Shown in pieces: positions 1-64,000 of a DNA stretch of 64,000 bases; position 1 is the first letter of the stretch, and each line of letters starts with the position of its first letter. The stretch spans positions 126,285 through 190,284 of IMG/VR virus record IMGVR_UViG_3300027815_000003. One strand, given 5' to 3'. Under the pieces are notes generated by a model. It saw only the letters and a program-made list of their open reading frames with translations. It ran no database searches and had not been told where the DNA came from. This stretch comes from a virus. The position numbers and the translations under genes are program-made.

Positions 1-396
1 CCTCTTTGTCTCTTGTAATTTATCTACTATTTTTATAGTAGAACTTATTTTGGGTGTTAATATCAGTTGTGCAATTTTTTCTCCCTTTTCAATCCTTTCT
101 GTTACTAAAGAACTCCAATTCATTTTTATCGCTTGTATTAAAATTTCACCCGTATACGAGGGATCTACAGTCCCCTCAATAATGATTATTCCTTTCTTTT
201 CCATAGAACTACTTCTCGGAACAATTCTAAAATAATAATCTGATGGTGGTGTTACATAAACACCAGTTCTAATTTTTACATAATGTAATCCATGTGTGAA
301 TTGTATTGGTTCATAGGCAAATAAATCCCATCCAACATCCTCCGTATTTTTTTCTGGTGCTTTTGCGCCGATATCTAATTTTAATTCAAATTCCAA
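1..396 (-). CDS. dut: dUTPase (3' end runs off the window; TTG start, absent from ORF track)
   Basis: Manual translation gives GWDL, VPRSS, GTVDPSYTGEI, IAQLI and ...ETKR, i.e. trimeric dUTPase motifs 1-4. TTG at 396-394 follows an AAGGGG RBS. Confidence 0.9.
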   Translation of the reverse strand, partial: MEFELKLDIGAKAPEKNTEDVGWDLFAYEPIQFTHGLHYVKIRTGVYVTPPSDYYFRIVPRSSSMEKKGIIIIEGTVDPSYTGEILIQAIKMNWSSLVTERIEKGEKIAQLILTPKISSTIKIVDKLQETKR

Positions 397-576
397 CTAT
401 TTTCCCCTTTCTTTTAATTTTTGTTTTGCTTTTTCTGTAAGTTCTTCTTTAATTAATTCCCCTAAATTACATTTACAAATAATAAAACCAGAAGTAGTAA
501 CACAATCATGTTCTCCCCAATCTGCTATTTGTAAATAAATAAATCCAGTATCTTGACACTCATTACATTTAAACAT
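397..576 (-). CDS. hypothetical 59-aa Cys-rich protein (not in track)
   Basis: ATG..TAG ORF MFKCNECQDTG...CKC...; fills the gap between neighbours. Confidence 0.65.
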   Translation of the reverse strand: MFKCNECQDTGFIYLQIADWGEHDCVTTSGFIICKCNLGELIKEELTEKAKQKLKERGK

Positions 577-578
577 TT

Positions 579-1016
579 TTATAGTCCAGTTTCTATAATT
601 TCACTTTTAGGTTTATAAGGGAATGTTATATAAATACGACTATTTTTATTGGTATAAGTTCCACCATCTTTATCCCTAAAAATTTTGCCCTCTATATCAT
701 AAGGATTTAATCCATTTTCTTTGAAAACATGATAACATCTTTTGTTTTGAAAAACACCAGGCCCTATTTCATTCCATTCATTATCTTCCCCAGTAAGTGG
801 AGTTAATGGCTCAAACCTGGATAATTTTTCAAACAAAGAGACAGTCATAAAGGCAGAAGAGCCACTATGACATTCTTCAGAAAAAAGTCTAATTAATTTC
901 ATAACACTTTTACCTAACTCACCATTATAATCTGAATCTTTTCTAAATAATCCCGCTGCTTCTAATTCTGATCTTGCATAATCTTCTAAATTACTCATTT
1001 TTATTTTCCTTTTCAT
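579..1016 (-). CDS. conserved phage hypothetical protein
   Basis: ORF track; HSGSSA and LTPLTGEDNEW motifs are of a kind seen in phage hypotheticals. Confidence 0.7.
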   Translation of the reverse strand: MKRKIKMSNLEDYARSELEAAGLFRKDSDYNGELGKSVMKLIRLFSEECHSGSSAFMTVSLFEKLSRFEPLTPLTGEDNEWNEIGPGVFQNKRCYHVFKENGLNPYDIEGKIFRDKDGGTYTNKNSRIYITFPYKPKSEIIETGL

Positions 1017-1127
1017 AATTACATACTTGACATTCTTTAATAAATTTTTTATGCCCCAAAGAAAAATGATGATATTTTAATAACATTGTTTCATGTTCTT
1101 TGGGGATTTTACCGCATAAACAAATAT

Positions 1128-1793
1128 TTAATGCCAATCTTCTGTGTCCTTTAAAAATTCTCGTACTCTTTTATACCATTCTGGCATCCAAAGTTTCATT
1201 TCATCTAATGTAAAGTCAAGTTTCGCTGAATTAGCTCTAAAAGAACAAAATACTATATTCCCCTTTATATATCCTTTCTCTGGTATGATTTTATCTATTG
1301 TTATTCCGTCTTTTCTATTATGGCCTTTACCATAATATATATTCATATCTATGTCTGTGTAGAAGCATTTCCCGTTTTGTTTATTATATTGTAATAATAA
1401 ATCTTCTAAAGTTAAATTGAAAGGTATATTTTTATTTTTACTTCTTCCTTTTATATTATATAGTCTAAAAAGCATATTTTTTTCTAAACTTTTATTTTTT
1501 CTGATATTTTGTATATTAGTTTCACAAATATTGCAAATAGCTATAATATATCCTGTTGTTTTATTTAACTTAAAATTATTTAATGTTTTTAATAAATTAC
1601 ATTTTATACATTTTACTTTCCCATTTATTATTTTTACTTCAAAAGTTTCAAATCTACTTTTTAATCCAGCATCCTTTAGTCTCCCATATATTGTTGAATA
1701 TACCATATCATATTTAATAGCTATTTGAGTAGGATTTAACCCATTTTCTATTTCTTCTTTTAATTGTTCTACAGTAATTTTTTGTTTAACCAT
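1128..1793 (-). CDS. putative free-standing HNH-like homing endonuclease
   Basis: N-terminal HTH-like segment, CxxC pairs and C-terminal CFYT...TIDKIIPEKGYIKGNIVFCSFRAN. The likely start is MVKQK (1793). Confidence 0.7.
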   Translation of the reverse strand: MVKQKITVEQLKEEIENGLNPTQIAIKYDMVYSTIYGRLKDAGLKSRFETFEVKIINGKVKCIKCNLLKTLNNFKLNKTTGYIIAICNICETNIQNIRKNKSLEKNMLFRLYNIKGRSKNKNIPFNLTLEDLLLQYNKQNGKCFYTDIDMNIYYGKGHNRKDGITIDKIIPEKGYIKGNIVFCSFRANSAKLDFTLDEMKLWMPEWYKRVREFLKDTEDWH

Positions 1794-1806
1794 AATATAT
1801 ATATAA

Positions 1807-2982
1807 TTAGTGTAAATCAGTATTTGTATCGTCGAGTAAAAATTTATCTGACACAAATTTAAGAATTTTTCTTCCTATTTGCGGGGCAAACTCTTCTCTA
1901 TAAGAACGTATAACAATACCTTCACGTTCTGGTTGGGTTGTTTTACCATTACTATCTAATATTAAACTTGGCCCTTGACTTGTTTTATACAAGTCAATAT
2001 CTTTTAATTTTCCTTTATAAATAAATGGCACTTTTTGTATTTCTCTTTCTTTGCACCAAGTAAAGAAATCTTCTGTATTAAGCCATTTTCCATCAATCTT
2101 TACATCATAAGCATAAAAATCATACTCTTTTTCATCTTGTTTGCATCCATAAGTATAATGACTCTGCACATTATAACCAACTATTTCACCAAATAATTGT
2201 TCATTTGGCTTTAATTTATTTTTTATATTCAATTTATCTGCAATTAACTGATAAATATTTTTATCATAAAATATTTTATTTTTATTTTCTTTTCTATCTG
2301 TAAATTGCACGTTCCTGGAGCCAACAATAAATTGATATTTAGGTAATAATCCAAAAAATTTAATAATTTTTTTCCATAAATCCCATTTATTTATATATGT
2401 GGGAAGATAGGCCATCCGCGTAGAAGAGCCATGAACCTTCTCACTTAAATAAATTTCGTCTTCTGGTTGGAAAACATTTGGATATTTTTTATAATGTTCC
2501 AAATCAAGATATTTTGTAAAAAGAGGATGATTTTTTTTAGCAATTCTACCTTTCATCCCTTTAGAAATATGTTGTTCTGGTGGTTCAAATTTAGTTATCT
2601 CTAGTAAATTTGTTACATTTTCCCCAAATTTTTTCTTTGATAATGTTGGATAAAGTTTTTGTATCCCTTCGTCATTGAAAGGGATAATCATTCCTTGTGA
2701 TAATGCCTGTTGTATTTTAATAGAACGTACACGAGATTTATTTAGTTTTATTTTAGAGTCTAATGGGAAAAGATAAGTTTCTAATTTTTCTGGCAATAAA
2801 CTATCTATTGGTGTATAAATAGCTAAATCTCCAACCTTATATTCACCTTTTCTTACAACAACTTGCCACCCCAAAATTCCATCTTTATTTTCAAATCTAA
2901 CTAATTCTAGCCTTTCAACTTTAGGATTTGGATGATTTACAATCTCTTTAATTTTTACTATTTCTACTATTAAACTGGACAT
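1807..2982 (-). CDS. RNA ligase, DRB0094/Rnl2-like with N-terminal OB domain
   Basis: IYTPIDSLLP, SEKVHGSS (motif I), FGEIVG, EGIVIR and LKFVSDKFL. Confidence 0.85.
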   Translation of the reverse strand: MSSLIVEIVKIKEIVNHPNPKVERLELVRFENKDGILGWQVVVRKGEYKVGDLAIYTPIDSLLPEKLETYLFPLDSKIKLNKSRVRSIKIQQALSQGMIIPFNDEGIQKLYPTLSKKKFGENVTNLLEITKFEPPEQHISKGMKGRIAKKNHPLFTKYLDLEHYKKYPNVFQPEDEIYLSEKVHGSSTRMAYLPTYINKWDLWKKIIKFFGLLPKYQFIVGSRNVQFTDRKENKNKIFYDKNIYQLIADKLNIKNKLKPNEQLFGEIVGYNVQSHYTYGCKQDEKEYDFYAYDVKIDGKWLNTEDFFTWCKEREIQKVPFIYKGKLKDIDLYKTSQGPSLILDSNGKTTQPEREGIVIRSYREEFAPQIGRKILKFVSDKFLLDDTNTDLH

Positions 2983-3014
2983 TACAATCCTTTCTTTTTT
3001 TTAGCCAATGTCAT

Positions 3015-3043
3015 ATTATAACACATTACCCATCTGTTGTCAA
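3015..3043 (-). promoter_or_regulatory. sigma70-type consensus promoter
   Basis: TTGACA-17 bp-TATAAT with extended -10 TG, upstream of the RNA ligase gene. Confidence 0.8.
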
Positions 3044-3050
3044 ATACCTA

Positions 3051-5119
3051 TTAAGTCTCAGAATAGGTAATATGTTTTATTTTCTTTAATATTTCTTCTG
3101 CATCTTCTGTTAATTGGTAACACTGAATAATATCATTTATTATTTTACTTTTTCTTTGAGCTTCATCTATTAAGTTATATGCCGTTACAACTAAATAAAT
3201 AATTTCTTGTTTAGATAAATTTTCTTTGTAGGAAAGTTCTTCAATCTCTATTCTTAAAGTTTGTGAATGTTTTATAAAATCATTATATTTCATTAAACTT
3301 TTCTTTCATTTCTTTTATTTTTTCTAAAAACATAGTATGGACTTCTGTAAAATATTCTTTGTGTCCTCCCATTTGCGAATTTCCCCATACATAATGATGT
3401 ACTAGTTCGTGTATAAGAACCGCTAAATAACAAATATCATAAATAAATATCTTTTTTGTTTTAGGTAAATAAGCCCCATACCAATGTTTACTTTTACTAA
3501 ATTTGACAATTACTTTTTCTAGTTCATATTCTAAACAATACCAATCGGCAATTTTCTGTGCTTCTTCTAGAGTAATAATTATATTCCAGAGATTATACTT
3601 TTTCTCTAGTTTGTAATTTTCTTTAGTTACCCCAGAAGTTTTCACAAGATATACTCACCTATTTTGTAAATAGTTTAGGTTTGGATTGTTGTTGTGCATT
3701 TTGTGGTAATGCAAGTTTTTGTTGCAATAACATTTGTGCTACTTGTGTCCCTACATTTTGTAATATTTCTTCCATATGTTCATCACAAAAAGTAGCACCT
3801 TCATAAATATATCCTGCTTCTTGTCTACAGATAATAGAATCTTTTATTCTTGGTTCCAGGATTTTGATACATTTTAACATTATTTTATCTCTCTTTCTTT
3901 TAATAATTCCCTTGTAACGGGATATTTTGTTCTAATGAAAATATCCTATAATATCTCTCAATTTTTTGATAAATTGGTAAACCTCTTTCCCATTTATCAA
4001 TTATTTCTTGTTTTGTTGGTTTTCTAAATTCCCAATTTTTATAAATATCTTTTATACAAGATAACCAACATTCTTCCATTAATGGAATCCATCCTTCAAA
4101 ATAACTATTGTGAGTCCTGTTATAAAACCAGGCTGATGGTGGAGAAATTGGAGGATTTTTAGAATCCCCATTTTCGTAATCTATTACTGCTTTTATCGGA
4201 TTTGTATAATGACAGCACCAAGCCGTAAAAATATCTGGATATTTTTCCTTAACCCCTTCTATCCCCTTATCTATATAATTAAATAATGATATGATTTCGC
4301 CTTTTGACGGTAAAACACAATCATTTATATATGTTAAAAATTCTCCATTTCTTGTCGTTTCATACCAAGCAAGAGTATTTCTAAGAATATTTTTTTGTTT
4401 ATTAGACAAATTTATATCGTATTCTACTAATTTATTAAAAACTATAGCTGGTAATGTTTCTCTTTTAAATTTTTTGTTCATATAATTTATATACTATCTT
4501 TAATGCAGATTTTATATTGTCTTTAGCAAACTCTTCATCCACCTTACATCCCTCACATTGATTTACACTACAATTACCAGTTCCTAATGCTGAAAGCGCA
4601 TCATCTAATAATGATTCTAATTTTTCTATTTGTTCTTTTTGTATCATATTATTTTTTCTTTTTTAATTCTCCAAAAATAACATTAATGGCATTATCTTTC
4701 CCGTTTACAAAATCTTTTAGTGCTGTATCTTTATATTTTATCAACGCTTGTTTTAAATCATCAATTGTAAATGAACTATTACTTTCATGGCCTTCTATTA
4801 ATTGGCACGGGATCCTTGCGTTTTCTATATGTTTAAAGGGTTCTATCAACTGTTGATGTAAATATAATTGCTCTATAGTCCTGAGTTCATTTGATTTTAT
4901 TTTATGATATTTGGCCCAGTCTTGAAGAAAATAATTTTCTCTTTGAAAATTACTTTTACTTCTATATCCTATTTCTCCATTAGGAAATTTTACGACAACA
5001 GATAAATCATCTTCTTCTATTATCTTTTCACCACATTCTTCTATATGAAGATAAAAATATTTTAAATCATCGTCTTTATATTTTTCCATATATTCGGTAA
5101 ATGTCTTATAATCTTCCAT
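3051..5119 (-). other. block of small hypothetical CDS (3051-3293, 3659-3880, 3900-4481, 4465-4647, 4649-5119)
   Basis: Abutting co-directional ORFs in the track with no recognisable domains. Confidence 0.7.
3283..3645 (-). CDS. SprT-like zinc metalloprotease
   Basis: VLIHELVHH (HExxH) plus a downstream GGH..F motif. Confidence 0.65.
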   Translation of the reverse strand: MKTSGVTKENYKLEKKYNLWNIIITLEEAQKIADWYCLEYELEKVIVKFSKSKHWYGAYLPKTKKIFIYDICYLAVLIHELVHHYVWGNSQMGGHKEYFTEVHTMFLEKIKEMKEKFNEI

Positions 5120-5120
5120 A

Positions 5121-6026
5121 TTAAAAATCTCCAGAAGCTAATTGATATGTTTTTAGTCCTAAAGATCTCCAGCATTTTTCAACGACGGAAGAACGATCGT
5201 CCAAAACAAGATTAGTAAAATAAAAAGGCAATATATCATTTCTAAAAATTTCCTCTTTTACAACATAATCCTTTCTATGATCTCCAGATTTTCTCATAAA
5301 TAATTTTTCAAATGGAATTTCATTTATTTTTAACCATATTTCTGAATCTTCTCTACACACATCTGTTCGTCCAGAACAAATAATAATCTTATATCCAGAA
5401 TTATAATAAAGTAAAACAGTTTCTTTTACATTTTCATCTACTTTATCTTCTAATACTTTTGTTTCATCATATGGACTTCTTTCTTGATGTATGGCTAGAG
5501 AACCATCCAAATCGCAGATTATAGCTTTAGGTAAAGATATATCTTGTATTACCTTTTTATTTGGTAGTGGTTTTAGAATAAAAGGTACGTTTTTATTGTA
5601 TCTTTCAACCATATCTTTTATTACTTTTTCTGGGACTTTTGGTTGTCCTATTCTTTTCTCATTACGTTCTAGTGCTTCTTTTAGTGTAATTGGAAAATAT
5701 TTTAGGACTACCTCTACATTATCGTTATAAAGAGTATTATGTTCCTCTACCACTTCTCTTATTTCATTTATATATTCCATCTTTAAATGAGTAGCGTCGT
5801 TTATTACTGAATAATGATGTGAAAGGGCTTTAGAGATACATTCTTTTTCTATTTCAGAAATAAATTCTTCATTTTTGTTATTGATAATATAATTATCAAA
5901 CATCAATCTTAAAGAATCCCGATTAACAATTTTCCATTTCCCTGGTTCTTTTTGTAATAGTTCTTTTGCCCAAGTAGATTTACCTGCAAGTGGTGCGCCT
6001 ATGGTTATAATTAGTTTGTTATTCAT
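5121..6026 (-). CDS. pseT: polynucleotide 5'-kinase/3'-phosphatase (T4 PseT-like)
   Basis: P-loop GAPLAGKST, NRDSLR, HAD motif DLDGSL, SGR, RKDYVVK and DDR. Confidence 0.92.
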   Translation of the reverse strand: MNNKLIITIGAPLAGKSTWAKELLQKEPGKWKIVNRDSLRLMFDNYIINNKNEEFISEIEKECISKALSHHYSVINDATHLKMEYINEIREVVEEHNTLYNDNVEVVLKYFPITLKEALERNEKRIGQPKVPEKVIKDMVERYNKNVPFILKPLPNKKVIQDISLPKAIICDLDGSLAIHQERSPYDETKVLEDKVDENVKETVLLYYNSGYKIIICSGRTDVCREDSEIWLKINEIPFEKLFMRKSGDHRKDYVVKEEIFRNDILPFYFTNLVLDDRSSVVEKCWRSLGLKTYQLASGDF

Positions 6027-7621
6027 TTATTTTTTCTATAATAATTTTATTCGAACCGCAAAAAGAGCAATATTCGGGGAACATATATAAAAACTTTAAA
6101 AGTAACCCAGGTTTATGAACAATAAATTCTTTATTACAGTTATTGCATAATATTGCCCATTTTATCTCACCAATTGGGAAATTTATACTCCATAATTTCA
6201 TGTTAGCTTTCCTTTCTTTTATTTTTATATTCTTCAAGAGATGGGAATCCAGCTAATTCTGAACCATATAAAATAAAAGCGTATTGATATTTCTTTTTTG
6301 CCTCTTCGTATCGTTCTCTCAATTTTTCATTATAATCATCTTTTACCCAATGATAATTGGAACAACTACAGTTTTTATAATTTCCTAAAATATCAAATGT
6401 CCCACTTTGTAATAAAATCTGCAATACCATTTGTGTCTCTTTATGAATAGAAAAACATTTTTCTCTTAAACTGTTTGATATTTCTTCATCTGTATTAATC
6501 TCCCATCCTAAAATTTCATATATGTCTATCGCCACAGATGAATTACCATAAGGTCTTTTTGGGTCTATTTCTGGCGCTCCATATTCAGAATCTTGCCATC
6601 CGACATACATTCTTTTTAGTAATTTTAGATGATCTTCTGTAATTGTAAATTTCTTTATCTTTAGACAAGTACATTTATTGGTCATTCCAATATCCCTGTC
6701 CCTGCCCATATTTTTCTATGTCTTTCTTCTAAATTTTTTTCAAAGTTTATACATGCCTTTTCTAATGTTTCCCCTTCACCAGATATCCTACAGTCATAAT
6801 CTGTTATTAATACTCCTCCATCCTCAGAGGAAATAAAAATAAGTTGTGTATCTGCATCTTCCCAATAAGTATGTTTACTAAGCCATTGTTCAAAATTAAA
6901 TTTGTCCATTATATTATCTTTCTTTCCATTCTTCTATTTCTTTATCTGTTGCCCACCTATGAATTGTTGCACCAATTCCCCATCCCTTGTTAGTCGGGAA
7001 AATCATTAGTTGATATACTTTTATATATTTATCAAAAAATGGGAAAAGAACTGGTTTGCCAATTAGTCTTGCTAATATCCATAAAAATCCTACTGAAAGA
7101 GAGAACAATAAAAGTATTCCACCTAAAATAGAGAATGTCCATATTAAACCATATCCTAATATGTAAGCTAAATCGTTCATTATATTTCTAATTTTCTCCT
7201 TGTTTCACCAATTCCAAAAGTATTTACAAACTCTTCATAAGTTATTTCTTTATTTTTTATTATTTTTTCTTATAAATTCTTTTGCTTCTTTTTTGTTCAT
7301 TCCCGATACTAAACAACTAAAAAAGATATCATTATATAAAGATAATTGCCATATTTTCATCCAGGGGACACCTTTCCCACTTTTTATTTCTTTTTCAATA
7401 TTTCTATATTCTTCTCCACTATCTATTTTTTCTATAATATGTAATGGTGGAGCAAAATTAAGTTGAAATTTTGCTAATTCCTTTTGATTATTTTTATAGC
7501 ATTCATCACGTTTTATAGCTTCATCTGCTGTATTAAATAATTGTCCATCTATACTTTGGAAATATGTTTTCTCTTTTTCTTCATAAATCGGAATTTTTTC
7601 TTTTACTACAATTTCTTTCAT
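6019..7621 (-). other. block of small hypothetical CDS (6019-6237, 6203-6709, 6682-6909, 6914-7180, 7250-7621)
   Basis: Overlapping start/stop packing in the ORF track. Confidence 0.7.
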
Positions 7622-8415
7622 TATATATTTATCTTTCTTTTTGTCTCTCCAATACCAAAAGCATTGATAAATTCTTCATAGGTTATTTCTTTTTCTTTTC
7701 CATTACTTATATATTTTACATATTTAATAACAATATTTTTATCTACTTTATAAAAAACATCTATTACTTTTATCGCAGTATTAATAGAAGTAAATATATT
7801 ATCTTGTAAAGCCTTTTTTAATACTAATACTTCTTCATCTAGTTTTTCGTAATCAATATCAGTTTTTGGTGTCTCGTTATATACTCCCCCATTTTCGTCT
7901 TTTAGTAGTGTTTCTGATAAAGAAGATAATTTTTGTCCGAATTCGTCTTCTTTTTGTTGTGCAACTCTTTTCGGTACTACAATTTGTTTTTGATATTTTT
8001 CTGGTTCAATTTGTTGTGGGAAATAGATATTACCAGATGCATCTTTTTTATAAACAGAGGAAATAACCATCTCTTTTAACTCTTCTTTTGTATATTCCCC
8101 TTTTATTATTTCTTGGTCTTTAGTAGACATCATTTCTTTCATTTTATCCTTACCGTATATTTCTCCTAAAGCCCAGAATACTTTTGCCTGTGTATCAAAA
8201 AATATGTTAGTGGGTAACTGATCTGAAAAGAGATTTTCTAAATAAGTATAATCATTTTCTAGTTTTTTTACTTTATAATAAAATTCTTCATTTACATCTT
8301 GTAATGAAAGGAAATAAAGCTGATTATAGAAATTTTCTGCATCTTTGGCTAATTTCTTTTCTTCTTCTGTTCTTTCACGTTCTAATAAAAATTTTTCTAT
8401 GCTTTGTATCCGCAT
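7621..8415 (-). CDS. hypothetical protein whose N-terminus (MRIQS) is supplied by the TnpB element left end
   Basis: ATG at 8415. A matching orphan start MKIQS lies at 9812 on the far side of the element. Confidence 0.7.
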   Translation of the reverse strand: MRIQSIEKFLLERERTEEEKKLAKDAENFYNQLYFLSLQDVNEEFYYKVKKLENDYTYLENLFSDQLPTNIFFDTQAKVFWALGEIYGKDKMKEMMSTKDQEIIKGEYTKEELKEMVISSVYKKDASGNIYFPQQIEPEKYQKQIVVPKRVAQQKEDEFGQKLSSLSETLLKDENGGVYNETPKTDIDYEKLDEEVLVLKKALQDNIFTSINTAIKVIDVFYKVDKNIVIKYVKYISNGKEKEITYEEFINAFGIGETKRKINI

Positions 8416-8445
8416 GTAACTAACCATCCTCTCTAAACTATTACC

Positions 8446-8474
8446 ATTATACAATATCTTATCTCTCTTGTCAA
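8446..8474 (-). promoter_or_regulatory. outward-facing consensus promoter in the element left end
   Basis: TTGACA (8474-8469)-17 bp-TATAAT (8451-8446). Confidence 0.85.
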
Positions 8475-8541
8475 GTATCTTTTAAACTCGTTTAAACTGG
8501 TTTACTTTTCCAAATTTGTATCTATTTTTCTTAGCAAAAAA

Positions 8542-8570
8542 TAGACAATTTTCTAAAAGTGTGATATAAT
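8542..8570 (+). promoter_or_regulatory. tnpB promoter
   Basis: TAGACA-17 bp-TATAAT with extended -10 TG; the -10 ends 15 nt upstream of the ATG. Confidence 0.75.
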
Positions 8571-8585
8571 ATAAACATAAAGAAA

Positions 8586-9719
8586 ATGATATACAAATCT
8601 TACAAATATAGATTATATCCAACCAATGACCAGAAAGTTTTATTAGAAAAACATTTTGGAGCAACTAGATTTGTTTTTAACTGGGCTTTGGAAAGTAAAA
8701 TTAAGTTTTATAAAGAAACTGGAAAAGGAATTTCTAAATTCTCACTTAATAAAGAATTAACTTCTTTTAAAAAACAAGAAGAATATAATTGGCTTTATGA
8801 AGTAAATGCACAATCATTGCAAGAATCTATAACTAATTTAGATTCTGCTTATACCAATTTCTTTAGAAAGCAAAGCAAATTTCCAAAATTTAAATCTAAA
8901 AATAACAATCATCAATCTTTTTCTTGCCCACAAAACAATAAAGTCAATTTTGACAAATCTTTACTTTTTATTCCAAAGTTCAAAGAAGGAATTAAAATAA
9001 AAATTGATAGAACTTTTATTGGTAAAATAAAAACCGTTACCATTTCCAGAACTCCGACAAATAAATATTTTGCATCCATTTTAGTAGAAACCCCAGAAAA
9101 TTTACCAGTTAAACCAGAACTTAATATTGAAAAGGCAGTTGGTTTAGATTTGGGATTAAAATCTTTTATAACACTTTCCGATGGTCAAAAATTTGATAAT
9201 CCAAAATTTATTAAGAAATCGACCAAAAAATTAATTAGACAATTCAGAAAATTTTCTCATAAAAAGAGAGGATCAAATAATAAATCAAAACAAAGAATAA
9301 AACTAGCCAGGCTTTATGAAAAAATAACCAACCAAAGAAATGATTTCTTACAAAAACTTTCTACAAAGTTAATCAAAGAGAGCCAATTTGAAACATTTTG
9401 TATTGAAAATCTTAATATTTCTGGAATGGTCAAAAATCATAGCTTGGCAAAAGCAATTTCTGACTCTGGTTGGGCTACATTTATTAAGTTTTTAACATAC
9501 AAATCTAATTGGTATGGGAAAAATATTATCCAGATTGGTAGATTTGAACCCAGTTCAAAGGTTTGTAACGAATGTGGAACCATAAATCAGAAACTTACAC
9601 TTTCAGATAGAACTTGGACTTGTCCATGCGGTGCAATCTTAGATAGGGACATTAATGCAGCCAAGAATATAAAGGACTTTGCTTTTTTCCCACAAAACTT
9701 GCTTCCAAAAATAGGCTAG
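8586..9719 (+). CDS. tnpB: RNA-guided endonuclease TnpB
   Basis: YKYRLYPT N-terminal HTH, RuvC-I GLDLGLK, RuvC-II IENLNI, zinc finger CNECG..CPCG, RuvC-III DRDINAAKNI. Confidence 0.95.
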   Translation: MIYKSYKYRLYPTNDQKVLLEKHFGATRFVFNWALESKIKFYKETGKGISKFSLNKELTSFKKQEEYNWLYEVNAQSLQESITNLDSAYTNFFRKQSKFPKFKSKNNNHQSFSCPQNNKVNFDKSLLFIPKFKEGIKIKIDRTFIGKIKTVTISRTPTNKYFASILVETPENLPVKPELNIEKAVGLDLGLKSFITLSDGQKFDNPKFIKKSTKKLIRQFRKFSHKKRGSNNKSKQRIKLARLYEKITNQRNDFLQKLSTKLIKESQFETFCIENLNISGMVKNHSLAKAISDSGWATFIKFLTYKSNWYGKNIIQIGRFEPSSKVCNECGTINQKLTLSDRTWTCPCGAILDRDINAAKNIKDFAFFPQNLLPKIG

Positions 9720-9812
9720 GGTATAGCCGAATTCACGCTTCTGTAGATTCCCAATAGGGGATCGTTGAAAGAAGAACTAGCAAAAGCTAGATACCATGCT
9801 TTGTATTTTCAT
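9650..9812 (+). ncRNA. putative TnpB omega/reRNA with 3' guide (5' boundary approximate)
   Basis: Hairpins GATTCCC-AATA-GGGGATC (9746-9763) and CTAGC-AAAA-GCTAG (9777-9790) just after tnpB. Position is typical of omegaRNA. Confidence 0.55.
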
Positions 9813-10152
9813 TTTAATAATCTTTCTTTATTCTTTCTATTCCTGCAGACTCTCTAAGTTTGCTAACTGCAAATTGTTCATCTTCTCATTTGCATAATAT
9901 GTCTGTCATATTATTATAATCTTCTGTCTGCAGTATTTTATGTTTATTATTTTTTAAGATATCTAAAATTACTCTAAATATATTTTTATATTGCAAAAAT
10001 TATCTCCAATTACAGGGGAGAAACCGTAAATATATTATATATCTTCTACTCTACCCTTTATATTTATTTTATTTTCTCTCAATTCGTTCCCCATAATAAT
10101 AACAATTTCTCCCTTTCTGGGAATTGGACAGCCTTCAAACTGTAATTGCCTA

Positions 10153-10842
10153 TCATTTTGAATAAATGTAACGGTTGTTTTCATATTGCTTTTCTTTCAA
10201 TTTATTCTTTATTAGTTTTTGTCCAGTCCAATGTATTACAGTATCATTTATTTTGTCTCTAAATTCTTCTCTGACATATTTACAGACACTTTCATTATAC
10301 TCCGAAAATGGGATTTTGTCAAGTATTCGTAACACAAATCCCTCTACCAAATCTCTGTTGTAAAATTCAAGATATTTTAGTTCATTTAATCTTTTTTCGT
10401 CCCATTTTCCCATATATAAAGTTGGCACTAATTCAAAATTATTTTCTTGACAAAATTGCATTGTATCTGTCCAAAATAAACATATATTATTTTCGTCCCA
10501 AATTGAATGAACATAAAAATATGATTTTAGATTTTGATAATAAATAGTATGTTTTGCAAATAAATTTTCCCCACAAATTCTCCATCCATCTGGGATTTTA
10601 TGTTTAATAGTTTGATGATATGCTTTGGCCCAATCGTGGGAAGGATGAGATAAACTACTATTTATAGAACGAGAATGGCAATAGTTATTATAAAATGTCC
10701 AGTTTTCCCCATCAAGTTTTAAACTGATAACTATATCTTTATTTTTAAATTGAACCAGGGATTTCATTGTTTTGTCATCTGATGAAATCCCTAAAGAATC
10801 TGGAATATGATAAATTCTAGGATGTTTTACATAGATATTCAT
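10153..10842 (-). CDS. second RNA ligase-family nucleotidyltransferase
   Basis: KLDGEN, ICGENL, VEGFVLR and KYVR. Confidence 0.8.
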   Translation of the reverse strand: MNIYVKHPRIYHIPDSLGISSDDKTMKSLVQFKNKDIVISLKLDGENWTFYNNYCHSRSINSSLSHPSHDWAKAYHQTIKHKIPDGWRICGENLFAKHTIYYQNLKSYFYVHSIWDENNICLFWTDTMQFCQENNFELVPTLYMGKWDEKRLNELKYLEFYNRDLVEGFVLRILDKIPFSEYNESVCKYVREEFRDKINDTVIHWTGQKLIKNKLKEKQYENNRYIYSK

Positions 10843-10843
10843 A

Positions 10844-11807
10844 TTAAATTTTATTCTTTATTTCACACTCTTCACAAATACTATCTTTATTAAAATTTAC
10901 TGGTATATCTTTTTTACAAAACTTACATACATCACAGATACCAATAGTTTTTAAGCATTTATTAATTTCATTTTTATTTAACATTTCTAAATAAATTTTG
11001 CTTATGTCGGCATGAGTTAATACTTCCCATATTATTTCTGGTCTACTATCCCCAAAATCGTTTATATAATAATATAGCGCAACTGGAAATTCTTTTATCT
11101 TGTCTATAAAAGAAAATTGAGACAAATATTTCGTATTATATTCTCTGATATAATTTTCCAATTCTATTAGTTCTTCTTTTGATTTTATGATATACCAATC
11201 TTTTGTCCAATCTTCTATATCTTTTGTCGTAACAACTTTGAATTTATTATATTCTTCTTCTTTCCTATCAAGATAATTTTGATGTTTTTCTGCATCAGAT
11301 TTATTTTCAAATTCGCTATTGTCTGTTGTTACAAAAATAGGAATCTCTTCTTTATGTAATTTACCTACATAATATTCTCTGGTTTTTGTTTTTTCTGTTA
11401 TTTTATTCATGTTTATCTTTATTATTTGTCATTTTATATTTGTTAATTTCTTCTTCTAAAATTTTAGCCCAACTATTTTTAATTTCATATTGTTGTTCTG
11501 TGTCTATAGATTCCCATTCATCACCAAAACCTTTTCTTCCTTTTATATCATAAACAATTTTGTCAATTATTGTATGATATAATTCATATTTATTATATTC
11601 TTCCCAAAATTCATTATGGCAGCAACATTTACATGATTCTGCTAAACATAACTCAAACAAATCTTCCGCATTGCATTTTAAACAATATGCACCAGGCCAT
11701 CCAGACCACCAATGCTTATTTTTTGATTCATCGTATAAAGAAAAATTAGCAGGACAGTCAACAGTCCCCCCGACATAACAACCTGGAATATGTTCTTTTG
11801 AATTCAT
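10844..11807 (-). other. two hypothetical CDS (10844-11410, 11403-11807)
   Basis: ORF track. Confidence 0.7.
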
Positions 11808-12032
11808 TTTATCCTCTCTTCTTTATTTTTATAAATAACCTTTAAATCTCCCAAATTGGACTATTTAGCCATTCTTCTAATTCTTTATTTGTTACATAAC
11901 TCCATTCTGTATGTCCCGCCATCAAATAACAAATCTCTGATAAAATATCTTGTATCTTACTATCTGGCCATTTTGTTCAGCTTCTTCTATTCTTATTTTT
12001 AATTTTATCCAATTTTCCTTATCAATCATATT

Positions 12033-12695
12033 TTACAAATAATCTTTCATTTCTTGTTCTATAAACGACATATTATCCCTATATAATACTTTTTGTTTAT
12101 CATTTATTATTTTATCTTTTTCTGACTGGATATCATTTCCCAAATTACTTTTTTCTAAAATTTCTCTTCCGAATTCCCTTTCTATTCTTTTGTCTATTTT
12201 ATTGTCTGTAATATAGTTATATATCTCTGTAGTAACATACATTTTCCAATAATCTTTTCTTGCAATTGCTATTCTTATATAGGTGCTACTTACTGGGACA
12301 TATAAAGTTGTGATTTCTTTCGGATCAATTACGTTGTAATATGATTTTAATAGTTCTTTTACAAAACTATTCCCAGAAATAAAACCATCTGTTTCGCCAA
12401 ATAATTCTATGGTTTCTTTTGCCCATTTTTCACCATTAGAATATTTTGGTGTTTGTGCATAGTCTGGGACTTCTATTATATGATAATTTTTAAAATCACT
12501 ACCAATTGATATATTTATCATATCTTTTACTTCTTGTACAGTAAACGGATTCAGATAATTATATCTGTTTGAAGAGCCTATACCTATAATTACCTCTTGG
12601 GATAAAATACACGTAGATTGCAATAGGGAAACATGCCCTTTATGTAAAGGGCGAAATCTTCCGATAAGTCCTAATTTGTTATAAATCTTATCCAT
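12033..12695 (-). CDS. nicotinamide/nicotinate mononucleotide adenylyltransferase (NadM/NadR-type)
   Basis: GRFRPLHKGH (HxGH), IGIGSSN, NPFT and SSTYIR. Start MDKIY overlaps the upstream TAA. Confidence 0.85.
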   Translation of the reverse strand: MDKIYNKLGLIGRFRPLHKGHVSLLQSTCILSQEVIIGIGSSNRYNYLNPFTVQEVKDMINISIGSDFKNYHIIEVPDYAQTPKYSNGEKWAKETIELFGETDGFISGNSFVKELLKSYYNVIDPKEITTLYVPVSSTYIRIAIARKDYWKMYVTTEIYNYITDNKIDKRIEREFGREILEKSNLGNDIQSEKDKIINDKQKVLYRDNMSFIEQEMKDYL

Positions 12696-13582
12696 TATAA
12701 AAGTATAGCTCCAGGATATTGCCAACTATAACGTAAATGTCCATCTGGGAAAAATATAAGCTGTCTCATTTCTTCTGTATTTTTATCAACTGTTAAACAA
12801 TTTGTTAGGCATACATTTTGACCATTTACATCATAAACAATTGCACCGTGAGGAAGATTTAAAATTTCATTACCATGACAATCTAAATAGGATTTTATTT
12901 TATTTCTGTCTTCTATTTTTATTAGATTGTTCTTAGTCCATTCTAAGACCTTTTCATTATCAGAAATTTCTGTTAATGTTACTGGACAAAGAGTAAGTTG
13001 TTCCACTTTATTTTCAGAAGCGAAATTAATTAAATTTTGTACATCTTTTATATTATCTATATAGTCTTTACATAAAGTACACTTTAAACGTACAGAAAAT
13101 CCAAATGAATGAAGTTTTTTGATTAGTTTTGGTATATCTATGTATTTTTCTTTATACGGGGTCATTAATTGTCTGTTCTTCTCTTGGTCATAATGAACAA
13201 TAGAAATAGCTATTGTAGATAATCCGTAATCATACCATTGCCTTAAATATTCTTCGGATAATTGATTTTCAGCTAAAAAGATACCATTTGTCTGTATTTC
13301 AATAATTGGGAACGGATTATTCATATACATATAATGTAGATATGAGGTAATTTGTTTTGGGAATAATGTTGGTTCTCCCTTTGATGTAATTAAACACGTA
13401 GATACACCAGATTGTTTTGCTAAATCACAGGCAATTTTAAAGTTACGCCAATTTATCTGTTCTGGTTCTTTCAATTCGACTCCGTTAGTAGGAGTCATTT
13501 TTGCGATACAAAATGGACATCTTGCATTACAGGCTAATGTACCAGCCACTAAAGTAAATGTACTAATTTTCATTTTTACCAA
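12695..13582 (-). CDS. radical SAM protein
   Basis: CNARCPFC (CxxxCxxC), KGEPTL and IQTNG. Confidence 0.85.
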   Translation of the reverse strand: MVKMKISTFTLVAGTLACNARCPFCIAKMTPTNGVELKEPEQINWRNFKIACDLAKQSGVSTCLITSKGEPTLFPKQITSYLHYMYMNNPFPIIEIQTNGIFLAENQLSEEYLRQWYDYGLSTIAISIVHYDQEKNRQLMTPYKEKYIDIPKLIKKLHSFGFSVRLKCTLCKDYIDNIKDVQNLINFASENKVEQLTLCPVTLTEISDNEKVLEWTKNNLIKIEDRNKIKSYLDCHGNEILNLPHGAIVYDVNGQNVCLTNCLTVDKNTEEMRQLIFFPDGHLRYSWQYPGAILL

Positions 13583-13944
13583 TCACTTTCTTTTCTAAAT
13601 AAATTAAATAAAATTTCCCTTAATTCATTTTTTACTTTATCAGTATTATTATTTGTTATTTTCTTTTCTATTAGTTTGTCGATTGTGGATATCAATTTTT
13701 CTACATCATCATTTGTTTTTTCAGACATATGTTCAAAACAAATAACAGTTCCTTCTATTTTATTTAATCCAGTTTTTACATTTATTAAATTCTTATTTTT
13801 GTCCTCATAAAACCAGTTATGTATTTTTTCATTGATTAACAATAAATTAACATCACATTTATTACAGATATTATTTATTATTATTCTTTGATCCACTCTA
13901 ATATCTCCTCTGTATCCATAAAAATAACGCCATTTTCCAACCAT
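13576..13944 (-). CDS. hypothetical protein
   Basis: Track ORF; the plausible start MVGKW overlaps the pncA 3' end. Confidence 0.55.
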   Translation of the reverse strand: MVGKWRYFYGYRGDIRVDQRIIINNICNKCDVNLLLINEKIHNWFYEDKNKNLINVKTGLNKIEGTVICFEHMSEKTNDDVEKLISTIDKLIEKKITNNNTDKVKNELREILFNLFRKESDW

Positions 13945-14501
13945 TTTTCTTTTGTCGAAGGGATACTTGGTAATTCTTTTATTGCGTCTTCTACAACTAT
14001 AATTTGTTTTTTCATTTTTAATAAACCTGAAACTGCTTGATCCACACAAACATTTCCAGCAACACCAAAACAAATTATAACTTCTGGATTAATTAATTTT
14101 ACTATTTCTTTTGTATGTTTATTCCCAGCAAAAACATCAAAAACATCTTTATATATTACGATATTTCTTGTATTTATTGTTTTTTTAGAGTTTAATATTT
14201 CATCTTTATAATGGACAATATAGGGTTTTTCTGGTTTTGTTGCCTCTATATATTCAAAACCAGGGGTATCAATGATACAATGTCGTGGAAATGTATTTTG
14301 AAAATCTGGTGTATCTGACAGTTCTTTAGAATATTTTGTATGGGAGTCCGCAGAATTAATTACCTGGATGTTATATTGTTTTGCACTATCTGTTAATAAC
14401 TTTAAATTAGGTTCAATTAATTCAGCATCTTGTACATACAATTTGCCTTCTTTTCTCATAAAATCAAATTGTGTATCAACATTCCAAAAAATAATTTTCA
14501 T
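13881..14501 (-). CDS. pncA: nicotinamidase (isochorismatase family)
   Basis: VDTQFDF, DSH, FPRHC, K..FDVF and GVAGNVCV catalytic motifs. Confidence 0.88.
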   Translation of the reverse strand: MKIIFWNVDTQFDFMRKEGKLYVQDAELIEPNLKLLTDSAKQYNIQVINSADSHTKYSKELSDTPDFQNTFPRHCIIDTPGFEYIEATKPEKPYIVHYKDEILNSKKTINTRNIVIYKDVFDVFAGNKHTKEIVKLINPEVIICFGVAGNVCVDQAVSGLLKMKKQIIVVEDAIKELPSIPSTKEKWLENGVIFMDTEEILEWIKE

Positions 14502-14512
14502 GTTTTACTCCT

Positions 14513-15868
14513 TTATCTTATTAATTCATTTAGTTTTTTAGATATATTTATCGGATAATTAGTTTCCACCTTTATTGTTTTTAAATAATCTGGAAGTTTT
14601 TTTACTTCCATTAATGATTTTTCTCTTATCTTATATAACGTTTTTTCCTGATATGCTATTGTACCATCTTTTATCTTGTTTGTCAATAGCTTACTTGTTA
14701 TTTCCTCCACACCAACTACCCCTTCATTATTTAAATGTATTTTATCATTGATAAACTCTTCTCCATATTTTGCATGGAATCTGGTAATTTGTTTTTTGCC
14801 AGGATAAGTTATTTTACCTTCTGACTTTTTCATTACCACACCATTTTTATTTTCTACCATTTTATAAACACCACCAATAGCGGCAGTCGGTTTTGAGGTT
14901 ATCATTTCTGTCCCAACACCAAAACTATCAATAGGTAAATTATAGTCATTTAGAAATCTAGCTATTTTATATTCATTTAGATCATTACTTACGACTATTT
15001 TTACATAATTTAATCCAGATTCATCAAGAATACCCCTGACTACTGGGACATTTAATGTAAAATCACCAGAATCTATTCTTATTGCATTAAGTTTTTCCCC
15101 TCTAGATTCCATTTCTTTTGCAATAATAACTGCATTTTTAGCACCCTGAAAAATATTGTAGGTATCAATAAGTAGTGTAGAATTATTAGGAAATGATTTT
15201 ACATAAGCCCTAAATGCATCTAGTTCATTATCAAATGCCATTACGAAAGAATGTGCATGTGTTCCAGATAAAGGAATATTATATTTTGTCCCAGCTTCTA
15301 CATTGCTTGTCCCAGTACAACCACCAATATAACATGCTTTTGCCCCCAAGACACCAGCCTCTTCTCCGTGTGCCCTCCGTAAACCAAAATCAACAACTGG
15401 TTTATTCTTTGCAGCATTAACAATTCTACTTGCTTTTGATGCAATCATTATTTGAAAATTAAGTTGATTAAGAATAAATGTTTCCAGTAATTGCGCTTGA
15501 ATTAGTGGTGCTGTAACCTGTAAAATTGGTTCGTTTGGGAAAACTATACTACCTTCATCCATAGCATTTATAGAACCAGTAAATTGAAAATTATTTAAAT
15601 AATCTAACGTCTTTTTATTTAATATTTTATTTTTAAATAAATATTCTCTACTTGTACTGTCAGATAAATTATAGTGTTTGAACGTTAAACTTAATTCTGT
15701 AATATCTTTTATAAGTTTATCAATTCCACAAATAATAAAATAGCCCCAATCTTGGGGCAAAGAACGAATAAAATATTCAAATGTTACTATATCTTCTGCT
15801 TTACCAGAATCTAAATAGGATTGTGCCATTGTAAGTTGGTATAAATCAGTTAATGCTAAATTAGACAT
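14513..15868 (-). CDS. pncB: nicotinate phosphoribosyltransferase
   Basis: TDLYQLTM, DFGLRRAHG, GTHAHS, LIDTY, RIDSGD and FGVGT. Confidence 0.93.
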   Translation of the reverse strand: MSNLALTDLYQLTMAQSYLDSGKAEDIVTFEYFIRSLPQDWGYFIICGIDKLIKDITELSLTFKHYNLSDSTSREYLFKNKILNKKTLDYLNNFQFTGSINAMDEGSIVFPNEPILQVTAPLIQAQLLETFILNQLNFQIMIASKASRIVNAAKNKPVVDFGLRRAHGEEAGVLGAKACYIGGCTGTSNVEAGTKYNIPLSGTHAHSFVMAFDNELDAFRAYVKSFPNNSTLLIDTYNIFQGAKNAVIIAKEMESRGEKLNAIRIDSGDFTLNVPVVRGILDESGLNYVKIVVSNDLNEYKIARFLNDYNLPIDSFGVGTEMITSKPTAAIGGVYKMVENKNGVVMKKSEGKITYPGKKQITRFHAKYGEEFINDKIHLNNEGVVGVEEITSKLLTNKIKDGTIAYQEKTLYKIREKSLMEVKKLPDYLKTIKVETNYPINISKKLNELIR

Positions 15869-15869
15869 T

Positions 15870-16656
15870 TTATTCTATCTTTCTTTTCTTTATCTCTTGT
15901 TTTAATCTTTTTACTAATTGGTTATATTTGTTTCGTATTTCTTCACAATCAGATTCCCAATATCCTTCTGCTATCATTTGCGCCATTTCACCATTAAATA
16001 TAGGAAAAGATGGTATTTCTGGTGGATTATTTTCTAAATAATTAACTAGATTTAGTAAATGATTATCTGTAAATTCACAAAGGCAATAATATTTTTTGCC
16101 TTCTCTATCTGTCCAAATTAAATTAGTTTTATTGTTTCTTGTACAACTATGATTTAACATATTGTATCAAGTGTCCCATAAATCTTCTGCTAATTTAAGT
16201 CTCATATAGCGATTAGGTATTATTTTCCCTCTTTCTAGCATTGTCCATGCTGTTGCTCTAGATTCTTTATCTGTATATCCTTTATCAATTAGTCGTTTTA
16301 TTAATTGATCTGGCCCTGTTGGATTATTTCTTAGTATTTCTGTAATATCTTTTTCTATTAAAACTTGTTTATTTTTTATAACCATTTTATCTTCCCATTT
16401 CGTGATTTGATTGATTTTTATCCCATTCTCTATACCTATCTTCTTTATAATAGGAAATATCATTTTCTAATGTATAAATTTTTTGTTGTAATTTTTTAAT
16501 TTTTACCTCATAACTGTCTATGATTAAATCAATTTGATATTGATGTGTCAAACATTTTTTTACCCAAATTGCGCTACCAACAGTATCGCCTTGAAATTCA
16601 CATATACATTCGTCTTTATTTGTTATCATTATTTTACACTCTTTGCACTTTCTCAA
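15870..16656 (-). other. three hypothetical CDS (15870-16160, 16167-16463, 16387-16656)
   Basis: ORF track. Confidence 0.65.
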
Positions 16657-17806
16657 AATCTATTATATTTGGTTCAGACCTATCTTTTCTATATCTTAAA
16701 ATTCTAGGATGTCTCAATCTATAATCTATTGACCATATTTGAGCTTCCATTTCCACAATTATCTTCTGATTTAGTATTTCCTCTTTAGAAAGAGTAGATA
16801 GACGCTGATAAAGTTCTTCCCTTAAAATATCATCTCCAGGAATAACCTGTGATATTTCCCTTAGAGAGTTAGTAGCTTTATCTATCACAGATACTTTTAA
16901 TGCACCAATTGTTTTTTCAAATTTTCCACCAATTTTCCCATAATCCCACCCTGTTACTATCGCATCTACTGTGACCTTTGTTTTTACTTTTAACCAAGCT
17001 CTAGACTCAAAATATTTTGAACTAGGATCTTTTATTACCGCACCCTCTAATCCAGAAGAAAGAAAATCAGACAATATTCTTTTTCTTTCTTCTATAGTTT
17101 TGGTAATTTTTACTGGCACTAATTTAATATTGATGTCATTATCAAAATATATGTTTCTTATTTCTTCCAGTAGTTCTTTACGTTTTTGTAAAGTTAAATC
17201 AGAAACATATTCTCCTCTATACATTGATATATCAAATAAATGTAATTGTGCGGATACTGTTGATTTTTGAAGTTCTATGGCTTTTTCTGGTAATGAACCG
17301 ACTATAGACATTGTTTTACCTAAAGAATCTCCGTCACCAGGCATAATAATTTCGCCATCTAAAATTGTTTCTCCCCATTTACCTAAAGCTAAAAGCCCTT
17401 TATGTTCTTTTATATGTGGAATATTGTCTTGGAATTGATTATAATTCCCTTCTTTATTTCTACGGCGAGATGTAACAAATACACCGTAAGGAGTGCAATG
17501 AACAATAGCCCTTGCTCCATCAAGTTTTGGTTCTATCAAAGTATGAGCAGTAGAATTTATTACATCAAATCCAGAAAGACCTTTGTATTCATCATGCGCT
17601 TTGGGAGGTTCATATTCTGTTAATGTTACCTCATTTATATTTTTTACATTGCAATGTACAATATATTTTGTGGGTTTATATATTATTTCTTTTTTAAACT
17701 GGCATGTTTTACATGGGACATCTGTAATTTTTTCATCATTTAATGGGCAATGATGAAAAAAGATACCCGTTTTTGTTTCTCTGACTGGAGTTAATATTCT
17801 AGTCAT
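16634..17806 (-). CDS. lig: ATP-dependent DNA ligase
   Basis: EPKLDG, LDGEI, LFDI, EGAVIK, WLKVK and an OB domain ending LRHPR. Confidence 0.92.
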   Translation of the reverse strand: MTRILTPVRETKTGIFFHHCPLNDEKITDVPCKTCQFKKEIIYKPTKYIVHCNVKNINEVTLTEYEPPKAHDEYKGLSGFDVINSTAHTLIEPKLDGARAIVHCTPYGVFVTSRRRNKEGNYNQFQDNIPHIKEHKGLLALGKWGETILDGEIIMPGDGDSLGKTMSIVGSLPEKAIELQKSTVSAQLHLFDISMYRGEYVSDLTLQKRKELLEEIRNIYFDNDINIKLVPVKITKTIEERKRILSDFLSSGLEGAVIKDPSSKYFESRAWLKVKTKVTVDAIVTGWDYGKIGGKFEKTIGALKVSVIDKATNSLREISQVIPGDDILREELYQRLSTLSKEEILNQKIIVEMEAQIWSIDYRLRHPRILRYRKDRSEPNIIDFEKVQRV

Positions 17807-17813
17807 TTATTTT

Positions 17814-18602
17814 TTATAACCATTTTTTAAAATCTTCTTCAAAATAAGGGATTAATGTGTCTAAATCACCGTTATATCTATTTAGCCACTCTAGCATAAC
17901 TCTTGCCATACTTTTTGTTCCTAATTTAAAAGTAACCTCAGAAATACGGTAAGCGATATCTTCTGCATTTTCCCAGTCAGCTATAACTTTTAGTGGGTCA
18001 TATTTATTATATTTTTTTTGGAGTTCTTTTTCTATATCCATTTTTATTCTTCCTCTTTTAACGGGTATCTTTCCCTTATTTTTAAATCTAAATAACTTTC
18101 ACCGTCAATAGAATCATCTGTATCTACTATATCTCCGTGAGTATCACAGGAAGCCTCTTCATCAAAATCACAATAAGAACAATAAATTTCTCCGCATAAA
18201 CCACATACCACCAAACCTTTGTACTCTTTACAATTAACACAATATTCCATCAGATTCCTTCTTTCAGACCATAGTATACTACTTTTGAACTTTTTTGTCA
18301 ATAGGGATTTCAAACCATTTTTCAGCTTCTATAAAAACCTGTTGAAGATTTTTTATATCCTCTTGTCTTATAATAAGTTCTCTATATGAAGCCTTCTTTT
18401 CCTTGCTAAATAAAATTTCCCAAGCAAGTTTTATTCTGCCAACAAATGTATCTATTATAAAACCATCACTAAAATCTACATATATTTGTTTTGATCCTAC
18501 ATCAAAAGATAAATCAATAATATGTCTTGGATCCCCACAATCACAACTAAATCTATGGAGATATATGTCTAACTCTTTATCGTATATTAATAAATCACTC
18601 AT
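17814..18602 (-). other. three hypothetical CDS (17814-18041, 18044-18313, 18279-18602)
   Basis: ORF track. Confidence 0.65.
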
Positions 18603-18632
18603 AATTTTTCCACCTTTCTGTATTCTCTATTT

Positions 18633-19460
18633 TCAGAACCATTCTATATCCTTTATATTTTCAAATCTTTTCTTCATTGTATCTATTGCCTGTTGGTTAC
18701 TATCTATAAGAATAAAATTCCTTCCTAAATCATTTGCAACTTTCCCAGTTGTTCCTGATCCAGCAAAAAAATCTAATACTAAATCACCAGGATTTGATGA
18801 TACTGAGATAATTCTTTGTAATAATTTTTCTGGTTTTTGTGTGGCATAACCAGTTTTCTCTTTCCCATTTGTAGGGACTATTGTTATCCACCAACACGAG
18901 GTTGGTGTTTTCCCAATTGCTGCTTTTTCTGGGCCAACTAAACCAGGTGACATATAAGGTATTCTTTCCATCGCATCATAATTGAAAATATAGTTATTTG
19001 CATTTTTTGCATAATATAAGATGTTATCGTGTTTTGCAGGCCATTTAGTTTTACTTCTTGCACCATAATCATAAGCCCAAATAATTTCGTTAAGAAAATT
19101 TTCACGACCAAAGATTATATCTAACATTATCTTACAATAATGTACTTCTCTATAATCTATATGGAAATAAAGAGAACCATTTGGTTTTAATATTCTATGT
19201 GCTTCTAGTAATCTTGGTTTAAGGAAACCTAAATAATCTTCAAAGGTATCATTATAAGATGTTTCTAATATTTCTTCTGTTTTATATTGATTCCCCGCAT
19301 AACCAGTTCTGTCACCATTTTCATCACGAATTGTTTTTATTTGTGTTCTTGATTGTTTTTTACCAGTATTAAATGGTGGATCAATATAAATTAAATCTAT
19401 AGATCCTGGTTCTAAAGATTGTAAAATTGGTAAATTGTCACCAAAATATACCTTATTTAT
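18633..19460 (-). CDS. beta-class DNA methyltransferase (N6-A/N4-C); full frame begins at an ATA codon
   Basis: The frame extends 333 nt 5' of the track ORF: INKVYFGDNL...IYIDPPFNTG...QKPEKLL...DFFAGSGTT. An in-frame TAG lies just upstream, and GGGAG sits 7 nt before ATA 19460. Confidence 0.88.
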   Translation of the reverse strand: MNKVYFGDNLPILQSLEPGSIDLIYIDPPFNTGKKQSRTQIKTIRDENGDRTGYAGNQYKTEEILETSYNDTFEDYLGFLKPRLLEAHRILKPNGSLYFHIDYREVHYCKIMLDIIFGRENFLNEIIWAYDYGARSKTKWPAKHDNILYYAKNANNYIFNYDAMERIPYMSPGLVGPEKAAIGKTPTSCWWITIVPTNGKEKTGYATQKPEKLLQRIISVSSNPGDLVLDFFAGSGTTGKVANDLGRNFILIDSNQQAIDTMKKRFENIKDIEWF

Positions 19461-20240
19461 TTTCTATCTCCCTTTTTTTATTTTTTAAATCTTTTATAGA
19501 TTCAAAATCAAATCTTTGCTTATCAAATACTAAATATGGTTTATTAACATTGTGACCGCAACAGACAGATGTTACAAAAGGATTATTAATAAACCCGATA
19601 CAAGGGTCTGCCTCTTCCTTATTTATTTTTTTATTGCAAAATTTGCATGGCCTAATTTCGTCTTTTATAAAAATTCCATCAAGATATCTATAATTTTCTA
19701 GATTTATAGAATAAATTTTATGTCCATGATAATAAGAATATGATATTTTTTTATTATATTTAAATATCATCATAAAATATATCTATTTCTTTCTCATCTC
19801 TAAATGGTTGCATTGGAAAAGGCCCTGGTTTATAAAGCATATTGTTTTCTAAATCATATATTTTTATTTCAAATTTTTTACTATCTTTTAAATTAAACCA
19901 GATATTCCAAATTGACATTTCTTCCCCGACAACAAGTATCTGCCTGTCTTTATTATATAAATCTTTTTTATCTCTGGCTATTAATTTATACATTCTTCTT
20001 TATCTCTAATTTTATCGGTATCCCGAATAATGTTCCAATTTCTTTATCCTCTATTTCAAATATAATTTCCTGATCAGTATAAGATAGATTTTCTGTTTCA
20101 CATTTTATTATAAATTCTCTAGTCTTATTCATCATTTCATTTGTTGGAAAATCATATTTACCATATTTACCAAAATTAAATAAATTTTCTAAAGATATTT
20201 TAAACCTTAAAGTTTCCATTTTATTTACTCCTTCTTTCAT
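19453..20240 (-). other. three hypothetical CDS (19453-19773, 19760-19993, 19986-20240)
   Basis: ORF track. Confidence 0.65.
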
Positions 20241-20764
20241 AATCTTTCAAGTAAGGATAGCACATCTGGACGATTTTTGTCAAGCCATTCATAACCGCTT
20301 TCTGTGGTAAATGCCACATAATGTTCCGCAAAAAATTCCCCTATATTTTTTCTTGAATACATTGTTATATGTTTATCTTTCTTTTTCGAAATATTTTTCC
20401 AGTCTTTATAAAGATTATTTTTTATAAAATAATGATGTGCTAATTCATGTATAACCGTATGATAAAAATCGCTATAACATCTACAAGCTAATTTGCATGG
20501 TAAATCTAACATTTTAATATTTTTTAAATATATATCAGATATGTCTTTTGAATATAATACATGCATTCCTCCAATCAAATAAAATTTTACTTTATCAAAT
20601 GACTCCCAATTAAATATAGTTTTTTCATTAAATATAATTTTTGGAAGTTTTGGATTATTAACATCTATAATATAACGGAGTGTTTTAAAAGATTTTTTAT
20701 CTGGGAAAAAATCTAAACATTCTTTTATTATTTTCTTTTCTTTTTCTTCTGCATATATTCTCAA
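20237..20764 (-). CDS. zincin-like metallopeptidase domain protein
   Basis: HELAHH plus a downstream YS...EFFAE motif. Confidence 0.6.
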   Translation of the reverse strand: MRIYAEEKEKKIIKECLDFFPDKKSFKTLRYIIDVNNPKLPKIIFNEKTIFNWESFDKVKFYLIGGMHVLYSKDISDIYLKNIKMLDLPCKLACRCYSDFYHTVIHELAHHYFIKNNLYKDWKNISKKKDKHITMYSRKNIGEFFAEHYVAFTTESGYEWLDKNRPDVLSLLERL

Positions 20765-20952
20765 ATTATTTTTGCTCTTTTAAATATACTTTCTTTTTCA
20801 TCCCATTCCCAAATATCTTTTGTTTCTAAATCTACAAATCTCCATTTAGACGGGACTTTAGTAAAAATAGTTATATTTATTGGGTCTTTATGATTTTGAC
20901 GTTCTAATTCGTATTTATTGTCATGCATATTCAATCTCATTTGTTTTTTTAT

Positions 20953-21417
20953 CTAACAATCTCCATTATCAAATTCGTATATATTCCAGCATCTTTTACA
21001 AAACCATTTTTCTTCCCATGATACACAATTGCCCCAATGATCTAATGATGTTGTATATGAATAGTTATAAATTTTGGATGTTAACGGAGGAAACATCTCA
21101 TATTCATACGATTTACCACATTTGTCACAAGAATATATACCCTTATCTTTCATCTCTGATTCTGTGGGTATATCTCTCCATAAAATATATTTTAATTTAA
21201 CAAAATGTAATAAGTGTAGAATCGGAATAATAGTACTCCAAATCACTGGACGTAAATATTTAGTTATTTTTCCCTCTTTATAAGAAGTATGATTATTTTT
21301 ATATATTGGATAGTCTATAAGTTTTAATTTTTCTAATAATCTATACCATTTATAAGATAAAGATCTTTTGTATTTAGTTTCGTCATATATTTCTATTTTA
21401 TATTCATTATTATTCAT
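20953..21417 (-). CDS. hypothetical protein with Zn-ribbon cysteines
   Basis: CDKC...CKRC. Confidence 0.6.
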   Translation of the reverse strand: MNNNEYKIEIYDETKYKRSLSYKWYRLLEKLKLIDYPIYKNNHTSYKEGKITKYLRPVIWSTIIPILHLLHFVKLKYILWRDIPTESEMKDKGIYSCDKCGKSYEYEMFPPLTSKIYNYSYTTSLDHWGNCVSWEEKWFCKRCWNIYEFDNGDC

Positions 21418-22078
21418 TTCTTAACTCCCAATTATTTGTTTCTTTATTATAATAATGGCAAGAACATCCATATTTTATGCCATAATGATTACCGTCCCAT
21501 CCATGACAAGAGCAGTCACCACAACCACAGACAAAATGATGTTCTTCTATCTTATCCCATTCCACCAAAGTACAATTTTTATAACCATTATTAAAACTTT
21601 CCAGATATAATTTTGGATATAAATCTTTTTTAAGATAAAGAGGATGTTTAGGTGTATTATTTTTTGTTAATTCTAGACAATAGATATCTTTATTAGCTAC
21701 CTTTCGTATAATATCTTGTACTGCTTCTTTATGTTTCGTATTTTTTAATAAATTTCCCCATCCAGCTATTACTAAATCTGCCCTTTTAGATTCACTTACT
21801 ATATGTATATAATTATCCTGTCCTATTGGATCTATTTCATCTATAAGTTCTTTAGGATATGTCGAACGAAAAGCATAAGCATTACACATAACAAATATTC
21901 CAAATCCCCATTTTGTCACATAATTTATGCATCTGGTAACTGTATTATCGCTTATATTTTCGTCTGCTTTTGATGGGTTTAAACAAACAAATAGACATCT
22001 TTTATCATTAGATACACTGGTTTTATGTTCTAAAACATATCTATATTTTCTATCTTCCGAAAAGATACATTTATTCAT
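21410..22078 (-). CDS. DUF1643-family protein
   Basis: RKYRY, CLNPSKAD...DNT, AGWG and PKHPLYL. Confidence 0.75.
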   Translation of the reverse strand: MNKCIFSEDRKYRYVLEHKTSVSNDKRCLFVCLNPSKADENISDNTVTRCINYVTKWGFGIFVMCNAYAFRSTYPKELIDEIDPIGQDNYIHIVSESKRADLVIAGWGNLLKNTKHKEAVQDIIRKVANKDIYCLELTKNNTPKHPLYLKKDLYPKLYLESFNNGYKNCTLVEWDKIEEHHFVCGCGDCSCHGWDGNHYGIKYGCSCHYYNKETNNWELRNE

Positions 22079-22096
22079 TATTTTGTTTTATTTCCT

Positions 22097-22531
22097 TTAA
22101 TTCCATAGATATCCATACCATTTTGCTAACCATTCTGTAGCTTCTTTTTGTGTTTTTTCTTCTTGTTTCCAACTTTCTTCCATAGGTTTTATTTCATAAA
22201 ATTCATCTAGGTATAATAATCTAAATTTTTCTGCATTTTCTCTTAATTCTTTGTCCCATAATTCTTGACAATTACAGGTTTTACAACATTCTGGAAAATT
22301 ATTTTCATCAATTACCCTACATGGGTGTCCAGCAGTTTTGTTTGCTAAATCTAAAAGTGCTTTAGAAAGAATAAACGAAAGATGATGATTTAAATCCCAA
22401 TTATCACGATCTGACCAACCACGTCTACCTCTTTGTATAAAATATTTTGTTTCATTAAAAGGTAAAACAACTATTTCTTTAGTAAATTCTATTGGATGTT
22501 TCCAGTAATAACCTAATCTATAATTTAACAT
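22097..22531 (-). CDS. hypothetical protein
   Basis: ORF track. Confidence 0.65.
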   Translation of the reverse strand: MLNYRLGYYWKHPIEFTKEIVVLPFNETKYFIQRGRRGWSDRDNWDLNHHLSFILSKALLDLANKTAGHPCRVIDENNFPECCKTCNCQELWDKELRENAEKFRLLYLDEFYEIKPMEESWKQEEKTQKEATEWLAKWYGYLWN

Positions 22532-22532
22532 T

Positions 22533-23084
22533 TTATTTTAATCCCATCTTTCTCATTTCTAGAATAGCTTCTGCGTTCCCTATAGCATCATCTAGTGCGT
22601 TGTGTGTGTGTTTTGATTTTCTTAAATGTTTAAAATTTACTGTCATATCTTTCATCATCCCTTTATAAAGACTTCCAATATTTTGTGATGAATATCCAAA
22701 TGGATCAATATTTTTAAAATGTATAAAATACCAATGCATAAACATAAAATCAAAACCATTATTATCTGCAATAAATATTGCTCTCTCGTTTTTTATATTT
22801 AACCTTAACCATTCAGAGAATCTTTCTAAAACAATTTCTGGGTTATCAAATTTTAATGTTTCTTCTCTGGTGAAGCCAGAAATAACCAAAGCATTAGGTT
22901 CCCATTTTTTAGATATTGGTTTTAATTCACCATAAAATTGTTTGTCTAATTTTTCATCTATTATAACAGCACCAAATGAAATCATAGAATAATCACCAGG
23001 TATTGGCCCATCTGCTTCTATGTCTACACTAATTAAAGGCATTTTTATATTTCCTCTATTTTTCCTGGCCCAGTGCTTACCCAT
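22533..23084 (-). CDS. DEDDh 3'-5' exonuclease/exoribonuclease
   Basis: SVDIEADGP, NGFDF and HNALDDA. Confidence 0.8.
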   Translation of the reverse strand: MGKHWARKNRGNIKMPLISVDIEADGPIPGDYSMISFGAVIIDEKLDKQFYGELKPISKKWEPNALVISGFTREETLKFDNPEIVLERFSEWLRLNIKNERAIFIADNNGFDFMFMHWYFIHFKNIDPFGYSSQNIGSLYKGMMKDMTVNFKHLRKSKHTHNALDDAIGNAEAILEMRKMGLK

Positions 23085-23989
23085 TTTACTGGGGTATTTA
23101 CATCATGTTCTACTTTTTTAATAGCAGAGAAAACATTTTTACTATCTAAATAATCTAAAAATGTTAAGCAAATAGCATCTGGTTTACAAATCAAACCAAA
23201 ATTATTTGCTAATTCTGTATCCCATTCCCCAATTCTTCTTATCTTATTTGTAACGGTAGTATATTCTGGTTTTTGTCCTATTAATCCAAATGTTATTTCA
23301 TTTTTTAATGGGCCACTATTACCAGCAACACGGATAGGAAATGTTCTCATTACCCCGATAACTTCATAATCTTTACAATTAGCTATTCCAGCATCAGCAA
23401 GAATTTGTGTCGGAATAATATCTGAAGATGTTACATAAGGATAAAATCCAGAATAATTAAGTGAAAGTCCAAAACCTTGTGTAGATTCTATTAAAATATC
23501 TTTATTGTTTATTTCTTTAGATAAATCTACTATTTTTATTTTATCTGCAGATAATCCTTTTGCGACACTTCCAATTCTTAGAATTTTATTAGCTTTTGCA
23601 GATCCAGTCCCAGTACAAGTACTGCTAATATTATTTAGAGTTATATCGTTTCTTTCGTATTTAATATCGGACAGGGTGATAATAGATGCATTCCTATCTA
23701 TTATAAGAAAGCCATTCCTGTTTATATCAATATATTCTATTTCTTTTTGTAAAACAGATAAATCAATAACACTCCCAGGCCCTAAAGCTAATTTAGAATT
23801 TGTGTGCCAAGCACAAGGGACTTGTCTCATTCTATATGATTTACTATCTATTGTCATGGTATGTCCCGCATTTGGGCCACCAGTACGAATAACTAAATCG
23901 TAATAATATTTTTTAGAATACCAAGCAGTAAATTCTCCTTTACCTTCAGAACCAAATTGTCCACCCATGATTATCGTTGTTTTATTCAT
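23045..23989 (-). CDS. adenylosuccinate synthetase-like protein, PurZ/PurZ0 type
   Basis: GGQFGSEGKG (Ser in place of the PurA catalytic Asp), GPNAGHT, ESTQG, YPYVTS, TTVTNKIRR, TFLDY and STGP. Short form (314 aa). Confidence 0.8.
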   Translation of the reverse strand: MNKTTIIMGGQFGSEGKGEFTAWYSKKYYYDLVIRTGGPNAGHTMTIDSKSYRMRQVPCAWHTNSKLALGPGSVIDLSVLQKEIEYIDINRNGFLIIDRNASIITLSDIKYERNDITLNNISSTCTGTGSAKANKILRIGSVAKGLSADKIKIVDLSKEINNKDILIESTQGFGLSLNYSGFYPYVTSSDIIPTQILADAGIANCKDYEVIGVMRTFPIRVAGNSGPLKNEITFGLIGQKPEYTTVTNKIRRIGEWDTELANNFGLICKPDAICLTFLDYLDSKNVFSAIKKVEHDVNTPVKWVSTGPGKIEEI

Positions 23990-24583
23990 TAAAATCCTTC
24001 AAATTCTGGGAGATTATAATATTGTTCTTCTTCCATTTCTATCTTTTCTATCTTAAAAAAATCACCGACAAACATATCGTCTATTAATAAATCATCGAGA
24101 CAAAACTCTTTTATTTCTGTTATAAAACTACCACTTACACTATACGATATTTTTAGATATTCTTTTTTCATTTTATTCAAATACTCCACTTTCTATTATA
24201 GTATATAGTAACGCTCCATGCCCACCGACAAAATAATTAATTATACATGGATATTGATTGTCATTAATTTTTATTGTTTCTGATAAATAACCATTATATT
24301 TATATTTATTTATAAAACATAATAAATTTACCAAATCAGTATGATTATGTAACAAAAACCATTCTCTTGAAATACCATTTATATCTATGATATTCTTTAT
24401 ATTAAATTTTTTCTTATCTATATCATATTGTTTTATGTAGTTTTCATGTTCTGTAGCTTCATTTTCATTATAAAATACTTTACCATCATCTGTGGTATAA
24501 ACATTTAATTTTTTAATCTCTGAATTTACTATTAAATCTTGATTAGGTTTAAATGTTCTATATTCTGTTGTTGTCACTTTCAT
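23989..24583 (-). other. two hypothetical CDS (23989-24189, 24173-24583)
   Basis: ORF track. Confidence 0.65.
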
Positions 24584-25374
24584 TTATTTATACCTTTCTT
24601 TCTTTCCTTAAAGGTTTTTACTACTTTATGAAGTTCTATTTCTTTTTTAAATGCCTTACAATCTTTAATAGAAGGGCAAGATATCCTTTGTTTAGCAATT
24701 TCCAAATATTCTTGAGAAATATCTATTCCTAAATAATTATGTCCCAATAATTTAGCCGCCAAAAGAGTTGTTCCGCTGCCACAATAGGGATCTATTATCA
24801 GTCCTGGTTCACCATCTAATATAGCATAAATGCACCTAGTTGTCAATTCAATAGGAAATGGCGCTGGATGTTGACTTTTTTGTTCTGGTCTTATGTTCCA
24901 CACAGAGGTAAGTAAAGCATGTTTTGATTGCAATTCTTTACCTATTTTATTATTATCTATTGGTTTATAAAGCCAATAAATTCTTTCTTCTATTTGCCAA
25001 AACCTCCAACCTCTTATATTGGCTGCTATTTGTCTATTCCAAATAATTTCCTGTCTAATTGCCCAATTAGTAGCATTTAACCACAAGATAGGATGTAACA
25101 TTTGGCCTTTTACCCATCTTATTTTGTGGTTATAAAAAAATGAACCACCTGGTTTTGTCACACGATAAAGTTCATTTAGTACATTTATTTGCTCTATTTG
25201 ATAGTCCATTTCATTTTTTGAATCGGAAGAATTAGAATAAATTACTTTGTCTACAAGACCCCCTCTTTGATTCATTTTATTATATGGTGGGGAAGTAATA
25301 CCCATATCAAAAATATTACTTTCTATTTTTTTTAGTTCAATTAATGCGTCACCACAGATTAAATTATTGTCCAT
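24580..25374 (-). CDS. beta-class DNA methyltransferase (N4-C/N6-A)
   Basis: TSPPY, HPAPFP and DPYCGSGTT. Confidence 0.9.
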   Translation of the reverse strand: MDNNLICGDALIELKKIESNIFDMGITSPPYNKMNQRGGLVDKVIYSNSSDSKNEMDYQIEQINVLNELYRVTKPGGSFFYNHKIRWVKGQMLHPILWLNATNWAIRQEIIWNRQIAANIRGWRFWQIEERIYWLYKPIDNNKIGKELQSKHALLTSVWNIRPEQKSQHPAPFPIELTTRCIYAILDGEPGLIIDPYCGSGTTLLAAKLLGHNYLGIDISQEYLEIAKQRISCPSIKDCKAFKKEIELHKVVKTFKERKKGINK

Positions 25375-26087
25375 AAATATTATCTGGTAAACTTTCCATT
25401 ATTTCATTCCAAACATTATCTTTTTTCATGTCTGTAACTATTGGTTCTTGTGGTTTTGATTTTCTGTGGATACAACACCATTTAACTACACCCCATTTTA
25501 TATCTAATTTATACATTTTGTATAAATCTTCTAATTCGTAAATTGGTAGTTTTTCACAATCAGCAACTCCCCAAGCAAATATATCGTTACACCCAACAAG
25601 TAATTCAGTTCTAATATATCCATTTTTACCAAATCCAGCAAATAATATATCTTCTTGTAAAAGCTCAATTAATGCTAATTCTTCTATAAACTCTTTTGTT
25701 CCATCACCCATATCTATATAAGCATCTTTTTTATCTGTCATTTCCATCCTCAAACATTTTATGCATATTATAACCCTCTACACACCAAGAAAGTATTTCA
25801 CTTAATGTTTTTACATGGTCTTTATATCCAGCCTCAATTTGATATTTTACTAAAATTGCACCAGAGATTGCTATTGCATGGATAATGGAAATTTTACCGA
25901 AAAATGGAATGTCTTTTTTAGGAAATTCTCCATTTTTTTCTCTATATGGCGCGGTAGAACCAGTAAAATCTAAAATAGATTCTTTTAATTGTTCCATTTC
26001 TTCTTGTGACAATTCATCTAATTTGGGATATGCACCACAAGAATACCATAATATAGAATATTTTAATGCGGGGTCTAAATTATTCAT
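25364..26087 (-). other. two hypothetical CDS (25364-25753, 25731-26087)
   Basis: ORF track. Confidence 0.65.
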
Positions 26088-26541
26088 TCTTTAACCTTTC
26101 AAGAAAATATACTTGTCCTTTTATTATTTTTTCTTTTGCCTCTTCAATATTAAACCATCGTCCTTTATCTACTTCTGGAAATTCTTTTATTTGTCCAGAA
26201 TTTTTAGGCCACTCCATAGTAAATGTATTACTTTTTATCTCATTTATATCATAATTATACTCAGAAGCCCAAATAAAAACTGTTTTTTGTGGATTTTGGT
26301 CATGTTTACCTAAAAATTTATAACAAATGTTTGGTAAATCAATCCCAGTTTCTTCTCTAAACTCTCTTAAAGCAGAATAAAAAACATTATCATTTTCTTT
26401 AAATTCACCTTTTGGAATAGACCAAGAACCTTTATCTTTATACCATCCATAAGGGCCTCCAGTATGTACAAGAAAAACTTGTAATTCTTTTTCTTGATAC
26501 CATCTATATAACAAAATACCTGCGCTATTTTTTTTGTTCAT
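26080..26541 (-). CDS. NUDIX hydrolase
   Basis: Nudix box PKGE...ALREFREETG. Confidence 0.88.
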   Translation of the reverse strand: MNKKNSAGILLYRWYQEKELQVFLVHTGGPYGWYKDKGSWSIPKGEFKENDNVFYSALREFREETGIDLPNICYKFLGKHDQNPQKTVFIWASEYNYDINEIKSNTFTMEWPKNSGQIKEFPEVDKGRWFNIEEAKEKIIKGQVYFLERLKNE

Positions 26542-27473
26542 ACTCTTTTTTCTTTAATTAATTTATCTACCGTTTCGTATAATGATTCTATTGTTTTATT
26601 ATTATAAATAATTAAATATGGAACTATTTGTTTTACTTCTGTTTCTGTTTGGTGTCCATCGTTACTTTCTAGAATATCTCTTTTTATTTTCCAAATTTTA
26701 AAACCATTACGTTCTACTTCTTGTGCCTCCCGTAATAATCTTACATCAGATATAACTATTTTACTGTATTCCGCAGGTAAGACATATTGATAATTATTTA
26801 TTTTTAGAAAAAGGCTGTTAATAAAAATTTCTTTATTGTTTTGTCTTAAATTATCACCAGTTTTCTGTAAAAGACTTCTCATATAATTATCTTTATTTTC
26901 TATTCTGTTATAAGAAAACCCATATATATTTTTTATAGTTCTTTTTATTTCATCGGCAAAAGCAAATTGTTTAAACCCGTAATTATCCACAAGATATTTA
27001 GCAATAACATCTTTCCCGTGTCTTTTTTCCCCACAAATCGCTATTTTTATATCATATGATTTTTGATTGAACCAATATTCTTCAAATTCATTATAAGAAC
27101 AAAATATTTTGTCAGCACAATATCTTAACCAGGGGTGTGTCTGTAATTTTTGATTAGTACAAATAGCAATAACTGGCTTATAATGCTCTTTTGCATAGAA
27201 AATTTCCATAAAAAGACCCATAGCTATATTATTGTCTATTATAGCTAAAACACCATTACATTCATCTATCCCATTTATATCAGTGTCTACAACACTTACA
27301 GGGACACGAATATCAAATGGGTTCCATTCTCCCTTATCTACAAAAGAAACTTCTTTCGCATTAATATCATAGAATGGATTTACTAGTTCTATTCCAAATT
27401 TTTCTTCTATTTTTAATTCTAGTTCTCTTACTTTTTTTCTAGAATGTGTTGGGTGTGCTAAATATAACTTCAA
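26538..27473 (-). CDS. fusion of nucleoside 2-deoxyribosyltransferase-like domain and dNMP kinase
   Basis: N-half YLAHP...NPF...DINGIDECNGVLA...MEIFYA; C-half GEKRHGKD, FADEIK, SDVR and HQTE. Confidence 0.72.
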   Translation of the reverse strand: MKLYLAHPTHSRKKVRELELKIEEKFGIELVNPFYDINAKEVSFVDKGEWNPFDIRVPVSVVDTDINGIDECNGVLAIIDNNIAMGLFMEIFYAKEHYKPVIAICTNQKLQTHPWLRYCADKIFCSYNEFEEYWFNQKSYDIKIAICGEKRHGKDVIAKYLVDNYGFKQFAFADEIKRTIKNIYGFSYNRIENKDNYMRSLLQKTGDNLRQNNKEIFINSLFLKINNYQYVLPAEYSKIVISDVRLLREAQEVERNGFKIWKIKRDILESNDGHQTETEVKQIVPYLIIYNNKTIESLYETVDKLIKEKRV

Positions 27474-27985
27474 ATTTCCAATTCCTTTCTAACTTTTTCT
27501 AATCTATTTTCTATCCCAATTATTTTATACTCTATATAGTTTTCTTTAAGAAATTTTAGTATTTTTTCTTCTGTTGTTTTTGTTTCTTCCCATGTTTCTA
27601 TTCTTCTCCCTATTACTGAAAATTCGTCTTTGTGTCGTCTAGTAAGAAAAAAAACTTTATTATCAAATTGTTGATAATAATAAGACAAAACTTTATCTAG
27701 ATAGGGGACATTATTTCCGTAAATAGCACCCAAAAGAATAGAAGTATCAGTAACAATATAATCAACTTTATAATTTAATCTTCTTAGTCTTTCAAACATC
27801 ATCCCTGAAACTAAGAGTTGATTAAATTCAAGTATGTCCTCTTTTTCATCCCAAACTAAATCTTTTGCATATTCAGTTACTAATTCTACATTAAAATTTT
27901 TCTTTTTCATAAAAGAAAATAATTCAGCTGCTAATGTAGATTTTCCACATCCAGCAGCACCTAAAAATTGAATAACTACAGTCAA
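27470..27985 (-). CDS. P-loop kinase/ATPase (AAA_28/NadR-like)
   Basis: GAAGCGKST, EYAKDL and IVTDT. Confidence 0.75.
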   Translation of the reverse strand: MTVVIQFLGAAGCGKSTLAAELFSFMKKKNFNVELVTEYAKDLVWDEKEDILEFNQLLVSGMMFERLRRLNYKVDYIVTDTSILLGAIYGNNVPYLDKVLSYYYQQFDNKVFFLTRRHKDEFSVIGRRIETWEETKTTEEKILKFLKENYIEYKIIGIENRLEKVRKELEI

Positions 27986-28339
27986 CTATTATCTCCTGCA
28001 AAAATTAAATGAATTGGGAAACAGGGAATAATACAGATATAAATTTCTGTTCTACCAATTCTTTTACCATAATATTTAATATCTTTCCAATAACAACCTA
28101 TCCATATATCATGTATATTAAATTCTAATTTTATTCGCATGATACACCACCTCCCATAATCATCTCAAAACACTTACAACAAACGTATGCAGTATAAGGA
28201 TGTCTTACAATTTCAATTCCAGCATATATCTGTGTGGTTGGGTCATCATCAAAAATTGTTTCCTCTACTTTATGACTCGCATCTTTATGACACATCCTAC
28301 ATTTTTCGCCGTTACAATATCTAGAAACAAAATGTTTTA

Positions 28340-28807
28340 TCAATTTATCTTCTTCCATAATTCGTAATTACTATATTTTTCCTTTCCTGTTATTTCTTCA
28401 TCTATATAATTTGGTAATATAATTTCTTCATTTTCTGTATCTAGTTCATATTCTGCAATCCACAAATTACTTAACATTGGATTAATAAAATGATCTATTT
28501 CCCAGCCATCTAAAGTAGCATATCTTTCCTTACATATTGTCTTTTGTGATTCTAATAAATAAAGACCTATATTGTTATCTATTCTTTGTTCAAATTCATC
28601 TCTTACTAACCCCTTTCCTTTTTTTACCGTGATATAATACTTCGTATCATTTTGTTTGTATATAGAAGTTTTTCTTCTTACCCTAAATTGTGGGTTGTCA
28701 AAATAAGTTTGTTCTATTAAAAATATATCTAGTAATTTATTATTGTCTATATAATTATAAAAATATGTTGAATCTACTAAAAATCTTCTTTCTATTTCTT
28801 TAGCCAT
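28340..28807 (-). CDS. CYTH (triphosphate tunnel metalloenzyme) protein
   Basis: KEIERRFL, KERY, WEIDHF and AEYE. Confidence 0.8.
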   Translation of the reverse strand: MAKEIERRFLVDSTYFYNYIDNNKLLDIFLIEQTYFDNPQFRVRRKTSIYKQNDTKYYITVKKGKGLVRDEFEQRIDNNIGLYLLESQKTICKERYATLDGWEIDHFINPMLSNLWIAEYELDTENEEIILPNYIDEEITGKEKYSNYELWKKIN

Positions 28808-30491
28808 AACTATCTTCCAACATTTGAATAAATCTCCAAAACGGCCCATTTTCTCTCATTTCTTCCCATTTTTTATTTATATCTACCCATATTTCTTCAA
28901 CATTTCCACTATCACAACACCTACAAACAATAAAATTTAAATAACCTTTTCCATATATCCAACGCCAATAATCACCAACAATAAATTTGTGTCCACATAA
29001 AGTACATTTAAACCATGCTCCATTTTTATGTCCAGACCAATTTGCTTTACAATCTTCTTCTGTCGCAATTCTAGGTTTTTGATCTGTAAATAACATACTA
29101 TTTTCTACTCTTTCATTTTCTGCGTTTTTTATAGTTTTCATAGCTATATCTAACGATTCTTTTCTTGTTATTGGTTTACCTACTATTTCTTTATCCATTT
29201 TTTGTTCTTCCGATACCATTACATTTTTGACAAGTTATGGTGTCTGGATTACTTAACTCAAATAATAATTTTTGTTCTTCTAAATCTCTAAATTGATTTC
29301 CAAAAACAATTTTTAACATTTTTTCTTGTAAATTATCTGGAAGATAATCTTCATATAAAACAATATTATTATCAGTATTTAGTATATGTAAAATATATTT
29401 GTTTGATTTGATATGTTTTTCTTTCATTCTACCATATTCATAATCATAACAAAAAGATATAAAATAATTTTTATATGTTGTTTCTTGTTTTAGATCTATT
29501 GTACAAGTCCATTTTAACCTACCATCTTTTTGTAACGCTTCTAAAAGTAAAATTATTTTTTTTTAAATCCATATTTTTTATTCCTTTTTGTTCCACATAT
29601 TATGAAATTTACAACTTCCTTCAACCATTCCTTTGAAAAATTTGATGTTACCTTTACAATAAGGACAATATTTTTCTTCTGGTTCAGCTAAACCACGATA
29701 TTTCTCGTTTTCTATCCCGAATTCGCAGTATTTACATTTACAAAGCCAACCGTTTTCTGTTAAAAACTCTCTTCCTTTTTTGGTTAATTTTGCATAATTA
29801 GACGCACCATAAGCATCAGACCATTGCCAAGTTGGATCTCCCTCCTCCATTAATCCTTCATTTATAGCTAATTTTATATGTTCTGGTATAGGTTCCCAAA
29901 ATTTTTTATTATTTATTGCATCTCTTAATGCTTGTTCGTGTTGCATTACTTTTCCTTTTCTAATACAACTATTTTATAAAGTGCATCATAAATTTGCGCC
30001 TTTAATGTATTCCCATATCCAATAGCCTGTTTATAGATATTATCTTCTGTACAATAATCAATTACAAAAATTATTTCATTGGTACGATTAGGGCCACTAT
30101 TAAATTTAAAATCTTTATATTTTTTACGTACTGTTTCTAGTAAAATTATAATATCATAAATATCTAAAATTTGCTTTGTCTCAAACGGTAAATTATAGTA
30201 TTTATTTATAAATTCTATTTTATTTATCAATTATTTCTCTTTATTTACCTCTTTTATTATTTTTTGTGCAATAGACAATAATAACTTTCTTTCTGTTCTT
30301 GTTAATTCTATCCAATCATTTTCTATAAATGGCTCAAATCGTTCTGTAATACCACTTATATACTCTGCGACTTTTAATAACTGTGCATTCACAATAGCGT
30401 TATATTCTGATACCTTAAAAATATTTGCAGAAGATAAAATATTTAATTGTTCTTGTTCTGTTAGTTTTATTAAATTTTGATCCATTGACAT
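28800..30491 (-). other. block of hypothetical CDS (28800-29219, 29191-29427, 29578-29946, 29946-30230, 30231-30491)
   Basis: ORF track. Confidence 0.65.
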
Positions 30492-31564
30492 TCCTGGGAA
30501 TAGGCACTACCTATAAGTTCATTTAAATTGGAGAGGTTAAGGTAACTCATCGCACTACGTAATCCATTTACGTATCTAAATACTACAGAAGTCACAGACT
30601 CATTTGTATATGGGACTTCTATTTCTTTACCTTCTACAAATAGGTTTTCTTGTGTCCCATCCCATAAATCATATTTTTTAAGAGTTTCGTAACTAGCCAT
30701 CCCACGAAATTTTTTAATATAAGGATTAATCATACCATAAATATCTGTAGTAAAATATTCAAATTTTTCTTTATTTTCTATTTCCAATTCTTTACCATAA
30801 GGAGTAATAACTTTTTTATATACATCACCTGGTGTTTCTTTACATCCAGCAAAAATACTACCACACATTACTGCATTTGTGCCAAAAACTAACGATTTAA
30901 CCAAATCGGCAGACTTTTTTATTCCTCCATCAAGAATAATTACATCATTTTCATCTCTTTTCCCATCCCACGCATATTGGAGTGAAGTAATGGGTGGGCA
31001 ACCAACCCCAGTCACATCTGTAGTTAAACAAACCCCACCATTACCTATTCCATGCCTAACAGAATTTGCACCCAAAGAAAATGCTCTATTTACTGATTCT
31101 GTAGTAAGTGTGTTGCCTATCATAATATCTGGCATAAAAACATGGCAATTATACCAAGTCATAAAATCTTTTACTAAAGGTGTATTAATATTAGCGGTAT
31201 CTAAAACAAATAAATCTACTATAGTGTTCTTTAAAAGAGATAATATTCTTTTTTCATAATCTTTTAGTCCAACTGCTACATAACATCTTCCAGATTCTTG
31301 TTTTATTTTTATTGCCTTTTCTATCTGTTCTTCTATTGGCATAAATCTATGAAGAATTCCCGCCGCCCCGATTTTATTAAGTGCAATACAGGTTTCTACA
31401 TCTGATATGGTGTCCATTGGTGCAGATATAATAGGATATTTAATGGATATATTTCTTGATATTCTAGTTGTTGTATCTACTTCTTTTCTTGATTTTATTT
31501 CTGATTCTGCTGCTGGTAAAAGTAAAATGTCATCAAATCCTAAAGCCCTTTCTTTATTATCCAT
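30470..31564 (-). CDS. guaB: IMP dehydrogenase / GMP reductase family
   Basis: FDDILLLP, SAPMDT, GILHRF, GIGNGGVCLT (catalytic Cys), DGGI, FRGMAS and GLRSAMSY. guaB versus guaC is not resolvable by eye. Confidence 0.8.
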   Translation of the reverse strand: MDNKERALGFDDILLLPAAESEIKSRKEVDTTTRISRNISIKYPIISAPMDTISDVETCIALNKIGAAGILHRFMPIEEQIEKAIKIKQESGRCYVAVGLKDYEKRILSLLKNTIVDLFVLDTANINTPLVKDFMTWYNCHVFMPDIMIGNTLTTESVNRAFSLGANSVRHGIGNGGVCLTTDVTGVGCPPITSLQYAWDGKRDENDVIILDGGIKKSADLVKSLVFGTNAVMCGSIFAGCKETPGDVYKKVITPYGKELEIENKEKFEYFTTDIYGMINPYIKKFRGMASYETLKKYDLWDGTQENLFVEGKEIEVPYTNESVTSVVFRYVNGLRSAMSYLNLSNLNELIGSAYSQECQWIKI

Positions 31565-32187
31565 TTATTATCCTGTCTTGGAAAAGTTCTTTCCATAATT
31601 TATTTTTTATTCTGTTCCATTGATTAAATGTTTTCATATTCGTTGCAAATCTTCTTTCGGCAAAAAAACATGCTTTTCCAAAGAAAAATGCTTTTATTAC
31701 ATTATCATATCTAGAGTTATGTATATCTCTTAGATAATAAGCTAATGTTTTCCTATCTTGTTTTTCCTCTTGCGTCATTTATTTATCCTAATTCTTTTAC
31801 ATAATTAGTGTAATCTTTGTTATTATACCAATCTTTTAGTGTGATAAAATCTATAGCATTACAAGAAGTACAAGAAAATTTTACAACTTTTCCCTCTCCT
31901 ATCGTATCAACGAAACCAATTCTAGAAAAATGTTCCTGACTATTTCTACATTGTCCTTTAATATTTAAAAATCCATCACAATCTTTATATATTATCTCTG
32001 TCATTTATTTTCCCTCTTTTCTTGCTTTCATCCCAATAGCACAATTATTACATAAAGCTCCATAAGATACCGATTTAGTCCCATCTCTATCTTCTGAATC
32101 CCAATTATACATTATCCTTTTGTGGGCCTCTTCAAAAGTTTCACCCTCTTCAATTTTTAGCTTATGACCACATGTTAACCAAATCAT
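31557..32187 (-). other. three small hypothetical CDS at the operon start (31557-31778, 31783-32004, 32005-32187)
   Basis: ORF track; the last gene most likely starts at MIWLT (32187) after an AGGAG RBS. Confidence 0.65.
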
Positions 32188-32217
32188 TTTTCTCCTTTTC
32201 CCAAACCTTTGTTTCCC

Positions 32218-32287
32218 ATTATACACCCTTGACAGAAAAAAGTCAAATAGATTTAGCCTTGACATCTAGAGAAAGAGATGATATAAT
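32218..32287. promoter_or_regulatory. back-to-back divergent consensus promoters
   Basis: Minus strand TTGACT-17-TATAAT (32246-32218); plus strand TTGACA-17-TATAAT (32259-32287); both have extended -10 TG. They sit exactly at the strand switch. Confidence 0.85.
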
Positions 32288-32322
32288 GTCCTATATGAAT
32301 CAGAGACTTAAAGGGAGAAATT

Positions 32323-35300
32323 GTGAACGAAAAAGAAAAAGAACTATTTAATTTTATAATAGAACAAACAGATAATGGGAAATTTCAATGGACAAAAGAG
32401 GTATATATTACTGAATTGGGGATAACAAGATATATCTATAGATATTTTGACACTCCTTATAAAGATTTTCCAAAAATCATTGCCGAAAAAATTATTACTC
32501 CATTTGGTTTCCCTTGTTACATAAGATTTACAGGCATAATTACTTTGATCCCAGAAAATTTTTCTGAGTTCGCCAGATTAGAACAAGCAATAAAAATGTC
32601 TCTTAATAAAAAAGAAACAGAAGAAATAGATAAGATAATAGGTAAAAATGTTTAATTATTTACAAAGTTACATAAATTCTGGTTATTTTAATCAGCTATA
32701 TCAATTTTCTGGGACATCTTTAATAATAAACTTTTTACAAGAAGATAAATATCTAAATTTTCTTATTTATTTATCTCGTGCGACTGTATATGAAAGTAGT
32801 ATTGGTTCTATTTTAGAACGCATTAAAGAAATAGAAAATATTAAAATAGATGAAAGGTATTCTAATCCATATGATATAGAACTAACAGTTTTAGCCTGGT
32901 TTCTTTATCAAATAAATGATGATTATAAAGAAACGTATGATATAAGTAATATAAAAAATGCAGATATGTTTTATAGTATCATAAGAAAGTTAAGTAAAGA
33001 AAATGAAATTATGCCCACAATGTAAATATAGATTAACTCCCAATAAAGAAAATATTTTCTTTCATAAATACCCACAAAAAGATGAATCAGAATTTGAAAA
33101 GGATAAAAAAGAATATGAATCTAAAGCACAAAACTGTCCATTAAATTATGTCGGAATAAATATTAATTCTCTTGTTCATATTGGTAAATATAAAGAAAAA
33201 AAATTTATAAGTTATAAAAAATATTTAGTAGATTTTGAAAAACGGAGACAAGAAAGTATATCTGGCTATTGGCAACAATTTTTATTAACTTATTTATGTG
33301 AAGAATATCCAGTTCTTATTTATAAAGAACTAGATGTTTATATTAAGGTAAATGAAGAAAATGTAGAATTTTATCTTAATTTACCTAAATGGTCTAAAAG
33401 CGCACAAGATTCTAAAACAAAATCGGCTAACTTTGGTTTTATAACACCAGAAGAAATGAAAATACAATTAAGAAAGACATTAATTAAAATGATATTTGGT
33501 GAAACAAAATTAGAGGAAATTTAAATGAAAATACAAATAATTTGTCCAAATTGTAAAAATAAAGAAGAACAAGAAATAGATAATTATGAATACAACTCAG
33601 ATATCCAAAATTATTATGTAGGATGTGAAGATTGTGGTGAACATCCTGCTTGGAGATGTTCAAACTGCGAAGAAATTTATGATTTAGTTATGAGTTATGA
33701 AGAAATAGAAATAAATAAAAAATGACACATCATTTACTTGTATCACAAATGGTATATCCAGAAAATTCTTCAAAAGAAAATATAAAATACTGGAAAGAAC
33801 AAATAAAAGAATATCATTCTAACTATGCCGAAATAGAAAAAGAATATACATTTATTGAAGATAATTTTGTTTATTATTTTTTAGTAGCCCGTCTTTTTGA
33901 TTTTCCACTAGAAATGGTAGAAAGAGAAGTAGATGAAGATTGGTATTCTTTATTATCAGAAACAATGAAAGAAAAAGTAAAAATAATGAAAGAGGGGAAA
34001 GAAGAGGAATAAATATGGAAACTAAAATAAAGTTTGTACTTATATTTAGTATTTTTATTATTTTACTAATAGGTGTTGGTTTTATATTAGGATATAATAT
34101 TAAAAAAGAAAAAATTATTACTATTAGAGATACACAGGTATTAACAACAACTATTGTAAGAGAGGTACAACCAGTACCACAGCCAGTTAATTGTATAAAA
34201 GGTGAATCCTATTTTTATATAGAAGAACTTGGGTCATTAATAAAATTTGGAGAAACAGAAATATGTGGAGTAAATCTATATACTGGTAATACTGTTGGCC
34301 CTAGTTATGATGAAAAAATTAATAATTTGGAGGAGGAATTGTCAAGATGGAAAGATTGCGCTTTATACCAGTCTTGTAGTAAAGAAATGTTAAGTGAAAA
34401 GAGATAACATCCAATTGACAAAAAGTGTGTGATTTGGTATAATGAATTTTTATAATAACTATAATGAAAGGCGTGATATGAAATGAACAAAATAGCTTAT
34501 TATATATTTGTAATAATTTTTGCGTTGATAACGTGGGGAATGGTATATTTCTTTTTTAAAGAAACACATAATTATTGGTTATTATGGCTTATATTAATCC
34601 CGTTTTTTGTTTATAAGGAGTAATAACGGATATAAGAAGGAGAAAATATCGTGACAATAAATCAATTTATTAAAAAATATCATTACTATAATGTAAAGAC
34701 AAAAGAAGAATGTCTAAAAGAAATAGACCAAATGGAACCAGTTATAGATGAAAACAATAACATAAGAATAATATACCCAGTAAATTTTGGTAATTTGGGT
34801 TGGTGTTTGATATTAGATACTGCTTATGAAGAAATAAAGAAATTAAACATCATATGAACATTAAAAATAAAATTAATTTTATCTAGAGGATATTCTATAT
34901 TATGATATGTGAATTAATATTTTGTCGTAAAAACATAAAATCCGACATAAAAATAATGGATAATAAAGGAAATTTTTATTGTTCTGATTGGTGCAAATTG
35001 TTTGATAATACATTTTTTGATTTTAAATGTAGTCGTCAAGACGAAGAATATAATAACACCATAGCAAAAAATAATAAGTATTTATTAAGAATGCCTACTG
35101 TAAAAGTTTATCATTCTATCCCGAATGAATTATTTGATATCCCAAAAAATGATAGTACAAATAAAGAATTATTTCAGATAGCCATAAATATGGTAGAAAA
35201 CGAACGGGATAAAATCTTGAAAAAAGAAAACTATTCCAAATGGAAAGAAAATAAAGAATGAAAAATAAAGAAATAATAGATTTTTGTAATAAATGGAAAG

Positions 35301-38300
35301 ATGCAAGAGAAGCATTAGATTATATAGAAATGGAAATTTCTTTTGAAGACAATGAAATATTTATAATTCATTTAAAAGTACAAACCGAAAGAATAAATAC
35401 ACAAACTAAACAACTCAAAATTATTCATATTGTAAGGCAAATAAGTAAATATGAGATAGATGGACAAACAGAAATATCAATGTTAGGTTTTCTTGATTTT
35501 ACAATGACTGAAATTTTTAGGGAGTTATTGTTTAGTTGTACACAAAGTTAAAAGATATGAAACAGTTATCCCAAAAAGATATTAAAAAATATTATGAAGA
35601 TATTATTGAAGGTTTCCATTCTGGGATACCAGAATGTTGTATTTTACAATATATTTTAGATTTATCTCATAAACTACAGCCATTAATACAGAGGCAAAAT
35701 ACATTTCCATATCTTATTTTCCCAGACTGGGTTCCTTGTGACAATCATTGCCGTCAATTCATACAATCTGGTTTGCCGCAAAAAATGAAAGAGTTATCTA
35801 AAAATGATTATTTCTTTTGGAATTATAACGAAAAAACCGATAAATTAGATAGAAAGAAGACAATTGAATAAAGAACAATATAAAAATCTAATTACACTTT
35901 ATAATAAATATCACAAAGTTTATGATAATACAATTTTTTATAAAGTTCCGCCATATAAACATGAAACTGGATGGGAAATAACAGAAGAATATATTCAACA
36001 ATCAGTCATAATAGGAAATTATATCTATGAATCGCAACAAAAATGTAATCATAATTATACATTTTATAAAGATTTAAAAGAAACAGCAGCTTATAAAGTA
36101 TATTTTAAAGATATATTTAATTATGGTGATGAATACGAATGCCAAAATTGTTGGAAAATAAGAATATTTTGTAGAAAATCCGATACATTACCTAAAACTT
36201 ATACCACATTTGGTAGTTATGGATATGCATGGCAGTTAGCAATAACAGACCATTATATACAAATAGGAAGTAAAATGGAAAGTAGTTTACCGTATGAACT
36301 AACAAGATATGGTTTTAGCCAAGATTATATATAGAAAGGAAAAAGGAATATGGATAATAAATTAACAGAACAAGAAATAAAAATATTAGATATGTTAGCT
36401 AATGCATGGAATTATTATAATAAATTAGAAGAATATCATCCATCAGACAAGCAAGAATTTACAGAGGGGATACATAGAGCACAAGATATAGTTATGACTA
36501 GATTAGCAGTAAGGGTACATCCAGAATTATTTTATAGAGAAGAGAAATAAAATTACAAATACAGTTTTCCATTTTCCAGGTAATAAGGGTAAATTAGTAG
36601 ATCAGATATTTTCTGTATTACCAGAAGATTGTTCAAAATATAACTATGTAGATTTATTTTTTGGCGGTGGAAATGCATATCTTAATTTACCTAGAACATT
36701 TAAATCCTATTATCTTTCAGATAAATTTGAGATAATTATTAATTTCTTTAATCAACATTTTACAGATAAACAAATAATAGATTTTTTTATTTATGTAGAA
36801 AAAGAATTTGATGTAGCAAATAATAAAGAGGGGTATTATAGATTTAGAGAATACTGGAATCAAAATTACAATAAAAATAGAGAACTAAAGTATATAGGAT
36901 TTCTTATATTAGTAAATTCGTGCATAAATAATATGATTAGATTTGGCCCAAATGGATTAAATCAAAGTTATGGAAATAGAAATATAAAAATAGACGTTTT
37001 ATTATCTGGAATGCATTCTATTAGGCCAAATTCTACTTTTATTGTCTCTGATTTTAGAGATGTAAAATTAGAATCAGATGATTTAGTTTATGCAGATCCA
37101 CCCTATATAGACTGTTTTGATATGTATAAATGGAAATGGGATGAAGAAGACCAACAAAAACTACTAGAAAAACTCTATAAACATCATTTAAATGGAGGAA
37201 AATATATATTAAGTGGATTATCAATAGTAAACGGCGAAGATAATACAAAAAATATAACAATACCAGAAAGTAGAATAATTCCCATTAAAAAATCATATAA
37301 AATAACATCGACAAAAGGAAAAACACGAAAGAATCATCAAGAGATAATAGTTACTAATCTTTAGATTGTATTACAAATTTATAAATAAAGAGGATAAATA
37401 TACTTTAGATACATATGAAAGGAAAGGAAAATAGAAATGATAAAACAAAATGTAAAAGAAAAACTAATTGTAACTAATCCAAAATTTTCCATATTGTGTT
37501 TAATAAATAAACATGAATGGAGGATAGGAAAATATTTTCCCGATGTGGAAGATAAAATTATAAGCAGTATTAGTTTGACCTCACATTTACAATATAGGGA
37601 ATGCAGAATATGTGGAATAGCACAATATAGATTACCATTTAGCGGTAGGATAGAAACAATACGCTATAATGAGAGATAACCTAACCAAAACAAAAAATAA
37701 AAAAAAGAAAGGATAAATGGAAAACAAAGAAGAAAAATTAGATTTTATAGAAGAATATTTAAAAATAACTTCTGAAATAACATCTCTTTTAATAAATATG
37801 ATTGAGGATAATAACAAAAAAAATAATAATATAAAATATTTAGTTTTATTAACACAAAGAGACACTTTATTAAAAGACTATATAGAATATAAAGAGATAT
37901 TACCTAGTTATTTTTTAAAGCCTCTAAACGAAGAAAAACTTATTAAATATATAAAAGATAATATTGATCCAAAAATTTTATAGAAAGTTTAAGCATTTTC
38001 TTAGAAAAAAAATTTTATAGAATCTGAGAGAGATTATAATGATACAATTAAATCAAAAAATAATAAATAATAAAAATGGAGACTGTTTCGGAGCTTGTAT
38101 AGGATCAATACTAGAAATAGAAGATTATCCAAATTTTCATACTGATGGGGACGGAGATTGGTTGACAAAATGGAATAAATGGCTTAAACAATATAATTTA
38201 GGAATTTTTTACGCAGCATTTGGTTCTATTTCATTACCTCATGGATATAGTATAATAAGTGTTGTTTCATCTTTATATCCAGGACTAACACACGCAATAG

Positions 38301-38434
38301 TGAGATATACGGATGGCGAAAACGAAAGGATACAATGGAATCCTAATCCTCTAGATAAAAGAGGAAATAATGTCCCAGTTTCAGACTATAAACTAATATA
38401 TGTATTATATTCTCTTAATCCAAAAATTTTATAA
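32323..38434 (+). other. plus-strand operon of about 17 small hypothetical CDS
   Basis: Abutting track ORFs from 32323 to 38434. No recognisable domains except the MTase. Confidence 0.7.
36552..37364 (+). CDS. Dam-like (D12 class) adenine methyltransferase; frame begins at an ATT codon
   Basis: The frame extends 381 nt 5' of the track ORF: FHFPGNKGKL, YVDLFFGGG, RFGPNGLNQSYG and YADPPY. There is no in-frame ATG before 36933; ATT 36552 follows the upstream TAA. Confidence 0.85.
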   Translation: MTNTVFHFPGNKGKLVDQIFSVLPEDCSKYNYVDLFFGGGNAYLNLPRTFKSYYLSDKFEIIINFFNQHFTDKQIIDFFIYVEKEFDVANNKEGYYRFREYWNQNYNKNRELKYIGFLILVNSCINNMIRFGPNGLNQSYGNRNIKIDVLLSGMHSIRPNSTFIVSDFRDVKLESDDLVYADPPYIDCFDMYKWKWDEEDQQKLLEKLYKHHLNGGKYILSGLSIVNGEDNTKNITIPESRIIPIKKSYKITSTKGKTRKNHQEIIVTNL

Positions 38435-40698
38435 CTAGAAATAACCAAACCAAAACATAAAAATAAGCATTTTCTTGGTAAAAAAATTTTATACAAATTT
38501 ATAGAAAAAAAATTTTATAGAATCTTTCGTACCTGATAGCCCTAATCATCTTCAAATTTGCATCATGGCGTACCATTGTAGAAGATGTCTTATAGATAGC
38601 AAGCTATCAATTTGAAGCTTCAACTTTCGGCACTCTTATAGCTAGTAACTATCAATTTATAGAACAATAGTCCTATAACTTAGAACAATAGAGCTACAAA
38701 CAAAGTGCAAGAAGTTTTGGAAGTTGTAAGACTATTGTTCTACTTGAAACTTGACATAACTAAAAGTTGTAGAACCAGATAACTAAGAGAAGTGCAAGTT
38801 GTATTTTAGAGAAATTCAAATACGGTTTTCGTCTTTCAAGTCAAGCTAATAGTTGTACTATTCGTAGCTAAAGGATGCAAAGTTTTGCATGTATATCATT
38901 TTTTTCCGCATCTGATAAAGCAAATTTGGTGTCCAGTTACGGAAAGCGTAATAGGCACAAGTATTAGAACATTAGTTCTACTTTTCGCCCATAGCATACT
39001 ATTGGTTTAATGTCAAGTATTGACTTCTAAGGAAAAGAAGAGAATAGCATTATTGTTCTAGTCAGTTTCTTGTTATCGGCGCATTGCTGAAAACCTAGCT
39101 TTACAGTGTACCCTAGAACCTAGCTAGAATCGTCTGTACGTGGCTTCTGGTAGGGGATCCCTAGTAATTGTACGTCCAGTGACGCTAGAAGGCCGATTAG
39201 AACAGTGTTATAGCTAGGGAATAAATAGCGCAAGGGTGAAAGAATTAGAACGGACTAACAGTGCGGACATTAGTCCTATTGTTCTAATATGATAGTAGTA
39301 TCCTAAAGCATGATACTAAAGAAAAGTCAATACTTGACTTTTGACAGAAAGTATGGTTTAGAACAGAATTAGAACATAAAGTATAGGTTTGGTATACAGG
39401 TCTATTTTAGGACTATTGTTCGTTGATATTTCAGCTGGAGTATGCGATACTAGGATTATCAAAACAGGAGGTTCTCAATGACAAAGCGGAATGACATTCT
39501 ACGCCCAACGTGGACTGGTAGGGGTTCACGAAGCTTCTATGTGCTAGAGACGAACGGCGAAGCCTTGACAGTGCAACGGTTCAACGTTGCACGGCAGCGC
39601 ACCTATGGTGAAGCCTTTACAACCACGTATGCGGAAATTTCCGCAATGTGGGAACACAACCAGAAGCGACAAGGGGTCGCATCGGCCCCTAGATACGAAG
39701 GCCGATGGGCAGAACGTGCCCAATGGACGCATAATGTCTGGAATCACAATCCAGACCCCGAAGGGGATAACAAAGTCTAATAAACATTATGTCAAGCAAG
39801 CCCTGCCGAATGGCAGGGCTTTTCTTTATTCTCTCTATAGAACAAATGTTCTAATTAATGTTTTTATTTATTAATGCTTCTTTATTGTTTTATGATTAGA
39901 ACAAATGTTCTACTTACTAAAGAACCTTTGGTTACTAAAAGTAATAAACTAATAATGAATAAGCAAGTTACTTTTTATTAGTAGGTGTTATTCTATTAGC
40001 GCCAAACAAAATAAAAGATACTCACCAAAAGTAAGTGACTTATTTATTCTTATTGTCTTACTAAAAGTAAGTTGATTAAACATCAAGAAAAGCGTGTAAA
40101 GTTTTATCTTTACATAATAAAACCAGAACATTAGAGCTATTTTATCTAGTTGACATAATATGCTTGACAATCATTCTTTATTGTGCGCTTGAATAAAGAC
40201 ATCTAAATATGGGATACTAGATACTAAGTTGGGATAAAGAGAAGAACTAAATAGCTAAGATGGGATAGATAGAAACCTCTATATCTAAATTATATCTGGT
40301 AGACGCTAATCAACCATACTAATTAGCCATTTCCTAAATATCCTATCTAATATGCCTAAAATGGGTTAGGACTGTACTAAGTTTTGTAGCTAAAATGCCA
40401 CATATTCGCTAATTAGGGTATCACCCTAGTACCAGTATCACTATGTCTTTTAAAGCCGCTATACAAGGCTTCCTAGATAGGGTAAAAAGCATCCTGGGGA
40501 TCCATATTTAGCTAGTAGGGCGGAAAGCTAGAGAATGATATAAAGGAAATAAATAACCGTATCATAAAGCATAATACTATGGTTTTGTCAATGGGTAAAG
40601 TAAAATTGCTTTTTAGCATGAAAAGATTATAAGGACTATTGTTCTAAAAGATTGTTTTCGTGGTAGTAGAACATTTGTTCTAAACAGAAGATAAAGAG
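38435..40698. other. motif-dense mostly non-coding region at the strand-convergence point
   Basis: Only one credible ORF (39478-39780). Many AGAACAATAG/AGAAC-N4-GTTCT, GTCAA-N3-TTGAC and CTAARWTGGG repeats. Confidence 0.65.
39478..39780 (+). CDS. hypothetical protein in an inverted cassette
   Basis: Track ORF with promoter TTGATA-17-GATACT, GGAGG RBS and the conserved 3' element. Confidence 0.75.
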   Translation: MTKRNDILRPTWTGRGSRSFYVLETNGEALTVQRFNVARQRTYGEAFTTTYAEISAMWEHNQKRQGVASAPRYEGRWAERAQWTHNVWNHNPDPEGDNKV

Positions 40699-40735
40699 AA
40701 GCCCTGCCGAATGGCAGGGCTTGACATAATGTTTA

Positions 40736-40945
40736 TTACTTTACCTTGACTATTACACCTTCTTTCAAGGTGGCTTGCGCGTACCATGTATGCGCTTGTG
40801 GATAGTGTGGCCCTTCAAGGGTAATGTTTCCGTCGGAAGGTTCGTTCCCCCCGAACGGGCCAGGTTGGTATACTGTAACCTTCTTCCCTTCTGCTATAGC
40901 ATCTTTCAATGCCTTCTTGGTCTTGAAATTAGTGCTAGTGTACAT
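40736..40945 (-). CDS. hypothetical protein (MYTSTNFKTKKALK...)
   Basis: GGAAGGGG RBS; own promoter TTGCAT-17-TATTCT and terminator. Confidence 0.75.
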   Translation of the reverse strand: MYTSTNFKTKKALKDAIAEGKKVTVYQPGPFGGNEPSDGNITLEGPHYPQAHTWYAQATLKEGVIVKVK

Positions 40946-41123
40946 GGTTTTGTTTTCCCCTTCCATTTGTGATGCTCTAAGAATACCATAGCTAGGCCCT
41001 GGATGCAATAGAGTCTGGTCTATATCTCCTATAGAATTTATCTATGGAACTATTTAGCCCTATTGTTCTAATTTTGGTTATTTTGAAGGCAGGCCGAATG
41101 GCCTGCCTTGCTTGACATAATGT

Positions 41124-41561
41124 TTATTCTTGATGCGATGCGATATCCCCGCAATCGCATGTATTAATCTCACAGTAATCGGCCCCATCTCTCATACTGT
41201 TCATGTCAAGGTATCCGTTGCGCTTCAAGGTTGCCTTCCTAGTTCGCCCCAGACTGAACAGTTCTGCTAACCAATCCACAGCATCTTTATAGGTATCTGT
41301 GGATCCGAATGAATCATAAAGACAACCATAGCTTCCGTTGCCATAAGTGTAGTGAACAGGATCCTTAGATACATCAGAACCACAGAATTCACAAGGTTCT
41401 AAAGTGTTTCCCATCTCTTGAAGCTTCCCTGCTTCAATCATACTAGCTACCCAATCCTGGTCTGGATAACATTCTTGACAAGCTACATGCTCTACATGGT
41501 CTACATGATACTTAATATTAGGTGTCATTAGCGTTACCCTCTTTGTCCGATGTCTTTTCAC
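41124..41561 (-). CDS. hypothetical Cys-rich protein
   Basis: Track ORF with own TTGACA-17-TATCAT promoter and 3' element. Confidence 0.7.
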   Translation of the reverse strand: MKRHRTKRVTLMTPNIKYHVDHVEHVACQECYPDQDWVASMIEAGKLQEMGNTLEPCEFCGSDVSKDPVHYTYGNGSYGCLYDSFGSTDTYKDAVDWLAELFSLGRTRKATLKRNGYLDMNSMRDGADYCEINTCDCGDIASHQE

Positions 41562-41767
41562 ATCTGCGACAAGAGAATGATAGCATACCTTAGTTCCATT
41601 GTCAACAGTTCTTTTCTATACATTCCATAGATTTTATCTATATGTTGTTATGTCAAGTAGAACAATAGGACTATTTTAGTTATTTGGCATAAATGAAAGT
41701 TTTGCAAACTTTACATAATAAATGAATCCCCTGGGCCTATTACGGTTTCCAGGGGATTCAGGATTAT

Positions 41768-42037
41768 CTAGGCTAGGCCGTTACGACTGGCCCAAAGCAT
41801 TAAGCTAGTCCTATTGTGGATTCCTAGCCTCCGATATATAAAGGACAATTGTGTCGTGATAGTCCTGGGGGATAGTGTAAGTGCTTCCGCTATGTCCTTA
41901 TCTCTCATGCCTTCTGCCACAAGGCGAATAATAGCGATCTGTGACTTTGTGATAGGCTTCCCGAAGAGTTCATCATCTGTTAGTTCTCGGTCTATGTCAA
42001 TGATGTTTTGTCCATTGACAATCACTTGTGCTACCAT
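41768..42037 (-). CDS. stand-alone LuxR/NarL/GerE-type HTH regulator
   Basis: ITKSQIAIIRLVAEGMRDKDIAEALTLSPRTITTQLSFIYRRLGIHNR matches the LuxR HTH pattern. Own TTGACA-17-TATAGT promoter. Confidence 0.9.
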   Translation of the reverse strand: MVAQVIVNGQNIIDIDRELTDDELFGKPITKSQIAIIRLVAEGMRDKDIAEALTLSPRTITTQLSFIYRRLGIHNRTSLMLWASRNGLA

Positions 42038-42237
42038 GTTACCCTCCCGATTTATGATATACTCACTATACAGGAAAATACTTATAATGTCAAGTGTTTT
42101 GTTATTGATCTTTTCTATAGGTGCGATAAAGTTTATCTATGTAAGTCAGCACTTACAGTTAACTAAAGTAGAACAATAGGGCTATTTTTAATTATTTTTA
42201 AGGCGGGCCGAATGGCCCGCCTTGCTTGACATAATGT

Positions 42238-43058
42238 TTATTCTGTTATAAAGGTAAAGGAATCAATCGGGGTAACAACCCCGATACTATCCGTCCAGTA
42301 TACCCATTCCCCATTTCCCTGTTGATTCCATCGGTTCAGGTTGCGAAGCAATGTTTCTTCTGGCCTAACTGAATCAAGCATAACCCTACAGGTGCCAGTT
42401 TCACCCGTCTTGATGTGTCTCCATGAGTAAGGCCAGGTTGTAAACATTGGTTTCTCCTTGATTTGATATTTCTAGTTTACCATTAATCCTAGAGTCTTGT
42501 CAAGAGCTTTGCTCTTGGATTGTTAAAGCAATCGCAAGCCATTGTGAGGAACAAAAGAATAATGCTTCTCGTCAAGGCTTGAAAGCCTGTATTCGTCTGG
42601 TTTTCCATCGCCAGGGGTAGGAATGATAGCGTCTACGCGCAAGGTTAAGAATCCCACCTTGACAAGCTGCCCTGTTACCCACTTTTGTTTGGTGTTGGTA
42701 ATCATTCTCACCCTCCCGATTTGATGTGTTAATCATATCATTAATTTCTTTGGGTGTATATACGTAAATTTACTTAGTTTCTTTTTAGAACAATAGTTGT
42801 GTCTTACATAATGATTATCCGCAATATTTCTATCGCGGATAAGACTGAAACGTATTTTTATGTCAAATCCTCCAGAATATGATAATCCAACCCCTTTACT
42901 TTCCGCCATAGCTGTGCTTGTGCTATGGCTTCTTTCTTTGTATAAAACCACTCACAATAACCAGAGACTTGCTGCCCATCGGTATACATGGTTGCCCACC
43001 AAACTTTACCATACGCACCTTGCTTGATGTGCTCTAGAATAATAACCTTCTTTAGCAT
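42238..43058 (-). other. small cassette CDS (42238-42447, 42523-42711, 42858-43058)
   Basis: Each has its own promoter and GGAG/GAGG RBS. Confidence 0.7.
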
Positions 43059-43224
43059 GGTTGTTTACCTCACTTGATTTGATAGCTAAAGTATATCATT
43101 AATCTTTAGAACATACAATAGAACACCAGGTATAGGTTTGGTATACAAGAAATATAGAACTATTGTTCTAACCTAAAGGTAAAGAGAAGGCGTGCCGAAT
43201 GGCCCGCCTTACTTGACATAATGA

Positions 43225-43257
43225 TTACTTTCGGATGGTACGGGTGCGTTTACCCAT
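43225..43257 (-). CDS. basic micropeptide MGKRTRTIRK
   Basis: GGAAGG RBS; stop is the TAA of the 3' element; homologous to 51537-51572. Confidence 0.5.
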   Translation of the reverse strand: MGKRTRTIRK

Positions 43258-43423
43258 TAACCATCCTTCCTTGCTTTGAATGCTTGCGTACAGCACCCGT
43301 AATCTCCTGTCGGGTATGCCTATCCTTACAGTAGGTAAGCGTTTCGCCCACAAGATAAGGTGCATAACCTACCCTTGCCATAATCGCCTTACCATCCACA
43401 ATACACCGAGGCTTACTTGCCAT
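43250..43423 (-). CDS. hypothetical 57-aa protein (not in track)
   Basis: GGGAAAGGA RBS, ATG..TAA, downstream of a cassette promoter. Confidence 0.65.
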   Translation of the reverse strand: MASKPRCIVDGKAIMARVGYAPYLVGETLTYCKDRHTRQEITGAVRKHSKQGRMVNG

Positions 43424-43528
43424 TTTGTTGTCCTTTCCCGTTTTGACTTGTTACCATCTTAGCATATTTAGTTATTGGTTGCAATACGTAAACGATCCGT
43501 TTCGGATACGTAATTTTACGTAGGTTTT

Positions 43529-43723
43529 TTATCCATACAATGCCTCATAGCATTCCTTGTTACAGACAAGTTTCTTGCTTCCGTTGTAAGCATAAAGCCT
43601 AGTACGGATTTGACCGCACCATTCACACACGCCATAACCATAGAGTAGATCTTTAGCACTGTAGCAGGTTCGGGTATGCTCTTTGTGTGTATAGGGATTT
43701 CCCCAGGTTATAATGGTTGACAT
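43529..43723 (-). CDS. hypothetical Zn-finger protein with a structured 5' leader
   Basis: CEWC...C..EC. The leader stem TGTCAGAAAGT/ACTTTCTGATA precedes it. Confidence 0.65.
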   Translation of the reverse strand: MSTIITWGNPYTHKEHTRTCYSAKDLLYGYGVCEWCGQIRTRLYAYNGSKKLVCNKECYEALYG

Positions 43724-43964
43724 TGTTTCCCTCACTTGTTTTGATTATCAGAAAGTCTTAGAACTACTAAATGTGCGTTTATTTATGTAGTGCGGTAGAC
43801 TTTATGCGACTCGTTCCTCTTGTCACTTTCTGACATTCTTAGTTTACCATAGTTAGGCCCTGTATGCAATACGTAATTCTACTTAGTTTTAATTTAGCTA
43901 CTTTAGTTCTATTGTTCTGATTTTTTAAGGCCGCTCAAAAGAGCGGCCTTGCTTGACATAATGA

Positions 43965-44126
43965 TTATTGGCAGGCTTTGCGAAACTTGGCTTCGCTAAA
44001 AGAGGGATTGTCGGCAGCAAAAACCTGACAAAGGTCATTAAGAAGCATCCCTAAATGTATCTTCCCTGTCGGGTCTGTATTGGTTTTGAGGATTTTAGCT
44101 ATTGCGATATAGTCATTCTTTGTCAT
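43965..44126 (-). CDS. small phage protein MTKNDYIAIAKIL...DNPSFSEAKFRKAC (not in track)
   Basis: GGGAGG RBS; the DNPxF..xKF motif is of a recurrent small phage family; stop lies in the 3' element. Confidence 0.75.
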   Translation of the reverse strand: MTKNDYIAIAKILKTNTDPTGKIHLGMLLNDLCQVFAADNPSFSEAKFRKACQ

Positions 44127-44286
44127 GTGACCCTCCCGTTTGATTTGATACAGTAATCATAACATATCCATTACATTAAGTCCATACGTAAAAATACTTA
44201 GTTTCTTTTTAGAACAATAGCACTACTTTAGTAATTTTACATAATAAATAATCGGGCCAGTGTTTTATTTCTGGCCCGATACCTAA

Positions 44287-44799
44287 TTACTTTGGCTTAT
44301 TCTTTGATCCTGGGGGCCTACCCCTTCCCCTTCCTGTGGGTGCGTATGCCTTTACCGTGCTAGGGTTGCTGCTCTTGCTACCCTTTGGCCTTCCCCTCTT
44401 GCCCTTTGATGTGTTACCAGAGGATACAGACCGCTTGACCTTTACGTCTTCGTGATGTGGCATATCTAGGTTCCCTTCCTCTAAGGGTTCAACGTCTAGG
44501 TTCTGTTCAGCACGAATGGCGGGTGCAGTGTACTTGGAAAAAATAGGGGAAGGGATAAACGCATCTCTGATCCCGCATTCCTCCAGTAGGTTCTTTTCCT
44601 TAAGCCAGAGGAATAAATCCATGATTTTGTTTTGGGCTTCGGGATTCCCCGACAAGTCCCATGTACGGAAGAATGGATTGGATACCCTCGGATATCCAGT
44701 GTCTTCATTCTGTTGGGTAAAATACCCGCTTAGTTTGCAATAGGTTGCTTCAGCCATTTGTTTTACCGCCTCACTTGATTTGATAACTAGAGTATACAC
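44287..44799 (-). CDS. AT-hook-containing protein
   Basis: KRGRPKGS and GRGRGRPPGS at the C-terminus. Confidence 0.7.
   Translation of the reverse strand: MYTLVIKSSEAVKQMAEATYCKLSGYFTQQNEDTGYPRVSNPFFRTWDLSGNPEAQNKIMDLFLWLKEKNLLEECGIRDAFIPSPIFSKYTAPAIRAEQNLDVEPLEEGNLDMPHHEDVKVKRSVSSGNTSKGKRGRPKGSKSSNPSTVKAYAPTGRGRGRPPGSKNKPK

Positions 44800-64000: not shown

What the first reader, a model, noticed from the sequence alone, without database searches (positions are those of the whole stretch)
8399..9816. Solo TnpB insertion that rebuilds the gene it splits and recodes its own target: possible RNA-guided homing element
Seen: the upstream gene's TAA (9816-9814) is followed by an orphan start ATG AAA ATA CAA AGC AT (MKIQS, 9812). 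On the other side of the element the gene resumes as ATG CGG ATA CAA AGC ATA (MRIQSI, 8415) behind a consensus promoter and RBS carried in the element's left end. The 11-bp repeat ATGCTTTGTAT is in the same frame at both ends. IS200/IS605 elements do not normally make target duplications. The predicted guide (right flank ATGCTTTGTATTTTCAT) would match an empty allele fully but the occupied allele for only 11 nt before mismatches. Inference: a transposase-free element spreading by cutting empty alleles in co-infecting phages, like free-standing homing endonucleases, while keeping the operon expressed.
Basis: partly seen in the sequence, partly recalled or inferred. Interest (0 to 1): 0.75.

Follow-up and report, generated by a model that had tools for sequence, protein, structure and literature searches.

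The report
Gene-patching TnpB homing cassette in phage
A 1.4-kb RNA-guided nuclease cassette (tnpB plus its guide RNA, no transposase) sits in the first codons of a gene of an uncultured 190-kb groundwater phage and supplies a new promoter and start codon for that gene; near-identical wild phages carry exactly the uninterrupted site its guide matches, which is the layout of a natural "cut the empty copy and copy yourself in" element, though cutting was not tested.

Summary
A 1,397-bp insert (tnpB 8586-9719, + strand) lies antisense in a minus-strand operon. It is flanked by an exact 11-bp direct repeat (8399-8409, 9796-9806). An orphan MKIQS start remains on the right. On the left a new ATG-CGG start sits behind a perfect outward sigma-70 promoter and an RBS.

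The predicted empty allele exists. One short contig in each of two other groundwater metagenomes joins 8398 directly to 9796. Three more distant relatives start the gene with MKIQSIEKF and have no tnpB or promoter there.

A tnpB-less copy of the guide-RNA scaffold elsewhere in the genome stops matching at 9795-9797. TnpB keeps its RuvC triad. The phage record has no TnpA, and the insert lacks the left-end hairpin seen in relatives.

Best reading: an IS1341-like, left-end-less TnpB-omegaRNA cassette that persists or spreads by RNA-guided cleavage of empty alleles in co-infection, while patching the gene it splits. Cleavage, the TAM and homing are untested, and the origin of the 11-bp repeat is unresolved.

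This scan has noted the same architecture on other phage DNA. In the held literature I found only a theoretical statement of phage-to-phage TnpB homing.

The parts
8399..8409 (+). Left copy of the exact 11-bp direct repeat. On the minus strand it forms codons 3-6 (I Q S I) of the rebuilt gene. It also equals the TAM-proximal 11 nt of the predicted target.
   Evidence: family D1.
8410..8415 (-). New start ATG plus CGG (Arg), replacing the ancestral ATG AAA (Lys). All three bases of codon 2 are changed.
   Evidence: CGG makes up 2% of Arg codons, 0.83 per 1000 codons, and is never codon 2 in 101 long ORFs.
8424..8433 (-). Purine-rich ribosome-binding site, 8-11 nt upstream of the new ATG.
   Evidence: Read.
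8446..8474 (-). Outward-facing sigma-70 promoter, TTGACA-17-TATAAT, 12 of 12 positions, aimed at the rebuilt gene.
   Evidence: There are 15 such perfect sites in 190 kb against about 0.7 expected from my composition estimate.
8521..8545 (.). AT-rich 9-bp inverted repeat next to a third TTTGTAT (8515). Possibly a remnant of a left-end hairpin; weak evidence.
   Evidence: and sequence reading.
8542..8570 (+). tnpB promoter (11 of 12 positions, extended TG -10). Its -10 region is the type repeated at many promoters of this phage.
8586..9719 (+). tnpB, 377 aa, with RuvC D188/E274/D355 and the zinc-finger cysteines present.
   Evidence: ISDra2 TnpB 8H1J/8BF8, E about 6e-75; invariant columns.
9707..9795 (+). 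3' part of the omegaRNA scaffold, with hairpins at 9714-9728, 9746-9763 and 9777-9790. The scaffold probably starts further upstream, inside tnpB.
   Evidence: A second copy in the genome is 87% identical. Compensatory pairs were seen, and a GGC/GCC -> TCG/CGA swap occurs in related metagenome contigs (table 3).
9796..9815 (+). Predicted guide template: the right copy of the repeat, the ancestral start codon, and the stop codon of the upstream gene.
   Evidence: Homology with the second scaffold copy ends at 9795-9797. By family rule the guide is the flank next to the right end (PMC10055086).
9777..9812 (-). Orphan start of the split gene (MKIQS plus 6 junk codons and a stop inside the right end).
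   Evidence: Homologues start with MKIQSIEKF.
7621..8415 (-). Rebuilt gene (264 aa, function unknown, no Pfam or PHROG match), first gene of the downstream minus-strand run.
9714..9790 (-). On the host-gene strand, two of the scaffold hairpins read as terminator-like sites (5-bp stems followed by T runs).

Best explanation
This is an IS1341-like (TnpB-only) TnpB-omegaRNA cassette that has lost the transposase-type left end. It behaves like a free-standing homing endonuclease gene of phages.

The insertion is the derived state. It sits in the first six codons of a phage gene, antisense to the operon.

Inferred working:
- tnpB is transcribed from a phage-type promoter.
- The omegaRNA scaffold ends at about 9795, and the guide is read from the right flank, which is the ancestral gene start.
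- In a cell co-infected by a cassette-less relative, the RNP finds a TAM (candidates TTTCT or TCTAT) followed by a full match and cuts there.
- Phage recombination repairs the break from the cassette-bearing genome, copying the cassette in or at least excluding that marker.

The carrier is protected twice. The right junction has scaffold sequence where the TAM should be. The left junction keeps the TAM but matches the guide for only 11 nt before a three-base mismatch made by the Lys-to-Arg recoding.

The cost to the phage is offset by an outward consensus promoter, an RBS and a new ATG-CGG in the left end. These restart transcription and translation of the split gene and the genes behind it, while the scaffold hairpins probably stop incoming operon transcripts.

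Shown here: the anatomy, the polymorphism, the border, the intact catalytic motifs and the absence of TnpA. Inferred: expression, the TAM, cleavage and homing.
For: - Insert and repeat.
- Empty allele in near-identical phages: joint 8398->9796, skipping 1,397 bp with 11 letters fitting both sides. It appears in one contig each of runs X3 (2022) and X4 (2024), which come from different studies. Their flanks are about 97-98% identical to the window.
- Ancestral state: homologues at 61-67% identity in syntenic loci L003, L004 and L089 all begin MKIQSIEKF directly after the upstream gene, with no tnpB and no promoter.
- Border: a second scaffold copy (L002) is 87% identical over 9707-9797 and unrelated beyond. 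Its hairpin is kept by compensatory changes.
- Nuclease: Pfam domains and alignment to ISDra2 TnpB, with D188/E274/D355 and the zinc-finger cysteines conserved.
- No Y1 transposase and no second tnpB in the 94%-complete record.
- Relatives carry a left-end hairpin that resembles their right-end hairpin; this insert does not.
- Perfect outward promoter and tnpB promoter. The tnpB -10 region is shared with phage promoters.
- CGG is the rarest Arg codon.
- The carrier genome holds no other full match to the guide.
- Logic check: if the guide began more than about 5 nt into the repeat, the right junction would carry the same TAM as the empty site and would be self-cut. This independently favours the border at 9795-9797.
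- Literature: the donor joint is the TAM abutting the right-end flank, and TnpB cleaves it (PMC10055086). TnpA-independent 'non-restorative homing' into co-resident plasmids or phages is proposed in PMC13565253.
Against: - No cleavage, TAM, RNA-end or homing data exist for this element.
- The closest TnpB in 5.8 billion proteins is only 60% identical, so nothing can be transferred from a characterised orthologue.
- The two empty-allele contigs are short (249 and 163 nt) and low depth (2.9 and 3.8). One has only 30 nt on one side, and reads were laid at an 80% likeness threshold.
- The polymorphism alone does not give direction: precise deletion across the 11-bp repeat would also produce the empty allele.
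- IS200/IS605 elements make no target duplication, and ordinary homing does not create one, so the repeat is unexplained.
- A host-encoded TnpA acting in trans cannot be excluded, because the host is unknown.
- The left-end module has no homologue anywhere I looked, so whether the cassette brought it or acquired it after insertion is open.
Confidence: 0.6

Rival explanations
1. Passive, dead-end IS1341-type insertion. The element arrived from the host by TnpA supplied in trans (or by illegitimate recombination). It does not home, and the promoter and start patch is a later compensatory repair selected because the split gene matters.
For: TnpB-only IS elements in virulent phages have been known since 2010 (ISCaje1-3, PMC2853527). 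The element's G+C (0.286) matches the phage (0.30), so long residence is possible. An AT-rich inverted repeat at 8521-8545 next to TTTGTAT could be a relic left end.
Against: The record has no TnpA, and the insert has no left-end hairpin like those of relatives. The nuclease motifs are fully intact and tnpB has a strong promoter. The scaffold is under structural constraint. The flank that templates the guide is exactly the allele present in sister phages. The codon-2 recoding to a very rare codon is hard to explain by repair alone.
Confidence: 0.2
2. A domesticated weapon and not a selfish element. The phage keeps TnpB to destroy cassette-less competitor genomes in co-infection (exclusion), without the cassette being copied into them.
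For: The anatomy is the same as for homing. The guide covers a stop codon, an RBS and a start codon, which a competitor cannot easily change. The review PMC13565253 notes that homing endonuclease genes can kill competitors when sequences are too divergent for conversion.
Against: The empty alleles found are about 97-98% identical in the flanks. That is ample homology for recombinational repair, so cutting would be expected to lead to conversion. The two outcomes are not exclusive.
Confidence: 0.12
3. The 11-bp repeat is a target-site duplication made by a different (DDE-type) transposition vehicle that carried tnpB as cargo.
For: DDE-associated TnpBs with inverted ends and duplications are reported; this lead comes from scan note e1-5695175, which cites Altae-Tran et al., a paper I did not read. 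An 11-bp duplication is unusual for IS200/IS605 (PMC13565253).
Against: No terminal inverted repeats appear at any register of the insert ends. Neither the insert nor the phage has a transposase gene. The right end is a typical omegaRNA scaffold running to the very edge of the insert.
Confidence: 0.04

Closest known systems
ISDra2 TnpB-omegaRNA and the TnpB-only IS1341 group of IS200/IS605 (PDB 8H1J, 8BF8/8EXA; PMC10055086)
   Same: Same domain set. Alignment E is about 6e-75 with the RuvC triad and zinc finger present. The structured RNA overlaps the 3' end of tnpB and runs to the edge of the element. The flank next to the right end equals the sequence of the empty site.
   Different: There is no TnpA partner in the genome and no left-end hairpin. 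The insert has an 11-bp flank repeat where the family makes none. The right-end tail (terminal hairpin plus ATACC) differs from the GGGTAGTTCAC tail of most relatives. The left end carries an outward promoter-RBS-start module. The TAM is unknown.
TnpB/IscB homing: restorative homing after TnpA excision (PMC10055086) and 'non-restorative' homing into co-resident plasmids or phages (PMC13565253)
   Same: The nuclease is guided to the transposon-less allele, and repair from the occupied copy restores or spreads the element.
   Different: Here it would operate between co-infecting phage genomes with no transposase at all. The held literature gives this only as a theoretical case plus a plasmid experiment. 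The gene patch and the retained seed at the left junction are not part of that model.
Free-standing homing endonuclease genes of T-even phages (SegF, SegB, Mob; intronless homing, as reviewed in PMC13565253)
   Same: A nuclease gene is wedged between or into conserved phage genes and is polymorphic among close relatives. It cuts the rival allele, and the carrier is immune through sequence differences at the target.
   Different: Recognition is by RNA guide and not by protein. Self and non-self are told apart by presence or absence of the insert plus a recoded codon. The element interrupts a gene and rebuilds its start.
IStrons (group I intron plus IS605/IS607 TnpB; PMC10690162)
   Same: A TnpB element that lands inside a gene yet preserves its expression.
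   Different: IStrons are co-oriented with the host gene and restore it by RNA splicing. This cassette is antisense and restores the gene with a new promoter and start. No intron was detected (Rfam search).
ISCaje1-3, TnpB-only IS elements in Campylobacter phages CP220 and CPt10 (PMC2853527)
   Same: Solo tnpB elements resident in virulent phage genomes, found at different sites in sister phages.
   Different: They were described as ordinary IS copies with a short target motif. No gene patching or guide logic was reported.

Membership tests
IS200/IS605 family, TnpB-only (IS1341) group | TnpB protein with HTH, OrfB_IS605 (RuvC) and zinc-ribbon TNB domains and an intact D-E-D triad | tested here: met
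   D188, E274, D355; C327/C330/C346/C348.
IS200/IS605 family, TnpB-only (IS1341) group | omegaRNA scaffold overlapping the 3' end of tnpB and ending at the right boundary | tested here: met
   Three hairpins lie in 9714-9790. Compensatory changes appear against the second genomic copy and in related metagenome contigs. Motifs are shared with the scaffolds of relatives L100, L101, L107, L121 and L162. No Rfam family matched.
IS200/IS605 family, TnpB-only (IS1341) group | Subterminal left-end hairpin resembling the right-end hairpin (the TnpA substrate) | tested here: not met
   Relatives show it. Here there is only a weak AT-rich inverted repeat at 8521-8545, about 120 nt inside the insert.
IS200/IS605 family, TnpB-only (IS1341) group | No target-site duplication; insertion immediately 3' of a 4-5-nt TAM | tested here: not met
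   An exact 11-bp direct repeat flanks the insert. The TAM cannot be read unambiguously; candidates are TTTCT and TCTAT.
IS200/IS605 family, TnpB-only (IS1341) group | A Y1 TnpA available for mobilisation | tested here: not met
   PF01797 is absent from the 190-kb record, with positive controls working. The host genome is unknown.
Homing endonuclease-like element (functional class) | Presence/absence polymorphism at one precise site among close relatives | tested here: met
   The occupied allele is in X1 and X2. Exact empty joints are in X3 and X4. Empty ancestral alleles are in L003, L004 and L089.
Homing endonuclease-like element (functional class) | The nuclease's recognition sequence equals the empty allele and is disrupted in the carrier | tested here: inconclusive
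   By sequence the guide template equals the empty site, and the carrier junctions lack either the TAM or nt 12-14. The TAM and mismatch tolerance of this TnpB are unknown.
Homing endonuclease-like element (functional class) | Cleavage-dependent copying into the empty allele | not testable with these tools
   Needs interference and homing assays.

The most novel reading that the evidence does not exclude
Left-end-less TnpB cassettes may be a widespread class of RNA-guided homing ('gene-drive') elements of phages that carry a portable promoter-RBS-start module to rebuild the gene they split. In this one, the TAM plus 11-nt seed kept at the left junction would be a deliberate non-cleaving binding site. 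TnpB-omegaRNA would dock on the first codons of the rebuilt gene, either to throttle its expression (TldR-like repression) or to mark the junction.
Probability: 0.1. Interest if true: 0.85.

Novelty: new variant of a known kind. Interest (0 to 1): 0.66.

Why it matters
TnpB is the ancestor of Cas12. Its demonstrated natural role is to keep IS elements in place after TnpA excision in bacteria. A transposase-free cassette in a lytic-type phage, with occupied and empty alleles both present in nature and a guide that equals the empty allele, would show that the RNA-guided nuclease alone can sustain a mobile element. It would do so in the ecological niche held by protein homing endonucleases.

The built-in promoter and start patch shows how such an element can invade a coding region at low cost. 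The locus also offers a compact TnpB with a new scaffold type, and a defined natural target and non-target pair for testing seed and TAM rules.

Tried and rejected
- Megablast of 7600-10900 against GenBank phages: no match.
- Rfam on 7000-11000 and on L002: nothing relevant.
- Relatives of the split gene in viral contigs: none. Exact empty-site pattern in viral contigs: none.
- A 17-nt scaffold motif in viral contigs gave 33 hits, all chance matches in coding sequence.
- The flank of the second scaffold copy used as a guide query: no match in viral contigs or in the genome.
- No RNA holder is listed for this stretch, so expression could not be examined.
- Extended, re-spelled duplication beyond the 11 nt: 12 of 21 further matches is not significant (390 of 5000 shuffles reach it; 1441 of 5000 without the start codon).
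- The left-end module as a copy of other phage DNA or of other cassettes: no homologue.
- Terminal inverted repeats: none.
- Genome-wide TGA recoding as an explanation for the upstream gene's TGA: rejected. A conserved SECIS-like hairpin after it: not found.
- TAM inference from relatives: the canonical relatives point to a TTTAT-type TAM (GstTnpB2 TAM in PMC10055086). The window's subclade has too few independent insertions to call one.
Full report
**Context.** The window is the last 64 kb of a 190,284-bp IMG/VR virus record (94% complete by CheckV, 30% G+C) from groundwater. Around the finding, all phage genes lie on the minus strand. They include an RNA ligase (10842-10153), a small 60-codon gene (9996-9814), the 264-aa gene at issue (8415-7621), several small genes and a polynucleotide kinase. 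tnpB (8586-9719) is the only plus-strand gene, so it is antisense to the operon.

**Observation.**
- The upstream frame ends with TAA at 9816-9814. One base later an ATG (9812) opens MKIQS, which runs into the insert and stops after 11 codons.
- On the other side, ATG-CGG (8415-8410) is followed by the same 11 bases and then the rest of the gene.
- The 11-mer occurs exactly twice in 64 kb, with 0.08 expected, and is in the same codon register in both copies.
- Upstream of the new start lie a purine-rich RBS and a 12-of-12 TTGACA-17-TATAAT promoter pointing out of the insert.
- A second promoter, 11 of 12 with an extended -10, points into tnpB. Its -10 region is the type that recurs at many promoters of this phage.

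**Is the empty allele real?** Yes, at two evolutionary distances.
- Distant relatives: the only homologues of the 264-aa protein among 5.8 billion proteins (61-67% identity) all begin MKIQSIEKF. Their loci (L003, L004, L089) are syntenic with the window. The gene start follows directly after the small upstream gene, with no tnpB and no promoter. The uninterrupted state is therefore ancestral.
- Near-identical phages: I laid the contigs of four groundwater metagenomes on the region. Runs X1 and X2 (probably the source) have the occupied allele. X3 (2022) and X4 (2024), from different studies, each contain one contig that joins 8398 directly to 9796. The joint skips 1,397 bp, and 11 letters fit either side. 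Their flanks differ from the window by only about 2-3%.
- Caveats: the contigs are short (249 and 163 nt) and of low depth, and the X4 contig has only 30 nt on one side.
- X3 and X4 also hold contigs 83-93% identical to parts of tnpB and its 3' region, so related cassettes circulate in these communities.

**Where does the guide start?**
- The genome holds a second copy of the last 91 nt of the region downstream of tnpB (L002; 87% identity to 9707-9797). It has no tnpB, and similarity stops abruptly after ...ACC(AT).
- Between the two copies, the hairpin at 9746-9763 is kept by two compensatory and one wobble change, and no pair is broken.
- In the related metagenome contigs, the stem at 9714-9716/9726-9728 changes from GGC/GCC to TCG/CGA.
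- This is a constrained RNA whose scaffold ends at 9795-9797. The architecture (hairpin, ACGCT-GGAGA motif, hairpin, GAA-rich linker, terminal hairpin, short tail) recurs in the closest viral relatives.
- By the family rule the guide is the flank beyond that edge (PMC10055086), which is the ancestral gene start.
- An independent argument gives the same border. If the guide began more than about 5 nt into the repeat, the right junction would offer the same TAM as the empty site and the carrier would cut itself.

**Self-protection and recoding.**
- The empty site offers TTTCT (or TCTAT) followed by a full match.
- The right junction has scaffold sequence (ATACC or ACCAT) in the TAM position.
- The left junction keeps the TAM but matches for 11 nt only, with mismatches at positions 12-14, 18 and 20.
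- The 12-14 block is codon 2, changed from AAA (Lys) to CGG (Arg). The amino-acid change is conservative, yet it alters all three bases and uses the rarest Arg codon of this AT-rich phage: 2% of Arg codons, 0.83 per 1000, and never codon 2 in 101 long ORFs.
- The carrier genome has no other full target.

**Is it a transposon?**
- TnpB is intact. It aligns with ISDra2 TnpB at E about 6e-75, and D188, E274, D355 and the zinc-finger cysteines fall in invariant columns.
- The record has no Y1 transposase and no other tnpB.
- Relatives at 44-58% identity show a clear left-end hairpin resembling their right-end hairpin after a TTTAT-like motif. This insert does not.
- The insert has no terminal inverted repeats.
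- The closest TnpB anywhere is only 60% identical.
- It is best described as an IS1341-like cassette that has lost the TnpA-type left end.

**How it most likely works.** The steps are set out under Best explanation. In short, the guide RNA directs TnpB to cassette-less genomes in co-infection, and the break is repaired from the carrier, which copies the cassette in or excludes the rival marker. The carrier's two junctions are immune. The outward promoter, RBS and new start keep the split gene and its downstream neighbours expressed. On the host-gene strand the scaffold hairpins look like weak terminators for incoming transcripts. The anatomy and the polymorphism are shown; expression, TAM, cleavage and homing are inferred.

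**What remains unexplained.** The main gap is the origin of the exact 11-bp repeat.
- IS200/IS605 elements make no duplication (PMC13565253), and ordinary homing would not make one.
- Similarity of the left copy to the target beyond 11 nt is not significant.
- The left-end module has no homologue in the phage or in 178 fetched loci.
- Three routes fit:
  - A one-sided repair of a TnpB cut: homologous on the right, end-joined on the left. This would both delete the old left end and leave the TAM-proximal part of the target.
  - Integration of a circular form through the 11-bp homology.
  - Selection on a left-end-borne mimic.
- Precise deletion across the repeat would regenerate the empty allele, which TnpB could then re-convert.

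**Comparison and novelty.**
- Solo tnpB in virulent phages has been known since 2010 (PMC2853527).
- TnpB-driven homing is established in bacteria (PMC10055086).
- Homing into co-resident plasmids or phages without TnpA is stated as a possibility, with a plasmid experiment, in a 2026 review (PMC13565253).
- IStrons preserve the host gene by splicing (PMC10690162).
- In the held literature I found no description of a natural phage cassette with occupied and empty alleles, a guide equal to the empty allele and a built-in promoter-start patch.
- Earlier notes of this scan describe the same architecture in other phages: recoded gene starts or tails beside left-end-less TnpB cassettes. Those notes are unchecked leads, but they suggest a recurring class.
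- I rate this a new variant of a known kind.

Noticed in passing
L002:1501-1591 (-), which is genome 11947-12037; outside the window: A tnpB-less second copy of the last 91 nt of the omegaRNA scaffold, 87% identical, with a hairpin kept by compensatory changes. It lies inside a roughly 0.9-kb non-coding stretch, behind a perfect promoter with a TACGTA-N4-TACGTA box and a 19-codon ORF, and before a terminator. Its flank (the candidate second guide) matches nothing else in the genome or in viral contigs. It could be an orphan guide for the single TnpB or a relic right end.
   Followed up: partly
window 9814-9996 (-): The small gene upstream of the insert has an in-frame TGA (9888-9886) that is conserved in L003/L089 and L004. 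Conservation continues after it in a coding-type pattern (mainly third-position differences). TGA is not recoded genome-wide, and no conserved SECIS-like hairpin follows. Another gene of this phage was flagged earlier in the scan as a possible selenoprotein.
   Followed up: partly
L004:780-1090: In one relative, an extra 97-codon gene sits at the same junction, between the upstream gene's stop and the MKIQS start. It begins with the same nine bases (ATGAAAATA) as the displaced gene. This junction may be a recurrent insertion point.
   Followed up: no
window 8589-9777, in runs X3 and X4: The metagenomes that hold the empty allele also hold contigs 83-93% identical to parts of tnpB and its scaffold. 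One has a different sequence immediately upstream of the tnpB start. Related cassettes are therefore present at other sites or in other phages of the same habitat.
   Followed up: no
window 8515-8545: A third TTTGTAT abuts an AT-rich 9-bp inverted repeat whose loop region weakly resembles the right-end terminal hairpin. It may be a relic of the original left end and its TAM.
   Followed up: partly
L100, L101, L121 (viral contigs; tnpB 51-57% identical): The closest viral relatives are also TnpA-less cassettes without a left-end hairpin, sitting between phage genes behind short promoter-only upstream regions. In L101 an orphan 21-codon ORF with a strong RBS lies just upstream of tnpB.
   Followed up: no
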